Source: a virus. From it: a stretch of 64,000 nt of DNA. The notes under the pieces are model-generated. The model had not been told where the DNA came from and did no database searches. It saw only the letters and a list, made by a program, of their open reading frames with translations. Every line of letters starts with the position of its first letter. Within the stretch, counting starts at the first letter, position 1. Location of the stretch: the IMG/VR virus record IMGVR_UViG_3300028399_000005, positions 19,943 through 83,942 of that record; one strand, 5' to 3'. This document shows positions 1-64,000 of the stretch, piece after piece. Made by a program: the position numbers and the translations under genes.

Positions 1-71
1 GCGCGGATGACGCGCTCATAGTCTTCAAGAAGTATAATGCTTATGAAATACCCTCTGCTTGCGGATATCAT
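1..71 (-). CDS. partial hypothetical protein running off the window edge (MISASRGYFISIILLEDYERVIR...)
   Basis: ATG at 71 lies ~25 nt downstream of a variant of the conserved promoter (acacaatgtttaaata, 72-109); frame is open to the edge. Confidence 0.35.
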   Translation of the reverse strand, partial: MISASRGYFISIILLEDYERVIR

Positions 72-124
72 ATGTCTATTATACTCATTGTAATATTTAA
101 ACATTGTGTAATATTACGAAGGGA

Positions 125-487
125 TTAGTCGAGTCCTCTCTTGAGCTCGACTTCGATCATGCTTCTGATCCCTCGTCCGAGGAGCTTTCGAATGCGAGGA
201 TCGGACGCTTCTTTCCCGCGAGCGAACATGTGGCGCCCAGGCACCCAGCGACCACCAACGGACATGTGCCCGTACTCGACGTAGGGTGCGTACTCGACGT
301 TCGTGCCGACGAAGCCCTCAATATTGTTGTCCCGCGTTAGGATCGGCCCACGCTTTGTTATCGACGAACGCAGGCGACCCGTGTCGACGGGCGTTCTTAT
401 CACTATTTGGCGTTGTAGCTCTTCGAGAGCACTGTCGAACTGTCTTAATAATTCCCGCAAGAACCTTCTTTCGTCAAAAACGGTCAT
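125..487 (-). CDS. HK97 gp10-like neck/tail-completion protein
   Basis: RTPVDTGRLRSSI...VGTNVEYAPYVEYG motifs typical of the HK97-gp10 family; start reassigned to MTVFDERR. Confidence 0.8.
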   Translation of the reverse strand: MTVFDERRFLRELLRQFDSALEELQRQIVIRTPVDTGRLRSSITKRGPILTRDNNIEGFVGTNVEYAPYVEYGHMSVGGRWVPGRHMFARGKEASDPRIRKLLGRGIRSMIEVELKRGLD

Positions 488-571
488 TCTCGCTATGAAA
501 AACGAAGTTATGAATAATAAGTCTATCGAAGAAAAAAACGGCGGGGAATCGGGCAAAAATCGCTCTTAGAA

Positions 572-1129
572 TCAAAAATAGATCACGAACTTGGAGAGTT
601 CGTGGTCGATGAGATAGTAGTGGAACTCACTTCTGTTCTCATCGATCTCGAGCTCGGCGTAAAGCACGTCCTTGATGACTCTTGCGAGCCATAGTCTGTG
701 CTTGGGAGATCCTCTTCTGATCGAGCCAGCGATCTTGATCCTCAACCCGAGGCTTCTAACTCTTGGACTGTTGATATAATCGTTGTCGTCAAGCGACTCG
801 AAGCTCATGTCGGCCATAAGACCGCCATGCTCGAGGTCGCGGGCACCGTCGAAGTAGACGTGGTAAGCGTAGTACGGCTCATAGTCGTCGTCGTAGCTAT
901 AGTCATCAACGGCGGAGTAGTCGATCTCCTTGATGTTGTTTAGGCTGGCACTGGGGTCGATTCTCGCCATGAGAGAGCTTGCGAATCTTAGCGCTCTCTC
1001 CTTGTTCGCGTCGGAGAAGAGGTAATAACCTACCTCTCCGTCGATATTGACTATATGGACGGGGTCGCCCCCGTCCTCAGACATCACGATAAGTGATATG
1101 TCAAGTCCCTTGTGGAATAATCCTATCAT
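572..1129 (-). CDS. hypothetical acidic protein with its own conserved promoter
   Basis: Open frame; leaderless ATG directly after the CCACAACC-TATA motif (1130-1168). Confidence 0.65.
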   Translation of the reverse strand: MIGLFHKGLDISLIVMSEDGGDPVHIVNIDGEVGYYLFSDANKERALRFASSLMARIDPSASLNNIKEIDYSAVDDYSYDDDYEPYYAYHVYFDGARDLEHGGLMADMSFESLDDNDYINSPRVRSLGLRIKIAGSIRRGSPKHRLWLARVIKDVLYAELEIDENRSEFHYYLIDHELSKFVIYF

Positions 1130-1168
1130 CAAGAAAGTATAGGAAGTGATAATATAAAAAGGTTGTGG
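1130..1168 (-). promoter_or_regulatory. class-1 (putative early) promoter CCACAACC-TTTTTATA
   Basis: Reverse complement reads ccacaacctttttatattatcacttcctatactttcttgATG; motif recurs window-wide. Confidence 0.8.
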
Positions 1169-1188
1169 TCTATATGTGTTTTTCCCGA

Positions 1189-2805
1189 TCAAATGAGTGG
1201 GGCGATGAATAGAACAACGGTCTTCCCATCGAGGGAGCCCGCCTCATCGCCGTCATCGCCATCTCCGAAAAGATCGTCGGCGCTCTCCTTTCTCGGAATC
1301 TCCCATGCAACGCCCATGATCGCAGTGTCCTTCAAGTCGGCGTCCGTATCAGCCAAACCAGGGGTCTCCGTGTAGCAAATGAAGGTCTTCGACGGGGCGA
1401 CGCCGACTCGCTTCCAGACCTCGAACAGCGAGCTCGTGAAAATATGGCGATCAAAAAAGATAGACTTCGAAGAATCGGGGTAGCGGAAATACTGGAAATA
1501 CGCAAAAGGCAGTTCAAGGATTTCTGCGACGAAGTACTCCTCGACGACGTCCTTGAAACGCAACCAGTCGTTTTCTTTCCCAAGAGAGTAATCCCAGAGA
1601 CTGCTCTCTTCGAGAGGCAGAACGAAGTCTTGCCATCGCTCTTTTGGGTCGAAAGTTGAAAGGGCGTTTTCGAACGCCAAAAAAACCGTAGTATCCCCGA
1701 AAGTGTGTTTTGCGTGAATTTGCACGTTGTCAAACCGTTTGCGAATACTTTCTAAAACATCATCGAGCTTTTTTGACAACACAACAACGCTCGAAACGTT
1801 GTCCGCCGAGTAAAAGCTCTTAAACTCGACCGCCCCGCCTAAGAACATAAATTGTTGAATAATGAAAGCCCTTGAGGACGGCTTGAGGTTCGTATTGCAC
1901 CAAATATGCTCGTTGATCACTCGGGGGAACGTCCGAGACAAGCTCTCATAGAAATCGAAGACCGTGCTCACGGGCTTTCCCTTGACAGCCTTGGCCTTCG
2001 CCCGATTGAAAGCATTGAGCGTCGGGAACGTCGTGTATTTCTTTTGTTTGAATGATGTTGCTTTCGTTTCTAAGAAAAGCCGTAGCAACCAGTCCAACGC
2101 CTCGATCTGGTCTCTTTCTTCGTTTGGAGCTGGGAAGAACTCATCGACGAGCGAGGACATCTTCATCTCGTAGTCAGCTTCTCGCCGAATCGCCTTCGTG
2201 CCGTGGAACGCCCTCGAAACAACGGTACCACGAATGTTTGCAGGCGAGTGGCGCAACGCAACACCGAGAGCTCTGAACGGTTTCTTGTCTTCCTTGATGC
2301 TCGCGAGCAATTTGCGAGCGGAGTGCATCGTGTCGTTCGAACCAGCGAGCATGAAGTCAAGAGCGACGAGGTTCAGAGCGTGCTTGTCCGCAAACGCCTT
2401 GAGGATGATGGCGCTCTTTGATACGAAAACGCCGAACCCTTGCTCGAGCTGTTGCTTGTCGTCGTCATCCAGCTCTTGTTCTTTCTCTTCTCGCTTCTTC
2501 CAACGCTTCTTGAGAAATATCATGACGAGCTTCTCGAAGTCAAGGTCGTAGAACTTGCGCAACCCGTCCTCAATCCACGCGCTGTCTGGGTCGAGGGCGC
2601 ATCGTTTGATCGCAATGTCGAACATCTTGAACAAGTCGAACAGCAAGGCAAAAACGACTTCGTCTTCGTGTTTTTGGATCAGCCGAACCTCGTCGGCGAA
2701 CGTTGGTTTCTTCCTCGAGGCGTCTCGCAAGGCGTCCTTGTAGGTTTGGAGCAAGGATCGAAGGTCTTGAGACGCCCGATCAAGGTATGGTTCTATCGTT
2801 GCCAT
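1189..2805 (-). CDS. hypothetical protein (538 aa)
   Basis: Long ORF with genome-like codon usage; no recognised motif. Confidence 0.7.
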   Translation of the reverse strand: MATIEPYLDRASQDLRSLLQTYKDALRDASRKKPTFADEVRLIQKHEDEVVFALLFDLFKMFDIAIKRCALDPDSAWIEDGLRKFYDLDFEKLVMIFLKKRWKKREEKEQELDDDDKQQLEQGFGVFVSKSAIILKAFADKHALNLVALDFMLAGSNDTMHSARKLLASIKEDKKPFRALGVALRHSPANIRGTVVSRAFHGTKAIRREADYEMKMSSLVDEFFPAPNEERDQIEALDWLLRLFLETKATSFKQKKYTTFPTLNAFNRAKAKAVKGKPVSTVFDFYESLSRTFPRVINEHIWCNTNLKPSSRAFIIQQFMFLGGAVEFKSFYSADNVSSVVVLSKKLDDVLESIRKRFDNVQIHAKHTFGDTTVFLAFENALSTFDPKERWQDFVLPLEESSLWDYSLGKENDWLRFKDVVEEYFVAEILELPFAYFQYFRYPDSSKSIFFDRHIFTSSLFEVWKRVGVAPSKTFICYTETPGLADTDADLKDTAIMGVAWEIPRKESADDLFGDGDDGDEAGSLDGKTVVLFIAPLI

Positions 2806-2845
2806 CGTCGAGGATTCGAAGCGATCGCTTAAAAACCGAACTAAA

Positions 2846-2855
2846 CGTTATAACG
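2846..2855. promoter_or_regulatory. CGTTATAACG palindromic operator between divergent TATA boxes
   Basis: Perfect 10-bp palindrome with AT-rich TATA-like boxes on both sides; recurs in many intergenic regions. Confidence 0.75.
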
Positions 2856-2893
2856 ATGCCTCATTATTATATAAGCGATTGTGGGATAGAACA

Positions 2894-3193
2894 ATGATAG
2901 CTATGCTCGTACGAATATACGTTTTCGCAGGAATCACTTACGGTGAGGAAGAACACATCAAGACGCTGGTTCGAGAAAACATTGTTTCTCGTTCCAAGAA
3001 GTTCAAGCGAAACAAGCTCGCTATTCGTGCCACGCGAGAAGAAACATACGCGTTGTTCGAGTTCGACATCGTGCGCTACGATGACTACAAGCCTGGGTTG
3101 CAACGAATCAAGTATGCACTCGAAAAGGACGGCTATAACGTCATGATCGAGCTCTTTAGCAAGCGGGACAACACCGTCGTGCGAAGGCTTTGA
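2894..3193 (+). CDS. small hypothetical protein upstream of polB
   Basis: ORF after TATA box ttatataa; in operon arrangement with polB. Confidence 0.6.
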   Translation: MIAMLVRIYVFAGITYGEEEHIKTLVRENIVSRSKKFKRNKLAIRATREETYALFEFDIVRYDDYKPGLQRIKYALEKDGYNVMIELFSKRDNTVVRRL

Positions 3194-3205
3194 CAAGGTG
3201 GTACC

Positions 3206-5782
3206 GTGGCGAGAAAGCTTCCCTACCCGTTGTACAAAGTTCTGCGCATAGACCACGACGAAACGGACGAAGCGGGGCTCGTGATAAGTGCTTTGCGGGA
3301 AGACGGTACGAGAGTGCGTTTCTTCGTCAAGAACTTCAAGCGCTACTCGTTCGTCAAGAAAAGCGACTATGAACGCCTCGGGATCGGTCGATACATCGGG
3401 AACAACGATCTCCCCGTGGTCGTCGAAGAGGAAGGATTTAGGTTCCTTCTCGACGGCGAAGAAGTATATACGCTCAAAACACGCAAACCCGTCGTCCTCT
3501 CAAAAATGAAGGAAAGGTTCGGTGCGGACGTAATACACCAAGCGGACGTGCTCTACCCGACGGCGTTCATGGTCTGGATCGGGCTCAAGCGGTTCTTCTA
3601 CCTCGAGAACGCCGCGTTGCTCGCAATGATGGGCGACGACCACGGCTCGGAAATAGACTACCGCCAGATAAAGCCTGTAGCGGACGAGGACGTCCCAGCG
3701 GAGCGACGATTCATCTTCAAGCACCGCGTCGCCTACGTGGACATCGAGGTCTTGCCGAAAGAAGGCTCGGTCTCGTTCATCGACGTGGAAAAAGCCGAGG
3801 AACCCGTGCACGTTGTGAGCGTGGTGATCCGTGGCGAGGACAAAGACGTCGAACGAGTGTTCCTTCTCACAAGTGATCGTCGGCTCGTCAAGCATGGAAC
3901 GACAATGCGCCACAAGTTCTACGACGTTGATTGCGAGATTCTCTTCGTCGCAAACGAGCGAGAAATGCTTTTGGCCCTCGACAAGACGCTCGCAGAGGTT
4001 ACCGTGGTCTCGTTCTGGAACTTCAAGTTCGACGTGCCGTACTTGACCAAGAGAGCGCAAAAGCTCGGTGTTCGCCTCGATTTCTTGCGGGAAGCGATGA
4101 TCTTCGACGCAATGATCGCTTTCTCGAAGTATCAACGTATAGACAGCTATCAGAAGCTCAAGAGTGTATTTGACTTCTTGCAAAAGTTCCGAGCGTCCGA
4201 GTTCGAGAAATTGCCACCGCAGTTCCGCACGGAAATAGGAAAGCGCTACATCGACGCAAGGCGTTCGCAGTCGGGGTCTTCTGCGATCACGGACGTTCGC
4301 TCGGGGAAAGTAGCCGAATACTTGTTCTACTCGTTCTCGGACGTGCTCGACATGTGGGCGCTCGACGAGGTTTGCGGGACGGACAGCTTCTTAGGGCTCA
4401 TTGACGCCATCGGCCTCGCCGACCCGCTCGACGTTTTCATGCACTCGTCCACGCTCGACCCCGTTCATTTGTTCTTCGCCATGCGCCACAAGGTCGCTTC
4501 CCCGAGCAAGATCCGAGACCGCAAGGAAGAAGTCATCCGCGGGGCGATCGTCTTCGAGCCGAAAGTCGGGTTGCACGAGAACGTGCTCGTGCTCGACATC
4601 TCGCACTACTACCCCTCGATCATTCTCTCGAAGGAAGTCAGCCCCGAGAACGTGCCTGGCAGGGAGAACAACCCTCGCATGTTCGACGGGCAGTTCTTCC
4701 TCGTTGCGTTCATGGAGCGCATGCTCAAGCTACGCTACCACTACGAAGCGTTGCGAGATGCTACCGACGACCCTATTTTGAAGGATCGCTACGCGAAGGA
4801 AGCGTGGCGAGTGAAAACACTCACCTCGGGTGAATGGGGCTACATTGCTTCCGAGAGGAACCGCTACTATGCGGGCCACGTGAAACGAATCATCCTCGAA
4901 GAATCGAGGCGGGGGATCCAGAGAATCGCCGATTTTGTGAAAACGCAAGGCGTTGAGCTCATCGGCGGGGACACCGATTCCGTGTTCGTGCAGATCCTCG
5001 GCGAAGCAACGGTCGAGAGAATCCGCTCGCTCGAGCAAGCTATCAACGCGATGCTTGACGATTATTGCAGAGAGCAAGGATACACTCAAAAGATCAAGCT
5101 CAAGGCGGAAAAGCTCGGCGGGCGAATGCTCATCACGCGCAAGAAGCGCTACGCAATGATGATCGTTTGGAAGCAAGGGGACGCCGAGATCAAGCCCCTC
5201 GAGCAAGGAAAGCTCTACGTCAAGGGGCTCGACCTCGTCCGTGGCGACACCCCGCTCGTGGCAAAACATCTCCAACAAAGAATTCTTGACAAGATACTCA
5301 AAGAGGACGTAGAAAGCGCTCTTTCGTTCTTCGTCGATTATTACCACTCGATCGAGAAAAAGGCTCGAGAACTCCGAAAAAACGGCAAAAACAAGGACAC
5401 CGAGTTCATAGAATCAATCGCTGTTCCGATCAACTTCAAAGCCGAGCTCGAGAGTTACAAGAAAGGAACGTCATTCCATACGTACGCCAAGAGCGCAAGC
5501 GTCTGGAACGAGAGATTCCCAGATGAGCAAATCGGCGCACGGACGAAGTGCTTCGTCGTGTATTTCACGGACACGTACGATCAAGCATATCGTGGCCTCG
5601 ATCGCGTCGTTTTCACGAACTCGGCCCTCGTGGATTGGAGCAAGTTCGAGATCGACGTTCGAAAGCACTTCGAGATCGCCGTGATCCGCAAAGTCTCGCT
5701 CCTCTTCGACAGCGTCGGCTATGACGAGGACAAGCTTCTCTCGCGGATCGCTGGCACCGTGGGAGCGGAAGACTTGTTCTGA
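3206..5782 (+). CDS. polB: family B DNA polymerase with 3'-5' exonuclease domain
   Basis: ExoI YVDIEV, ExoII NFKFDVPYL, motif A DISHYYPSII, motif C GDTDSVFV, KKRY and KGLDLVRGD motifs. Confidence 0.95.
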   Translation: MARKLPYPLYKVLRIDHDETDEAGLVISALREDGTRVRFFVKNFKRYSFVKKSDYERLGIGRYIGNNDLPVVVEEEGFRFLLDGEEVYTLKTRKPVVLSKMKERFGADVIHQADVLYPTAFMVWIGLKRFFYLENAALLAMMGDDHGSEIDYRQIKPVADEDVPAERRFIFKHRVAYVDIEVLPKEGSVSFIDVEKAEEPVHVVSVVIRGEDKDVERVFLLTSDRRLVKHGTTMRHKFYDVDCEILFVANEREMLLALDKTLAEVTVVSFWNFKFDVPYLTKRAQKLGVRLDFLREAMIFDAMIAFSKYQRIDSYQKLKSVFDFLQKFRASEFEKLPPQFRTEIGKRYIDARRSQSGSSAITDVRSGKVAEYLFYSFSDVLDMWALDEVCGTDSFLGLIDAIGLADPLDVFMHSSTLDPVHLFFAMRHKVASPSKIRDRKEEVIRGAIVFEPKVGLHENVLVLDISHYYPSIILSKEVSPENVPGRENNPRMFDGQFFLVAFMERMLKLRYHYEALRDATDDPILKDRYAKEAWRVKTLTSGEWGYIASERNRYYAGHVKRIILEESRRGIQRIADFVKTQGVELIGGDTDSVFVQILGEATVERIRSLEQAINAMLDDYCREQGYTQKIKLKAEKLGGRMLITRKKRYAMMIVWKQGDAEIKPLEQGKLYVKGLDLVRGDTPLVAKHLQQRILDKILKEDVESALSFFVDYYHSIEKKARELRKNGKNKDTEFIESIAVPINFKAELESYKKGTSFHTYAKSASVWNERFPDEQIGARTKCFVVYFTDTYDQAYRGLDRVVFTNSALVDWSKFEIDVRKHFEIAVIRKVSLLFDSVGYDEDKLLSRIAGTVGAEDLF

Positions 5783-5795
5783 GAGGTAGGTTCAC

Positions 5796-6677
5796 ATGAC
5801 AGAAAAAGAAGGCAACAATGTCGAAATTCCCCGAATAACCCCTGTTTTCGCCCCGTTAGAGCCACTTGACAGCAAGACCCGAACAAAAGATCGGCCAAAA
5901 AGAAAACCCTCGAAAAGACGCAAAAAGCGGGCAATTTCGAGGGCGAAAAAGACCGCCCCGAAAGTAGTCATCACGATCGACGTCCGAGAGCAAGGAGCGT
6001 CGAAAATCCAACATTTCCTACGGTCGAAAGGCTGGGACGTTCGTCTCAAGATGATCCCCGTGGGCGACTATATCGTGGAAAGCGACGAGGGCGAATACGT
6101 CATCATCGAGCGGAAAACCGCCCCCGATTTGTTCCGTTCGCTCATCGATGGTAGACTCGATTTGCAGATCACGGAGCTCGGCGCCCACGAGCACTCGATC
6201 GTGGCGATCGTCGGGAGCGCCTACGATCCTCGGGCGAGCGAGAGCATGCGGAACGGCGAGTTCCCGCAACGAGTGGTCAGCGTCTTGACGAGCTTGGCGG
6301 TACGCGTGCCCGCCACGGGCTGGCGTCCGAGCTTGCTCTTCTTACGTAACGAGAACGACTTCATGCTCTCGCTCGACTACATCGCTCGCTTGCTCCGAGA
6401 CCGCCGTATCTATCGAGAAGAGCCCGCAACGCTCTTTCGGAGCTTGCAGAACCCGAGAAAGTCGATTGACGCGAAAGACCCCCGCCTCGTGCACGCGGTG
6501 CGGGTGCGGATCATCTCGAGCATCCCAGGCATCGGGCGCAACATTGCGAGCGAGATCTTGCATCATTTCGACGGCTCGCTCGAAGCGGTGTTCTCGGCGA
6601 CGGTCGATCAATTGGAAAAAGTGCGTGGAATAGGAGCAAAACGGGCGATGATGATCTGGAACTTTCTTCATTCGTGA
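5796..6677 (+). CDS. ERCC4/XPF (Hef-type) structure-specific nuclease with HhH domain
   Basis: IDVRE, GDYIV, ERKT..DL..SL.DGRL..Q motifs; IPGIG and VRGIG HhH motifs. Confidence 0.92.
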   Translation: MTEKEGNNVEIPRITPVFAPLEPLDSKTRTKDRPKRKPSKRRKKRAISRAKKTAPKVVITIDVREQGASKIQHFLRSKGWDVRLKMIPVGDYIVESDEGEYVIIERKTAPDLFRSLIDGRLDLQITELGAHEHSIVAIVGSAYDPRASESMRNGEFPQRVVSVLTSLAVRVPATGWRPSLLFLRNENDFMLSLDYIARLLRDRRIYREEPATLFRSLQNPRKSIDAKDPRLVHAVRVRIISSIPGIGRNIASEILHHFDGSLEAVFSATVDQLEKVRGIGAKRAMMIWNFLHS

Positions 6678-6709
6678 AAAAGTGCGGGCGGGGAAGTTTT
6701 TTGTTCTTT

Positions 6710-7666
6710 TTACCAAGTTGCGTCTTCGAACTCTTCGGCGATTACGAAGAGATCGGCGGTTAGGTCAGTAAAGGCATAGAACATACCGTATTCCTCGATT
6801 GCCTCGTCGACACGGGCGACGTATTCTGCGACGAGTTCATCGTCGTCGGATTCCTTGTTGAAGAACTTGATGAGTTCTTCTTTGATTAGTTTCTTGAATT
6901 TCTTGAAAGCGTCGAAGTCGGGGTCGGTGTAGAAAACGTATCTGCGCCCCCATGGGGTGTTGCTCTCATAAGGGTCTTCGCTTGCGTCGACGGTCTTGAT
7001 GAGACCAGCCTCTTCTAAGACGTCGACCATGGGGATGCTGTCGTGGATGGAGATGACTTCGGTGCCTGTCTCGATGTCGTAGTCGGAGTCCGCAAACCCC
7101 ATGTAGTGCTCACATGGGATGAAGACTCCTTCCCAGACTGTATTGGGAGTTCCGTCGTCGTGGTACCCAATTATTTCTTGGCGGGTGTCATACAATGGTT
7201 CTTTGCACACTGGACAGTAAATGTTCGGCGCAGAGCCATTCTTGAGAAGTCCGTCAAAAGGCTTATAACCCTCGAGTGAGGGATTCTCTCGGAGTTCGTG
7301 GATGATGAACTCCCATATTATTCTAACTCGCAACCTCTTTCCAATGTTCTTCGCCCTGGCGATGGGATGATTTGTGTATTCTCTTTCCCATCCCAGGGGG
7401 TTTTGATGGGTTGCGAGGTAGAAATGTAGGTATTCATTGATGGCGATCTCGTGGCATGTTGCCACTTTATGAAAAGTGTTGAGGTTCGCCACGAAATCGG
7501 AAAGGTCGCGATCGAGCTCGATTGCGGTCTTGATCACGCGCAGAAGGTATTCGTGCGCGTGCTTGTAGTAGAGAGGCACAAGAGCCTCTCGGGCGTATCT
7601 CTTTAGTTTTTTAATTGATGGGGCGATTTGTTTTAATTGTTCGAGCGGTGGCATTTTCTTTGTCAT
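6710..7666 (-). CDS. hypothetical protein with CxxC motif and own conserved promoter
   Basis: Leaderless ATG after CCACAACC-TATA motif (7667-7705); CPVC and CEH motifs. Confidence 0.7.
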   Translation of the reverse strand: MTKKMPPLEQLKQIAPSIKKLKRYAREALVPLYYKHAHEYLLRVIKTAIELDRDLSDFVANLNTFHKVATCHEIAINEYLHFYLATHQNPLGWEREYTNHPIARAKNIGKRLRVRIIWEFIIHELRENPSLEGYKPFDGLLKNGSAPNIYCPVCKEPLYDTRQEIIGYHDDGTPNTVWEGVFIPCEHYMGFADSDYDIETGTEVISIHDSIPMVDVLEEAGLIKTVDASEDPYESNTPWGRRYVFYTDPDFDAFKKFKKLIKEELIKFFNKESDDDELVAEYVARVDEAIEEYGMFYAFTDLTADLFVIAEEFEDATW

Positions 7667-7705
7667 CAATATAATATAGGAAGTGATAATATATAAAGGT
7701 TGTGG
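7667..7705 (-). promoter_or_regulatory. class-1 promoter
   Basis: ccacaacctttatatattatcacttcctatattatattgATG on the minus strand. Confidence 0.85.
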
Positions 7706-7789
7706 TAAAGACATGTTTTGATCCTTCTTTGGATGTATAATAGCGATAGTTTTTTATAAAGGTGGTTGGAATATGAGTATGAGAAGAAT

Positions 7790-7910
7790 GGGGCAGTAGC
7801 TCAGCCTGGGAGAGCGCGCGAGTAAAGCCCCCTTGCGCGCGCCACTCTGCGCACAGCAGATTGAGGGGGCCTCAGTGTAGTCGCGGGTTCAAATCCCGCC
7901 TGCTCCACCA
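7790..7910 (+). tRNA. tRNA-Ala-like RNA with expanded, non-canonical anticodon domain
   Basis: Acceptor GGGGCAG/CTGCTCC (G3-U70), A73, encoded CCA, D arm GCTC-AGCCTGGGA-GAGC, T arm GCGGG-TTCAAAT-CCCGC; upstream TTTATAAA and downstream T7; ~60 nt occupy the anticodon arm position. Confidence 0.85.
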
Positions 7911-8447
7911 CTTTTTTTGTGAAACAAGCCTAAACCCCGCCATCGTCTCGATGAGGTAACTTCTCGTCGGTTTTCTTTGTGCAGATAACAATATTTTCGC
8001 AATTCTTTCTCGGATTCTTGCACTGCCCGAATGACTACGAAAAAAATGGCACTACAAGTATCCAGAACATACTTCAGGATTTTTTCGATTTTTCGGGGCA
8101 AAAACCCGAACTTTTTCGTTGAAAAAATCAGTTTCCAAGACAAAAAGTATAATTTCACGATTAAGATTTTCAAAAAACTTAATGATTTACCTCAGTTTCC
8201 TATGAAAAGTATATCTTGAATACTCGAGCATATGTTTCATGGCGTGATACAAGCTATTGCAACAGAAATAATTATCGCCATTTCTTCTCGCATGTTTCAA
8301 GACCCGTGATACAAATATGAACTTAGAAAACAGTTCGGAACGTATCGAAAACAAAGAAGTCGAATAGCATGGCAGGATCCTACACAAGTTATGCATTTTT
8401 TCATATTCGCGCGCTCCGCACTTGTACTTACAAAATATTTCTTGTTA

Positions 8448-8486
8448 CCACAACCTTTATATATTTCTCATTCCTATAGTATATTG
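8448..8486 (+). promoter_or_regulatory. class-1 promoter
   Basis: ccacaacctttatatatttctcattcctatagtatattgATG. Confidence 0.85.
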
Positions 8487-8960
8487 ATGACTGGACAAAC
8501 AACTCTTGAAGAGTTTGCTCTTCGCCTCATCCCCGTGGGCGAAGAGATCGAAGTTGTTGTGAAAAAAGACGGGAAAGTAGTCGACTATGTCCCCGTCTTT
8601 CGAAAAGATAAAGCGAATTTCGTCCTCGGCACGTTCGAGGGTGTCGTCGAAGTCGAAGGCAAAACACCGCGCCAGGCGTTAAACGCGGTCAAACGTACAC
8701 TCAAACAAACCTATGGCATTGTCAAATCGCGACGCAGACTACACACCGTCGACGTATCCCTCGAGCAGAGAGTCCTCGACTATATCGGGGACTACGACGA
8801 GTGGGTGCTCGTCTTCGACATATACGAACGCTACGATGTCGGGGTCTCGGAACTCATCGACGCTATTAAGAAGCTACACGAACAAGGAAGAATCGACGTG
8901 GCGGGCGGAATAACACCCCCGCCGATCCCAGCGAGCATGGCGCTCATCCGAAGAATCTAA
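8487..8960 (+). CDS. hypothetical protein with N-terminal PIP-box-like motif and possible C-terminal wHTH
   Basis: MTGQTTLEEF resembles the archaeal QxxLxxF PIP box; leaderless start. Confidence 0.65.
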   Translation: MTGQTTLEEFALRLIPVGEEIEVVVKKDGKVVDYVPVFRKDKANFVLGTFEGVVEVEGKTPRQALNAVKRTLKQTYGIVKSRRRLHTVDVSLEQRVLDYIGDYDEWVLVFDIYERYDVGVSELIDAIKKLHEQGRIDVAGGITPPPIPASMALIRRI

Positions 8961-8966
8961 ACCCTC

Positions 8967-11900
8967 TTACTTCCCGCCTTCTGTTTTTTCTTCTGGCTCG
9001 CAATCACAAAGCGAGTATGCTATCGCAACCGCCTGTTCTCTGCTCATCCGCGGGTTCTCTTCAAGAATTATAGGGATCTTGCGAGAAACGCAGTCATCAA
9101 CGCTCTCGTTGCGCCGACGCTCGCAACGCTTCTTCTTTTTGGCGCTTTCTTTGGCTTTCTCGGCCCAGGCGTCATAGTACTTGGCGAACTCTCGAAGGAT
9201 CGCCTCGTCGCTCACGCTCTCGTGGATTCTGAGCACGGAGCGGAGCAACGAAGCAAGCGCGCTAAAAAGACGCTTGGATCGCTCGAGCTCGCCTTGCGAA
9301 GCATAGGAGCGAGCGGTCTCTGCGACCTCGACGACGATCGGCAAAGCGCTCTCCGCGGGGATCGGCGCCGTGGGCGTGCTTTGCGGATTCTCGAGCCCCT
9401 CGATCTTCGCGATCATCGTGCAACGACAATTCGGATGGATCGGCGGGCGGTTCTCCAAGTCCTTGATCGAGTACTCCGTCCCGTGCAAGGGCTCGCAGAT
9501 CGGGCACACCCGCTCGTCTCGCCAGGCGAGGAAGATCCATTCCTTGATGCCCGCCCGTTCCATTGCTCGTTGTTTCGAGAGATTCGAAGCGAACAAGACC
9601 TCGGTGCGGGCGATGGTCTGTGCACGCTTCGTGGGGACGTCCGCCACGCGGGAAATTCTTCGGGCGATTTTGGGAATGCCTTCGCCAGCCTTGATGCCTT
9701 CTATGATCTCGTAGCGCAACTGTTGCTCGATGTCGAACGACACGGAGTCCGCAACGAGCAGTTTCCGCGTCTCGAGGATCTTTACGGCGTCCTCGTCGAC
9801 AACGTCGAAAACGTCTGGGAGTTCTTGAATGACGGGTTTGCCGTTCTCGTCGATCACGAGGCTGACGCCGAGGACGAGCGCCTTGTCCAAGAACTCGTCA
9901 AGGACGTCTTGGAGCTCTTGCTCGACCCGTTGCACGAACTGTCGAATGTCTGGATCGTCCCGAATGCGGATGTATGCTTGTTCCTCATCCATGCTTGCGT
10001 AGCGCGTGGCGAGCTTCTTGTCAATGCCGAGCTCTTGGCGAAGTTGCGCTATTTTTCGACGAATCGCCCTGGAAAATGCCAAGACGAGCGTTTTTATGCC
10101 CCTTAGTGCTCTGCGTAACAGTTCCGATCTGTTCTCGATCTTGGCGACGTTTCGGCGCTTTTTCTTGACCGTTTTCGGCTTGCTACGGTGCTTGTTCTTG
10201 GCTACCCGTTCCTTCGGTCGCCACTCGCTGATATAGAACGACGACGGCAATAATTCGTCGCTCGAAAGGGCTGGGGCGATCCCTTGCTTCTCGAGCAAGT
10301 CCGCGTAGTAGTTGAGCTTCTGATAGCTCCAACGCGGGAATCGTTGGCGGAGCACGCGCATGATCTGTTTTCGCTCCGAAGTGATTGTTTTCTCGACGAG
10401 GGCTTTTTTGAGCCATGCCTCGATCTTCTTTGCGAATTTGCGCTGGTCTTGAGCGTTCGGATCATCGGGCTTCGCTTCCTCGCCTTCGTCGTCCTCTTGC
10501 TCCTCAATGTTTTCTTCGTCGAGCTCGTCGCCTTGTTGCGAATCTTCATCATTGTTTTCATCGCTCGGTTCTTCTTGGCCAGGCGTTTCTACGACCTCGT
10601 AATCGGGGAGCCCGAAGAGCTCGGGGTCTCGCTGGATCGCTTCTTGGAGCCAAATGTTGAGGTCGAACGGGGCGTTGCCCCAAGGGACGGGGTCGAGCCC
10701 GAGCTCAGTTCTGACCTCGTTCACGGTGATCAAGCCCGAGCGAAGTTTTTGCGAGATCACGGACTGCTTGCGGAGCTCTTCCTCGGCTTCCTCGTCAATG
10801 ATCCATCGAAACTGCACGCGCTTCTCGTCGTCGAACTCGGGAATTATTTCCCTGTTGATGAGTTCCTCGAGGTGCTTGAGCAACGGTTTGATCGTCGCTC
10901 GGCGCATGACGTGCTTTTGCTCGTAGCCCACGGCTTTGTTCACGGTGTCCGTGAGCCCGAGCTCGGACGGCGTGATGAGGAAAGCACTCATGACAATCCG
11001 TTGGAAGAACTCGAGCTCGTCGAGGAGCATGATCTCCTTGCGGGAAAACGTGAGCGGGATAAATTTAAGGTCTCCCTCGCTGTCCGCACCGACTACGGGG
11101 AGCTTGTACGGTTGTCCTTCGACTTCCGACTTCCACATGTCTCGGAACGTCTCGAATTGTTCGAGCGAGCCGAAAATCGCAATGATTCCTTGCGGGATGT
11201 CGCCCTTGTCGTGGAACTTCTCAACGTTCTCGACGATCCGCACGAGCGACTCGACGACTTGTTTCACGCTTTGGAGCGGAGACCAGCCGTAGAGCGAATA
11301 CGTCGTGTCGTGGCGGGCTATCCAGACAATCTCCCTGTTCGAGAAAAACTCGATCTTGCCTCGGAAAGGATTCAGTTGCCAATAACCGATGACGACGCCG
11401 TTCGCGTCGACTTGCTTGACGAACGTTGCCCCGTCCACGGCGAACAATTCTTTCAACAGTCCAGCGGGGGCGTCGAGCGGGACGTATTGGATCGTGGTCT
11501 GCGCACTCTCGGTCTCGAGCGCCTTGTAAGCCCGAGGGTCGAAGTTCTTGACGATAACACCTTGGTCGAGTGTGAGCAAGTCATAGATCCCCTTGCGCAA
11601 GACTTCTTTCAAGCTCTCTTCGTTGGCGTTCACGGTCTCGAAGAACTGCGTGATCTCTTCGATCAGATCGGCGGTCTTCGCAGAATCGTCGAGCGGGTTC
11701 GTCGGCACGATCTCGTACGGAAAGCTCAAGACCTCGTTGATGATCAAGCTCGTGCACCGTTGCACCCAGACCGAGCCCGCAAGCGCCCGCAAGTTCGCAT
11801 GGTCGACGAATTGCTTCGCCGAGACGCCGAGCTGGGACGCCATTCGCCCGATCGCTTGCTTTCGGCTGACGTTTGCGAACTGCTCGGACACAAGGGACTC

Positions 11901-12041
11901 CGACATTGGTTCCACGCCAAAGATCGTGCCGAGATTGAAAATGAACTTCGAAACGTCGCTAACGTCGTCCTTCCCGTTCGTCGGGACGGGCTTCGTCTGC
12001 GCTTTCTCGGCTTGGGCTTGGGCGGGTTCTTCTTCGCTCAT
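8967..12041 (-). CDS. portal protein fused to MuF (SPP1 gp7-like) minor head domain
   Basis: Portal motifs (YGWSPL, PQGII, AFLITPSELG, SGLITVNEVRTELGLDP), acidic linker, then MuF motifs RAQTIARTE, DERVCPIC, PPIHPNCRC. Confidence 0.9.
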   Translation of the reverse strand: MSEEEPAQAQAEKAQTKPVPTNGKDDVSDVSKFIFNLGTIFGVEPMSESLVSEQFANVSRKQAIGRMASQLGVSAKQFVDHANLRALAGSVWVQRCTSLIINEVLSFPYEIVPTNPLDDSAKTADLIEEITQFFETVNANEESLKEVLRKGIYDLLTLDQGVIVKNFDPRAYKALETESAQTTIQYVPLDAPAGLLKELFAVDGATFVKQVDANGVVIGYWQLNPFRGKIEFFSNREIVWIARHDTTYSLYGWSPLQSVKQVVESLVRIVENVEKFHDKGDIPQGIIAIFGSLEQFETFRDMWKSEVEGQPYKLPVVGADSEGDLKFIPLTFSRKEIMLLDELEFFQRIVMSAFLITPSELGLTDTVNKAVGYEQKHVMRRATIKPLLKHLEELINREIIPEFDDEKRVQFRWIIDEEAEEELRKQSVISQKLRSGLITVNEVRTELGLDPVPWGNAPFDLNIWLQEAIQRDPELFGLPDYEVVETPGQEEPSDENNDEDSQQGDELDEENIEEQEDDEGEEAKPDDPNAQDQRKFAKKIEAWLKKALVEKTITSERKQIMRVLRQRFPRWSYQKLNYYADLLEKQGIAPALSSDELLPSSFYISEWRPKERVAKNKHRSKPKTVKKKRRNVAKIENRSELLRRALRGIKTLVLAFSRAIRRKIAQLRQELGIDKKLATRYASMDEEQAYIRIRDDPDIRQFVQRVEQELQDVLDEFLDKALVLGVSLVIDENGKPVIQELPDVFDVVDEDAVKILETRKLLVADSVSFDIEQQLRYEIIEGIKAGEGIPKIARRISRVADVPTKRAQTIARTEVLFASNLSKQRAMERAGIKEWIFLAWRDERVCPICEPLHGTEYSIKDLENRPPIHPNCRCTMIAKIEGLENPQSTPTAPIPAESALPIVVEVAETARSYASQGELERSKRLFSALASLLRSVLRIHESVSDEAILREFAKYYDAWAEKAKESAKKKKRCERRRNESVDDCVSRKIPIILEENPRMSREQAVAIAYSLCDCEPEEKTEGGK

Positions 12042-12068
12042 TTCGAATCATCTCTCTCGGGCGGGTTA

Positions 12069-12599
12069 TTATTTTTTCGAGTCGCTCGGTAGCTTCTTGC
12101 TCGCCTTCTTCGCAATTGCGACGAGTTCTTGGTGCGGGGCGGGTGGCTCTTTCACGACTTTCGGCGCTTTCGACGGAGCCTTGCGTTTCGGCTTTTCTTT
12201 CGCCTTCTTCGGCTTATCTTTCTTCTCTTCCTTCTTTTCTTCTGGCTCGGGTTCTTCCACGTCCGTTTCGTCCGTCTTCGAGGGTTCCGCCGTCTTGACG
12301 CCGTCGCCGTATTTTCGGCGCAAATCGTAGCGTTCTTTTCGTGTCTGCCCGTCGGGGTGCTTGCAGGCGAGATTCGTGCACCACACGGAAATCTCGACCC
12401 ATGATTTCTTCGCCTTAGGGTCGTGGAAAAACTCAACGCCCGTAATCATCTTGTTGCCCGTGCAACCCTTCGCGTCGCACGAGAACTTCCGATGTGAAAC
12501 CATCGGGATCATGGTGCTGGCGTAGTAATGATCGTAACTCTGCCCTGGCACTCGGGATCGTGTAAAACCATACGTTTTGTTTTCTTTCTTGTTGCTCAT
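12069..12599 (-). CDS. Cys-containing protein with Lys/Glu/Pro-rich tail
   Basis: CDAKGC and CTNLAC motifs; co-oriented with the portal gene. Confidence 0.6.
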   Translation of the reverse strand: MSNKKENKTYGFTRSRVPGQSYDHYYASTMIPMVSHRKFSCDAKGCTGNKMITGVEFFHDPKAKKSWVEISVWCTNLACKHPDGQTRKERYDLRRKYGDGVKTAEPSKTDETDVEEPEPEEKKEEKKDKPKKAKEKPKRKAPSKAPKVVKEPPAPHQELVAIAKKASKKLPSDSKK

Positions 12600-13054
12600 T
12601 CTAATCGCTCCTTTTTGCTTTCACGGATTCTTGCGCTGGTCTCTTGCTGGTGCAACCATGCCACGAACTCTGGGAGCAGTTCCTCGTGCCTCTCCGCGAG
12701 GAACGCCACGACGTTCTCCGCCGTGATGATCGCCTCGTTCTCTTGAACGTTCTCGGCGTCTTGGTCTTCTTGACCGTAGCGGATAAGGATCAGCGAGGTC
12801 TGGCGGATCTCTCGGATCAAGTCGAGCGCCATGCGGAGATTCTGCGGTTTCGAGTAATCCGCGGTCATCTCGATCTTTGCGAGCATCTCGGTAAGGCTTC
12901 GCAAGATGACCCTATTGATGTCGAGGACATTGTTCGTGCGCTCGATCAGCGTTGCGATGTTCGTCTGCACTGGGAGGTCGATGGCGGGCTCTGGCTGTTG
13001 CTTCCCTGGCGGGCTGGTGTCTTCGAAAAAATCGTCGAAATCGTCAGCGCTCAT
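12596..13054 (-). CDS. helical hypothetical protein (possible small terminase or head-module protein)
   Basis: ORF two genes upstream of portal; function inferred from position only. Confidence 0.5.
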   Translation of the reverse strand: MSADDFDDFFEDTSPPGKQQPEPAIDLPVQTNIATLIERTNNVLDINRVILRSLTEMLAKIEMTADYSKPQNLRMALDLIREIRQTSLILIRYGQEDQDAENVQENEAIITAENVVAFLAERHEELLPEFVAWLHQQETSARIRESKKERLE

Positions 13055-13132
13055 TATATCGTTCAACTATATAAAGAAAAAACTATATAATAGTAATGAT
13101 AAAATGGCGGGAGAGGAAAAAAGATAGCCGTG

Positions 13133-14452
13133 CTACAAGTAGCCGAGCTGTTTTTCGGCGGAGAACAAGCCGAACACCCGTTTTCTGTGTTTCTGGCGCA
13201 GACCGAGCATCTTCCGAGCGAAGTCTTGGAGCGAGAACCCAGCGTTGGCTTCCTTCTCCGCGTCGCCGAGAAAATCGAACAAGATCTTGCTAAACGGCGA
13301 CCCTTCCACGGCGAGAGCGAACGCTTTCCGTTGCTCATCGGCGGGGGCTTGGTTCTTCCGATTAACGCCTTCCTTGAACGCTTGCACCGCCTTCTCGTAC
13401 ATTACGCCGACAAGCGTCTCAACCTCGGCGTATCGTTGTTTCACGGCGTCGCCGAAGTTCGTGTGCACGATCTCGTAGAAATCTCTGCTCCCCTCGGCGA
13501 GGTCTCGCAGAATCGCCTCGAACATCTCGAACCCGCTCTGCTGGCGCACTCTCGAGAGCAAGAAGAACTCTTCCTTCTTGATTTTTAAACGGTTTCCGTT
13601 CGCGTCCCTCGCAACGAACCCCTCTTCGTCTTTCTCTAAGTCTCCGAGCAACTCGAGGGCGTAGTTGATGTTGTCGGCTGGTATGCGTCTCGGTCTCAGT
13701 GCGCCGATCATGCCAGCGACGCCGTCGAGTGTGTTTGCCTTCGTGATCTCCGCCCTGTAAGACTCGTTCTGGCCCGCAACGCGCATCGTGAGCAACGCCG
13801 TTTGGTGCTTGTCGTAGCGAGTAACGAGGCTGTGGCGACTCCAGTGCGGGAACATGACCTCGAAAGCGTAGGTGAATCGCTTGCTCAAGAGATCGTCGAG
13901 CTGGTCAAGGCTGACGTCGAGCGCCGTCAAGAAACCGTCGACGAAATCGATGTCGGCGGGGATCTTGTTCCGCGTGGCGAAAACCCAATCACCACAGTAG
14001 TAGAAAACGTTGAGTAATGTACCATCGAACTTCGTCTCGAGCCACGCCCGCTCCCAATCGAAGTCGACGTGGCGCCCTTCTTCCTCGTTGTAATTGAAGA
14101 ACCGAGGGAAGGCGAGGGCTACATAGTTGCCCTTGGCGTCCACGACGAGCCCGCGCATGACTTGGAACAGGGGTTCTCGGCGCACGAGCCTCGTCAGCCC
14201 AAGATTCGTGTTGAGTTTCATGGTCTGGCGGTAGTTGAGCAAGAACAAGTCCTTCTCGGGGTGTTGCCGAACGTTGATGCCAAAGATGAAAGCATCGAGA
14301 TAGTCCTCGGCGTAGTATCTGCGCCCCTCGTGGTAGTACATGTTGCCGTCCCGCTCGTCGAACACCGAGACCTTGCGCTTGGGGAAGGCTTTCTTCTCGA
14401 CGAGGCGGGCGAGCATCTCGTACTGCAACATTTCTTCGATCTTGTCTGTCAT
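13133..14452 (-). CDS. T4 Rnl1-like RNA ligase
   Basis: RGLVVD, AFPRFFNYNE, motif I KFDGT, FE, EGFV and RLKIK nucleotidyltransferase motifs. Confidence 0.88.
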   Translation of the reverse strand: MTDKIEEMLQYEMLARLVEKKAFPKRKVSVFDERDGNMYYHEGRRYYAEDYLDAFIFGINVRQHPEKDLFLLNYRQTMKLNTNLGLTRLVRREPLFQVMRGLVVDAKGNYVALAFPRFFNYNEEEGRHVDFDWERAWLETKFDGTLLNVFYYCGDWVFATRNKIPADIDFVDGFLTALDVSLDQLDDLLSKRFTYAFEVMFPHWSRHSLVTRYDKHQTALLTMRVAGQNESYRAEITKANTLDGVAGMIGALRPRRIPADNINYALELLGDLEKDEEGFVARDANGNRLKIKKEEFFLLSRVRQQSGFEMFEAILRDLAEGSRDFYEIVHTNFGDAVKQRYAEVETLVGVMYEKAVQAFKEGVNRKNQAPADEQRKAFALAVEGSPFSKILFDFLGDAEKEANAGFSLQDFARKMLGLRQKHRKRVFGLFSAEKQLGYL

Positions 14453-14515
14453 TATTGAAAAATACGTATAAAAAATATATAAGAATTGTGTGATGTTGGA
14501 ACAAGGCGGGAGAAG

Positions 14516-15347
14516 CTACCATTCGCCGAGCTCCTTTTCGATCCGCTCCCTCGCCATGTCGACGTATTCTTGCTTGACGTCGATCCCGATGAACAATGCG
14601 CCTCGTCTCACGGCACAGGCGCCGACGGTACCGCTACCCATGAACGGGTCGAGCACTGTGGCTTCTACCGCAAACTCGCTCCCGCAACCACATGACGGCT
14701 CGTAGCGGGCGAGGACTCGTTGTTTCTTGAGACTTTCAAGAATGTTCCTCTTCGTTACCGAAGGGTCTTGCGCCAAGTGCTTCTCGTACTCCTTCAAAGC
14801 AACACCGCCGTATTTTTCGACGTCTCCGTCGTCTCCCACGATCCGCTTGTATTCGTAAACGGGGACGAAGGGCGCCTGGCAGTGCGAGCACACGAACGGC
14901 GGTAGCGAGGTCGCCATGATTTTCTCGACGAGTTTCTCGGGGAAAACAGCCACGTGCGCTCCCTTGTAAGAAGCCGTGGGGATGACCCAAGTGCTCCGTC
15001 CGAGGCGCTTAGGCTTCGCAACCAAGGCTTTGCCCTTGTAGTAATACTTCGAACTCAGCTCTTCGTAGAACGTCGCATAGTAATACTTGGGTTGTTTCAC
15101 GAACATGGTTACAATTGTTCGAATCAGTTTTCGTTCCGTCGTAGAACACTGGCTCTGTTCCGTAGGAGCGCAGTCCATAGTACGGTGGCGATGTTACGAC
15201 GAGGTGCACGTTCTTACCGTCTTTTTTTAGTTTTCTTAATTCTTCCAAGGCGTGCCCACGAATGAGTTTCGTTTTTGGGTTTTTCTCAATGCGTAGCCTC
15301 GATCTTCGTGAAATCGCTTCTTCCTCTGATAAAAATGGTCTCCCCAT
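14516..15347 (-). pseudogene. N4/N6 DNA methyltransferase, split with apparent internal deletion
   Basis: TSPPYYGLR is in one frame (to ~15110); HVAVFPEKL and [10 protein letters not shown] are in another; the usual central region is missing. Confidence 0.7.
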
Positions 15348-15416
15348 GGATAAGAAAAGAAACAACTAAAAATAAAAAACAAGCGAGGCGTTATAACGCC
15401 TGCTAAAAAGAGCACA

Positions 15417-16286
15417 CTACTTCTTCGCGTTTTTGACGATTCGCATGAGGTTGTCCTCGGTCTTGTGCGGATCGTAGGCGACGCGCACGAGCAAAACCCT
15501 ATTGTTCCGCCATGTTTTTGGAACGACGACGTGCGCCCCGCTCGAGAATTTCTTGACCTCGGCTTCCTTGATCTCGATGTCGGGGAGCATCTTGTGCCCC
15601 CGTTCCTTGAAGTACTTGCGGATCTTCTCATCAACGCCGTCCCGAATGATTGAGGAAAGCCAGATCCGCACCGCTCGCTCCGTCTCATAGATCGCGTAGA
15701 ACGCAATGTCGAGGTCGAACACGTCCGTGTAGGCGATCGCTCTCACGATAGGGAGTGAGTATCGCTTGCTAAGGATGAGCAACGTCATGTCTCGGTAGTT
15801 CTTGTCGCCAGAGAATTCCACATAGTCCGCTATCATGCGCTCCAATACTGTGTTCGCAATGTTCGGGAAAACGTCGAACCCTATCTCCTTGATGATCTTT
15901 TCCACTTTTTCGTAGGCGTGGCGCCTGAAGTCCTCGTAGTACCTCGGCGAGTCCTCGAGCTTGTTGAGGATCGCAGAGACGAGATCGACCCCCCACGTTT
16001 GCAAGAAATTGCCCTCTCCTTCGACGACCATGACTATGTTGCCGTCTTTGTCATAGACTTCGAGTTCTCGGCGCCAAGCGTCGAACTTGATAGTTTTTGC
16101 ATAGACTGGGAGAGTGTATTGCTCGATGAAGTCGTCTTGATCGGCTTCGTCCTCGATAGTTTCGAGGACGTCCTCAAGCGCCTCGAGGTATATTTTATTG
16201 GGGATGTGGAATTTCCTTCCAGACAATTTAGAGTCTCCGAGTCGCATCATGCCTCGCTTTAGCCATCCCTTCGGATTCTCCATCAT
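15417..16286 (-). CDS. protein with C-terminal DUF2080/AbrB-like DNA-binding domain
   Basis: C-terminal EVKKFSSGAHVVVPKTWRNNRVLLVRV; SD GAGGTGA before the start. Confidence 0.65.
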   Translation of the reverse strand: MMENPKGWLKRGMMRLGDSKLSGRKFHIPNKIYLEALEDVLETIEDEADQDDFIEQYTLPVYAKTIKFDAWRRELEVYDKDGNIVMVVEGEGNFLQTWGVDLVSAILNKLEDSPRYYEDFRRHAYEKVEKIIKEIGFDVFPNIANTVLERMIADYVEFSGDKNYRDMTLLILSKRYSLPIVRAIAYTDVFDLDIAFYAIYETERAVRIWLSSIIRDGVDEKIRKYFKERGHKMLPDIEIKEAEVKKFSSGAHVVVPKTWRNNRVLLVRVAYDPHKTEDNLMRIVKNAKK

Positions 16287-16648
16287 GCATTCACCTCTTT
16301 CTTGGGTTGATACCAGAAGCGGAAATAATGCATTAAATATTCGGCAAAAGGCTCTTCCAAGAACTTTGCAAGCATTTGGTCGAATGACTCTTTTCGCCAT
16401 TCGATGTTGGCGATTCGTTGTCTGTGAATGTACACCCGTGCGGGGTGCGCTTGCCCGCAGTGAGCGCACTCAAGCAACGCTGGGACGTAAATGTAGCTTC
16501 GACGGAGTTTCGGCGGTGTCGGCACGTAGTCATGGAAGCGGTATACTTGCCTCGTTTTGCCGAGAAACGTCGTCTTGAGCTCTACAAGCTCGCCTGTCGC
16601 CCCGCAAGGGGGCGTAGCTCTGAGTTGAAAAACGTCATAACTCATCAT
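16283..16648 (-). CDS. small Zn-binding hypothetical protein
   Basis: CC and CAHC motifs; overlaps the start of the next gene. Confidence 0.6.
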   Translation of the reverse strand: MMSYDVFQLRATPPCGATGELVELKTTFLGKTRQVYRFHDYVPTPPKLRRSYIYVPALLECAHCGQAHPARVYIHRQRIANIEWRKESFDQMLAKFLEEPFAEYLMHYFRFWYQPKKEVNA

Positions 16649-16743
16649 ATATATGTATATATATGCGATATATAACTATTTTTGTTTATTAAAACAATGG
16701 ATGAGCTGGGGGTCTCTTCGCGGTTAAGTGGGGTATGTCTTTA

Positions 16744-16789
16744 TCACAACCTTTATATAATACTGTTTCCTATATTATATTGAGGAAAC
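16744..16789 (+). promoter_or_regulatory. class-1 promoter
   Basis: tcacaacctttatataatactgtttcctatattatattg. Confidence 0.8.
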
Positions 16790-17089
16790 ATGTATAAGCG
16801 AGCAAAGATCGATTACGGAAAGATTGACGAATTCAACATGAGCCCCGTCGAAGAAATAATCATCGACGAGCTCAAGGACTTCGGCTTCGAGACGGCGTAC
16901 TACGAAGACGCCGTTTTCACGAAGAACGAACGCGGACAGCTCGTCATCCGCGTTCCGAAATTTAACGAGCTCTATGACTCCAAGAACTTAATCGCCCTCA
17001 AACTAATTCAGAAGTTCTTAGAGGACGCACGCATCTACAGCAGGCTCGTCTCAATCCAAGACGAATTCCAACTCGTCTTCGAACAGTAA
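16790..17089 (+). CDS. hypothetical protein
   Basis: ORF after class-1 promoter, followed by a pyrimidine-rich terminator. Confidence 0.7.
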   Translation: MYKRAKIDYGKIDEFNMSPVEEIIIDELKDFGFETAYYEDAVFTKNERGQLVIRVPKFNELYDSKNLIALKLIQKFLEDARIYSRLVSIQDEFQLVFEQ

Positions 17090-17122
17090 TAGCCATACTT
17101 CTCCTTCTTCTTTTCTCCGTTT

Positions 17123-18148
17123 TTAGCCCGTTTTTCGCATTCTTTTCAACGCATGCTTCTTCTCGAGCCACTCGCGGGTCTTACGAACGTGGTACGCCGT
17201 AATTTCTTGCTTGAAGTCAAGCCAGCGAAGGTACGAGAAAAGCTCGACGATCTCGTGCTCCGTCAGCCCCGCTTCGAGAAGGAAAGCCGTTGCGCTCACC
17301 CTCGCCTGGTGGTCGGGGTTCAACGCGGAGATCCGTTTCACGAGCGTTTTCGGCATTACTCGCCCAAAGAAACGAAGAACAGCTTCTCGAGACGTTTTCT
17401 CCTCGAAATCGAGCATTGCTACTTGTTTCTGCTCTAAAGCGACGTTCGAAATCTCGACAGAGCGGGTTTCCTCGATTTCGAAAGCGTACCCCTCGTACTC
17501 GTTCACGAGCTTTCCCAGCGAGACTTTGCTCCCCGCCCCACACGGCGCGACGAAATCGTCGATGTCCTCGACGTTCGTCGTGAGAAAATCAATGAAAGAA
17601 ACAGATTCTTCGATTTGTGTATTCGTCGCCACGTAACAAAAACTGTTCGTGTCGTAGCGGTACGTCCCTGGGATGCGCGTCAAGCGTCGTAAGTCCCCGT
17701 GCACGTGCGGGTCGGCGCTTTCGAGCTCGAGCTTCGCCACGATCCCGTTCTGCGCTTGCAACACGCTCGAGACCACGCTCGACATGTTCTGGGGGTTCAC
17801 GAGCACGGGTTCGAGAGAGACATAGACGTGGAATCCTTTCTTCCCCGAGAAAACGACAAAGTGTTCGACTCCTTGCTCGTGCAACTCCGCGTCGAGCATT
17901 TTCATGTCCCGATACGCGCTCGCACCGTCGAGGTCGAAAAAAAGTTTGTCCACGACGATCTCGGGGTAGGAATACACAGAAACGAACTTCGGGCTCTTGT
18001 GCGGGCTTTTCGCCACGAGCTCAAGGATCTGCTTCTGCGAAGAAACGGGGTATGGTAACCTTGCAGGGAAGCCGACTTCCCGCCGTTGTGTTTTCGAAGT
18101 TGGAAAAAGCGCCTTGAGGGCGTTCTTGAGGTGTTCCCGCAAGATCAT
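17123..18148 (-). CDS. archaeo-eukaryotic primase (PriS) with C-terminal PriL/PriX-like helical domain
   Basis: LFFDLDG, FSGKKGFHVY, DLRRLTRIPGT; C-terminal HQARV...DFKQEITAYHV. Confidence 0.88.
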   Translation of the reverse strand: MILREHLKNALKALFPTSKTQRREVGFPARLPYPVSSQKQILELVAKSPHKSPKFVSVYSYPEIVVDKLFFDLDGASAYRDMKMLDAELHEQGVEHFVVFSGKKGFHVYVSLEPVLVNPQNMSSVVSSVLQAQNGIVAKLELESADPHVHGDLRRLTRIPGTYRYDTNSFCYVATNTQIEESVSFIDFLTTNVEDIDDFVAPCGAGSKVSLGKLVNEYEGYAFEIEETRSVEISNVALEQKQVAMLDFEEKTSREAVLRFFGRVMPKTLVKRISALNPDHQARVSATAFLLEAGLTEHEIVELFSYLRWLDFKQEITAYHVRKTREWLEKKHALKRMRKTG

Positions 18149-18807
18149 CTCATCACCTCGACGCGTTGCTTCTTCGAGAGCGCAATGAATTCGGCGAGCC
18201 TCTCGCTGAGAAAATGCTCCCAATTGCGGGCAAGACTGTGATATATGATCTTGAAGTCCCGTCCATGAGCGTCCTTCTTCGGGGTGATATATACGTGTAG
18301 CGCGTGAGCAACTTCATGAAGGATCGTGTCGACGATCTCGTACGCTTTTGTTGTAGCGATCCTACCACTTTTGAACGAGTTTACGTAGATTTTGATCATT
18401 GATTCGGCGGGATCGTTGAAATGTTGACCGTAGTATGGTTTTTTCTCCAAAGAAAACTCTATCGGGAGCGCCAGGCTGGCCGATCTTACGGCACAAAATC
18501 GCGGGTCGTGGAAGAAATGCTCGAACATCGTCATCGCGAAGATTCGGGGGAGCGGGATTAGGGCGATTTTTACGAGCGACGGTAGCCGTTCGATCGCCCC
18601 GCGAAACTCGATCGCTACTCTTAGCCACTTGAAGGGGAAGAACTCAACGTTGATTGATCGCCCGTCGTCGCTTATCTCGATTTTCTCATGATACGGTTCG
18701 AACGTTTTTTTCAAGAAGTCCGTCGGTTTTAGCCCGAGTCTTCGTTTCCATTCTTCATGTTCGTATGGCGTGAAACACTTCATTGGGCTACGTTTCGTGG
18801 CGATCAA
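18145..18807 (-). CDS. SprT-like zinc metalloprotease
   Basis: TILHEVAHA and AHGRDFK motifs. Confidence 0.75.
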   Translation of the reverse strand: MIATKRSPMKCFTPYEHEEWKRRLGLKPTDFLKKTFEPYHEKIEISDDGRSINVEFFPFKWLRVAIEFRGAIERLPSLVKIALIPLPRIFAMTMFEHFFHDPRFCAVRSASLALPIEFSLEKKPYYGQHFNDPAESMIKIYVNSFKSGRIATTKAYEIVDTILHEVAHALHVYITPKKDAHGRDFKIIYHSLARNWEHFLSERLAEFIALSKKQRVEVMR

Positions 18808-18849
18808 TAAAAAAATAATCGCTCGTTAGAACGGAAGGGCGGAAATAGC

Positions 18850-19305
18850 TTAGATTGCGTCGTAAACGACGAATTCCACGAAATTGCTTCCTTCGAGCCT
18901 GTGAACCAGTATTGCTGGGTTCTCGATCTTCGCCCTCGCAAAAGCGTCGCTATACATGAATCGGAACACTTCGAGCAACGCAAAATCAACGACCCGCTTG
19001 TATCGTTGGTACAACGTTATGAACATGTCTTTGACGACGTTGATGTCTGGGATGTCGTGAATGCGCGGTAGCGCAAGAACCTCGAACGAGCTTGGGCGCA
19101 CCCGAACCTCGCTCTGGAACATGAAGAACATCAAGAGCCAGTCTATGACGAATTTTTTGTGGTTGAAGACATGCTCTGCTTCTTGCAAGTAGTACAACTG
19201 ACTGACGGTTCGTATCCCTTCGATCTCGTCCGCAAACTTCTCGTCTATTAGTTTCCTTACTTCTTTCTCAATTTCGTCGAGCGATTGAAGTTTCCTTTTT
19301 GTCAT
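18850..19305 (-). CDS. hypothetical protein
   Basis: ORF preceded by TATA box and CGTTAGAACG-type operator (19346-19355). Confidence 0.65.
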   Translation of the reverse strand: MTKRKLQSLDEIEKEVRKLIDEKFADEIEGIRTVSQLYYLQEAEHVFNHKKFVIDWLLMFFMFQSEVRVRPSSFEVLALPRIHDIPDINVVKDMFITLYQRYKRVVDFALLEVFRFMYSDAFARAKIENPAILVHRLEGSNFVEFVVYDAI

Positions 19306-19367
19306 ACTTGAAAAAAGCGAGGATATAATAAAAAAGATTGCCCGCCGTTCTAACGGCGAGGGCGTTG

Positions 19368-20291
19368 CTACTCTGCCAAAGAAGAAGGATTAGAAGGAGG
19401 CAACATGGCTGTGATCTGTGTCGGGGGCAACGTAGCGCCGTTCACGATCTCGCTGTTGGCCCAGAAACGGATATTGTTAATAGTTTCTTTTTCTTCGTAC
19501 ACAACACCTATAAAATTGAATTCTGGCGCGACAATGGTCTTCAACGCACCTTCTACGTATGGTGCCCGTATGAATTCGGAATATGCTATTGGGGGGAAAC
19601 CAGCGCTTTCACCGAGTTGCTTGAGCTCGCCTGTAGTAACGGTGTGGGCGACTACGTCGTTTCTGAGGATGCTCTCTTGCGTGATGTTGTAATCCGCGCC
19701 GAGAGAGATCTGCCCCTTGAAATCAACACCCAAGATTAGGTTCGCGTTCTTGTTTGGGAGCCAGGGACTGAAGTCGGCGGACACAACCTCAAAGACGAAC
19801 CATGGGAATCTCTCGTAAATAGACCTTGGGAGAAGAAATGGTTCTATACGAGTTTGCGAGAACTTGCTCGGGCGTAGGTCTTCGACGGAGCGCAACGCAA
19901 CAATGATGTAGCGGTCGGGGCGTTCCGCGTCCGAGATCTTCAAGAATCCTTCTTTTTCCACTGCGAACTCAATGATCTCTGCGTCCCGCATCGCTTTCTT
20001 GAAGAAATCGTAGGCGTCGCTGGTCTTGAAGGCGATGTCTATGCAGTCCCCTTCGAGGGAGCTGGGATCTTCGGGGGCGTCGAGCTCTATCGGGAACTCG
20101 AGGGTCTCGGCGACTTCTTGCGGGGCGAAACCCAAGAGCAAGAGATCCACAAGGTTTGCGTTCGTCGCGAGGATACCGTTCTTCGTGAGCTTTAGGAGCA
20201 ACACGGGGTCTCCGATCCTCAAGAACGCCTCGGTTGTGTTGTAGGGTAGCGAGAACCGCAACCCTTCCAGGGAGAGTTCTTGTTCTATCAT
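19368..20291 (-). CDS. probable divergent PCNA-like sliding clamp
   Basis: N-terminal pattern (LKLTKNGILAT...VDLLLLGF...IAFKTSDAYDFFKKA...FLKISD) echoes PCNA; size fits; an RFC-like gene is present. Confidence 0.45.
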   Translation of the reverse strand: MIEQELSLEGLRFSLPYNTTEAFLRIGDPVLLLKLTKNGILATNANLVDLLLLGFAPQEVAETLEFPIELDAPEDPSSLEGDCIDIAFKTSDAYDFFKKAMRDAEIIEFAVEKEGFLKISDAERPDRYIIVALRSVEDLRPSKFSQTRIEPFLLPRSIYERFPWFVFEVVSADFSPWLPNKNANLILGVDFKGQISLGADYNITQESILRNDVVAHTVTTGELKQLGESAGFPPIAYSEFIRAPYVEGALKTIVAPEFNFIGVVYEEKETINNIRFWANSEIVNGATLPPTQITAMLPPSNPSSLAE

Positions 20292-20401
20292 GCGTTTTGT
20301 TCTTCCGAGGGGAGAAATAAAAACGCAACGTCCCGTTATAACGAAGAGACCGAGCGATAAAAAGGAAAGGCGGGGAAGGGAGCTCGTCGGCGAGGGTGCG
20401 A

Positions 20402-20959
20402 TCAATCGAGTGGCTCAAGGTAGTAGTCCACAACGTGCCCCCCGCTCGGGGTGGCGTTGTAGCCTACCTTGACAGCATCGGGGTTTTGCGGGGCATTGAT
20501 GACGGTCTTGTGCGATGTGAACTTCGAGCGGTACGGCTTGATAACGTAGTGCGGAGCGTCATTTTCGTCGGCGAATCTTGGCTCTCGGACGGAGATGACG
20601 GTAACAACGTCGTCGTCGGCAGGCTCTGGCTTGTAGGCGAGGACTTGGTTCTCGCTCATTCTCGTGCTCGAACAGACGGTGCTGAGTACTTGCGCTTTCT
20701 TGGTGTAGCTTAGGCGGACTTGTTGGTTCACGTAGATCGTTACGGGCACGGCTTCCCCGCGCATCAGTGCTTCGACTATGCTTTCGTCCTCAAATTTGAA
20801 GACTGGCCCAGCTCTGACGGCATAGCCTTGTTTTACATAGTACTTGTTCCCGCTCGCTTTGACGAGCTCGAGCGACGGGTCGAGCGATAAGACGCAATCG
20901 ACCCTTCGTTTGGTTCTCTTTGTTTGTTTGGTTCGATTTCTTACTTCATCTATGTTCAT
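20402..20959 (-). CDS. hypothetical protein
   Basis: ORF in overlapping operon. Confidence 0.6.
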   Translation of the reverse strand: MNIDEVRNRTKQTKRTKRRVDCVLSLDPSLELVKASGNKYYVKQGYAVRAGPVFKFEDESIVEALMRGEAVPVTIYVNQQVRLSYTKKAQVLSTVCSSTRMSENQVLAYKPEPADDDVVTVISVREPRFADENDAPHYVIKPYRSKFTSHKTVINAPQNPDAVKVGYNATPSGGHVVDYYLEPLD

Positions 20960-21219
20960 TCTTTACCACCTTTTTCTTTTTCCTTGACGAGTTCGTCCGC
21001 TTGTTTGATGAAACGGCGGAGTTTCTCGTCGACAGAAGCGTAATACTCGAGTGTTTCTCTCGAGATTTCGTACGCCTCGTTGGCGTCATCGTTGAGGCTT
21101 GCAATAGCCTCGCCGATCTCTTCCTCTGTACCATAAATGTAGTACAGAGTGGCGTCGCTGAGGACGATCTTGCCGTCCTCAATGGGGTGCTTGCATAGGA
21201 ACGCTAGTCGTTTACTCAT
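20956..21219 (-). CDS. small hypothetical protein (MSKRLAFLCK...)
   Basis: Start after SD GGTGAG; stop overlaps the next ATG. Confidence 0.6.
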   Translation of the reverse strand: MSKRLAFLCKHPIEDGKIVLSDATLYYIYGTEEEIGEAIASLNDDANEAYEISRETLEYYASVDEKLRRFIKQADELVKEKEKGGKE

Positions 21220-21245
21220 TTTCGACTCACCTTTCCGCTCTATCT

Positions 21246-21809
21246 CTAAAACTTGAAATAATAGAGGTAGAGGTTGTTCGTCATGGGCACGTGCACGTTT
21301 CGGAAGAACACGCGCAAGAACCGCTCGGTTACTCGCGTGCTCATCCCGAGGTGCAACGCGATGTTCCTTCTCGTGGGGACTCCGTCGAACGACCGAACCC
21401 TTTCGAGAAGGCTCACAAAGAAGCCAGGGGACATGCTGGCTGTTGCATGCTCCTTGATGGCTTCGATGATCATTTTCTTCCGCCCAGAGTAATTGATTGT
21501 AAAAACTCTGGGAGAAAGTTGGTAGTAGCGTGGGTTGTTGCGTAGCATCTTCTTGGCGGTTACGTGGCTGACTCCCTTCTTCTTCGCGTACCAACTTGCG
21601 GAGAAAACGAAGATAGAAGGGATAGAGTGGATCGTCTCGTTGCAGACCTCTGCCCAGCGGATCTTGAGGTACTGAGCTGAGAGGTAGAACGAACGCGGTA
21701 TTGTTGAGTAGAAGACCCTATACTGCCTGTTTTTTACTTTTATCGTTTTCACGGGCTCGCGGTGGCGCTTGTACGCCAGAGTCTGTTTTTCGTCTCGTGG
21801 TATGATCAT
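21246..21809 (-). CDS. putative DNA-binding (wHTH-like) protein
   Basis: Basic protein with PTRRNIALHLGMSTRVTERFL HTH-like segment; class-1 promoter at 21810-21849. Confidence 0.55.
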   Translation of the reverse strand: MIIPRDEKQTLAYKRHREPVKTIKVKNRQYRVFYSTIPRSFYLSAQYLKIRWAEVCNETIHSIPSIFVFSASWYAKKKGVSHVTAKKMLRNNPRYYQLSPRVFTINYSGRKKMIIEAIKEHATASMSPGFFVSLLERVRSFDGVPTRRNIALHLGMSTRVTERFLRVFFRNVHVPMTNNLYLYYFKF

Positions 21810-21920
21810 CAATTACATTATTACACATTGTATTATTTAAAGGTTGTGGTAATAAGATGTTGTCCGCCCGTCGTTATAACGGTTCTTCAATCTTTTATTA
21901 TCGGCGGCGAAAAGATACCC

Positions 21921-23900
21921 ATGAACGAACAAGACGAATCATTCGACCCAGAGAAAGTAGTAGCGAAAATTCTCGATCTTGCGCCGAAAACAGTCCTCAT
22001 CATGGGAAAGATCGGCGAGGACGAAAGAAAGGCGCTTGAGCGCCACATCAAGGAAGAATTCAAGAAGAGCGCCGAAAAGGAGAACGCCCACGCAGAACTA
22101 CTCGGTTTCGCGGACTACTACGGACGGCACCAAAAATACGAAAAAACGAAGAAAGCATTCGGCGACCGAATCGTCGAAGCCCTTGACAGAATCGCAACAA
22201 ACCAAATAGTCGACATTCTCGAAGTGTACCGCCCATTGTTGCTCTCGAAATATTACAACTTTACGCACTTGAACAAAAAAATAGACGGGAGGATCGCAGA
22301 CATTCTCGTCCCCACGAATTTCGAGCGAGTCTTTCTATCTACACTGTTCGTCGGCGAAATAACGCACTTGGCAACAGGCGCCGAGCTCGTGGGGAGTATT
22401 TCCCGTCCAGACCTCGAATTCAAGGCGAAAGAAAGCGATTTCGACGTTCGGGCGTTTTCCACGCACGAACTCACGTTCGCAACGGCGGTCGGTTTCACGC
22501 TCGAAAAAGTGTTCAAGCGTTTGCTCGCACGCGTTACGCAAACGGCGTATGAGAACGACGTGCCAAACGTCGTGGCGACCGTTGATCGGTTCGTAGCGTC
22601 GATTAAAGGACGAGAACTCTTGCTCGAGCTCGTCGAAGACCCTGGCTTCGACTTGCAAGTGCGGGAATGGGAGAGCCTCGGAATGCTCGATGAGTCAGTC
22701 ATCGATCCTCGAGAAGCCGTCCGCGAGCACGCCCTTCAAGAACCGACGGCGTCTTTCCGAACGTTGTTCTTGCCCTTCGACTCAAGGTTTTTCTCCCGCG
22801 AGAACAAACAACGCATGCTCGACCTCTTCGAGCATGATAAAGACGGTGCTGTCCTCGTCGGCGATAGCTACGTGGCCTTGCGCGTGCTTGCGGATGACGC
22901 TACCATTAACAAGAGCTTCGTCCAGACCATTTTCATCGATCCGCCGTTCAACAAGCCGAACGAGGCGAACTACAAGTATAGCGTCAAGATCGGCGACGAC
23001 GTCTGGATTGCCATGCTCCGCTCAAGGCTTCGGCTCGCAAGGGAGCTCTTGCACGAGACGGGCTCGATCTTCGTTCGATGCGACTATGAGGGCTCTCACT
23101 ACGTCCACCTTCTTCTCGACGAGATTTTCGGCAAGAAGAATTTCCGCAACGAAATCGTCGTCAAGCGCTCGAACCGCATCAAGAGCCCGACGTCTCGCTT
23201 CTTGTCGTGGCACGACGTTGTGTTCTTCTATGCGAAAAGAGCGGACAGAGCTTTTTTCAAAGAGCTTGTCGTCGATGAAGAGGCACGCAATGGCTGGCGG
23301 GGAATGGACATGCCAGGCGATTCTTACGAGGTCGTCCCCTCGGGGCTCGAGTCATTATTCGAGCCGTGGATGCTTGAGAAAGACTCTTATGAACAGACAG
23401 TTACTCGTGCGAGGCTGTTCTTCGGAAAACCTATCATGCCCCCGCCAGGGCGCAGATTCCCTTCCCAAGCAAAAATCAACGAAGAGATCGAGAAGGGCAA
23501 TATTCGCTTTTCTCGCTCGGGGCGCCCGTTGATCCGCAAGCGTGGCTACAAGGTGCTTACCGACGATTGGACGGACATTTTCGGCTACAAGAACCGCTTC
23601 GGGTTCACGACGGAGAACAGCGAGGAACTGCTACGACGCGTGATCATGGCAACTTCGAAGGAAGAGGACGTTGTGCTCGACTTTTTCGCTGGTAGCGGGA
23701 CGACCCTTGCCGTGGCGCACAAGCTCGGGCGAAAATGGGTCGGCGTAGAAATCAACGACCACGCTTTCGAGGTGCTCATCCCCCGCATGAAGAAAGTGCT
23801 GTTCTACGACGAAGGAGAGATCAGCTCGTTGAAAGAAGTCAGAGAAAAATACAACAAACGCCGAGCTGGCGGGGTCTTCTACTATTACTCTTATGAATAG
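21921..23900 (+). CDS. beta-class adenine DNA methyltransferase (Mod-like) with long N-terminal extension
   Basis: IFIDPPFN, KNFRNEIV, VLDFFAGSGTTLAVAHKLGRKWVGVE. Confidence 0.9.
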   Translation: MNEQDESFDPEKVVAKILDLAPKTVLIMGKIGEDERKALERHIKEEFKKSAEKENAHAELLGFADYYGRHQKYEKTKKAFGDRIVEALDRIATNQIVDILEVYRPLLLSKYYNFTHLNKKIDGRIADILVPTNFERVFLSTLFVGEITHLATGAELVGSISRPDLEFKAKESDFDVRAFSTHELTFATAVGFTLEKVFKRLLARVTQTAYENDVPNVVATVDRFVASIKGRELLLELVEDPGFDLQVREWESLGMLDESVIDPREAVREHALQEPTASFRTLFLPFDSRFFSRENKQRMLDLFEHDKDGAVLVGDSYVALRVLADDATINKSFVQTIFIDPPFNKPNEANYKYSVKIGDDVWIAMLRSRLRLARELLHETGSIFVRCDYEGSHYVHLLLDEIFGKKNFRNEIVVKRSNRIKSPTSRFLSWHDVVFFYAKRADRAFFKELVVDEEARNGWRGMDMPGDSYEVVPSGLESLFEPWMLEKDSYEQTVTRARLFFGKPIMPPPGRRFPSQAKINEEIEKGNIRFSRSGRPLIRKRGYKVLTDDWTDIFGYKNRFGFTTENSEELLRRVIMATSKEEDVVLDFFAGSGTTLAVAHKLGRKWVGVEINDHAFEVLIPRMKKVLFYDEGEISSLKEVREKYNKRRAGGVFYYYSYE

Positions 23901-24658
23901 CGCTTTTTGGGTTTGCCGACCACTCGGTCTCGCCATAAAAACAGCCCGCTCGTTTCCTTGCTCCCGAAGTGGTTGAACTCGCTGTCGAAAAACGTCGAGA
24001 GACGGGCGTTCTCCCATCCACCGTTGATTCTGGCGAGCTTTTCATAGACGGACGGCACGGGGACATCGTGCTCGACAATGTAGGCCCAGACGTCTTTCGC
24101 CGTCCACTCGGCGATCGGGAACGCCGTGTCCGTGAACCCGCTCTTTTTCGGTTCTATCCACGTTCCCGTGCGTCGCTTCGCCTCGGCGATCCGCGCTCGG
24201 CGCTTCTGGGACTCTTGGGATCGTAGACCGAGGAAACAGACGTCCCAGCCGTGGCGTTTCACGGCTTCCGACAAACGGGGGAAAAACGGCGATTTAGCGA
24301 TGTGTGATTCTCTTGCGGACGGTTTATCGCCCCCAGGCCTTTTCTCGTAACTATGGCGAGAAAAAGGGGCAATCTGGTCAATTCCTTGCAAGATCTCTTT
24401 CTCGATCCAACGGGGGATCAACCATTCGCCGTAGTCCCAGTGGCGAACCCAGACGTCCCTCTTGTACTGGACGACGAGATGGAGCATCGCCATGGAGTCC
24501 TTCCCGCCAGAGACGGCGACATAGGGGTTTTGATAGCTCGCCAAGACTCGGCGAATGAACGAGCGGGACGTGGCTACCTTGCGCCGATACTCCGACGTGT
24601 TCGTGTGTAGGAGAAAGCCAGCGATGACGGGTTTCGGCATGAATTTGGACGGTTTCAT
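23891..24658 (-). CDS. cysH: CysH/PAPS-reductase-like protein of type IV-B CRISPR-Cas
   Basis: VAVSGGKDS PP-loop, GLRSQES..R, PIAEWTAKDVWAYI; last gene of the csf operon. Confidence 0.88.
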   Translation of the reverse strand: MKPSKFMPKPVIAGFLLHTNTSEYRRKVATSRSFIRRVLASYQNPYVAVSGGKDSMAMLHLVVQYKRDVWVRHWDYGEWLIPRWIEKEILQGIDQIAPFSRHSYEKRPGGDKPSARESHIAKSPFFPRLSEAVKRHGWDVCFLGLRSQESQKRRARIAEAKRRTGTWIEPKKSGFTDTAFPIAEWTAKDVWAYIVEHDVPVPSVYEKLARINGGWENARLSTFFDSEFNHFGSKETSGLFLWRDRVVGKPKKRYS

Positions 24659-25449
24659 TGCGCAAGACCTATTTTTTGCTTTACTTGGGCGGAGAGCTCG
24701 CACTTTGCGCCGACGGGGACGCACGCGTCGATGTTTCGTCTGTCCCAGTACGGCGGTTTCCAGGCGAGGTAGGCGAAGTCGTCGTATTCGTCGCAGTAGC
24801 GCGTCGGGATGGGTCGTAGCGCTTCTTTTGTTTTCGGGTTCCAGAAGCTCGCCTTGTCGGGGTTTGGCTTGATCTCGACATGGCTGACTTCGCCGAAGCC
24901 GTAGGCGGTCTTTTTCCCGAGCCCCGTAACGTGTGCTATGAGCGATAGCAAGGAGTAGGGCTTCGCCTCGACGAAGACGTCGGCGTATCGGGCGGAAATG
25001 TAGGGGATTCTGATCGAGTAGTTCTTGAACGTCCCAGAGCCGAGGCTGATCTTGCTCTTCTTCCCGCCGATCTTGTGGGCGTCTGGCTCGTGGAAGCGTT
25101 TGTAAACATACTCGATGTTCGCCCGCTCCTCGACGTTGATGAGCTTCCCGTCGGCGTCCTTGAATAGGATGACAGAGGAGTGATAGAAGTACGTTTGGCG
25201 GATTGGCATGGGCAACGCTCGGACGCGCTTTCCGAGGGGGTCGTTCGAGGGGAGCATGTAGTAGTCTTGCCCGAGGGTGAGGCGGAGCAACATGTGCGCC
25301 ACGAGCCCGTCGAAGTTGATCCACGGGTGCGTGATCATGACGGGCGCTTTCAAGTGGAACCGCACGAGGACGTGCGCCCACTCTTCGCCTTTGAGCGTGG
25401 CGTAGTACTCCGTCGGCGTGTCCGCGAGCAAGTATTGCCGTAGGAACAT
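24655..25449 (-). CDS. csf3: type IV Cas5 (Csf3) RAMP
   Basis: INFDGLVAH, SGTFKNY, Gly-loop GLGKKTAYGFGEV, LRPIP, PPYW. Confidence 0.88.
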   Translation of the reverse strand: MFLRQYLLADTPTEYYATLKGEEWAHVLVRFHLKAPVMITHPWINFDGLVAHMLLRLTLGQDYYMLPSNDPLGKRVRALPMPIRQTYFYHSSVILFKDADGKLINVEERANIEYVYKRFHEPDAHKIGGKKSKISLGSGTFKNYSIRIPYISARYADVFVEAKPYSLLSLIAHVTGLGKKTAYGFGEVSHVEIKPNPDKASFWNPKTKEALRPIPTRYCDEYDDFAYLAWKPPYWDRRNIDACVPVGAKCELSAQVKQKIGLAQ

Positions 25450-25453
25450 AGCG

Positions 25454-26344
25454 TCATCCCTTCTTCTTGAACGATGAGAAATCGATTTTCTGGGCATCAA
25501 TCGCCTGCAAGAGCGCCAAGATGTCGTCTTGATTTTCTTCGACGAATCTTAGATACGTTTCTTCTTTTCCGAGTGCGCTCAAGGCAGTCTTGTCGTAGTC
25601 TGGACGCAACGCGCCGAGCCCGATGCTTGACTTCCCGCCGACGTAGCAATTGTTCTCCCAGATTCGGAACGCTCTTCGGAAGAACGCTTCTTCGACGGGC
25701 GTGGGGTCTTCGAGGACGAAAGCGTGCGTCAGCCTCGTGCCAGGGATCAAGACCTCGTATTCGACGAGCATTTGTTGTGCTTGTTCGCCTTCGTCCCGCT
25801 CGGCTCTGAGCTCGTCTTTGCGGGTCTGGTAAGTGTCGCTCATGAGCTCGTGGAAACTGAATTCGGCGCCCCTAACCGTTGAAGGGTCGAACGTGATCCC
25901 TTCGAGCTCCTTGCAGATCGGGAAAGCGTTCATGACCTTGAGCTTTCCCGTGAACGCTTGGTTGAGGAAGGACGAGCCGAAAACACTAATGGGGGGCAAG
26001 AGGTATCGGATGGTCTTCCTCGCTTCGAGGTTGAGCGTCCCGCTGTCCTTCGAGGACACTTTCTCGAGGTTCCCGCCCGAGTAGAAAAAGTGGTAGAGTC
26101 TGGCGGTCTCGAATCGGTGTCTTTGGCCCTCTCTGTAGCCCACGAGGTCGAGGAAGTCCTTCATGACGAGGCGTCGCAGGCGCCCTCTGATTGCATTTCC
26201 GCTGATGTAGGGCACTTCTTGGATCCCCTTGTTCGTGATCATTTCGATTCTTCGGAACCCGATCGTGGATCCCGTTTTTTCGTTCCCGCCGTGGTGGACG
26301 GGGGAAAGAGCTGTCAATATTCCGCTGATTTTAATTGTCTTCAT
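25454..26344 (-). CDS. csf2: type IV Cas7 (Csf2) backbone subunit
   Basis: TALSPVHHG, VPYISGNAIRGRLRR, YEVLIPGT, VGGKSSIGLG. Confidence 0.92.
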   Translation of the reverse strand: MKTIKISGILTALSPVHHGGNEKTGSTIGFRRIEMITNKGIQEVPYISGNAIRGRLRRLVMKDFLDLVGYREGQRHRFETARLYHFFYSGGNLEKVSSKDSGTLNLEARKTIRYLLPPISVFGSSFLNQAFTGKLKVMNAFPICKELEGITFDPSTVRGAEFSFHELMSDTYQTRKDELRAERDEGEQAQQMLVEYEVLIPGTRLTHAFVLEDPTPVEEAFFRRAFRIWENNCYVGGKSSIGLGALRPDYDKTALSALGKEETYLRFVEENQDDILALLQAIDAQKIDFSSFKKKG

Positions 26345-26370
26345 TCTTTTTTTCTCAACTCCTTTTGTTC

Positions 26371-26706
26371 TTACTTTTCATGGCACGAGCAATAGCAACC
26401 GAAGGCTTTGTAGCTCACGTTGCATCGCTCGGTGCATCTTCTGTCCGAGTGATGGCGAAACTCGAACTTTTTCTTGAGCGTCCACTTGACCTTTCTCGGC
26501 GAGTAGCCTACCGAGAAAAGCCCTTCGTGGGTCTTTTCTGTGGCAACGATCTCTTGGAAAAGCTCGTATTTCTCGAGCTCGCCGACGAGCGAGGAGACAA
26601 CTTCCCGCAAGCGGTTCGTGATCTCGCTCGCCACGATTTGGGCGAGGAATACAAGATCGTCCCGTGATTCTTCGCCGTGCATTGTTTCTTCCGTTTCTTC
26701 CGTCAT
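26371..26706 (-). CDS. extra ORF inside the type IV-B operon with Cys/His-rich C-terminus
   Basis: HHSDRRCTERC...CYCSCHEK; ATG overlaps the cas11 stop. Confidence 0.6.
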   Translation of the reverse strand: MTEETEETMHGEESRDDLVFLAQIVASEITNRLREVVSSLVGELEKYELFQEIVATEKTHEGLFSVGYSPRKVKWTLKKKFEFRHHSDRRCTERCNVSYKAFGCYCSCHEK

Positions 26707-27131
26707 TCTTCATCATCCTTTGCTTTTCGTTGCTTTTCCTTCCGCTTCTCGCGTAGCAACTGCGAGTATCTTCGAGCGAGCATCACGCAGAGCTGGGACT
26801 CCGTGCGGACGGTGTCGAGGAACTCGTCGGCGTATTTCTCCGCCTCGAGGATGAGCTCTGGCTCATCATGGAGCGCTTGGATGCTCAGCTGGTTGCAGAG
26901 CTTGTTCACGAACTTTGCAACGGTCGGCTTGCGGGAAGAGTTCTTGATTCTGTGCTCGAAAATGTCCGTGGCGATCTTGGACGTGCTCATCTGGTGCCAG
27001 TTCACTTGGTAGTAGACCCTTCCGAGAAGGGCGGAGATGAGCTCGTACACTCGCTTTTTTCTTGGCGAGACCCACGAGAGGTCTTGGCCTGGCAATATTT
27101 CTTCGAGGCTAAAAGTAGATTTCTGCGCCAT
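26703..27131 (-). CDS. cas11: Cas11-like small subunit
   Basis: Small helical protein (VNW...DIFEHRIKNSS...FVNKLCNQL) between csf1 and csf2. Confidence 0.7.
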   Translation of the reverse strand: MAQKSTFSLEEILPGQDLSWVSPRKKRVYELISALLGRVYYQVNWHQMSTSKIATDIFEHRIKNSSRKPTVAKFVNKLCNQLSIQALHDEPELILEAEKYADEFLDTVRTESQLCVMLARRYSQLLREKRKEKQRKAKDDEE

Positions 27132-27879
27132 AGACTTCGCCTTCTTCTTCTTTCTTTCGTTTTTTCGATTGCTTCTCGGGCTTCTTAGTATCTTTGCGGA
27201 GCGTCTTCATGGTCGTGAGCTTCTTCGGCGTATCCGTGCACTTGACGACGAGCTCCCAGGCGGGGTTCCCCGCGAACTTCTTCGCCTCGTAGTAGTGCTG
27301 TATCGCCCCGACCTCGACGAGCGTCTCGATGATCGAGCTGTTGGTCTCGAGCGTTTCGAGGCGCTTCTTCCCGAAAAATGGCATGAGCGCGTCGACGAGT
27401 CCCGTGATTTTCTCGTAGCTTCGTGGCGTGAACCGTGCGACGTCTTCTTCGAAGATCACGACGAATCTGTTGATTGACCCCTCGTTCGACGGCGTGTTGA
27501 TGGCGAACGGGTTCACGATCCATCCGTGCTTCTTGAAGCTCTTCGTTACGAAGATTGCGAAGGGCTCGTTTCGAGCGAGCGCTTCGGTGAGGACGTCCCG
27601 AAACTCGTTGAACTTGAACGCCTTGAACCTTGCGGGGGAAACAACCCAGTTCGTTTTTCGGACTGTCGCTTCTTTGAGCGCCCCCGCACAAAAAACGCAG
27701 AGCCCGTGGCCCGCTTTCAAGTGCTGGAATCCCGTGAAATTGCCCGAGACTACTCTCTTGATGTCCACGAGCTCGTCGACGGTCTCCATGCAAATATAGC
27801 ACCTACCGTGGTGCTTTTCGCCCGAGATTGGCTCGATCATTTTTGCTTGTGCGAGCAGGCGTGGTATTGTGAGAATCAT
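27109..27879 (-). CDS. csf1: Csf1 (Cas8-like) large subunit
   Basis: CYIC...LCVFC Zn motif, EPFAIFVTKSFKKHGW; first gene of the csf operon. Confidence 0.8.
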   Translation of the reverse strand: MILTIPRLLAQAKMIEPISGEKHHGRCYICMETVDELVDIKRVVSGNFTGFQHLKAGHGLCVFCAGALKEATVRKTNWVVSPARFKAFKFNEFRDVLTEALARNEPFAIFVTKSFKKHGWIVNPFAINTPSNEGSINRFVVIFEEDVARFTPRSYEKITGLVDALMPFFGKKRLETLETNSSIIETLVEVGAIQHYYEAKKFAGNPAWELVVKCTDTPKKLTTMKTLRKDTKKPEKQSKKRKKEEEGEVYGAEIYF

Positions 27880-27928
27880 CAAGCAATCGACGATTTATCG
27901 AGAATCGCTGTATAATAGCCTTGCTCGC

Positions 27929-27973
27929 CGTTATAACGATACTTTTCTTTCTTTAGGTGAACTTGTTATAACG
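27929..27973. promoter_or_regulatory. two CGTTATAACG-type operators serving divergent promoters (csf operon and small ORF)
   Basis: cgttataacg at 27929-27938 and tgttataacg at 27964-27973, each ~11-12 bp from a TATA-like box. Confidence 0.7.
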
Positions 27974-28014
27974 AGGCGAAAATCGTTTAAGAATCGGGCG
28001 GAAAACATACAAAT

Positions 28015-28140
28015 ATGAAGATCGAAAAACTATCAAGATACTTTAGAAAAACAGAAGCGCGCCAGAGACCCATGAGCGGTTTTCAGAAGCACGTTCGCGC
28101 GTTCCGTCGTTTCCGATTTCGTGCGGTCATGTCTTCATAG
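28015..28140 (+). CDS. small Arg-rich peptide (41 aa), not in ORF track
   Basis: MKIEKLSRYFRKTEARQRPMSGFQKHVRAFRRFRFRAVMSS; ATG ~25 nt after tttaag box. Confidence 0.45.
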   Translation: MKIEKLSRYFRKTEARQRPMSGFQKHVRAFRRFRFRAVMSS

Positions 28141-28144
28141 GCGA

Positions 28145-28216
28145 AGTAGGCAAAGAAAGGAAAAAAGGGCGGAGCAGAGCTCCGAAAGGCAAAGGCGGAG
28201 AGGAAGCGGTAGGCGC
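28145..28216 (-). terminator. cassette A 3' element: CU-hexamers, CGGAGC-TCT-GCTCCG hairpin and pyrimidine tract
   Basis: Homologous element at 28535-28608. Confidence 0.6.
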
Positions 28217-28348
28217 TCAGAGCTCGAGGTTGTCGAAGAATTCGCTAAATAAGACCGCTAAGAGCTCATCGTCGAACTCTGACAGCGCCTTCGCTTCGTA
28301 AAGCTTTGAAGAATTGTCGTCTTTTGAGAAGTTGTCGTTCTCGCTCAT
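28217..28348 (-). CDS. small acidic protein, cassette A (43 aa)
   Basis: ATG after the conserved leader and promoter. Confidence 0.55.
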   Translation of the reverse strand: MSENDNFSKDDNSSKLYEAKALSEFDDELLAVLFSEFFDNLEL

Positions 28349-28402
28349 GGTACATCCCTGTCGTCGGGCGGGTCTCCTTCCCCCTTGCGGGGGTAACCCA
28401 CC
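28349..28402 (-). ncRNA. conserved structured 5' leader, copy A
   Basis: GGUGGGU-UA-CCCCC-GCAA-GGGGG-AAGGAG-ACCCGCC-CGACGAC. Confidence 0.7.
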
Positions 28403-28534
28403 AATATAATATAGGAAGGAGAAATATAAAAAGGTTGTGGTAAAGGTAATCAATATGTTTGTATTTTTCTGATAAAAAATAAGAGAAACTTGGCAGGCGG
28501 TTTATTACAAAAAAATGACAAAAAATAGCGCGAC

Positions 28535-28608
28535 GGAAGCGGTAGCAAAGAAAGAAAAGAAGGGGCGAAGCAAAGCTCCGCAAAGTTAGGAAGGCAAAGT
28601 TGAAGGGC
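28535..28608 (-). terminator. cassette B 3' element: CGGAGC-TTT-GCTTCG hairpin and pyrimidine tract
   Basis: Homologous to 28145-28216. Confidence 0.6.
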
Positions 28609-29016
28609 TTATAAGTCCAGTTTTCTACCGTATGCTTCGAGGAGCGCCGTAAGCTCCAAATCTATTAGGCCTCTCTCATTTGAGAGGAAGCCCAATAGAT
28701 TCAAGGTATGGCGGGCGTCTAAGAAGTCGTCCACCTTCGATCGGAAGGCGATCCGAAGGAAGGTATAGACGATGTGGTAGGCGAGGTCTCGGGCGGTCAT
28801 GCCCTTCGTCTCATAGACCGCTTGTGCGAGCTCGAAGGCTCTCACAATGGTCTCGTTCATCTCGGCTTCGAACTCTTCTGGATTCATGCGTTGCGATAGC
28901 GCAGACGCAATGAAGTCCTGGAAGAGCCCGTCTATTTCGTTCAAAGCGTGCTCGTCTATCGGGGCGTCGCCCGATAATGGACGGACACGCTTAGCGTCGA
29001 ACGTTTCGTCTGCCAT
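28609..29016 (-). CDS. hypothetical protein, cassette B
   Basis: MADETFDAK start after the conserved leader. Confidence 0.65.
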   Translation of the reverse strand: MADETFDAKRVRPLSGDAPIDEHALNEIDGLFQDFIASALSQRMNPEEFEAEMNETIVRAFELAQAVYETKGMTARDLAYHIVYTFLRIAFRSKVDDFLDARHTLNLLGFLSNERGLIDLELTALLEAYGRKLDL

Positions 29017-29071
29017 AGTCCATCTCTCCGTCGTCGGGTGGTGTTCCTTCCCCGCATGGGGGTGCACCACC
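29017..29071 (-). ncRNA. conserved structured 5' leader, copy B
   Basis: GGUGGUG-CA-CCCC-CAUGC-GGGG-AAGGAA-CACCACC-CGACGAC. Confidence 0.7.
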
Positions 29072-29394
29072 AATATAATATAGGAAGTGGTAATATATAA
29101 ACTTTGTGGGAAATTGGTAGATAATTGCACTCTAAAAGTGTTGCGAGGAGCAAGAAAACGAATCTCGCCTGTCCGCCCGCTGGGGGTGGCGGGTGTTTAC
29201 GTCAATCAAACGTCTATTCTTTTAGACAAGCGACTGATTGGGGTACTATTTACGCCAATTTGAAAAGTTGCTAATTAATAAAGGAATTAATTAACAAAAC
29301 TTGCAGGGAATTCTGCGTGCGGAAAAATATAATCATTAAAAAACGGCGATCGATCGAATCAAGGAAAGAAGAAGGCGAAGAAAGGCGGGGTTTG

Positions 29395-29796
29395 TCAAAG
29401 GTTGTTATAAACTATCTCGAGCGCTCTTCGGATTGTGAGTGTCTTCGGTGGGCGCTTGTAAGGGGCGTAGCCGACGTCCCATACGAGCGTCCCTCGAATG
29501 CTAACCCGTGCACTCCCCTCGAAGAGGAGCTCGTCGTCTGGACTGTACGCCTTGACAACGATGTCGTGCACGGTAACGCTGTATTCCGTGCCAGGCCATG
29601 GTCTGCCCTTGTAGCGCTCGACTTCTACAAGGGCGATCTCGAGCCGTACCGAGCCCTTGTTCGAGTCCACGAAAAGCGTGAGCTCGTCAAGGGCGTCGTA
29701 GTCGTCGCGTAATACGAGGGCTACCCCCTCGAAGCCGTTCCCAGCCACGAAGGAGTAGCCCTTCAACTTAGAGTTATAGGCTAACTTCATTCTCAT
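29395..29796 (-). CDS. hypothetical protein, cassette C
   Basis: MRMKLAYN start after the conserved leader, with GGTGA SD. Confidence 0.65.
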   Translation of the reverse strand: MRMKLAYNSKLKGYSFVAGNGFEGVALVLRDDYDALDELTLFVDSNKGSVRLEIALVEVERYKGRPWPGTEYSVTVHDIVVKAYSPDDELLFEGSARVSIRGTLVWDVGYAPYKRPPKTLTIRRALEIVYNNL

Positions 29797-29848
29797 AGTA
29801 TCACCGTCGCCGAGCGAGTCTCCTTCCCCCATAAGGGGGTAACCCGCT
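29797..29848 (-). ncRNA. conserved structured 5' leader, copy C
   Basis: AGCGGGU-UA-CCCCC-UUAU-GGGGG-AAGGAG-ACUCGCU-CGGCGAC. Confidence 0.7.
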
Positions 29849-29952
29849 AATATAATATACGCAACGGTAATATATAAGTTTTGTGGGAATTTGGTTAGAA
29901 GATGCGTAAAAAATATGAAAAAAATGTGCAAAAATATGAAGCATAAATCATG

Positions 29953-30309
29953 CTAAGAATGATGACGAACGCCTTGTTCGCGAAGGTCGTCGATGACCTC
30001 GGCAAGCATCTCTTGAGCCTCGTCGATGGTCGCAAGCATCCCTTCGAGGACGGCGAACTCGTCGAGCTCGGGGTTCCCAGAAAAGACGCGAACCCAAGGA
30101 ACGACGGGCATCATGACGAAATCGTCGTAGCGCAGAACTGCGATGACTTTCTCAGTCGTCTTGTCCTTGACCGTAGCGGTCTTCGCAGTGCGTTCGTACT
30201 CTATAATTACCCTGTCAAATTCCTCAACAGCATCGAGCGCTTGGTATATCCTATCTATAACGACATTGCTAATGTCGAACGACGATTCTATATAGATCTG
30301 TTTCATCAT
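29953..30309 (-). CDS. acidic hypothetical protein
   Basis: ORF after variant promoter ccacaaagtttttgta (30310-30347). Confidence 0.65.
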   Translation of the reverse strand: MMKQIYIESSFDISNVVIDRIYQALDAVEEFDRVIIEYERTAKTATVKDKTTEKVIAVLRYDDFVMMPVVPWVRVFSGNPELDEFAVLEGMLATIDEAQEMLAEVIDDLREQGVRHHS

Positions 30310-30412
30310 GACTAATAATACCAGCCCAGAATACAAAAACTTTGTGGAATTTAAAACCAGCTATAAGAGAACACCACAAAATCTAAATATTTCAACTTCG
30401 CATAGTATATTG

Positions 30413-30931
30413 ATGAAGACCAGATTACTATCCAAGGGCGGATGGCGTATCCACGTCGTCGCCATGAAAATACTTGAAGAATTCATGCCACGCACGATCC
30501 CTTGCCCCGCGTGCGGACAAGGGGAAGCAACGCTCGACCCAGACTTCTCGGGCGAACGCCCTACCGTAGCGTACGCCCACGAGGGCCACAAGACCACAAC
30601 TGACGTTTTCGACGACGGTCTCAAACAAAAATTCGAGACCGCCCGCGAGCTGTTCCGCGAGCTACGGCTCGCCTCGCTGGCGGACGTGTTCGAGCTCACC
30701 GAAAAACAAACCCGAGCACTCGAAAAACTCGTCAAAGAAGAGTTTCTCCGACATGTAGCCGACGGGGGCTTTCGAGGGTTCTCCGAGAGGAACGGCCCGA
30801 TCGACCGCCACTATCTCAGAGCGTTGCGCAAGAAAGGGCTCTTGCGCCACGAAAACGGTAAATACTTGACTAAGGACTGGGTCGCCACGTACGTGGTCGT
30901 CTTCGGAGTGGAATCCCCGATCGGGCTCTGA
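30413..30931 (+). CDS. Zn-ribbon plus wHTH-like hypothetical protein
   Basis: CPACG motif; YLRALRKKGLL; promoter variant ccacaaaatctaaata at 30374. Confidence 0.6.
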   Translation: MKTRLLSKGGWRIHVVAMKILEEFMPRTIPCPACGQGEATLDPDFSGERPTVAYAHEGHKTTTDVFDDGLKQKFETARELFRELRLASLADVFELTEKQTRALEKLVKEEFLRHVADGGFRGFSERNGPIDRHYLRALRKKGLLRHENGKYLTKDWVATYVVVFGVESPIGL

Positions 30932-30951
30932 CGCGTCGACAGGCGGTGTAC

Positions 30952-31750
30952 TATTTTTTTCATATTTTTCGCGTTATTTTTCATATTCTTTTCATTTTTT
31001 AATTCCTATCGAGAAGGTCTGAATCTATTAAATTCTAAAGAATCGATGATTATTTTTTATTTTTCAATGGGGGGTGCGATAGGCATAATTATGTTCCTCG
31101 AGAATCTACGAAGCGCCGAAACTCGGAAAAACAGCAACAAGAGATTTTTTTGACTTTTTCGCGTTATTTTTCACATTCTTTTCAATTTCTAAAATTGTTT
31201 CTTACGCTTTGAACCCTTTAAATTTTGGATTTCCCATGATTATTTTTTATTTTTCAGTACCCCCTGCGATAGGCATGCCCCATTGGTGCCCCCTATAATA
31301 ATATAATATAGGGTACAGGCAGTGGCGGTTTCGGGAATAGTTTGGAATCATATACTTTAGTATATGATATATAATTAAGAATAAGAATCTGGGTTGATTC
31401 TAACCTATCGTATATAGTATTGAAAATAATAAAAAAATAATAAGAAAATAGTAAAAAATGAAAAATTAGAAGCCCTTGTAGGCATTTAGAAAACTGAAAA
31501 TAATGTGAAAAATAACGCGAAATATTGAAAAAAATAAACTTGGAATATAGGGTATGATTTTTGCTTTTTTCTTAGTTTTTTAGGGTTTCAGGCTTTGGTA
31601 TTAGGAATCAAGAATCTATACGCGATCGCGGGGGGTACTGAAAAATAAAAAATAATCGTCGATTCTTTGGAGTCATGAGTTGAGCGTTGTGTTTATTGCG
31701 ATTCATGATTCTGAAAAAAATGCGCGAAAAAAGGTAAAAAATTTTAAAAA
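30952..31750. repeat. AT-rich symmetric region with two direct and two inverted ~130-bp repeats; putative replication origin
   Basis: tttttcgcgttatttttca...gattattttttatttttca...gcgat at ~30955-31086 and ~31147-31276; inverted copies at ~31408-31535 and ~31625-31745; central palindromes. Confidence 0.7.
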
Positions 31751-31940
31751 ATCGTTTGTGCGGTCGAGGGGCTGTCTTCTCAAAACTCGGGGCTGTAGTC
31801 GCGAAAAACAAGAGATTGGCGGGGCGAGTTTTCGGCGACCCGCGATTGATTGTGGGAAACACGAACATCTACGGACGCTCCGAAACCTCGTTCTAACAAC
31901 TCGTAACCGTTTTTTAAGCGGTTTTCGAGAGTAGCACAGA

Positions 31941-32489
31941 ATGATGCTCGATAATGCAAGACTCGATGAAATGATTAGAAGAGCCCGTGAACGGCGGGAA
32001 AAGCGAGAAAAAGCGATACTGCAAGAAATAACGCGCAACGCGAGGACGCCACGGTTCTTCCCCGTTGCCGAGCGCCACATTGGCGAGGGCCTCAAGCGGG
32101 AGTTCTTGAACTCCGCAGAAGCTCGGAAGATGCCTCGCACGCTTATCGACCTCGTGGAAAACGTTGCCCCCTCGGCGAAGCCGATTTTTTCAAAGTACAC
32201 GCTCAGCATTCGCCCGCTCCCGAAGTGGATCGGGGAGCGCAACTGGCAGGCGCTGACGAAGTACTACAAGCAGTGGTGGTTCGAGTGGCGGGACAGAATC
32301 TGGCTCTTCCATGCGGGGAGCAGTGCGTTGCAGTTGCGGGACGTCTATCGTCTCGAGGTCGTGGCGGAGCACGAGAGGCTCCCGATCGGCGGGATTTTGT
32401 TGCTCGAGCTCTATCGCATGGGGCGCCCCGCCCGCAAGTACTGCAACAAGAAAGGAATCCCGTACTATGATTATTTGACACTTCCGTGA
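31941..32489 (+). CDS. hypothetical basic protein
   Basis: ORF after cgttctaaca operator (31889) and ttttttaag box. Confidence 0.65.
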   Translation: MMLDNARLDEMIRRARERREKREKAILQEITRNARTPRFFPVAERHIGEGLKREFLNSAEARKMPRTLIDLVENVAPSAKPIFSKYTLSIRPLPKWIGERNWQALTKYYKQWWFEWRDRIWLFHAGSSALQLRDVYRLEVVAEHERLPIGGILLLELYRMGRPARKYCNKKGIPYYDYLTLP

Positions 32490-32581
32490 AAACGGGAAAA
32501 TAATATGTTTTTTTTAGTCGCTCGTTAGAACGATAATAAACGCTATTATAATTTCTGTTTAAAAACGCATTTTGGTGAGAA

Positions 32582-33734
32582 ATGGGAATCCGATTCATTC
32601 CAAAAAAAGAATGTGATGTGGGTTTAGCTCGAAATGGAGTATTGGACTTCGGTAAAAAGAAACTTCCTACTCCCTTTCTTTGGTTTGGCTTATCAAATCG
32701 AGAATCTGTAGTTTTTCAAAAAACAGTATTTGAAAGTGCGATGATCGAAGGAATCATGGCAAATGCATACGACCTTATGTTTCAAGATAGGACTGGCTCT
32801 CGAACTGAAATGGTCAAAGAATTGTCTCGCTCAGGGCTCGTAGTAAAATGTGATAGCGGGGGTTACCAAATACTTAAGAGAGGGAAAAAAATCGATCGAT
32901 CCAAAGTTCTGAGGTTTCAAGAAGATTTGAATTGCGATTTGATGGTTCAACTCGATTATCCCATATTAGGTTCTGATCCTCGAGAACTTAAGAAAAAACA
33001 TATTGATAAAACCCTCAATAATCTGGAATATGCTTTGAAAACAGCTAATCGTCCAGAAAGAATTGTTCCAACTATTCATGGACACGATTCCGAGTTATTG
33101 CGTTATCAAGCAAAAAAAAATTACAGATCTCCTTGGCGAAACCCCGCCTATTATTAGTGTTGGTTCTTTGGTTCCTCTACTTTTTAATTCAAAAGGAGCA
33201 AAAGGGGTTGGAGGTAAAGCAAAAGCTTTGGAAGTTATAAGGATTGTTCGAAAACTTTTTCCAAAAACAATGATTCATGCTCTCGGTATTGGGGGCGCTC
33301 TTACATATCTCGCTATATATTTTGGCGCAGATAGTTTCGATAACAACGGTTGGATACAAAAAACTGGTTTCGGCGTAATTCAAGTTCCTGGATCATCGGA
33401 TCGGTTTCTTGGAACCCCGCCGAATGGCAGAAAGAAAATTGATACTGACGAAATAGCCTATCATAGATGGCTTGAATGTGTGTGCCCAGCTTGTAGGAGT
33501 TCTTCTAATAGAAGTGTATTCATTGGACGAGATGAGAGCGCAAGGCTAAATCGAGGAATACATAACGCCTATACATTTCAAGCGGAAATTTGGAGAGTAA
33601 GGAGATATATCCATGAAGGCCAATATATCAACTTTATAAAAGAGAGAATGAAAAATTCTATATATTTGCGGATTTTACAAGAGGAATTAAATCGTAACGA
33701 TCATGAAAAAATATTTAACGATGTGTGGTTTTAG
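32582..33734 (+). pseudogene. tRNA-guanine transglycosylase (TGT/DpdA-like) gene interrupted by a +1 frameshift in an A9 tract
   Basis: LPTP, DSGGYQ and QLDYP in the first ORF; HALG, GADSFD and CVCPAC..H in the second; A9 at 33112-33120; visibly AT-richer than its neighbours. Confidence 0.8.
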
Positions 33735-33835
33735 ACCGAGAAACTGTTCAGTTTATTTAGATACTATGATCCAAATATGAAGAATTTTTAGCGTTTTTTT
33801 AGTAGATCGTTAGAACGAGACCTTACGTTTTTATT

Positions 33836-34744
33836 GTGTCGCCACGAATAGCCGAAAGAATGTTTTCGAAACAAGCAGTAGTCCTCGACGTTCACGACGA
33901 GATCCGCGAGAAGCTCAAGCGGATCTATCAAGAGTTTTATCCGCCAGTGCTCCTTGACGGACAGCCAGGCGCTGGGAAGACGTTCCTCGCCAAGCGAGTG
34001 GCGCAAGAACTCGGGTACGACCTTATCGAGGTGAACGCCTCGATGAACACGACGCAAGCGCAGATCGACCGCCTCAAGGACATCGCCTCGATCCAACGCG
34101 ACGAGCCGACAGTGCTCTTGCTCGACGAGATCGAGTCCACGTTCACGAGCGAGGAGATCGCCGATCTCGTGGACTTCGTTGCGATGAATGGGCGAGCGAA
34201 CAAGATCATGCTCGTGGCGACGGCGAACAACGCCTGGCGATTGTCGAACGCTATCCGCGAGAAGTTCTCCGTCATCAAGCTCCGACAGCCCACGTTGCGC
34301 GAGGTTCGCTCGGCGCTCAAGAAAGCGCGGGTCAGCCTCGACGGGCAGTTCATCACCCGCGATTTGCGCCAGCTCGTCCGATCCATAGAGCTTCAGAAAA
34401 GGGGCATATTGCCCCGAGAATCGACGGACGCGACGTTCGCCGTATCTTTTTCCACGGTTTCGGATTTCGTCGCAGGATCGATCGAAAAACGGCAAAATAT
34501 CATGGACGACGGGAAGCTTTATCGTCTGCGCCCCGCGATCGAGAAGTGGCTTGTTTACAACGCCCTCGCCGAGACTATCATGAAGAAGCACACGATCGAG
34601 TGGCACGAGACGCTCGAGCTGTTGTCGCTCTACGACGCCCTCGGGCGCAACAAGAACGTGCTCTTGACGCTCCCTCGCTTCTCGATCGGGTTCGGCGAGC
34701 TAAAGCACCCGACGCAACTTTTTAGGCAAGGCAAGAATCAATAG
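33836..34744 (+). CDS. RFC-like clamp-loader AAA+ ATPase
   Basis: GQPGAGKT, ELGYDLIEVNAS, LLLDEIE, ATANN. Confidence 0.82.
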   Translation: MSPRIAERMFSKQAVVLDVHDEIREKLKRIYQEFYPPVLLDGQPGAGKTFLAKRVAQELGYDLIEVNASMNTTQAQIDRLKDIASIQRDEPTVLLLDEIESTFTSEEIADLVDFVAMNGRANKIMLVATANNAWRLSNAIREKFSVIKLRQPTLREVRSALKKARVSLDGQFITRDLRQLVRSIELQKRGILPRESTDATFAVSFSTVSDFVAGSIEKRQNIMDDGKLYRLRPAIEKWLVYNALAETIMKKHTIEWHETLELLSLYDALGRNKNVLLTLPRFSIGFGELKHPTQLFRQGKNQ

Positions 34745-34885
34745 ACAATGGGGTCGTAATTTCGTGATAGCGTTCGATTTCCGCCCGATTCTTCGACGAA
34801 AAATATTTTTCCGACCAATTCTTCGTTCGGCGAAGAACTCACAAAGAATCGCAAAAAATCGCACAAAAACAAGGAGTGAATAAAA

Positions 34886-36343
34886 ATGACGAAAAATAAG
34901 AGCAAACGAAAAAAAGTAGTCAAAAACACGGAGACGCAAAACACTCGCACGTATTCGGACGTGCGCCGAATCAACGACGAGGAGATGCGGAAGATCCTCG
35001 AGGGCGTCGGGATGACGCCCCGCCACGAGGACGAGTGGTTGCGCGTGGCACGGCGCCACGAGATATTGAACGAGGGCGTAGAGCTTTTCATGAGTACTTC
35101 GGACATGAGTCCGAAGATCGCCGTTACGGCGACGCTCATGAGCCTCGCCTCGATGACCCGTCGAGAGCAACGCGTCGTCGTCATGCAAGGGTCGCCACAT
35201 CTCAACCTCTGGGCGACCGTGATCGGGATCTCGGGATGGGCTCGGAAGACGACCGCCGAGAAGATCTTGACGAAGCTCGTGAAAGAAGCGGAAGGGGAGT
35301 TTCTCCCCGCAAATTTCACGCCAGAAGCCATCATCTCGCACCTCTCGAAGAAGGCGCAAGGGCTTATCGTGAAAGACGAGATCTCGGGGCTCATAAAGGC
35401 GTTCCGCAAAGACCACAACGCGGATCTTCCCGAGGTGCTGAGCGAGATCTACGAGTGCAAGGATCGCGTCGAGCGCCACACGATCAGCCGAGGGCTCGAA
35501 GTCGTCGAGAACGCCTACGTGAACTGGTGGGGCGGGACAGCCGTGCACTACATCCGCCTGTTGCGGGACGATGACTGGAACCAAGGGTTCATGCATCGTT
35601 GGATCTATTGCCTCGACATCGACCTCATGCAGAAGAAAGTGCGCCCGCTGGTTTTCACGTCCGCCGAGCTCGACACCCGCATTCAAGACTTTGCGCAGAC
35701 CTTGAAGAAGGTGCGGGAAGTCCCCGTCGAGACGCTTATCCCCGCCGAGAAGACGAAGAAGTTCAAGACGCTCGAGCAAGAAAGCTTCGAAAAAGCGAAG
35801 CAGTACTATTCTCGGGACATTTTCGACATTGCGCACCCGTACTTTGCCAGGGTGCCGATCACGACGCTCAAGATAGCGGGGATCTTGCAAGTAGCAGACC
35901 TCGCTGGGAAGGGGAGCACGCTCGAACAGTTCGTCATCACGCCCGAGATCATGGACTTGGCGAGCGACCTCATGCGCTTGTACTTGCAAGAATTCGAAGC
36001 CCTCGTGGCGATCTTCAAGCGGACGGCGATCAGCGCACCGCCGACGACGGATCGGCGCAACCTCGGGTACTTCATCGAGACGCTCCGAAGCCTTGGGGGC
36101 GTTGCGAGGCAACAAGAGCTCCTCACGGCGCTCGGTTTTTCCTATGCGAAGTACCAGAAGCTCCTCGACACGCTCGTCGAGCGGGGGGACGTGGACGTCG
36201 GAAGGGTCGCAATTTCGGATCAGAAAGGAGCACCGCCCCGCCTCATCTGGCTCCGTTCCTATGCCTCGAACCTCGGCGACGCCGAGCAACTGTGGGTCGA
36301 GACGAAGGAGCTCCGAGACAAGGCATTGCGGGTCAAGAGTTGA
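34886..36343 (+). CDS. DUF3987-like P-loop protein (putative replicative helicase) with C-terminal wHTH
   Basis: HLNLWATVIGISGWARKTT, TPEA, KDEISG, QGFMHRW. Confidence 0.65.
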   Translation: MTKNKSKRKKVVKNTETQNTRTYSDVRRINDEEMRKILEGVGMTPRHEDEWLRVARRHEILNEGVELFMSTSDMSPKIAVTATLMSLASMTRREQRVVVMQGSPHLNLWATVIGISGWARKTTAEKILTKLVKEAEGEFLPANFTPEAIISHLSKKAQGLIVKDEISGLIKAFRKDHNADLPEVLSEIYECKDRVERHTISRGLEVVENAYVNWWGGTAVHYIRLLRDDDWNQGFMHRWIYCLDIDLMQKKVRPLVFTSAELDTRIQDFAQTLKKVREVPVETLIPAEKTKKFKTLEQESFEKAKQYYSRDIFDIAHPYFARVPITTLKIAGILQVADLAGKGSTLEQFVITPEIMDLASDLMRLYLQEFEALVAIFKRTAISAPPTTDRRNLGYFIETLRSLGGVARQQELLTALGFSYAKYQKLLDTLVERGDVDVGRVAISDQKGAPPRLIWLRSYASNLGDAEQLWVETKELRDKALRVKS

Positions 36344-36396
36344 TTCGTTACAACGCCCCGCTTTCTTTTTATATTATTGCTAATCGTTTTTCAATC

Positions 36397-37323
36397 ATGG
36401 AACACTTGGTTTTTCATGCGGAAGAAAAAGACGGAAACGTCCGTTACCGATCAACGAAACGAAACGACGTCGGGTCTCTCCGCACCACGGAAATGCGGAA
36501 CACAGTCCTCGTTGGCTCGTTCACCCAGACGGCGATTCCGATCGAGTGTCTTGAGCTAACGCCTCTTATTTCGGAACGATTGCATTATCACTTGGAATTG
36601 TGTAATTGCGAAGAGATGGCGCCAGAATATGGGCCACCTTATATTCTCGAACGAAACTACAGCGAGGGCTACGTCAAAGCAATGTGGCGGGACGATTTTT
36701 GCGTAAACTGCAAAGCGGTCTTTCATTCGTTGGAAGACATCAAAGACCCGCTCTATGGTAATCCTTCGTTGCTCTTCGTGATCATCTACTACGATCCCGA
36801 TTCGAAGAAGACCGAGCTCGTCATCACGCGCCAATATTTCCGTTATTTGGCGTTCGACATCATGCGAAGAAAGAACCTTGCGAGAGACCAGCTAAAAGTC
36901 GTCATGGCGACGAGATGGTTCTACGTCAAGAAACCGATCCTCGAACTTGAATTTCTCTTCGACGGCAACATTGAGAAAGACTTGTTCGACTACGGCGGAG
37001 ACGATATGTTCGATGACCTCACAAAGAAGAAGTTCGAGGAAAGCACGTTTTCCTACGTGCGCTACGTCGGAAAGCGACCGATGGGGCAAACCGAGACGTT
37101 GGAACTGTCATTCCAAGAGTTATTAGACGAAATAAAAAAGTGCGACCTTGGAACGATGTTTTATCACAGGGAGTTTTTCTTGCATTACGGCGGGCAAAAA
37201 ATCCCCGCAAGGAAAACATTTGCATACGTCCCCGTTTCTGCGTACTTGAACGCAAAAGAGCTCGAAGCGGGCTATCGCTTTACGAAAAGACCGCGTAGAG
37301 CAGTTTTGTCTGTCGTCCCTTGA
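36397..37323 (+). CDS. hypothetical protein
   Basis: Start MEHLVF after cgttacaacg operator (36346) and tttttata box. Confidence 0.7.
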   Translation: MEHLVFHAEEKDGNVRYRSTKRNDVGSLRTTEMRNTVLVGSFTQTAIPIECLELTPLISERLHYHLELCNCEEMAPEYGPPYILERNYSEGYVKAMWRDDFCVNCKAVFHSLEDIKDPLYGNPSLLFVIIYYDPDSKKTELVITRQYFRYLAFDIMRRKNLARDQLKVVMATRWFYVKKPILELEFLFDGNIEKDLFDYGGDDMFDDLTKKKFEESTFSYVRYVGKRPMGQTETLELSFQELLDEIKKCDLGTMFYHREFFLHYGGQKIPARKTFAYVPVSAYLNAKELEAGYRFTKRPRRAVLSVVP

Positions 37324-37383
37324 CTCCCTTGATGGTTAAAGTGAGTAAAAAGTCGGTTTAGTAAAAGCAAATAATTAAAAAAG

Positions 37384-37508
37384 TGGCGGTGCTCGCGAGC
37401 CTCGCACTCGCTCTCCTTTTCGGGCAGAGCCACCTTCTGCCCTATCCGCTTCCCCCGCGTGGTGGCTTGGGCGGGTTTCACGGAAAGGAGCGGGCTATTC
37501 CCAGCACC
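37384..37508 (-). ncRNA. 125-nt tRNA-like RNA with CCA end and kissing-loop domain
   Basis: 5' GGUGCU pairs with 3' AGCACC-G-CCA; T-arm-like GCGAG-UGCGAGG-CUCGC; BRE/TATA cgaaaaacatataa ~24 nt upstream; CTTTTTT downstream. Confidence 0.75.
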
Positions 37509-37647
37509 ATGTTTATGTATTATCCCCCTCTATTATATGTTTTTCGGTATTTAAAAATTTTATGCTCCATTTGTCTCATTATAACGCTGAGCAATCATTT
37601 AATATGGCGGTACCGAGGCAAGAGACAAACGATTCGAGGTTCTGTGA

Positions 37648-37812
37648 ATGAAAACAACAGTCATAAAAGAAATCCCAGACCCTTGCCCGATTACGGGAAT
37701 AAACTGCTTTACGAAGAGAATTGCAAGCTCAGCGGACATATACATCGACAGGGGCTGTCCAGTTCTGGCTGACGACAAAAACTGTGATTACGTCATCCGA
37801 GAAGACAAATAG
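37648..37812 (+). CDS. small 4-Cys protein (54 aa), not in ORF track
   Basis: MKTTVIKEIPDPCPITGINC...GCPVLADDKNCDYVIREDK; GAGGT SD. Confidence 0.5.
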   Translation: MKTTVIKEIPDPCPITGINCFTKRIASSADIYIDRGCPVLADDKNCDYVIREDK

Positions 37813-37913
37813 TTCCCCATAGTGTTTTCCTTTTTGTTATAACAAAAACCGTTTCTCGTTATAACGGGAAATAATCATTTAATAACTCGTATTCAACATT
37901 TGGATTGATCCAC

Positions 37914-38957
37914 ATGACAAGCGAAGGAGACTTTTTTGCCATGGTAGAAAAGAAGAGCGAATCTAAAAAGGAGCCCGCCAAGGCACCCGCCGAGGCAAAC
38001 CAAGCGCAACCCCCCGCTTCGGCGGAACCAAAGCCCGCGGTCGCTCCGCAGACGACAGCACAAGCAGAGCTCTCGCTCTCGCAAGAGCTCATGGAAGACT
38101 TGCGTAACAAAGCAATAGAATTCGGCATTGATTTCACGGAAGTCGTGAAAATCGCCCAGTCAATCCTTGCAGACCCAGCGCTACAAGCACAAAGCCCCAA
38201 GCTCCGAGACCGCCTCGTGGCTGTGAACGTCAAAGTGCGCCTGCAACAAAAGCAAAAAACAAAGCAAATACCATTCTTGCTAATCGGGAAGGACAAGAAC
38301 TACTGGAAATCGAGCGGGAACATCTCTGGGAACGCCTACGGCATTTTTACAATCGAAGAGAACGGCGAGACCTCGCACTACCTCGGCAGAATCTCGCTCA
38401 ACGGCGAGGACGTCGAGAAACTCAACAAAGCCATCCTACTCGCACGGTACACCCCCTACGTCGAAATCCCCGAGAAGCGGGACAACGGGACGAACTTCCT
38501 CGTGGCGTTCTCAAACGAGCTGACCGATTTCGAAAATCCAGAGGTCTTGTCCATCTCTTATCCAGACTTGCTTGAGCGAGCCCTCGGGATCAGCCTCGCC
38601 TACAAGATCGAGGGCGAGGGCGGGTGCGGTCTCTCCGCCCTAAACGACAAGGGCTACCCGCTCCCATACGACCTCAAGGCGCTCTTAGTCATTGCTCAAA
38701 GCCCCCGCAAGATCGCTTCCACGCCCGACGACCTAAGCGTGAAAATCTCTACCCATGTGGCGACCGCCTTCTCGCTCGAGGGCGACGAGCAGATCCAACT
38801 ATGGATTCCAGACTTCCCAGAGTTCTTGAACTACGCACCCCTCAAGGAGCCATTGCTCGTGCTCGGCACTATCGCCGAGAGGCGCAAGAAGAACCAGTAC
38901 AGCGACGAGAACTACGTGATGAACGTCATCGCCGTCGTCCCACTGAGCGACTATTAG
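37914..38957 (+). CDS. putative ssDNA-binding/recombination protein
   Basis: Beta-rich OB-like segments; directly upstream of the Sak4-like ATPase; call is largely positional. Confidence 0.45.
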   Translation: MTSEGDFFAMVEKKSESKKEPAKAPAEANQAQPPASAEPKPAVAPQTTAQAELSLSQELMEDLRNKAIEFGIDFTEVVKIAQSILADPALQAQSPKLRDRLVAVNVKVRLQQKQKTKQIPFLLIGKDKNYWKSSGNISGNAYGIFTIEENGETSHYLGRISLNGEDVEKLNKAILLARYTPYVEIPEKRDNGTNFLVAFSNELTDFENPEVLSISYPDLLERALGISLAYKIEGEGGCGLSALNDKGYPLPYDLKALLVIAQSPRKIASTPDDLSVKISTHVATAFSLEGDEQIQLWIPDFPEFLNYAPLKEPLLVLGTIAERRKKNQYSDENYVMNVIAVVPLSDY

Positions 38958-38973
38958 TGTCGCCCGCGGAGGT

Positions 38974-39963
38974 GTGAGTGTGTCGAAAAAGCCCCAAGAA
39001 AGCGAGGGAGACTTCTTCTCGGCGATCGCCCCAGTGAAAAAGCCTGGGAGCACTTCGTCGGCGAGCGAAGCCCCCTCGCAACCCCCAGCCCAGACGGCGG
39101 TCGTTGCCACGCCCGCGAGCAAGGAACTACGAAAGCAAGCGATCCGAGACGAAGTAAGGACGGCGAAGCAACGAATCCGTGCCGAGCACGCACCGCCAGA
39201 AGGCCCGTCGCTGTTCCCCGTCCCCAAGCGGGCGACGATCACGATCTACGGCGCCAAGGGAAGCTCGAAGACCATGCTCTCGACCTACATCGCCCTTGCG
39301 TCGAGCAAGGGAAAGATCCTCATCATCACGTTCGAGACAACCGCCACGCGCAACACGATCGACCAGTTCTTCGACAAGTTCAAGGACAGAATCGACGTCT
39401 TAAGCCTTGACAGGCTCTTCGACTTCAATGACTCCGACGAAATGCTCAAGACCATGAGCGTCGCCGTGGACACGATCCTTGACGAGCTCCGAACCGCCGA
39501 GCAGAACCCCTACTCGTGGGTCATCCTCGAGGGCTTGCAAGAACTCAACCAAGTCGCCGAGGGCAAGATGCGCTACATGAACCAGCTCACCGCCTATCAA
39601 GGCGTCAAGAATCGCAACCTCTGGAAGGAGCGAAAGCTCTACCTCACGCAGATCTACAAGGCAATGCACCGAGCTTCGAAGAACGGCGTTATTTTCACGA
39701 GCCAAGAAGTAACGATCGAGGACGAGGACGGCAATCGGAAAGAGCCCGCATGGTACGGGATCATCAAGGAGCAGACGGACATCACAATCGAGACGAGGAA
39801 GAAAGTGGACTTTGGCTTGCAAGACTCGCAAGTGCGGTTTTTCGCAATCATACGGGACGACAAGATCACGGGCAAAACGGGGCAATGCGAGGTAACGAAC
39901 AAACCACAGGCGATCGTGGAATGGTTCCGTTCGGCGCAGAAGCCGTTCGAAATCGTGCTCTGA
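38974..39963 (+). CDS. RecA-fold AAA_24/Sak4-like ATPase
   Basis: TITIYGAKGSSKT Walker A, WVILEG Walker B, VIFTSQE. Confidence 0.7.
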   Translation: MSVSKKPQESEGDFFSAIAPVKKPGSTSSASEAPSQPPAQTAVVATPASKELRKQAIRDEVRTAKQRIRAEHAPPEGPSLFPVPKRATITIYGAKGSSKTMLSTYIALASSKGKILIITFETTATRNTIDQFFDKFKDRIDVLSLDRLFDFNDSDEMLKTMSVAVDTILDELRTAEQNPYSWVILEGLQELNQVAEGKMRYMNQLTAYQGVKNRNLWKERKLYLTQIYKAMHRASKNGVIFTSQEVTIEDEDGNRKEPAWYGIIKEQTDITIETRKKVDFGLQDSQVRFFAIIRDDKITGKTGQCEVTNKPQAIVEWFRSAQKPFEIVL

Positions 39964-39973
39964 GGTGTGCGCC

Positions 39974-40219
39974 ATGGTCTGGTACTACGTGAACTGCCGA
40001 AAATGCGGGGTCAAATGGGTCGGCACTGAAAGGCAGAAGGACGACGAAGTCGCCCGCCACGAAAAACTGGCGAAGTACGGGCTTTGCAAGCCCAAGAACT
40101 TGAAGGTCGAAGTCTGGAAGTGCGAGCGGTGCGGAGAACCGTACCGTCCGACTCTCAGCCCGCTGGTAACGTGCAAAAAGTGCTCTTCTCAAGCAAATAA
40201 ACATTACTTGAAGAAATGA
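39974..40219 (+). CDS. small Zn-finger protein
   Basis: CRKC, CERC and CKKC motifs. Confidence 0.65.
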   Translation: MVWYYVNCRKCGVKWVGTERQKDDEVARHEKLAKYGLCKPKNLKVEVWKCERCGEPYRPTLSPLVTCKKCSSQANKHYLKK

Positions 40220-40236
40220 AAAGGTGATGAAAGAAA

Positions 40237-40674
40237 ATGCAATATGTCCCACAGTCTTATTTCGCAACGCCTGCGGACAGAATGCTCGAGCTTTATGAAT
40301 ACCAGCTCTGGCTCAAGGAACGCCTCACCAAGCACGAGTGCGCTATTTGCAACGGCCCGATCACGTTCGACACGTTCTACGTAACGCTCGACTCTGCGAA
40401 AGCCGTCAGCGTCGAGCTTGCGTTCCGCTTCCTAACCTCGCACGTCGAGCCACAGCGATACGACCTTGTTCTTTGCAAGCGTTGCTTCAACGAGACCAGA
40501 AAGGCAGTCCTCGACAAGATAGCCGTTCTTCGCCGAGAAAGCGAGAAAACGAAGCACCTCAATGATTACCTTAGGACGACGAAAAAGAGCCTCGAATCCG
40601 CTCAAAAATACCTCGAAATGAAGCTCGAAGAAATCAAGGAAGAGAAAGAGCAAAAAGCAGAGAACGACGACTAA
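40237..40674 (+). CDS. Zn-finger plus coiled-coil protein
   Basis: CAIC and CKRC motifs; charged C-terminal helix. Confidence 0.65.
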   Translation: MQYVPQSYFATPADRMLELYEYQLWLKERLTKHECAICNGPITFDTFYVTLDSAKAVSVELAFRFLTSHVEPQRYDLVLCKRCFNETRKAVLDKIAVLRRESEKTKHLNDYLRTTKKSLESAQKYLEMKLEEIKEEKEQKAENDD

Positions 40675-40697
40675 AACTAAAGAAACGAGGTGATAAC

Positions 40698-40799
40698 GTG
40701 AACGAAGTAGACGAGGACTTGATTCTAAGAATAATACTGTTTTTAAACATAATCTTCTGGTTCGCGATCGGAGTGATACAAAGCGAGAAGAGACGATGA
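40698..40799 (+). CDS. 33-aa single-TM peptide, not in ORF track
   Basis: GAGGTGA SD, GTG start; MNEVDEDLILRIILFLNIIFWFAIGVIQSEKRR. Confidence 0.5.
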   Translation: MNEVDEDLILRIILFLNIIFWFAIGVIQSEKRR

Positions 40800-40823
40800 T
40801 GTAGTTGTTGAAGACCCGTCTCA

Positions 40824-41402
40824 TTAGTAAACCGTGTGGACAAGCCAGCGCCTGTATGGTTTCAAGAACTCCTTGAGGTCGTCGGGCAAGAGCTCTTTCT
40901 CCGTGAACGAGACGCTCGCATCGGCGAGCTTCAACGAGTCCGCCCCGCCCGTGTGCTGGTGCGCCCGAAGCCTTTCGTAGAGGCGCACCACGATTTCTAT
41001 GATCACGTTTTTAACGGCGTCGGGGACGGTTTCCCCGCCCCACGTGTAGACGATTTCGACGTTCTGATTGCCGTCCTTGATTCTGCCATCCTTGAACTTT
41101 ATCTTGCCCGTTTGCTTGTACACGTAATAGTCCGTGCCTTCCGTGAGCGTTTTCGTCCCGACCTTGATGTTCGTAACGCTCGAGATCGGGGCGTAGCGGG
41201 TGTAGTAGTAAACCCTGGAAGAATCGCCGTCCCATTTCTCGGTCTCCGTCGTGAGCGAGTTCCACTTGCGCCGACAAAACGTGTCCACGGCGCCCTCGAC
41301 CCGCACGATCATGTCGTTTACGGCAGTCTGGTCGTTCGAATCGAGCGTTACGCCGAGCCTTGTCTGGACTTCTATTACTGTAACATATCTTGGGGTCGCC
41401 AT
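40824..41402 (-). CDS. head-tail connector/adaptor (gp6/SPP1 gp15-like)
   Basis: YVTVIEVQTRLG, VDTFCRR, VEIVYTWGGETVPDAVK, LKPYRR. Confidence 0.8.
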   Translation of the reverse strand: MATPRYVTVIEVQTRLGVTLDSNDQTAVNDMIVRVEGAVDTFCRRKWNSLTTETEKWDGDSSRVYYYTRYAPISSVTNIKVGTKTLTEGTDYYVYKQTGKIKFKDGRIKDGNQNVEIVYTWGGETVPDAVKNVIIEIVVRLYERLRAHQHTGGADSLKLADASVSFTEKELLPDDLKEFLKPYRRWLVHTVY

Positions 41403-41499
41403 GCTATGTAGTATAGCGTCGCGAGAATTTATAGTTTTATGCTTTTAAATGAGCGACTACAAAATGGAAGAAAAAGAAAGGAGAGGAAACGAGGAAACC

Positions 41500-41856
41500 T
41501 TAGCTTGCGACGAGGTCTCGGAGCGGGATTCTGTAAACACTGAACCCGCCATGTCTCTTCCACGGGTTGAAGTAATACCCGTGGCTCTCGGGCGACTCAC
41601 GCCAGGGCGGGAGATAGACCTCGTACATGTTTCGCTTTAGGTTCTCGGGTAGGTGCGGGAAGGGTTTCCGTGAGGAAATAACCCACATTCCGCGCTTCTT
41701 GTCATGGAGCACCTTCCCTCGGATTCCGAGGGAACGATTAAGCTCTCGAAGCTTATTCAGATATATTTCAACGGAAGGGGGCATGTCCTTCCGAATCCAC
41801 AGCGGACTCTTTTTAGAGCCCAGATTTAGATAGACGTCATACATTACTGGGTGCAT
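41500..41856 (-). CDS. hypothetical protein
   Basis: Leaderless ATG after variant promoter gcacaattcttatata (41857-41895). Confidence 0.65.
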   Translation of the reverse strand: MHPVMYDVYLNLGSKKSPLWIRKDMPPSVEIYLNKLRELNRSLGIRGKVLHDKKRGMWVISSRKPFPHLPENLKRNMYEVYLPPWRESPESHGYYFNPWKRHGGFSVYRIPLRDLVAS

Positions 41857-41978
41857 CAAAATACTATACGCACCACTAATATATAAGAATTGTGCTTCTT
41901 CTACGATTGTGCGTTATAACGGTGGGGATGGTTTTTATTGAGTGTATTGCAAACGAAAAACGAGGAAGTGATGTTTTA

Positions 41979-42206
41979 ATGCAGAGAGGCAGAATCTTGT
42001 GTCCAAAGCACTTGAAGGTTTTCCAGGCGGAGAAGAACGGTGTAACCGTCCGCTATGGCTATTATGCGGGGTATTTCCACGCCGACATCATGCGTTGCCC
42101 CGTCGAGGACTGCGACATGCGGGTCATCACGGGGCTCGGCGAAGAAATCTTCGACCCAGACTTCGAGCCCGAGATAAGCCCCACAAAACCTTATCTAAAC
42201 GATTGA
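41979..42206 (+). CDS. small Zn-binding protein
   Basis: CPKH and CPVEDC motifs; cgttataacg operator at 41912-41921. Confidence 0.55.
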   Translation: MQRGRILCPKHLKVFQAEKNGVTVRYGYYAGYFHADIMRCPVEDCDMRVITGLGEEIFDPDFEPEISPTKPYLND

Positions 42207-42284
42207 TCCTCGCCCGTTTTTTTTTTGCATGCGTTTATCACAACCTTTATATATTTCTCCTTCCTATATTATATTAGAGGAAGT

Positions 42285-42884
42285 ATGAGAGCGGGAAGAT
42301 TTATATCGAGCCAAGAAGTTATCGCCCTAACGCGGGGCGCAATCAGCCCCATCAACGATAGAGATGGGGTTTACTTCTTCATCGAACCTCAATCGGTCGT
42401 TGAGCTTAGCTTGCACACGAGGCATTTCCTCGTGGTCGCCGAGCTCGACGAATATCGACAAACAATAGCCTCTTACGTCAGAGACGTTTTCAGAGGCGAG
42501 GACATCTGGGAGCAAACAGATGAGGTCGTTGCCCCCCAATACGACCTTTCCGCCGTCAGAGCCATTTACTTGAGCGCAAATGTCATCGTTGCGCTCGTCG
42601 AAGAATATGGCTACATGACGAACAGCATCATCGAATTCGCCCAGCAACACTACGAGAGAGCCTTACAACAGCTCTCTCAAATCGAAGAGCCAACGTCTGT
42701 TGAGATCAGCCTCGAGCTCTTCTATGCGCTCGAAGAGCTGATCGAGAATGGCATCGAAGTCCAGTTCGTTGATAACTGGGCCGTTTCAGAAGCCTTCGCA
42801 GTCAGTATGAACAGGCTTCTGAACTTTGACGGACTCGACGAGAACGAGGCGCTGATCGACAGATTCATGAGCTTGATAGAATAA
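42285..42884 (+). CDS. acidic hypothetical protein
   Basis: Class-1 promoter at 42238-42276; pyrimidine terminator downstream. Confidence 0.7.
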   Translation: MRAGRFISSQEVIALTRGAISPINDRDGVYFFIEPQSVVELSLHTRHFLVVAELDEYRQTIASYVRDVFRGEDIWEQTDEVVAPQYDLSAVRAIYLSANVIVALVEEYGYMTNSIIEFAQQHYERALQQLSQIEEPTSVEISLELFYALEELIENGIEVQFVDNWAVSEAFAVSMNRLLNFDGLDENEALIDRFMSLIE

Positions 42885-42922
42885 AAGCCCCTCGCCCTAT
42901 CCTTCTTTTTTCCAACCTTCGA

Positions 42923-43957
42923 TCAAAGATGTTCTTGCTTCTTGATTCGATCAGCGATGGGTATTAGTGCGCCGAACGCCATGGCGAAGTAGGTTTGCCA
43001 CGTAAATCCTAAAAAACCATTCTTTTCTTCGCTCCCAGCGCCAAACACGACGGCTTCTTGGACGGAGTAGCTCTTGAGCTCGCGCTCGATCACGTCGGTC
43101 GCCTGTGCGAGCTTCTGCCCAGCAAAGGCGCCGAGTTCGACCGAGCGAAGCGACGCCCCGCGATCGTTCAACCCCAGCGAAGGAACGAAGTAGCGCACGA
43201 TCTTCTCGGAAATAGGAAGACCAATGCCCAAGGCGTAGGTTCGCTGTATCTCCATGATCTTGGTGTTTAGCTCGACGGGACGGCCATACCCGCGGATGAC
43301 GACCGTCAGCGCCTTCATGCTCACGGTCGCCGTGAGGTTCACCGCCTGCACGCTCGTCCCGTTGTATGTCGTGGTGAACTCCGCCGAGGGGACGTAGTTA
43401 ATGCGGAAGTTCGCAATCACGGTAACATTGGTATTCGTAGGATCGACGGACTGGTCAATGATGAAGTCCATTGCGACCTCGACGGGCTCTTGGTTCACGA
43501 CAGCGACGGACGGGGACTGCCCCATGGTGTAGAGGTTGTACGCATACGTGCCAGTGTCATTCGCTACCGTGGCGAAGCTCGCGTCGAGCGTTGCGAGCCC
43601 GCTCTGGTAGAGCAAGAAAGCTCCCCGTTGCGACAAAAGCACATGCTCGAGCGTGAAATTGGTTATGGCGACACGCAACGTGTAGCCGTCGTCAGTTACT
43701 GCTTCGGCGCCGAGGAAGAACAAAGAATCGTTCGTGCTCACTTCGACTTGAAAGGCGTTGAGCTGGTTCGGATTGGCATAGTCTGGGCGCCCATCGTACG
43801 AGGCGAGCACGGAGTAGCTCGTGCCGTCCGTGAACACCCAGTTGTCGTTCACGTTGATCTTGACGATCTGGGCGCCTGCTCCCGCAAGGAGCGAGGTGCC
43901 CATGATCACCAATAAGAAGGCGAGTAGCCACAATTTGTTGAACTTTGAAATTGTCAT
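42923..43957 (-). CDS. secreted surface protein with C-terminal GF-TM-basic sorting signal
   Basis: N-terminal signal peptide, several N-x-S/T sequons, C-terminal GFLGF-hydrophobic-RIKK. Confidence 0.7.
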   Translation of the reverse strand: MTISKFNKLWLLAFLLVIMGTSLLAGAGAQIVKINVNDNWVFTDGTSYSVLASYDGRPDYANPNQLNAFQVEVSTNDSLFFLGAEAVTDDGYTLRVAITNFTLEHVLLSQRGAFLLYQSGLATLDASFATVANDTGTYAYNLYTMGQSPSVAVVNQEPVEVAMDFIIDQSVDPTNTNVTVIANFRINYVPSAEFTTTYNGTSVQAVNLTATVSMKALTVVIRGYGRPVELNTKIMEIQRTYALGIGLPISEKIVRYFVPSLGLNDRGASLRSVELGAFAGQKLAQATDVIERELKSYSVQEAVVFGAGSEEKNGFLGFTWQTYFAMAFGALIPIADRIKKQEHL

Positions 43958-44030
43958 CGTTTATCTATTATGCTAATGAGAATATATTAAGTTATTTCTA
44001 ATTCACATATTGGAAATGTGCCCAAAATCG

Positions 44031-44711
44031 TTAATCAAAGTAATCGTTCTTGAGCTTTTCGATAAGAAGAGAGTCGAAGCGCTCCGTAAAGAACTCGAAG
44101 ATATTCCGCAAGCTGGTCGCAATGACGCTGTGCAACGGAGCATCCATCTTGCGCCAGAACGGTTTCTCATAGAACCACGCCATGTTGTACCTCATCGCTA
44201 CCTTCGAGAACAGATTGCCGTCTTGCGAAACGACGTTAAGTATTGAGTGATAATATGCTTGTTTGTGCGGAGAACCGCCGAGAATATGGACTCGATCGAA
44301 CTCTATGTAATAATTAACGTGGAGCGTTTTCTCCGAATATTTCGTCGGCATAGGGAAACCCGCAATGTACCCATAGTCGTTGATTAATTCGCATGGTACT
44401 GAGGCGACCTTAGGAACCACGATCACGTTTTCGGCATACTTTGAGACTTCTCTCGCTTGGTCAAGAACCTCGTCGATTTGTTCCTCGCGCTCGATGTCCC
44501 GCACAACGGCGTACTTCGGGCGCACGCGCTTGACAACGTTCAAGAAGCGCTCGTAGTCGTGGTTCTTGAAGTCCACGTCGACGAACTCGGGCTTGAACGA
44601 GCTCGGTATCGGGTGATCCTCGCGTATGCCAGGCAAGAAACCTATCTTTACCGCCATGCTATAGAAGGGCTCTTTGTGTGAGAAAATAAGATCGAGTTTT
44701 CTCTTTGGCAC
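44031..44711 (-). CDS. DUF6610-like / TGT-related TIM-barrel protein
   Basis: FVDVDF, PKYAVVRDI, VIVVPK, RVHILGGSPHKQ, SQDGN motifs. Confidence 0.5.
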   Translation of the reverse strand: MPKRKLDLIFSHKEPFYSMAVKIGFLPGIREDHPIPSSFKPEFVDVDFKNHDYERFLNVVKRVRPKYAVVRDIEREEQIDEVLDQAREVSKYAENVIVVPKVASVPCELINDYGYIAGFPMPTKYSEKTLHVNYYIEFDRVHILGGSPHKQAYYHSILNVVSQDGNLFSKVAMRYNMAWFYEKPFWRKMDAPLHSVIATSLRNIFEFFTERFDSLLIEKLKNDYFD

Positions 44712-44725
44712 CTATCCCCCCTCGA

Positions 44726-45358
44726 TTAGACGGAATATTTCGCAAGGACGGCGGAGCACTCCGCGCAGAAGTCAAGCACGGAGTCTATGTCCCCGACGTC
44801 GTAGAGTGGCTTGAACAGGCAGTCCGCGTTTGTGCAGTGCCCGTCGTTCAAGCCAGGGCGGGACAGCGCATTGAGCACGATGTGCGCCGTCTCGTGGCGC
44901 CAGAGTTTCACGATTTGCTCTTCCGTCAAGCCGTGCGTCGAGACGACGAGACCTCTGTTCTGCAAGTGCATCCCGAAAACGTCGACCCACTCGTGCAAGA
45001 ACCCCTCTCCGATCGAGAGATCCTTGATCGAGATCGGCGCTGTCAGTGGTCTGTTCGTCAGCACCGCCACCCGCCCCGAAAACGTAGGAAAAGCAGAGAC
45101 TACTTTTTCAAGTGCGTCGAGGACGAAGAGGCTCGCCTCGATCCGTTTCTCAGCGCCACGCTCGACGAACACGTATTGCGAGCGCCTGGCGAGCGGGTCT
45201 GTAGAGAAACCTTCGTGTTCGTCTTTTTCGGCGAACACGACGGGAAGCTCGTACGGGAGCACCCGCTCAATTTGTGCGAGCGCATGGTTCGGCGTGGCGA
45301 GAATTGCGTCGATCGTTGTTTTCGGGATCGCTGGGTCATGAAGCAACCATAGTTTCAT
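44726..45358 (-). CDS. archaemetzincin-like zinc metalloprotease
   Basis: HETAH...HCTNADCLF...FCAEC. Confidence 0.65.
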   Translation of the reverse strand: MKLWLLHDPAIPKTTIDAILATPNHALAQIERVLPYELPVVFAEKDEHEGFSTDPLARRSQYVFVERGAEKRIEASLFVLDALEKVVSAFPTFSGRVAVLTNRPLTAPISIKDLSIGEGFLHEWVDVFGMHLQNRGLVVSTHGLTEEQIVKLWRHETAHIVLNALSRPGLNDGHCTNADCLFKPLYDVGDIDSVLDFCAECSAVLAKYSV

Positions 45359-47447
45359 TCTTTATCATTCCTTTCATTTTTCTGTTCTCGATTTCGAGTG
45401 CGAGAAGGCGCAGTTCGAGCTCGTGGACTCGGTTCATGAGCAAGGCGACGTCCGTGCCTACGTTCGCCATGACGGGGACGGAGACGTGGCGTCGTTCATG
45501 CGGGCGGATTTGCTTCCGCAAGACGTCAAGAAGCGGGTTCCCAGAGAACGAAGTGTGCGAAACATCATAGTAAAGATAATCAGAGGCGACTATATAGAGA
45601 TGATAGTTCGTTGTGCTCGTATTCCCTATAAGGCCCAGACCGTCGTTAATCGAGTATAAATAATAATTTGCAGTGGTACCTCCTTCCGCAGACATTTCTA
45701 TTACCGCGGAAGTAGATGGCCAATGGCGGAAGCGCAAGTCATTCGATCCAGACCTATCCCAGACGACGTAGGTTCCGTCCCCGTTGAAAATTAAGTCCGT
45801 CCCATTGACAAACTGCATCGATGTTGCTGATAGGGTAATCATATCTGTCCCAGAGGTATTCTGGAATCCCGTCAGACCTCTGATTCTTTGCGTATTCGCA
45901 TCAATCAGCCCATAGAAACGAGACGTAGTAGAGTCCCTGTCAAAACCCATGTGGACGTAAGTAGTTGTAGCATTGAATGTAGCAATTAATAACTCGTTGT
46001 CATAGATCGAATTGTTGAAGTTAATTATACTGGCGTTCTTCCAACTCCCAGCGCCAGCGTTTGCATAGCTCCCGACCATGAAGAGACCCCCGCCATAAGT
46101 GTTGTCGTTGTGCTCTCCGAGTAGGATTCCCGTGTTGTTATTCCCCGCTTGAGTATAGTCTGGGGCTGTCGTGATGAGCACCATTGGGGCGTACGTCCCC
46201 GTCTGGTTCTGGAAGTAGAACGTAGTGTGGCCGTCGCCCAGATAGATCTTGTCTTTGTTAGCGTCAGTACCGCTATTGGTTCTCACAAGTTGTAAGTCCT
46301 CATCGTAGGAACCTATTACCCCGCTATTGACGATGACTCGCTTGTCGAAGTAGAATCTTGCTCTGTCCGTATAGAAATGACACCACGAAGCGTTTCGAGG
46401 GCCAATATTGACATACCCATAAGTAGTCTGAACCAGCAACGCCCCGCTTGTTAGACCAATATTTACTCTCGAAGTCGATGACGGAACGGCGGGAGCGGTG
46501 TCCATTGATATATAGCCGACATCAACGATGTTCCCGCTCGTGTCTATCTGGAATTTCCACGCGCTGGCGGTACTGTTCCAAATTCCAAATAAAATATTTG
46601 ATGCGGGCTTGTACATCCAATAAATCTTGTCATATCCACTCGGTGCGAACCGTAACTGGTCTTGAGATGCTGTCGTTTGCAAATAACTTGTTAGCCGAAG
46701 GCTCCAATCGTCCAGATCGAAGTAAGCGCCTTCCGTGATGTCGGCATGCGTGGTCGGCGCACCCGCACTGTTGATCTTCCCAAATGAGATCCTTCTGTTA
46801 GCTTGGTTCGGGCCGTAGATCATGGTCGCCCAATCACCCGTCGTTCCCGAGGAATTCCAAAGCATAATCCCATAAGAGACGTTCCCGCCAGTGTCATAGA
46901 CAGCGATTCTATGGTCGAATGTGTCCCCAGCGTTGTTGTTGAGAAGAATTGTCTTTGCATCTCTTAAAACGTAATTATTAAGATATGCGTCTCTCAAGAA
47001 GTGTATTGTAAAATCGCTCGCTTGAAGCTTGAAGATGTCGGTACTCCCAAAGCGAAAGATAAGGTCTTTTAGTACGCCCGCGCCAGCAAGCCACTGGCTC
47101 ACGACCCATGCGTCAATTGTGTAACTATACCCTACATCGAAATATGAAAGATCCCCGCTCGACGCTCCCGTTTTCTTGAAAACTCGAAGGCTTCTAACAC
47201 TACGAGAGATAGCCGAAGAGTCCGCATCGAGATCGTAATATCCGCCGTTTTCAACAGCGTACCCGCTCATGTTGAGATTCTGTGTGGCGATGTGGTTCCC
47301 GAGGTTGTCCACGGAGCCACTTTGCACGAAGTTGATTACTTCGTTGATCTTGTTGATGATCTCGTTGATTTTCTGCTTTTTCTGCCCGTCGCTCGTGTGG
47401 TGCCCGTCCCACCACGCCTGGACTTGCGAGAGCGTCGCAATGGACAT
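45336..47447 (-). CDS. tail fibre / receptor-binding protein
   Basis: G/S/T/N-rich beta segments, C-terminal coiled coil, end of tail operon, AT-richer core. Confidence 0.7.
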   Translation of the reverse strand: MSIATLSQVQAWWDGHHTSDGQKKQKINEIINKINEVINFVQSGSVDNLGNHIATQNLNMSGYAVENGGYYDLDADSSAISRSVRSLRVFKKTGASSGDLSYFDVGYSYTIDAWVVSQWLAGAGVLKDLIFRFGSTDIFKLQASDFTIHFLRDAYLNNYVLRDAKTILLNNNAGDTFDHRIAVYDTGGNVSYGIMLWNSSGTTGDWATMIYGPNQANRRISFGKINSAGAPTTHADITEGAYFDLDDWSLRLTSYLQTTASQDQLRFAPSGYDKIYWMYKPASNILFGIWNSTASAWKFQIDTSGNIVDVGYISMDTAPAVPSSTSRVNIGLTSGALLVQTTYGYVNIGPRNASWCHFYTDRARFYFDKRVIVNSGVIGSYDEDLQLVRTNSGTDANKDKIYLGDGHTTFYFQNQTGTYAPMVLITTAPDYTQAGNNNTGILLGEHNDNTYGGGLFMVGSYANAGAGSWKNASIINFNNSIYDNELLIATFNATTTYVHMGFDRDSTTSRFYGLIDANTQRIRGLTGFQNTSGTDMITLSATSMQFVNGTDLIFNGDGTYVVWDRSGSNDLRFRHWPSTSAVIEMSAEGGTTANYYLYSINDGLGLIGNTSTTNYHLYIVASDYLYYDVSHTSFSGNPLLDVLRKQIRPHERRHVSVPVMANVGTDVALLMNRVHELELRLLALEIENRKMKGMIKNETMVAS

Positions 47448-47461
47448 TCCGAATCACCTCG

Positions 47462-47857
47462 TTACTTTTCTTGCTTCTGCCCTTCCGTTTGCTTCTTCGC
47501 CTCTTGCTGGGCTTGTTTGATCGCCTGCCCACGCCCGTAGGACACCGCCCGCTCGAAGAGCGCTGGGTGCACGTGGTTGTGGACGCGTTGCTTTGTTTCC
47601 GTTGCGAGTCTAAAGAGCTCGCTGGTCTGCGTTTTCAAGGTCTCGAGCTCCTCGCTTATGAGGTCGAAGTTCATGCCGAGCGATCGTTGCATTTCTTGCA
47701 CGCTCTGAGCGAGTTGCAAGACTTGCTCGCCGAGCGTGGTTACGTTTTTCTCGAGTTCGGCGATCCTTTCACGGATGGGTTTTTCTTGTTGCGGGGGTTT
47801 CCCGTTCTGGTTTTCTTCTTGGCGCAATTTCTGCGTTTTTTGTTGTTTCTGAGACAT
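47462..47857 (-). CDS. Gln-rich coiled-coil protein in tail module
   Basis: Heptad-like RIAELEKNVTTLGEQV segment. Confidence 0.6.
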   Translation of the reverse strand: MSQKQQKTQKLRQEENQNGKPPQQEKPIRERIAELEKNVTTLGEQVLQLAQSVQEMQRSLGMNFDLISEELETLKTQTSELFRLATETKQRVHNHVHPALFERAVSYGRGQAIKQAQQEAKKQTEGQKQEK

Positions 47858-47890
47858 TCTTATATCACTTCCTCTTTATTGATTGAGTAT

Positions 47891-49318
47891 TTAGTTATAC
47901 ATTAAGGCGGTCTCTATCCGCCCCGAGATCGAGACTGGCCCGTCAGCGTAAGTTGCTCGTAGGTAGAGTTCGATCTTGAACGTCCCGTCGCCGAAGGAGA
48001 CGTTGTTGAAGAACTCGTCGTAAAGCCCCGTTGCGCTCACGCTCTTGTAGCCCGAGTCATAGACGTTCGACCCGCTCGTGATGACGACTCGGTACTCTGT
48101 CGTTCCGCCCACGGCGTCCACGGCTGTGATGTTCACCCGAACCGTGATCCAGTAATCGCTCCGAGTGAAAACGGTTTGGAAAAGCCCCGTGGTGTTCACG
48201 ACGGCGACGCTTTGTACATCAGCACCGATCCCAGTGCTCTTCGAGGCGGTGATCGTCGACCCAGGCCCCATGAAGAGGATCGCTCGCCATTCTTGGACGG
48301 TCTTGCCCGAGCTATCGAGTGTTACGTCGCCGAGAAGGGACTTGTTCTTCCACTTCGATGTTGCGCCGTCGTAGAACAAGAGCTGGTTCGCCGAGGGCGA
48401 GGCAATGTCCACGTCTGGGTGGTCGGTGCTCGCAAGGTTGTGTTGCTGGTTGTGATGATCGTTCGCCCCGATCCCCGTGAGGCTCGAGTGAGCGACGGTT
48501 CCCGACCCATCGACGCCGTCGTGTGCGTGGGCTTTCGGATGATGGTCGTCCGTCCCAATGCCAGAAAGCGACGAGTGCGCTACTTTCTTCGAGTTCGTGC
48601 CGTCATGGTCGTGCCCGCCCACGGAGTCGAAGGACAGCTTGCTTTCGGCAATGCCTGCGGACGCGTTCACGTGCGAGTCCGAGATCGCCCCGCTTGCGAT
48701 CTTTGTCGAGTCCACTGCCCCGCTCGCAAGCTCGGCGTTGCCGACCGCCCCGCTCGCTATCTTCGTGGCGTCCACGGCGTCGTTCGCGATCTTTGCCGTC
48801 GTTACGGCGCCGTCGGCGATCGCTGACGTCCTTACCGCGCTTGCCTTGATCCGTTCCGCCACGATCGTGGACATGAAGATCCTACAGTCTCGAATGTCGG
48901 ACGACGAGATAGAAGTCGTTGTCGGCGTGAGAAGGATCGTTGCGAGCAAGACGGTGTTCTCGGGAAGGTCTGGGGGGACGGGGTTTGCCGACTCCGTGCC
49001 TTGGATCACCGCGCCGTTCGGGTTCGTGCTGTTTATCACGATGATGTCGTATCGGTTGTCCGTGGTCGGCGCCGTGAGCGTGAGCTGTTGCTGTGTTGTG
49101 ATTTCGAGCACCGTCCCGTCGGCGAGCTGGGCTTTCCCCGTGCCGATAAGGACGGTCATGTCCGCTGGGCTGTTCGGCGAGACGGCGAGCTCGTTCGCAT
49201 AGCCGTAGATGACGCCGTTCCCATAGTTTCGGGCGAGCATGGCGTTTATGTACGCGTCCATGACGACGTCGTCCCTATCGTATTCGAAGCCCTTTGTCCA
49301 AAGCGTTCCCGTAGGCAT
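47891..49318 (-). CDS. tail fibre/baseplate-upper protein
   Basis: RYDIIVI, PVPPDLP..VLLATI, DCRIF N-terminal domain; 10-aa repeats (DGAVTTAKIA); HxH metal knots. Confidence 0.78.
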   Translation of the reverse strand: MPTGTLWTKGFEYDRDDVVMDAYINAMLARNYGNGVIYGYANELAVSPNSPADMTVLIGTGKAQLADGTVLEITTQQQLTLTAPTTDNRYDIIVINSTNPNGAVIQGTESANPVPPDLPENTVLLATILLTPTTTSISSSDIRDCRIFMSTIVAERIKASAVRTSAIADGAVTTAKIANDAVDATKIASGAVGNAELASGAVDSTKIASGAISDSHVNASAGIAESKLSFDSVGGHDHDGTNSKKVAHSSLSGIGTDDHHPKAHAHDGVDGSGTVAHSSLTGIGANDHHNQQHNLASTDHPDVDIASPSANQLLFYDGATSKWKNKSLLGDVTLDSSGKTVQEWRAILFMGPGSTITASKSTGIGADVQSVAVVNTTGLFQTVFTRSDYWITVRVNITAVDAVGGTTEYRVVITSGSNVYDSGYKSVSATGLYDEFFNNVSFGDGTFKIELYLRATYADGPVSISGRIETALMYN

Positions 49319-49320
49319 TG

Positions 49321-49494
49321 CTACTCATCTCCGTTCTTGTCGCTGTTGCAGGCGTGAGGCTCTATTCTCAACATGATCTTTTTCGAACCGAGATAGTTTA
49401 GTCCTTCTCGGATGTGCAAGTTTGCGTTGCATTGCTCGCATTTTGCGAATATTTCTACCCGTATTTCGGTCTTTTTCTCCAATGAGAACATCAT
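49321..49494 (-). CDS. small CxxC protein
   Basis: CEQC and HAC motifs; overlaps the upstream stop. Confidence 0.45.
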   Translation of the reverse strand: MMFSLEKKTEIRVEIFAKCEQCNANLHIREGLNYLGSKKIMLRIEPHACNSDKNGDE

Positions 49495-49622
49495 GTGAAC
49501 CACCTTTCCACTGCGAGTCTGAACAAGACGTAGAGCAACGCTATCATTACCGCCGAGGCAAAAATCGGCGTTAGCTCGTTGAAATCGTCTTGCCAGCTTT
49601 CTTTTTTGTTGCTTTCTTTCAT
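49491..49622 (-). CDS. 43-aa single-TM peptide, not in ORF track
   Basis: MKESNKKESWQDDFNELTPIFASAVMIALLYVLFRLAVERWFT; GGTGG SD. Confidence 0.5.
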   Translation of the reverse strand: MKESNKKESWQDDFNELTPIFASAVMIALLYVLFRLAVERWFT

Positions 49623-49630
49623 GAAACCAC

Positions 49631-51205
49631 CTATTTGTTTTCGAACTTGATCGTGATCGTGAGGCGCAGTTCCTCACTGCTCGATTTCACGAGGTCGGCG
49701 ATCACCGCCCTGGCGATCATTGTTCCCGAACCGCCCGTTGTCGAGTTGAAAAGACCGACTTCTCGCAGAGTGCCGACGCCTTCGCTCGCAAGGAGCGTCG
49801 AGACGTACTTTACTTCCCCAGCGGTCGCCGTCGCTTGCGGGTAGCCCGCGTCGAGGGCTTTACGTGCGATCTCGTTCCCGAGCGCCGTGTCCGTTTGTTG
49901 CACGGGGGTGTTGTTGTCCCCCACGGCGATAGCGTTCGGCTCCGTGGGCGGGGTGAGATTTGCGAACCGATCGCGGATCAAGTTCAAGCCAGTATCTACT
50001 ATTGTCATGCTATACACACCTACTTGTTCGAAGTTTGTTTGCACGAGGTTCTCGATCTTGGCGCTCTCTATCAAGAAGTTCGTTTCTATGAGGGAAGCGC
50101 CAGAGACCGTCCGTCGCTCGATCGTGAGTGTAGCGCTCACGGCGACGGTCTCGAGGACGTCTTCGAGTTTCGTCGGGGTAACGCTCGAATCTCTGTCCCG
50201 TGCGTCCACGCTCGAGAGACGCTCGATTTCTTGGGCGAGGATGTCCGCAACGCTCATGGACAGCTCCGCCATTTCGAGCACGGTCGTGAACGGCGAGAAG
50301 TAGTGCTTCGTGGCGATGATTAAGTATTGAGCGTTCGAGATCCCCTCGCTCGCCACGGTTACGCGGACGATCTGCCCAGGCTTTAAGTCCTCGTAGCCGA
50401 GCAGTTTCACGACGCCCCGCTCAATGGGGTTCTTTGTCTTGCGGAGCTCGTAGTCCGCCCGTTGGATCGCTTCGTCGATCGTCTCTATCGAAGGGTCTCG
50501 AATCTCGTACTCGATGGCGCCGTATTTTGCCACGCTGTCCCCGTCCCGCCTCACGATGTAGATCCCGCCCGACCCGTCTGGTTGCTTCGGCTTTCCAAAA
50601 ACGTGGATGACGTTCTTCATGCGCGTTCCGTCGCTCGGAAACTCGTAGCCGATGAACCCCGCCGTGGTGCCGTAGATAAGCGTCTTCCCGCTGTCGGAGT
50701 ACCCCTCGGGTTCGAAGTGTAGGTCTTTGTTCTCGTCGACGTACCACGTGTAGCCCTCGGATTTGGCAAGCCTTTTGATAGCGCTCGCCACGCTCTCGCC
50801 TTGGATTGTAAACGTCGAATAGACGAAGCTCGTTGCCTGGACGTTCGTTGCGGTGAGCTCTGGGACGTAGTTCGTGATGAGGTCTTGCACGATCTGCGAA
50901 GCGGTCTGGGACGAATATGTCTTCGTTACGAGGCGGGAAAAAACGAGCGCCGAGTAGTCCCTTCCCTCGAGCAAGATGATCTTGTTTTCTTGCTTCGAGA
51001 AACGTTCGAGAAAGCCCCGAATGATCGTCGTGCCGTTCCGTTCGAGCTTAATGTCGTCCTTATAAGCGAGCGAAGAAAAAAGCGTCCCGTCCGTGTCGAT
51101 GACGACGATTTTGAACTCGCCCATGCCGTTCGTTACGATTTTGCGCACTTCGAACGAGTCGATCCGTCCTTTTGCCACGGAGTTGATGTAGAGCGTCAAT
51201 ACCAT
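49631..51205 (-). CDS. baseplate hub / tail tip protein
   Basis: LEGRDY, WYVDENKDLHF, SVAKYG, LKPGQIVRV; C-terminal IAVG...TALGNE..LREVGLFN domain. Confidence 0.78.
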   Translation of the reverse strand: MVLTLYINSVAKGRIDSFEVRKIVTNGMGEFKIVVIDTDGTLFSSLAYKDDIKLERNGTTIIRGFLERFSKQENKIILLEGRDYSALVFSRLVTKTYSSQTASQIVQDLITNYVPELTATNVQATSFVYSTFTIQGESVASAIKRLAKSEGYTWYVDENKDLHFEPEGYSDSGKTLIYGTTAGFIGYEFPSDGTRMKNVIHVFGKPKQPDGSGGIYIVRRDGDSVAKYGAIEYEIRDPSIETIDEAIQRADYELRKTKNPIERGVVKLLGYEDLKPGQIVRVTVASEGISNAQYLIIATKHYFSPFTTVLEMAELSMSVADILAQEIERLSSVDARDRDSSVTPTKLEDVLETVAVSATLTIERRTVSGASLIETNFLIESAKIENLVQTNFEQVGVYSMTIVDTGLNLIRDRFANLTPPTEPNAIAVGDNNTPVQQTDTALGNEIARKALDAGYPQATATAGEVKYVSTLLASEGVGTLREVGLFNSTTGGSGTMIARAVIADLVKSSSEELRLTITIKFENK

Positions 51206-51222
51206 TGTTTTTTCTCACCCGT

Positions 51223-51663
51223 TTACGGCGGTAGTGTGCCGATCTTGAAACCGAGCTGGAAATAGACCTCATCGGTCATTCCTTCGCCCATGTCGAACGT
51301 TATTTTCCCGACAACGCCTTGGAACGTCCTCGTAACGTCGGGAAATTGAAGTTCAAGGCTCATGAGCCCGTCGTCCTCAGTCCCACGATATTTATGCAAG
51401 TTGCTTATGAGCGTGAATACTTGTTGTTGCACGGGCGTGATTCCCAACCCGTCGTAGTCGCCCGTCTTCATGTAGCCCTCGATTTGAAGAGTCTCGACAG
51501 ATCGCCCGACCGATATAACCATGGCGTTGTTAGCCCCAGGATTCGGTGTTTGTTTCACATCGATGTCTATAGTCGGCTTGACGAGTTTTATTGTATTGAA
51601 GTAAGCTGTGTACTGCCCGCCAGAGAATGAGAACGTCAGTTTTCCTCTGTATTCATCTACCAT
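51223..51663 (-). CDS. distal tail (Dit-like) protein
   Basis: Beta-rich protein located between tape measure and hub. Confidence 0.6.
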   Translation of the reverse strand: MVDEYRGKLTFSFSGGQYTAYFNTIKLVKPTIDIDVKQTPNPGANNAMVISVGRSVETLQIEGYMKTGDYDGLGITPVQQQVFTLISNLHKYRGTEDDGLMSLELQFPDVTRTFQGVVGKITFDMGEGMTDEVYFQLGFKIGTLPP

Positions 51664-51664
51664 C

Positions 51665-52999
51665 TCAGAACACCCCTATTCTGCCACGAAGACTATCGGT
51701 GATTCGGCGGACGACTTCTTCGGCGATCAGATCAATTTGCGACGCACCAGAGACGTTGAACTCGAACGGGAACGAAATATTGTTCGTGATCGTCGTCTGA
51801 GAGAGATTAGCGCCTGGGGTCTGGCTTATGAGCGGTGTCGCCACTACTTGCGCCATAGAGCCCGTGAGATCCTCGAAACGGCGAGAAAACCCGCCAGCGT
51901 ATTGCTCAGCCATGTGCTTGCCCCATGTCGGGATCTCGCGCAGAGGCCCTTCCTTCGGAAGCGAGAAACCTAAGACGTCTTCGATTTTTTCAGCGACGTC
52001 TTTTGCCGTTTCTTTTGCTTTGTCCGCCATTTGCTTGATGCCCTCGATGAACTGTTCGATCAAATGTTTTCCCCATTCGAGCGCGCTGTCTGCCAAGTCT
52101 TTAAAAATGTCAGCGATGCCCTTTGCTACCGTTTTTATGGCGTCGACTATTTTCGACCCTATTGTCGTGCCGATCTCGAGAAGGCCGTTCCAAAAAGTGT
52201 ACCAACCTTGAGCTACGGTGTCGCTCAGCCAGACGATCGCCTTCCAGATCCCTTTGAGGAACGCCCAGAACGCCTTGGTGAAAGCGTCTCGCCACTTGAG
52301 GTATGTAGTGATGATTGTGGAAAGCGCCTTTCCTACTCTATCGGCGACCCACTCCATTTCGTCGCCGAAGTTCTTCGAGAACCATTTTGTGATCTTATCC
52401 CAGTTCTTGATGACTAAGATCACGACGAGGATGACGGCTATGATCCCGAGGATTATGAGGATCACGGGGGCGCCAGCGATGGTAACCCCGAGGAGCGCTG
52501 TTGCGACGCTTGAGAGGTAGCCAGCCAGAGCGATGAGCCCTGGGCCGAGGACGACGATAACCGACCATAACGAGCCGAACAGTGAAATCATTAGCGACAA
52601 GAGCGGTAGCACGATGATGAGCACCGCGATGAAGGTCTGGACGGGCTTCGGTAGTTTTTGGAACACATCGACCATGATCGTTACTACTTCAACGAGCACT
52701 TTGAAAATAGGCACGAGACGATCTCCGAGCGTGCGGGCGAGCTCTTCGAACTGGACGCCCATGAGCTGTAGCTGGGCGTTGAGCCCTGGACTCGCTATCG
52801 CCATTGCAAAGAACGCCCCCGTTGCCACGAACGCAACGGTTCTGAAAACATCCATGGCTCGCTCCTTGTATTTTTTGAGGGCTTTGTCGTTTTTGCGGAT
52901 CTCTTTGTAATTCGCAATGAGAGCGTCCTTTGCTTTCCGCATGCTTGCGAGGAACCCGCTCGTGATCGCCTGTAGCTTCGCTTGTAGTAGGAATACCAT
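51665..52999 (-). CDS. tape measure protein
   Basis: Hydrophobic segments, KNWDKI, periodic W/F, PKEGPL motif; follows the chaperone genes. Confidence 0.82.
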   Translation of the reverse strand: MVFLLQAKLQAITSGFLASMRKAKDALIANYKEIRKNDKALKKYKERAMDVFRTVAFVATGAFFAMAIASPGLNAQLQLMGVQFEELARTLGDRLVPIFKVLVEVVTIMVDVFQKLPKPVQTFIAVLIIVLPLLSLMISLFGSLWSVIVVLGPGLIALAGYLSSVATALLGVTIAGAPVILIILGIIAVILVVILVIKNWDKITKWFSKNFGDEMEWVADRVGKALSTIITTYLKWRDAFTKAFWAFLKGIWKAIVWLSDTVAQGWYTFWNGLLEIGTTIGSKIVDAIKTVAKGIADIFKDLADSALEWGKHLIEQFIEGIKQMADKAKETAKDVAEKIEDVLGFSLPKEGPLREIPTWGKHMAEQYAGGFSRRFEDLTGSMAQVVATPLISQTPGANLSQTTITNNISFPFEFNVSGASQIDLIAEEVVRRITDSLRGRIGVF

Positions 53000-53001
53000 T
53001 T

Positions 53002-53627
53002 TTAGATACCTCTGTGTTTCGCGTGGCTTGCTTGCTCTTGTAGTGCCTTCGCCTCGCCCCGCATGATGGCGAGCATAATTTGCACGTCGTCCACGGGCAA
53101 TTCGTCGACTTGCGCATACGTAAGCCCGTAACGTCGAGCGATCTGGTCTCGCCGAATGAGGTACGAGATGTACCTATTTTGTTGCGAGTCCTTGAGCGAG
53201 GCTTTGGATCTTGCAGAGAGCACGTAAGCCACCGTTTCTATTTTTTTTCGAGTTCTCCTCTGATCTCGGGAAGCATTTCTTGGAAGAGCATTTCCGCCAC
53301 GATCGGATCAAGCATCTCGACGTATTCGTCGTCCACTTGCACGCCGTCTGGCGTTCGGACGATGTTCTTGCGGAGCTGGCGCTCCATGAAGGCGATGAAC
53401 TTCTTCGCGTCGACGGCTCCTTGTAGGATGCCTTGCTCGAGCTTCGTGCTGTCCTTGACGACGTCGAACATGAACTCGTTGAAGTCCTTCCAGTTCATTG
53501 TCTTGACGATCCACTCGTGCTTGACGCCATCGATTTCGACGATGGCTTTCTTGAGGCGCCCTCGAGCGCCGATAAAATTCTTGGTCTGCTCGGGGGCGGG
53601 ACGGGGTTGTGTTGCTTCTACTGTCAT
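53002..53627 (-). CDS. tail assembly chaperone pair (G 53238-53627; GT via -1 frameshift to 53002)
   Basis: GAA AAA AAA TAG at 53249-53238; downstream ORF lies in the -1 frame; located between tail tube and TMP. Confidence 0.78.
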
Positions 53628-53638
53628 GTTTTGATCAC

Positions 53639-54565
53639 CTACCAGGCGGTTGAGACGTTGTTCGTAACGACGACGGTCGGCAGTCCTTCGGGGATGAACT
53701 CGAGCTCGAAATTGAATAAGTCCGTATCGATCGAATATTCAATTGGGAGCTCTGCGAGCTTAACCTTCGAGTACGTGATGACGACTTTTTCGTTAGCAGA
53801 TTTTTGCAAAGTCAGAACGAGGGGCACGGCGCTCTCGTTCGTGAAAATGTCGAGGATGTCCACGCCTTCGTTGCGGATCGTCAGCTTGATTCGGTCGTCG
53901 ATCTTTTTCGCTCGATAATTAAGTGGCTTCTTCGAACTTATCCCGCGCAGAGGTTCAAGCGCCCGAGAAACAGTCCATTCGAAGCTCTGCACTCGGTCGC
54001 CTATGTCGACGGAATTAAGCGACAGAGAAGAGCTATGCAAGATATACGGCTCGGTCGAGTCATCGGATTGAATCGTTGCGGGCGTCGTATTCTTGGTCTG
54101 GTCGTTACCGAACATTGTTAGAGTGGCGACAATTGGTGCGTTGAGTTCGCCACTTAGTGTCAAAACGTCGACTTTGCACCCCGTAACAATTATCGAGTAG
54201 ATCGAGGGGTCGATGATCCCTTCGAGCGTCATCGACGGGGGGTCAGCGAGCCAGTCCAGTGTATGCGTGTATGGCCCAGTTCCCGAAACTGTGTCCTTTC
54301 CGAGGACGTATTTCAAGAAGCGCCAATTTTGGACTTCGAATTCTGCTTCCACCGTGTGTTGTTCTTTTGTGAGCGAGACGAACTTTCTCGCCTTGCTCGC
54401 CACGCCTGCACCGATGGAATATCCCTCGATCGCTTCTTTCTTCAAAGAGATCGATGCTCGTTGCAGAGCGCCGAGGGAAAAGTCCCCCGTTCCAGGGTCT
54501 GTTCCGTAGGCGCTTTCTTCTCGTGCGTTCAAACCGCCGATTTCGGGGTCTATAATGGTTACCAT
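53639..54565 (-). CDS. major tail tube protein
   Basis: EESAYGTDP, GPYTHTL, PSMTLE, TGCKVDVLTLS motifs. Confidence 0.82.
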   Translation of the reverse strand: MVTIIDPEIGGLNAREESAYGTDPGTGDFSLGALQRASISLKKEAIEGYSIGAGVASKARKFVSLTKEQHTVEAEFEVQNWRFLKYVLGKDTVSGTGPYTHTLDWLADPPSMTLEGIIDPSIYSIIVTGCKVDVLTLSGELNAPIVATLTMFGNDQTKNTTPATIQSDDSTEPYILHSSSLSLNSVDIGDRVQSFEWTVSRALEPLRGISSKKPLNYRAKKIDDRIKLTIRNEGVDILDIFTNESAVPLVLTLQKSANEKVVITYSKVKLAELPIEYSIDTDLFNFELEFIPEGLPTVVVTNNVSTAW

Positions 54566-54590
54566 TCAATCACCTTGTCATTTTTTTGTT

Positions 54591-55076
54591 TCATGAAACA
54601 TATACCTTGAAAAACGCTTGGACGGTGCGCATGCGGATCTTCGTTCCCGCCACTTCCATCTTTCGGGTGGTCGTAACGCCACGGATGAAAGAAGCGGTCG
54701 GGTGCATGCCCCAAGAAATGAGTGCGTTTTTTTGCGAGCGCAAGGCCTTGAGCACGTCTTGGGTAACAGTGTCGAGCTGTGGGGCTGTTTTCGCAAGGAC
54801 GTGGATGTCTGCGAAAACGCTGTAGCCTGTCGGCTGGGTCGAACCGAGACCGATGGGTGCGCCGTTGTCGAGCAAGACTTCGACGACGAGCTGTGGCGGG
54901 TAGATCTCGGTGTCTGGGAAAACTGTGCTCACGAACTTTTTCTGCGCCGAAGAAGGTCTCGTCGCAGAGATCGGGTCTGAAACGTTTGCCTCGAGCAAGT
55001 ACGCCAGATTCTTGGTGATTTGAGAAATAAGATTAGTTTCATTTACGGCTCCTTGTTTGCCACTCCAAAGACTCAT
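54591..55076 (-). CDS. tail terminator-like protein
   Basis: FPDTEIYPPQLVV, DIHVLA; directly upstream of tail tube. Confidence 0.62.
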   Translation of the reverse strand: MSLWSGKQGAVNETNLISQITKNLAYLLEANVSDPISATRPSSAQKKFVSTVFPDTEIYPPQLVVEVLLDNGAPIGLGSTQPTGYSVFADIHVLAKTAPQLDTVTQDVLKALRSQKNALISWGMHPTASFIRGVTTTRKMEVAGTKIRMRTVQAFFKVYVS

Positions 55077-55084
55077 TTCTGTTC

Positions 55085-55133
55085 AACCGTCGCAAGGTTT
55101 TTCGAGTGATCGCCACGCCGTCGCAAGGCGTGG
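55085..55133 (-). promoter_or_regulatory. twin hairpins with identical UUGCGAC loops in the tail-operon 5' UTR
   Basis: CCACGCC-TTGCGAC-GGCGTGG and AACC-TTGCGAC-GGTT on the minus strand. Confidence 0.6.
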
Positions 55134-55310
55134 TCTTTGTTCTCAAAAAAAGAAAGGGGGGTAAGCTATTTAAAACAGTTTTTCTTTTATCGGTCAGATT
55201 CTTCGCCTATCGTTCCGAGAAACTACCCGCCTCGGTGTTGTTCGAATGAAGAAATAAAAAGAAATACTATGACGGTGATCGAGGAATAGAAGCGAAAACG
55301 TGATCAGAAA

Positions 55311-55595
55311 ATGGTAGAAATACTGCAGTGCGTTGTTTTTCGGGTGCTTGAGAGCAACCTACAAGACGAGATCAACTCGCGAATAATCGAAATCTGCGAC
55401 GAGCACGGCTTTGGGCACGAAGGGATCAAACAAGTGCAGATAGTTCCCGTGCAAAACTCGCAGGCGTTGCAACCAGAAATAGTCTTCGACCCAGAAGTGG
55501 AACTCGAGCAAGAATACCTCGTAGCGATCTACTACGTCGTGCCCGCGATGATCACGAGAAACAAAACAACAAGTACTACCCAACCATCCCAATGA
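55311..55595 (+). CDS. hypothetical protein
   Basis: ORF with genome-like codon usage. Confidence 0.5.
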   Translation: MVEILQCVVFRVLESNLQDEINSRIIEICDEHGFGHEGIKQVQIVPVQNSQALQPEIVFDPEVELEQEYLVAIYYVVPAMITRNKTTSTTQPSQ

Positions 55596-55905
55596 TGGCT
55601 ATTTTTGCTGACGACCCCGACGCGCCCCCTTGTCCGAAGAGCTTCATTCTCTTCCAGACGGCACCAGAATACGTGAGGCGCACCGTGGCGTTAGCGCCCA
55701 CGGAACCAGTGTCGTAATTCTCGAAAACAGCGGAATCGTCGATCGACACTTGCACCTCGTAGGTGAGCGTGTCGGCGGTCAGATTCACGATCACGATTTC
55801 CACGGCGTAGCAGTGCCCTGTCTCGACCCATGCGGGAGTGATCGCTCCCTTCGTTGCGGGAAACGTCGCATTAGTGTTAGTGAACAGAACGGTTGATTTC
55901 TTCAT
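55576..55905 (-). CDS. small beta-rich protein, possibly virion-associated
   Basis: Composition and position among structural genes. Confidence 0.55.
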   Translation of the reverse strand: MKKSTVLFTNTNATFPATKGAITPAWVETGHCYAVEIVIVNLTADTLTYEVQVSIDDSAVFENYDTGSVGANATVRLTYSGAVWKRMKLFGQGGASGSSAKIAIIGMVG

Positions 55906-55948
55906 TGTTCTTATTTTGAGGGGCGATATTAAAAAAGGTTTTAGCTAC

Positions 55949-56578
55949 TTAGCTAAATAATTCGTTACTGCTGATGATCGGCGGGGGCACATAGAGATCG
56001 CAAGTATCGATTTCTACGTCGAGTCTCAAGCATGCCTTGTACGTTGAGTAGCTCCCAGCGAACGGGTCTAAGACCTTCGTCGCTCGGCAGAAGCGGAGAA
56101 GCTTCGTGATGAGGCTCACTGGTTTTGCAAGGGCGATTTCTCCCTTAGGGGGGTCATGCTCCTCGGTCTCGAACATGCCGATCTTTAGGTCTGGCTTCGC
56201 TCCGCCCCACGAATCTATCATGATGTATTCCGTGTTCCGCAAGATATAGCCACCGAGCCCCCCGTAGCTTCGACCCTTGTACCCGGCGTCCCATCGCTTG
56301 TTCGAGAATCTGATCCAGAAGCCTCTCGGGGCTCGCTTCTTGACGATTTCTCTTTCGAGCTCCTCAAGGTATTGTTTCGAGATCGTCAGGCGATAGATAA
56401 TATTAAAGGCATTCTTCCATCGGTAATTCGCTTTTTTCTTCGTATTAGACCCATAAATATCTACTTTGTTAGAGTAAATATTGTCCTCAGGCAAGTATGG
56501 CGGGTCAAAGATAATGCAGTCCCAGCCACCTTCGAGACGGCGGACGAACTCGAGGGCGTCTTCTTGAACGGCTATCAT
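55949..56578 (-). CDS. compact N6/N4 DNA methyltransferase
   Basis: CIIFDPPY, KPVSLITKLL, VLDPFAGS. Confidence 0.8.
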   Translation of the reverse strand: MIAVQEDALEFVRRLEGGWDCIIFDPPYLPEDNIYSNKVDIYGSNTKKKANYRWKNAFNIIYRLTISKQYLEELEREIVKKRAPRGFWIRFSNKRWDAGYKGRSYGGLGGYILRNTEYIMIDSWGGAKPDLKIGMFETEEHDPPKGEIALAKPVSLITKLLRFCRATKVLDPFAGSYSTYKACLRLDVEIDTCDLYVPPPIISSNELFS

Positions 56579-56644
56579 GTGGCAGAATAAAGCGTTTGAG
56601 TATTTATCTTGTTTTGCTCGTTATAATGCCCGAGAGCATAACTT

Positions 56645-57049
56645 CTACGTGAACGGGTTCCCCTCGGGGAGTTCTTGCAAGAACACTTTGTTGAGCGTCG
56701 CACGATCGACCAGAACGTCGTCCTTGTCGATCCTCACAACGCGATAGAACTTTCCGTCCCACTCGACGATGTCCCCGTCGACGCCTTCTCGAATGTCCGC
56801 AACGTCGGACGAGCGCATAAAGACAACCATGTACTCGGAGACGTCCGTGCCCTCGGGAGCGTCGTTTAGCTGGGGTTTGTCGCTCCGTCTTGCGCCGATA
56901 AACATCTTTCCGCTCGTCTGCGTCCACGTCGAATTTGCGAAGTCAATGTTGTTGTAGTCGTCGAGGACAATGGCTGACAGGCGATGAATCGTGATGCTCT
57001 TCCCTACCTTGTCGATGAAATTGTCCCAAGTAGGCTTTGGTAAACTCAT
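56645..57049 (-). CDS. head-closure (SPP1 gp16-like) protein
   Basis: GKSITIHR...GDIVEWDGKFYRV pattern. Confidence 0.6.
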   Translation of the reverse strand: MSLPKPTWDNFIDKVGKSITIHRLSAIVLDDYNNIDFANSTWTQTSGKMFIGARRSDKPQLNDAPEGTDVSEYMVVFMRSSDVADIREGVDGDIVEWDGKFYRVVRIDKDDVLVDRATLNKVFLQELPEGNPFT

Positions 57050-57135
57050 CGTTTACGATTATGCGCCGAGGCTTATTAATAGTTAGCTTCGAGCGGTAAA
57101 AAAGTGAGGCGGGGATTTGGCGAGGAAGAACGGGT

Positions 57136-57450
57136 CTAATCGAAAAAGTCTTCTGCTCCCTCGGTGCTCCTCTTGCGTTTTTTCCCATTCTTGTTCCCGA
57201 GGTGGTACTTCGTAGAGCCCGCAATGAAGGGTTGAGCGTCCCATTCGTTGCGTTCTCTTCGTAATGAGATGACGATTTGTTGCGTGATCGGGTCGAACTC
57301 GAGCTCGACGCTTTCTGGGCGTCCCATTTTTTCGAGCCATGCCCTGGGCAACGTTACGCCATTCACATTCCCAATAGCTATAATCTTTCGCACAACCACA
57401 GTATTCCTTAGTTGCGCTAATTTCTTAAACTTCTGTATCTCGCTGTCCAT
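57136..57450 (-). CDS. AbrB/MazE-like DNA-binding protein
   Basis: RKIIAIGNVNGVTLPRAWLEKMG..VELEF. Confidence 0.75.
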   Translation of the reverse strand: MDSEIQKFKKLAQLRNTVVVRKIIAIGNVNGVTLPRAWLEKMGRPESVELEFDPITQQIVISLRRERNEWDAQPFIAGSTKYHLGNKNGKKRKRSTEGAEDFFD

Positions 57451-57481
57451 TTTTTGTTCACCTTTTCTCCTTGCTTTGTTT

Positions 57482-59134
57482 TCAAGCTTCTTCGCTCGAG
57501 ATCGAGCGGTACTTCGAAATGAAGTACTTTCGGAAGTCCTCTTGCGCCTCGAGGAACGAGGCTTCTTCGCCCGCCTGCCCCGTCATGATGACCGAGATGA
57601 CCTCAATCTTGCGGAACATGAACTCGACGAGTTCTCGGTCAAAATCGCTGTCGACAACCCGTAGAATCGTTGTGAACACTGGGTGGTCGGTCGTCATGCG
57701 GTGCGCCCTCGATTCTGCTTGCAGAAAGTCGCCCGCAGACCACGGCAGATCGTTGAAGATGACGTTCTCGGCGCGTTGAAGGTTGAGCCCCACGCCCCCC
57801 GCGCTCGAGACGATGACGAGCGCGTCCAGGCGCCCCTCGTTGAAGTCCTTGACGTTCTGCGCCCGTTTCTTGCCAGTGATCTTCCCGCTGATCACACCGA
57901 CTCTGACTTTTTTCTCGACGAGCTCGGCGATCCTCGTGGCGACTTGTTCGAAGTCCGTGAAAATCAAGCAAGGCACCGCTTCTTCGACGATCTCGGGAAT
58001 GACCACGGTCTTGTTCATGGCGAGTTGATGTTTGTATCGTTGCAAGTCCCCGATCGAGCCAGAGTAGAGCAAGCCACGGCTCGGGAGCTCGACGCTGACG
58101 TCGAGCACGTGGCGGTTCAGAGACGGGAGCTCTTTTGCGACGTCCTCTGCGTTCACAACTTGCATGTACGGGCGCAACCGATCGTGCAGTTCCTCGAGGT
58201 TCTGGGGCTCTCCGAGTTCGAGCCCGTAGTAGCCCTCATGGGCGCCGTGGTAGCGCTCCATGAATCGCCTGTAGCCCCACGAATACGGGACGAGATAGCG
58301 GTACATGTTGTAAACGTCTTTCGGTTTTCCGAGCGTCGGCGTGCCCGTCATGAACACGACGAGCGCGTGGTATTGTCGAGCGTAGTTCAAGAGATCGAAA
58401 ACACGGCGGGTTTGGAGCGCCTTGTATTCTTTTATCTTGTGCGCCTCGTCGGCGAAGATCCCGATGACCTCGCCGTTGCGGATTGCTTCCTTGAGGCGCC
58501 CCTCGATGCGCGGGTAATGGCCCCGAAACATGGCATAGCTAAAGATGACAACATCGTATTTTAAGGCAGTGTCGACGTTCACCGTGTTCGGAACGCCCTT
58601 GAAGCGCTTTCGGGAAAAAACGATGGAAGACAAGTGCACGCGTTGCGCTTCTTTTGCGACTTGCGGGACGAGCAAGTCTGGGTTCGGCAGAATGTAGATG
58701 ATGCTCCCCCGTCCCTTTTGTTTCTTGTAGAGCGCCCCCGCGCCGAGGGCAGTGATCGTCTTCCCGAGCCCCATCTTGTACGCGAGCAAGAAGCGCTTGT
58801 TTTGCAGAATCTTGTAAACCCCGATTTTCTGGTAGTTTCGGAGCCCTACATCGAAGTCGAAAGGAAGCCTGTTTGCGACTTCGAGGATCTTTCGCTCCTT
58901 AATCGGGCGTATCTTCTCGACGAGAGAGTTCACTGCTTGGGCGACCTCTCGTTCTTCCGCCGAGACGACGCCACGAACCAACGTTTCGTCGTCTCGGAAC
59001 CAGACACGCCTCTGTCCGTCCCAGCGGAAGCCGAGACGCTTCAAAAGTTCTTTTCTTTCGTACGTGTTCCCGTGGGCTTCTATGCGATAGTTGCGCCACG
59101 AGAACACGATATCGCGCCATATTGCTCGCATCAT
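57482..59134 (-). CDS. SNF2-family SF2 helicase
   Basis: LRNYQ, MGLGKT, DEAH, MTGTP, GGVGLNL, QAESRAHR. Confidence 0.9.
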   Translation of the reverse strand: MMRAIWRDIVFSWRNYRIEAHGNTYERKELLKRLGFRWDGQRRVWFRDDETLVRGVVSAEEREVAQAVNSLVEKIRPIKERKILEVANRLPFDFDVGLRNYQKIGVYKILQNKRFLLAYKMGLGKTITALGAGALYKKQKGRGSIIYILPNPDLLVPQVAKEAQRVHLSSIVFSRKRFKGVPNTVNVDTALKYDVVIFSYAMFRGHYPRIEGRLKEAIRNGEVIGIFADEAHKIKEYKALQTRRVFDLLNYARQYHALVVFMTGTPTLGKPKDVYNMYRYLVPYSWGYRRFMERYHGAHEGYYGLELGEPQNLEELHDRLRPYMQVVNAEDVAKELPSLNRHVLDVSVELPSRGLLYSGSIGDLQRYKHQLAMNKTVVIPEIVEEAVPCLIFTDFEQVATRIAELVEKKVRVGVISGKITGKKRAQNVKDFNEGRLDALVIVSSAGGVGLNLQRAENVIFNDLPWSAGDFLQAESRAHRMTTDHPVFTTILRVVDSDFDRELVEFMFRKIEVISVIMTGQAGEEASFLEAQEDFRKYFISKYRSISSEEA

Positions 59135-59202
59135 GTTCTATTCACAATAATGATTGATAATATAAAAGTATAGTGGTTTATAATAACCGTTAAAGAATGT
59201 GG

Positions 59203-59487
59203 TTATACGTAGGCTGTGCTGGTAATCTTGTCGATGTCTTTTGCGCGAATTTTTACGTCTCGCCAGTTGCAGATTCGTAGCTCTTCCCCGCAATCGCATG
59301 TTTCCACGGCGCCTACCTCGTCGTCGTAGTAGATCGGCAGACCGCACAGCGGGCATGCTTCCATCATAGCCCCGCACACGCAGACCAGCCGTATCCAGTA
59401 ATACGATTCGCCGTCCACGGGGTCTGCATACGGGATTACTCGGTCGAGCTTGAAGTCCCCGCAATTCTCGCACTTGAACCCCGTCAT
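59203..59487 (-). CDS. multi-Cys Zn-finger protein
   Basis: CENC, CVC, CPLC and CDC motifs. Confidence 0.65.
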   Translation of the reverse strand: MTGFKCENCGDFKLDRVIPYADPVDGESYYWIRLVCVCGAMMEACPLCGLPIYYDDEVGAVETCDCGEELRICNWRDVKIRAKDIDKITSTAYV

Positions 59488-59837
59488 CAGCTCTGCACCT
59501 CAGCGGACACGTCGAGGAAGTGCAAGACCTCGCGCACGAAGGTCTCGTCCTCGATCAAGTCTTCTGTGTCATAGTTGTCGAGCTCGACGACGCTGATCGG
59601 GAAAGCGAATACGGGGCGCCCCTCGAACAAGACTCTACGGGGCGTCTCGTGCTTCCCAGCGAGGACGAAGCGGACAGGGCGCCGAACGATGATAGGAGCT
59701 CCGCTACGGTCAAGAGGGTAAGATGGCGTCTCGATTTCGTCGTCGATCTCGAAGATCGTCGTGTAGCGGTACTTTCGTTTCTTCGCTTGCTCTGGGAAAA
59801 TGACGCGATCGATGTCTTTCTTGTCGATCCTAAGCAT
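59487..59837 (-). CDS. hypothetical protein
   Basis: GAGGTGA SD before MLRIDKK. Confidence 0.6.
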   Translation of the reverse strand: MLRIDKKDIDRVIFPEQAKKRKYRYTTIFEIDDEIETPSYPLDRSGAPIIVRRPVRFVLAGKHETPRRVLFEGRPVFAFPISVVELDNYDTEDLIEDETFVREVLHFLDVSAEVQS

Positions 59838-60402
59838 CTTTTGTCTCACCTCGCGTTAGAATAATCTTTAAGGGATAGAACGTCTCGTCCTCGGCGATCT
59901 CGAGCGGTTCGAGCGTGTATACCCGACCAACGCGCCACGAGTATTTCTCGAGTGGCTCGCTAAACTCCCGATCGGTAATGACGGGCATGAGGCGCTCTAA
60001 GTCCCCTTGGTTGAAGAAATAGACCACATGGAAGAAGTCCTCGGTATGGCCCTTTGCGTTCATGGCTCGGACGCTTGAGCGCAAGAACGCTTGAAGGTCG
60101 TCGAGGTTCTTTAAGCGGAGCTGATGGAACCTCGGGGCTTTTCGGAGCGAGATTTGCCCGTTGCGCTTCCCAGTACCAGCGATGACCGCTTCTCGTATTT
60201 TCTCGCCGTCTTCGCTTGGCGTCCCGCTGTTCGGCACAACGGAGACGAAACCGAGCCCTCGGTGCATGAGATAGAACTTCTCCGCCTCGGCGATTTTCGC
60301 CTGCAGTTTTCGGCGGAGAGCCGTCAAACTGTGGATAGACATGGGCATTATGGAGAACTGGAAATACTTTACTTGCTTGACACTCTTGGTTTGCTGAGTC
60401 AT
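59830..60402 (-). CDS. hypothetical protein
   Basis: ORF with upstream TATA box. Confidence 0.6.
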   Translation of the reverse strand: MTQQTKSVKQVKYFQFSIMPMSIHSLTALRRKLQAKIAEAEKFYLMHRGLGFVSVVPNSGTPSEDGEKIREAVIAGTGKRNGQISLRKAPRFHQLRLKNLDDLQAFLRSSVRAMNAKGHTEDFFHVVYFFNQGDLERLMPVITDREFSEPLEKYSWRVGRVYTLEPLEIAEDETFYPLKIILTRGETKDA

Positions 60403-60438
60403 CGTTTTAATATAACGTTTATAATATAAAAAGTTAAT

Positions 60439-61327
60439 TCACCGTTCAAACACGTTTTTTGCGACTTTCGCTTGCAAACGAGAGCGCAGGCGTCGTGCGT
60501 CTTCTCGAACTATGATTTCCACGTTGTCGCCCGAGAAAAGACCGAGTTGTTCGTAACCGATTTTCGCTTTCACGGCGTCAATAAGCTCGAGGTCGATCTC
60601 GTAGCCGACCGCTTGCCTTCCGAGGGCGATAGCGGTCTTTACCGTCGTTCCAGAGCCCATGAACGGGTCGAGCACGGTCTCGCCCTTGTGGCTAAAAAGC
60701 GCGATCAACCTATGCGGGATTTCGGCGGGGAACGAGGCGATCCCTTTCTCCAATGCGTTGTTGTTCGGAAGGACGTTCGTTATTCGCCAAACATTGAGAA
60801 ACCATTTTTCCGCCTGGTAGCACTTGACGTCGATCTTCGATGCTTGCTTAACGGCGGGCGGGACTTTCTTGTAGTCGAAATCGCCGTTCTGGAAGACAAG
60901 GATCGATTCTTGCAAGTTATCGGGATAGTAATACATCGGGTACGGATTCTGGACGAGGACACCGCTCCTTCTGCTGATTCGGATGTAGCCCTCTGGCTTG
61001 AGCCACGTGATCCGTTCCCGATAATTGAAACCAGCTTCTATGAAGATCCTCGTAACGTCGGCGACGAGAGGATATTTCCGCCCGTCGACGAGCACGTCGT
61101 CGATCACCAAGGCGACGATCCTTCCCTCGGCGAGCACACGCTTAATCTCTCTCGCCACGTTCCGAATCAGCGCTAAAGAAATCGTCGTAGCTCTCGAAAA
61201 GTCCTGGATAGTCGAACGGGGCGTTGAAGTACGGCGGGGAAGTAACCACGAGGTGCACGCTGTCGTCCTCGATCTCGGGCATGCTTTGAGCGTCGCCGAA
61301 GATCAAACGGTGTTGCAGTGTGCCCAT
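60439..61327 (-). pseudogene. beta-class N4/N6 DNA methyltransferase with a +1 frameshift near 61175
   Basis: VVTSPPYF in 61142-61327; FPAEIP and [11 protein letters not shown] in 60439-61158; removing one T from TTCTTTAGCG restores DDFLALIRNVAREIK. Confidence 0.78.
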
Positions 61328-61331
61328 AGGA

Positions 61332-61655
61332 TCAGTCCTCTTGTTTCGGGGCGGGGCGGTTCTTCCCGAGGGCGAGAAGTAGCTCGGTCATGCGCCGAAC
61401 GATGTCCTTGACGTTCTCGTCGTCGATTGCGAAACCGAGAGCACTCAATATTTGCATGAACGATCGTTCAACGATTTCTCGCTTCGAAGGTCTCTCAATA
61501 ACGAGCGACGCCGAGTCAAAAATTCCCTCGTACGGTTTCAACTTCGTGAACTCTCGGGGCGGGGGCAAAAGCGGTTGCTCGTCCTCGAAGTCCTTCGCCG
61601 TGGTGCTCTCTTGCTTCGTCCAGTCGATGGTTGCTCGTTTTTTTGCGCCTGTCAT
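61332..61655 (-). CDS. hypothetical protein
   Basis: ORF; start at MTGAKK. Confidence 0.5.
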   Translation of the reverse strand: MTGAKKRATIDWTKQESTTAKDFEDEQPLLPPPREFTKLKPYEGIFDSASLVIERPSKREIVERSFMQILSALGFAIDDENVKDIVRRMTELLLALGKNRPAPKQED

Positions 61656-61666
61656 GGAAAACGCCC

Positions 61667-61903
61667 TCAACCATGGATGTGGCAGAACATTTTGAACTGT
61701 GCGAGCCCCGTTTTCTTGCATATGCCGTCGGTGATGATTTGTTCCAAGAACCGCTCCAACGGTAGCTCGTATTTTTCCATTACGAACTCTTCTACTTCGA
61801 CTGGGAGCCGTAAGAAAAGTTTGAGGTCATAGTTCTTTTTCGGCTTCCTCGAGATAAGCCCACTTAGGTCTTTTGGTTTGTCTGGTTTGGATTCTGATTC
61901 CAT
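61667..61903 (-). CDS. small hypothetical protein
   Basis: GGTGG SD before MESESKP. Confidence 0.5.
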   Translation of the reverse strand: MESESKPDKPKDLSGLISRKPKKNYDLKLFLRLPVEVEEFVMEKYELPLERFLEQIITDGICKKTGLAQFKMFCHIHG

Positions 61904-61929
61904 TTGCGCCACCTTGCTTTCTAAGCTCC

Positions 61930-62106
61930 TTATTTTTCCGCTATGCAATCCCCATAAGTATTGTAGGGGTCGAACGCATACTCGCAAATTTCGTTTATCT
62001 TGCACTTGTAGCATGTGATGTCTTCCTTTGTTATTTCGTAGCCACAACATTCGTTCAACGCTTTAACCACTTTTTCGGCTCTTTCTTCAATACTTTCTTT
62101 GATCAT
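61930..62106 (-). CDS. 58-aa Cys-rich protein, not in ORF track
   Basis: MIKESIEER...CYKC...CEYAFDPYNTYGDCIAEK. Confidence 0.55.
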   Translation of the reverse strand: MIKESIEERAEKVVKALNECCGYEITKEDITCYKCKINEICEYAFDPYNTYGDCIAEK

Positions 62107-62180
62107 TTGGCATCTTTTTCAAAATCTCTGATCGACTAAAAAAGCCTTGTGCGCTGTTATAATCCCATGGAGCGAGCGGA

Positions 62181-62445
<265 letters not shown>

Positions 62446-62611
62446 CCCCGCGCACGAATCAATAAACAAAGCAGAGCTAATTTCAATTCTTTGTGGCAAA
62501 ACAGCCCCATTAATCGACGGAAAGATGTTTCCCCGATAAATTGTTCACAAAAAGATAAACGTCCCGAGATCGAGCAAAAAACGGGCAAAAAATAGGAAAG
62601 CGCTTGAGCGC

Positions 62612-63877
62612 TTAGTATTTTTTAACAATAGAGACTCTCTGGATCTTGGTGTTGAAAAACTTGTGGTTGTGCTCTTTCACGGTTGCTCTGATTCGTAGCC
62701 TGTCGCCGATTTCGAGTCTCGAGAGGTCGAAGGGGTTGTTGGTAAACCAGATTAGCTTGTAGCCCTCGTCGGTCTCGAAGCGCACGATGTAGTATGCGCC
62801 CCAGTTGCCCTCGCGTTCCTCGACTTTGCCGAGGGTAACGTCGACCTCGATCCTCTCGCCGATCGGGGCGATGAACTGCCCCTTCTCGAAGCGGGCTTTG
62901 ATCTGTTGTTTTCGCAGTTTTTCTTGTTCTCTCTTGCGTCGGTGTGCCTCTCGTTTTTCGGCGTTCACGATCGTGTCGTAGGCAAACCATGCGACGATCG
63001 GGACGCTTCGGGGGACGGCGATCTCTGCGCCGTCGCTGGCGATGAGGTTGTTGCGGACGTTGTATTCGAAGTCCGTCTTTGGCTTCATGGCTCGGGCTCG
63101 GGCGTAGAGTTGCGCAACGATGTCCTCGATTTCGTGGTGGTTTGCCTTGACAAAGTTATTGAGCTCTTTGTTGATTTGCTGGTTGTCATAGGCGACTTCG
63201 ACGGGTAGGCTGTCGATGACGGTGTTAGTAACGTATTGAAGGTTATAGATTGTTCTCTTGAGGTCTTTCCATTCGATCGAGTCCCCGTTTTCTTGCGCTC
63301 GGTCGAGGGCAAAAAGAGTGATGGCGACGATTTCATAGACAGTGGGGGTCTCGATCTCGTACGTTCCGCCTCGGCTTGAGACGACGCGGGCGTCAGCGTA
63401 GCGAGACCAGTATTCGAGGGACTTTGTTAGATTGATTCCGAAGTATTCCTCGGCGCAGTTCTTACCGAGGACTTTGACATCGCCGTTTTCCTTGAAAACA
63501 AAATATTTGACTCGGCGCCTGTTGGTACCGCACTTGTCGCAACGAACGGGGATTTCCCCCAAGACAACATCGTCATGGCCCTCGGCGATCTTAGAAACTT
63601 GTCTTATGCCTTTTCGGATTGTGATGAGCCCGACGAACTCGACGTTTTCTTTTCCCACGGTAACGTTCCGTGGGATGTTGAATTCATAGATGTCGGTGGT
63701 GATTTCATACACTACCCCAGGCCCGACGGGGTAGGCTACTTTCTGGGTTCCTACTTTCTTCCATGAAAGTTCGAACCCTATTTTCTTCATTTTTCGGGCG
63801 ATTCGCCCGACAAACTCAAAAAAGCTTGATTCTGTTCCGCGGGCGACGCGGACTTTGAGAAAGTTTTGTGTGTTCAT
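62612..63877 (-). CDS. Zn-binding protein with C-terminal OB-fold-like domain
   Basis: CDKCG...GKNC motif; C-terminal GERIEVDV...ATVKEH..TKIQR; class-1 promoter at 63878-63916. Confidence 0.7.
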   Translation of the reverse strand: MNTQNFLKVRVARGTESSFFEFVGRIARKMKKIGFELSWKKVGTQKVAYPVGPGVVYEITTDIYEFNIPRNVTVGKENVEFVGLITIRKGIRQVSKIAEGHDDVVLGEIPVRCDKCGTNRRRVKYFVFKENGDVKVLGKNCAEEYFGINLTKSLEYWSRYADARVVSSRGGTYEIETPTVYEIVAITLFALDRAQENGDSIEWKDLKRTIYNLQYVTNTVIDSLPVEVAYDNQQINKELNNFVKANHHEIEDIVAQLYARARAMKPKTDFEYNVRNNLIASDGAEIAVPRSVPIVAWFAYDTIVNAEKREAHRRKREQEKLRKQQIKARFEKGQFIAPIGERIEVDVTLGKVEEREGNWGAYYIVRFETDEGYKLIWFTNNPFDLSRLEIGDRLRIRATVKEHNHKFFNTKIQRVSIVKKY

Positions 63878-64000
63878 CAATATAATATACGTAAGGATAA
63901 TATAAAAAGGTTGTGGTAGGGAAGTAATAAACAGGCTTAGAGGGATGAAAAAGTTGAGTAGCAATCCATGCAAAGTCGCCATTCTCGCCCGCAGATGGGA

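Follow-up and report, generated by a model that had tools for sequence, protein, structure and literature searches.

A candidate 125-nt RNA resembling the top half of a tRNA in an archaeal tailed virus from a deep-sea vent

Does a short G+C-rich island in the genome of a tailed archaeal virus of deep-sea vent origin encode an RNA, and if it does, is this RNA a tRNA or does it resemble one only in part? The island lies in IMG/VR record IMGVR_UViG_3300028399_000005 and was analysed within a stretch of 64,000 nucleotides (positions 19,943 to 83,942 of the record), here called the window. Our answer, to which we give about an even chance of being right, is that the locus is a free-standing viral gene for a non-decoding RNA of about 125 nt which mimics the top half of a tRNA only.

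Layout, signals and fold of the locus

The elements are given below in window coordinates, in which RNA position i is window position 37509-i.

37384-37508, minus strand: candidate 125-nt RNA with a four-way junction and a tRNA-like top half (sequence, fold, G+C island)
37503-37508, minus strand: 5' strand GGUGCU of the acceptor-like helix, pairing with 37388-37393 (pair probabilities 0.90-1.00)
37384-37393, minus strand: acceptor 3' strand AGCACC (37393-37388), then single-stranded G-CCA (37387-37384) (sequence and fold)
37492-37502, minus strand: mini D-like hairpin GGG-AAUAG-CCC, abutting the acceptor strand (pair probability 0.96)
37413-37490, minus strand: 78-nt domain at the place of the anticodon arm, a three-way junction inside the closing stem CUCCUU(U)/(A)AAGGAG (sequence, fold)
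37490-37484 with 37419-37413, minus strand: strands CUCCUUU and AAAGGAG of the closing stem (sequence)
37445-37484, minus strand: hairpin A, made of UCCGU/GCGGA, a purine-rich 4x4 internal loop GAAA/GGAA, and CCCGC/GCGGG (sequence, fold)
37475-37454, minus strand: upper part of hairpin A, CCCGC-CCAAGCCACCAC-GCGGG (sequence)
37459-37470, minus strand: 12-nt loop of hairpin A, CCAAGCCACCAC (sequence)
37422-37442, minus strand: hairpin B, GGGCAGA/UCUGCCC with the 7-nt loop AGGUGGC (37429-37435) (sequence, pair probabilities)
37395-37411, minus strand: T-like arm GCGAG-UGCGAGG-CUCGC (pair probability 0.98)
37530-37537, minus strand: TATA-box-like octamer TATAATAG, at -29 to -22 of G1 (sequence, enrichment)
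Just before this octamer, minus strand: purine-rich CGAAAAACA (sequence)
37377-37383, minus strand: C plus a run of T6, resembling an oligo-T terminator, directly after CCA (sequence)

Every element that the sequence-only reading had placed in 37384-37508 was located on the minus strand where it had been put. The RNA forms an island of 65-68% G+C, while its flanks have 27-32%.

The octamer TATAATAG occurs in 6 copies in the window compared with 0.34 expected, a number that none of 100 shuffles reached, and one of the copies lies upstream of the tRNA at 7790. Its distance to G1 fits the archaeal TATA-to-start spacing, and the proposed TATA box at the right distance was borne out by the position and the enrichment of the octamer. 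The CCA-CTTTTTT ending, claimed to be common to this RNA and the one at 7790, was likewise recovered: CCACTTTTT was found at the 3' ends of both RNAs, at 7908-7916 in the case of the 7790 tRNA. The window holds 5 matches to CCACTTTTT against 0.55 expected, and the remaining three are inside coding sequence. The source's own gene call in the region is a 54-aa ORF at 37648-37812. An antisense ORF of 129 aa is absent from the called proteins, and the protein search with it found no relative, in line with a non-coding locus.

The minimum free energy (MFE) of the 125-nt RNA in ViennaRNA was -58.4 kcal/mol, and the MFE fold is a cloverleaf-like four-way junction with an inner three-way junction, with helix pair probabilities of 0.59-0.998. 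One pairing differed from the earlier description, as U25 pairs with A64, forming the 5-bp UCCGU/GCGGA below the GAAA/GGAA internal loop, and not with A90. Compared with its own dinucleotide shuffles the RNA gave z = -2.76, with 1 of 200 shuffles as stable, and in a larger set z = -2.55, with 1.4% of 3000 as stable; the opposite strand gave z = -1.22, with 26 of 200 as stable. Among GC-matched 125-nt genome windows the RNA was unremarkable (z = -1.68, 5.3% of 3354 as stable), and the tRNA at 7790 was still less remarkable by the same comparison (z = -1.21, 10.5%). In a genome-wide MFE scan, windows 5-10 nt off the RNA ranked 1091 and 1235 of 11,176 and did not stand out.

Such ordinary stability against the genome background, with no stand-out in the scan, would be expected if the locus were a decayed tRNA relic, a fold arisen by chance or an element acting at the DNA level in a variable spacer between genes, and did nothing as an RNA. 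Against this explanation, the octamer, the CCA-C-T6 end, the closed 5'/3' helix and the T-loop-type loop occur together and are correctly spaced, and the fold is strand-asymmetric. We consider it rather unlikely, though deserving of real weight. With its promoter-like and terminator-like signals, its strand asymmetry and its G+C island, the locus looks like a free-standing RNA gene.

Comparison with tRNA and known RNA families

Searching Rfam at E<=10 over 37200-37700 gave no match, with the pRNA, tmRNA and Y RNA families included, which agrees with the earlier proposal that the RNA belongs to no known family. The tRNA model RF00005, searched at E<=10 over the whole 84-kb genome, matched only the 7790 RNA, at 42.2 bits (gathering threshold 29 bits). 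ARAGORN found no tRNA and no tmRNA at the locus, and nothing in the isolated RNA even at -ps70. At -ps75 it made 558 calls, mostly junk; the one that overlaps the locus (genome 57223-57400) is not co-terminal with the RNA and was rejected.

The likeness to canonical tRNA (RF00005) was found in the top half. Both have a four-way junction and a 5'/3' helix with a single-stranded N-CCA tail; in the RNA the acceptor-like helix has 6 bp followed by G-CCA, one pair short of the canonical 7. The T-like arm (5 bp, 7-nt loop) retains the counterparts of G53, U54, C56, G57 (R57 in canonical tRNA), A58 and C61, and differs from the tRNA consensus by a G in place of U55. The D arm is a 3-bp hairpin with the loop AAUAG and has no G18G19. 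Further departures from tRNA geometry are the bulged G115 between T stem and acceptor, a single nucleotide where the variable region belongs, and the missing 8-9 linker before the D hairpin. Of the proposed tRNA scaffold, a tRNA-like acceptor/CCA end and a T-like arm are kept, and the likeness is confined to this half. In its CCA-C-T6 gene ending, the RNA also resembles the virus's own tRNA.

The RNA has no 5-bp anticodon stem with a 7-nt loop carrying U33 and an anticodon. Two of its loops are 7 nt long, AGGUGGC and UGCGAGG, and neither of them is in an anticodon-arm location with U as its second nucleotide. Because a 7-nt anticodon loop is absent, the RNA as it stands cannot decode.

Could it become a decoding tRNA by losing an intron that is unusually big or of an unconventional kind? 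If, for example, RNA positions 29-89 (about 61 nt) were spliced out, the letters would permit the anticodon arm CUCCU-UUCCGAA-AGGAG, of Arg(CCG) type, and the remaining body would be minimal. Non-canonical intron positions are known from Thermoproteota-type archaea, and the virus's other tRNA gene, the 7790 RNA, carries 59 nt where a 15-nt anticodon arm belongs. PMC10848311 assigns type IV-B-bearing tailed viruses to Bathyarchaeia, which also fits. However, splicing would yield a molecule with neither D arm nor variable region and with its cut at 36/37, the presumed 3' splice site does not sit in a 3-nt bulge but follows an entire hairpin, and the Rfam tRNA model was negative at E<=10. ARAGORN called no tRNA after any single deletion of 5-89 nt, compared with 563 calls for the 7790 control; since ARAGORN leans on a canonical T loop, this test is weak for the present RNA with its non-canonical one. 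A script search found no strict hBHBh' bulge-helix-bulge (BHB) motif (3-nt bulges, 4 bp apart) in the 125-nt RNA, a result which says little on relaxed motifs because the strict search was negative for the 7790 RNA as well, and a relaxed search returned noise only. We regard a decoding tRNA as very improbable, and the deletion and BHB results speak against a standard tRNA with one intron.

The two RNAs had also been described as a pair of tRNA mimics. This description fits the 125-nt RNA, which has no anticodon loop, but may not fit its partner: since the 7790 RNA passes the Rfam tRNA model with its 59-nt insert, it is possibly a real intron-bearing tRNA.

The complementary loops of the inserted domain

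In the non-decoding RNA that we favour, the 78-nt domain takes the place of the anticodon arm. GCCACC in loop A (37461-37466) and GGUGGC in loop B (37429-37434) are exact complements, with 6-7 nt complementary overall, and the duplex of the two loops has an energy of -11.9 kcal/mol. A loop complement of at least 7 nt was found in 3 of 3000 shuffles when the loops were extended by 2 nt and in 7 of 3000 when extended by 3 nt; for at least 6 nt the numbers were 29 and 58 of 3000, respectively. This rarity speaks against a chance fold. It also upholds the complementarity behind the kissing-loop pseudoknot of the sequence-only reading, while the sequence fits pairing within one molecule and between molecules alike. 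Loop B can pair with the RNA's own 3' CCGCC as well (-9.0 kcal/mol), so the proposed loop-loop contact is not unique. Hairpin B also has a second, equally good register in which its loop shrinks to GUGG (probability 0.59 for pair 73-81), and part of the kissing sequence is thereby buried. A search of the rest of the virus for further complements of the RNA's 3' end (18 nt with at most 4 mismatches, or 12 nt with at most 1) or of the loops found none, so nothing there supports a primer or antisense role.

Two mutually complementary loops on a three-way junction are also what would be expected if the loops paired between molecules, giving dimers or rings like those that phi29 prohead RNA (pRNA) forms on the portal, and the tRNA-like end would serve a protein as its handle. 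In phi29 pRNA the loops pair between molecules over about 4 nt. Against the parallel, to our knowledge pRNA is known only in small phi29-like phages. Self-assembly of pRNA is driven by intermolecular Watson-Crick pairing of its CE and D loops, according to PMC5066667, and by the same source it is, like the present RNA, a viral ncRNA of about 120 nt with a three-way junction and two complementary loops, which provides a precedent; unlike the present RNA, pRNA has no CCA tail or T arm. The fold itself points the same way, as hairpin A, with 14 stacked layers, has double the length of the 7-bp hairpin B and an intramolecular contact would, judging from the fold, need a bend. On the other side, a rough triangle estimate indicated that the intramolecular contact is sterically possible, the Rfam pRNA family gave no match, and the gene lies in a replication/recombination module with primase-like and Sak4-like neighbours, 25 kb from the portal gene. 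Pairing between molecules seems to us quite improbable.

Pairing within the molecule has its own parallels. In the SRP Alu domain and in the tRNA elbow, the loops of neighbouring junction hairpins pair and compact the fold. The contacts there comprise 2-3 base pairs in conserved families, whereas the 125-nt RNA could form 6-7 pairs.

Relatives, possible role and known counterparts

A related virus from an independent vent metagenome is about 92% identical over 37231-37745 and has kept the stretch; its 1193-nt contig covers 37231-38407. A further related contig, of 4516 nt, is in ENA. The sole indel in 37231-37745, as read from the alignment, is a 9-nt insertion at 37377, the downstream end of the T run, and the interior of the RNA is free of indels, which argues against a relic or chance fold. 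The same metagenome shares 0.18 of the 31-mers sampled from 37200-37700, and the shared 31-mers hint at a conserved block that may lie somewhere within this interval. The locus is carried by two sequencing runs, both of them hydrothermal vent DNA metagenomes and one of them probably the source of the record; no RNA sequencing run was among the matches listed.

Beyond these, the searches found no alignable homologue. A portal profile gathered 76 distant IMG/VR loci of at most 39% identity, and the covariance model of the 125-nt RNA matched none of their 76 records (0 of 50 and 0 of 26), which are mostly fragments. Within the virus the model found the RNA itself (161.4 bits) and one match of 15.8 bits (E=0.25) inside a gene. 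In IMG/VR, no homologue was reached via an exact 24-mer of the RNA or the loop pattern, nor via the mis-called 574-aa ORF, the portal, the RAMP protein, the 329-aa protein or the 485-aa protein, and in JGI metagenomes none was reached via the 347-aa neighbour. Blastn gave no match to the RNA among plasmid records, and five matches of 32 nt among phage records (E=0.3) were discarded as spurious. Four stretches with the loop pattern, two in JGI metagenomes and two in GTDB genomes, were judged chance matches: in two of them the covariance model aligned the 30 patterned positions only (7.5 bits, stems unpaired), and in the other two it found nothing.

In protein searches the mis-called ORF had no match and gene A matched itself only; scores in the atlas search of gene A were below 0.9 and count as leads only. 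The best portal relatives beyond its own cluster are 28-42% identical. By tblastn against phage records, portal matches reached at most 28.8% and the 350-aa ORF had none, and the RAMP protein matched one Skermania phage at 27%. PMC10690425 tabulates 10,006 candidate viral RNAs from IMG/VR, which might include the RNA or a relative. The RNA is not described in the passages covered of PMC9894754, PMC12934983, PMC10848311, PMC5066667 and PMC10690425, and the word 'tRNA' occurs 0 times in PMC9894754. An orphan RNA among fast-evolving genes that have no relatives is what a relic or chance fold would predict. The proposal of an undescribed viral ncRNA class asks more than can be drawn from a single sequence for which no alignable homologue was found. 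The RNA is a lone example, an interesting and unproven candidate.

What could such an RNA bind? The links to Csf2, EF1A or the ligase in the sequence-only reading are guesses. Among the viral proteins are a Csf2-like RAMP protein, a CysH-like one with a PAPS-reductase domain, a ligase with weak likeness to Rnl1 (26.8 bits, under the 28.3 cut-off) and, encoded 3.7 kb away, a TGT-family protein (28.6 bits). The RNA might be a dedicated partner or substrate of an array-less type IV-B Csf complex, of the ligase or of the TGT-like enzyme, and PMC7937560 reports type IV-B complexes on non-CRISPR RNAs. We give this hardly any credence: the gene lies at a distance of 11 kb from the csf genes and of 23 kb from the ligase, it has no repeat-like or guide-like feature, its 3' end and loops are complemented nowhere else in the virus, and the sole tie is the shared genome.

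For the non-decoding mimic of the tRNA top half, we propose the following course. The RNA would be made as a single transcript whose 5' leader is short or absent, and would then be trimmed back to CCA. Its acceptor/T-arm/CCA module could then be bound by factors gripping that half of tRNA, such as RNase P, the CCA-adding enzyme and perhaps a synthetase or EF1A, or by nucleases and toxins of host defence that target the ends of tRNAs. Loop-loop pairing together with a bend at the GAAA/GGAA internal loop would make the inserted domain compact, and the RNA would act as a stable mimic or decoy and not as an adaptor. We infer the expression of the RNA, its true ends, its tertiary pairing and a partner, and the decoy function is conjectural. 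On the most far-reaching view, it might be the first expressed tRNA mimic without an anticodon from an archaeal virus, with a self-pairing three-way-junction module, showing its CCA end, acceptor and T arm to host factors, possibly as a nuclease or toxin sponge or for non-ribosomal charging, its loops locking the body or joining copies into pRNA-like dimers or rings; this combination we hold to be unlikely.

Non-decoding RNAs shaped like tRNA are known from bacterial and eukaryotic viruses, among them the T4 species 1/2 RNAs, those of YrlA type and the herpesvirus vtRNAs, and most have no assigned job. If real, the present RNA would extend this theme to tailed viruses of vent archaea with a distinct design, in which a gene-encoded CCA end is combined with a module of two mutually complementary loops. 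It would offer a compact 125-nt object for asking which host proteins read the top half of tRNA only, and would bear on viral mimics as protection against tRNA-directed defences and on loop-loop pairing within versus between RNAs.

Two of the known examples come close in architecture. YrlA and the tRNA-like Y RNAs (RF02553) of bacteria and phages are non-decoding fusions of a tRNA-like module to a foreign structured module, and the 125-nt RNA joins two such modules as well. It differs by having no Rfam match and a gene-encoded, free CCA end, and its virus has no TROVE (Ro60) gene in the 84-kb genome, by a search whose control was positive in 2 of 14 genomes. The T4 species 1/2 RNAs (rnaC, 139 nt, and rnaD, 119 nt; NC_000866 70908-71171) are encoded within a bacterial virus's tRNA cluster, the T loop of rnaC is canonical, and the covariance model of the 125-nt RNA found no similarity in this region (0 matches at E<=10). 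They are likewise virus-encoded, small, stable and of similar size, and the fold of rnaC ends in a T arm, CCGGG-UUCGAAU-CCCGG, that lies within a closing 5'/3' helix, with extra hairpins at the place of the tRNA body.

Fold and tRNA likeness of the candidate 125-nt RNA

Reading of the sequence showed that all the elements listed at 37384-37508 (minus strand) by the sequence-only reading are present. ViennaRNA predicted a four-way junction with an MFE of -58.4 kcal/mol and pair probabilities of 0.59-0.998 for the helices, and the RNA forms a G+C island (65-68% vs 27-32% in the flanks).

Predicted elements of the 125-nt RNA (ViennaRNA)
Minus strand, 5'/3' helix of 6 bp, ending in a free G-CCA tail
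Minus strand, hairpin of 3 bp with loop AAUAG
Minus strand, stem of 6-7 bp, opening onto a three-way junction with two hairpins
Minus strand, arm of 5 bp with 7-nt loop UGCGAGG

The predicted fold retained the elements of the earlier drawing but changed the two arms of the inner three-way junction: hairpin A is longer than first drawn, with an extra helix UCCGU/GCGGA beneath a purine-rich 4x4 internal loop GAAA/GGAA, and hairpin B, drawn in a single register, has an alternative one with a smaller loop.

What the RNA keeps of a tRNA is the top half: an acceptor helix with its N-CCA tail, and a T arm in which equivalents of G53, U54, C56, R57, A58 and C61 are present. The decoding half is replaced, and for this reason a non-decoding tRNA mimic is the preferred reading, with moderate confidence. 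The top half is where RNase P, the CCA-adding enzyme, elongation factor and several synthetases grip tRNA, and some tRNA-directed toxins attack it. As a proposed mechanism, the RNA would have a promoter of its own, be transcribed as a single unit and be trimmed to the CCA end; a factor recognizing tRNA ends would bind it, and loop-loop pairing would compact the foreign domain, with a bend at the GAAA/GGAA loop helping. The RNA departs from tRNA geometry in a bulged G115, a 1-nt "variable region", a missing 8-9 linker and a G at position 55, so acceptance by a particular tRNA enzyme should not be presumed.

In the Rfam check proposed earlier, the RNA region (501 nt) gave no match at gathering thresholds or at E<=10. 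The tRNA model matched only one site in the whole 84-kb genome at E<=10, the tRNA gene at 7790-7910 (+), with 42.2 bits. This 7790 tRNA has G3:U70, A73 and an encoded CCA, and carries 59 nt in place of the 15-nt anticodon arm; none of its single deletions led ARAGORN to call a UGC anticodon. ARAGORN with introns allowed found no tRNA at the 125-nt RNA locus, nor on the isolated RNA at strongly lowered thresholds. A spliced standard tRNA, a case the sequence-only reading had raised, was examined by single deletions of 5-89 nt: ARAGORN accepted none, vs 563 for the 7790 control, in a test limited by its dependence on a canonical T loop, which the 125-nt RNA lacks. A script search for a strict bulge-helix-bulge motif found none in the 125-nt RNA and none in the 7790 RNA either, which limits this test. 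A decoding tRNA with an intron at RNA positions 29-89 is a very improbable alternative to a non-decoding mimic: by eye, the excision would leave an arm resembling that of Arg(CCG), but the cut sites lie outside bulges and the product would have no D arm or variable region.

Possible loop-loop pairing and fold stability

The complementarity claimed for loops A and B, GCCACC/GGUGGC, was confirmed, and extends to 7 nt if A42-U81 is counted; the duplex energy is -11.9 kcal/mol. Under two loop definitions, a complement of at least 7 nt arose in 3/3000 and 7/3000 shuffles, and one of at least 6 nt in 29/3000 and 58/3000. The sequence alone fits both pairing within one molecule and pairing between molecules. 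By analogy, the loops could join separate RNA molecules hand in hand, as in the intermolecular loop pairing of phi29 pRNA (PMC5066667). Loop B GGUGG (37429-37435) also pairs with the RNA's own 3' CCGCC (37385-37389, minus strand) at -9.0 kcal/mol; this competitor of the loop A contact could be a CCA-hiding switch or a coincidence. The virus has no second complement of the RNA 3' end or loops, which leaves a primer or antisense role unsupported.

The RNA fold was more stable than its own dinucleotide shuffles (z = -2.76, 1 of 200 as stable), and a second, larger test gave z = -2.55, with 1.4% of 3000 as stable; the opposite strand was not better than its shuffles (z = -1.22). Among GC-matched windows taken from the whole genome the fold did not stand out (z = -1.68; 5.3% of the 3354 were as stable), the 7790 tRNA stood out even less (z = -1.21, 10.5%), and a sliding fold-stability scan did not single out the RNA locus. 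Given the shuffle result and this ordinary rank, thermodynamics alone neither makes nor breaks the case for the RNA.

Putative transcription signals, neighbouring genes and homologue search

The TATA-like signal claimed upstream of the RNA is found as TATAATAG at -29 to -22 of G1. The window has 6 copies of this octamer vs 0.34 expected, a count reached by 0/100 shuffles: 76-83(-), 7736-7743(+), 13086-13093(+), 27911-27918(+), 32543-32550(-) and 37530-37537(-). Every copy lies in an A+T-rich spacer, one of them upstream of the 7790 tRNA, and several have no obvious ORF downstream; TATAATAG is probably the TATA-box core of the virus. C and then T6 directly follow the CCA of the RNA, and the common 3' ending reported for this RNA and the 7790 tRNA also held, with CCACTTTTT after both; the remaining three window copies of CCACTTTTT are within coding sequence and mark no RNA end.

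Genes neighbouring the RNA
34886-36343, plus strand, primase-like protein (PHROGs), 485 aa
36397-37323, plus strand, orphan protein, 308 aa, convergent with the RNA
37648-37812, plus strand, Cys-rich ORF, 54 aa
Orphan protein, 347 aa
38974-39963, Sak4-like ATPase

The primase-like and Sak4-like neighbours place the RNA in a replication/recombination module. A comparison with 5.8 billion clustered proteins found no relative of the 308-aa protein. A plus-strand 129-aa ORF that crosses the RNA locus lacks relatives and is not recorded separately in the set of called proteins; the source's own gene call nearby is the 54-aa Cys-rich ORF, which diverges from the RNA promoter region and has no family match. 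A mechanically listed 574-aa ORF (35599-37323, plus strand) is an artefact of G+C-rich overlap, the real genes being 34886-36343 and 36397-37323.

Scans of IMG/VR, JGI metagenomes and GTDB genomes found no genuine homologue of the RNA. R1, a covariance model built from the one sequence and its structure, matched 0/76 records of distant portal relatives, mostly fragments. Its only other match in the virus genome, 35362-35478 (plus strand; 15.8 bits, E=0.25), falls within the primase-like gene and is likely to be noise. In an independent vent metagenome (run X2), a ~92%-identical relative covers the RNA; no indel falls within it, and a 9-nt insertion is reported at 37377, where the T run ends downstream. 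In the X2 virus, 36944-37197 and 37745-37844 are swapped for unlike sequence of comparable length (228 nt in place of 252 and 106 nt in place of 98), and the RNA-bearing stretch between them aligns at ~92%.

Known counterparts and the virus genome

Of the RNAs described in print, species 1 and 2 of phage T4 come nearest. Both were folded here: in rnaC a 5'/3' helix closes a canonical T arm and further hairpins are present, but R1 shows no similarity to them. Further comparators are pRNA, YrlA-type RNAs and the tRNA-like candidates of an IMG/VR survey (PMC10690425). A YrlA-type reading is unsupported because no Ro60/TROVE gene was found in the genome. Particular to the 125-nt RNA are its gene-encoded CCA end and its three-way junction with two mutually complementary loops, in an archaeal virus of vents; it makes a plausible and neat candidate RNA, known from one sequence.

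The virus (full record 83,942 nt, of which the window covers 64 kb) is tailed and of archaeal type, and encodes a portal-MuF fusion, a family B DNA polymerase, and tail tube and baseplate proteins. Two hydrothermal vent metagenomes contain DNA of this virus, and one of them is probably its source. The portal is <=42% identical to any protein beyond its own cluster, and the collections searched therefore hold no closely related sequenced virus.

Other genes encode RAMP (Csf2-like), PAPS-reductase-domain, weak Rnl1-like ligase and TGT-family proteins. The T4 Rnl1-type RNA ligase domain at 13133-14452 (minus strand) scored 26.8 bits, just below the Pfam cut-off of 28.3; a tRNA-repair-type enzyme alongside two unusual tRNA-like genes in one virus is worth attention. 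A 496-aa PAPS-reductase-domain protein adjoins the 296-aa RAMP protein at 23891-26344 (minus strand). This pair fits the array-less type IV-B locus noted in the sequence-only reading, and such a locus is reported in Bathyarchaeia "Fuxiviridae" viruses (PMC10848311).
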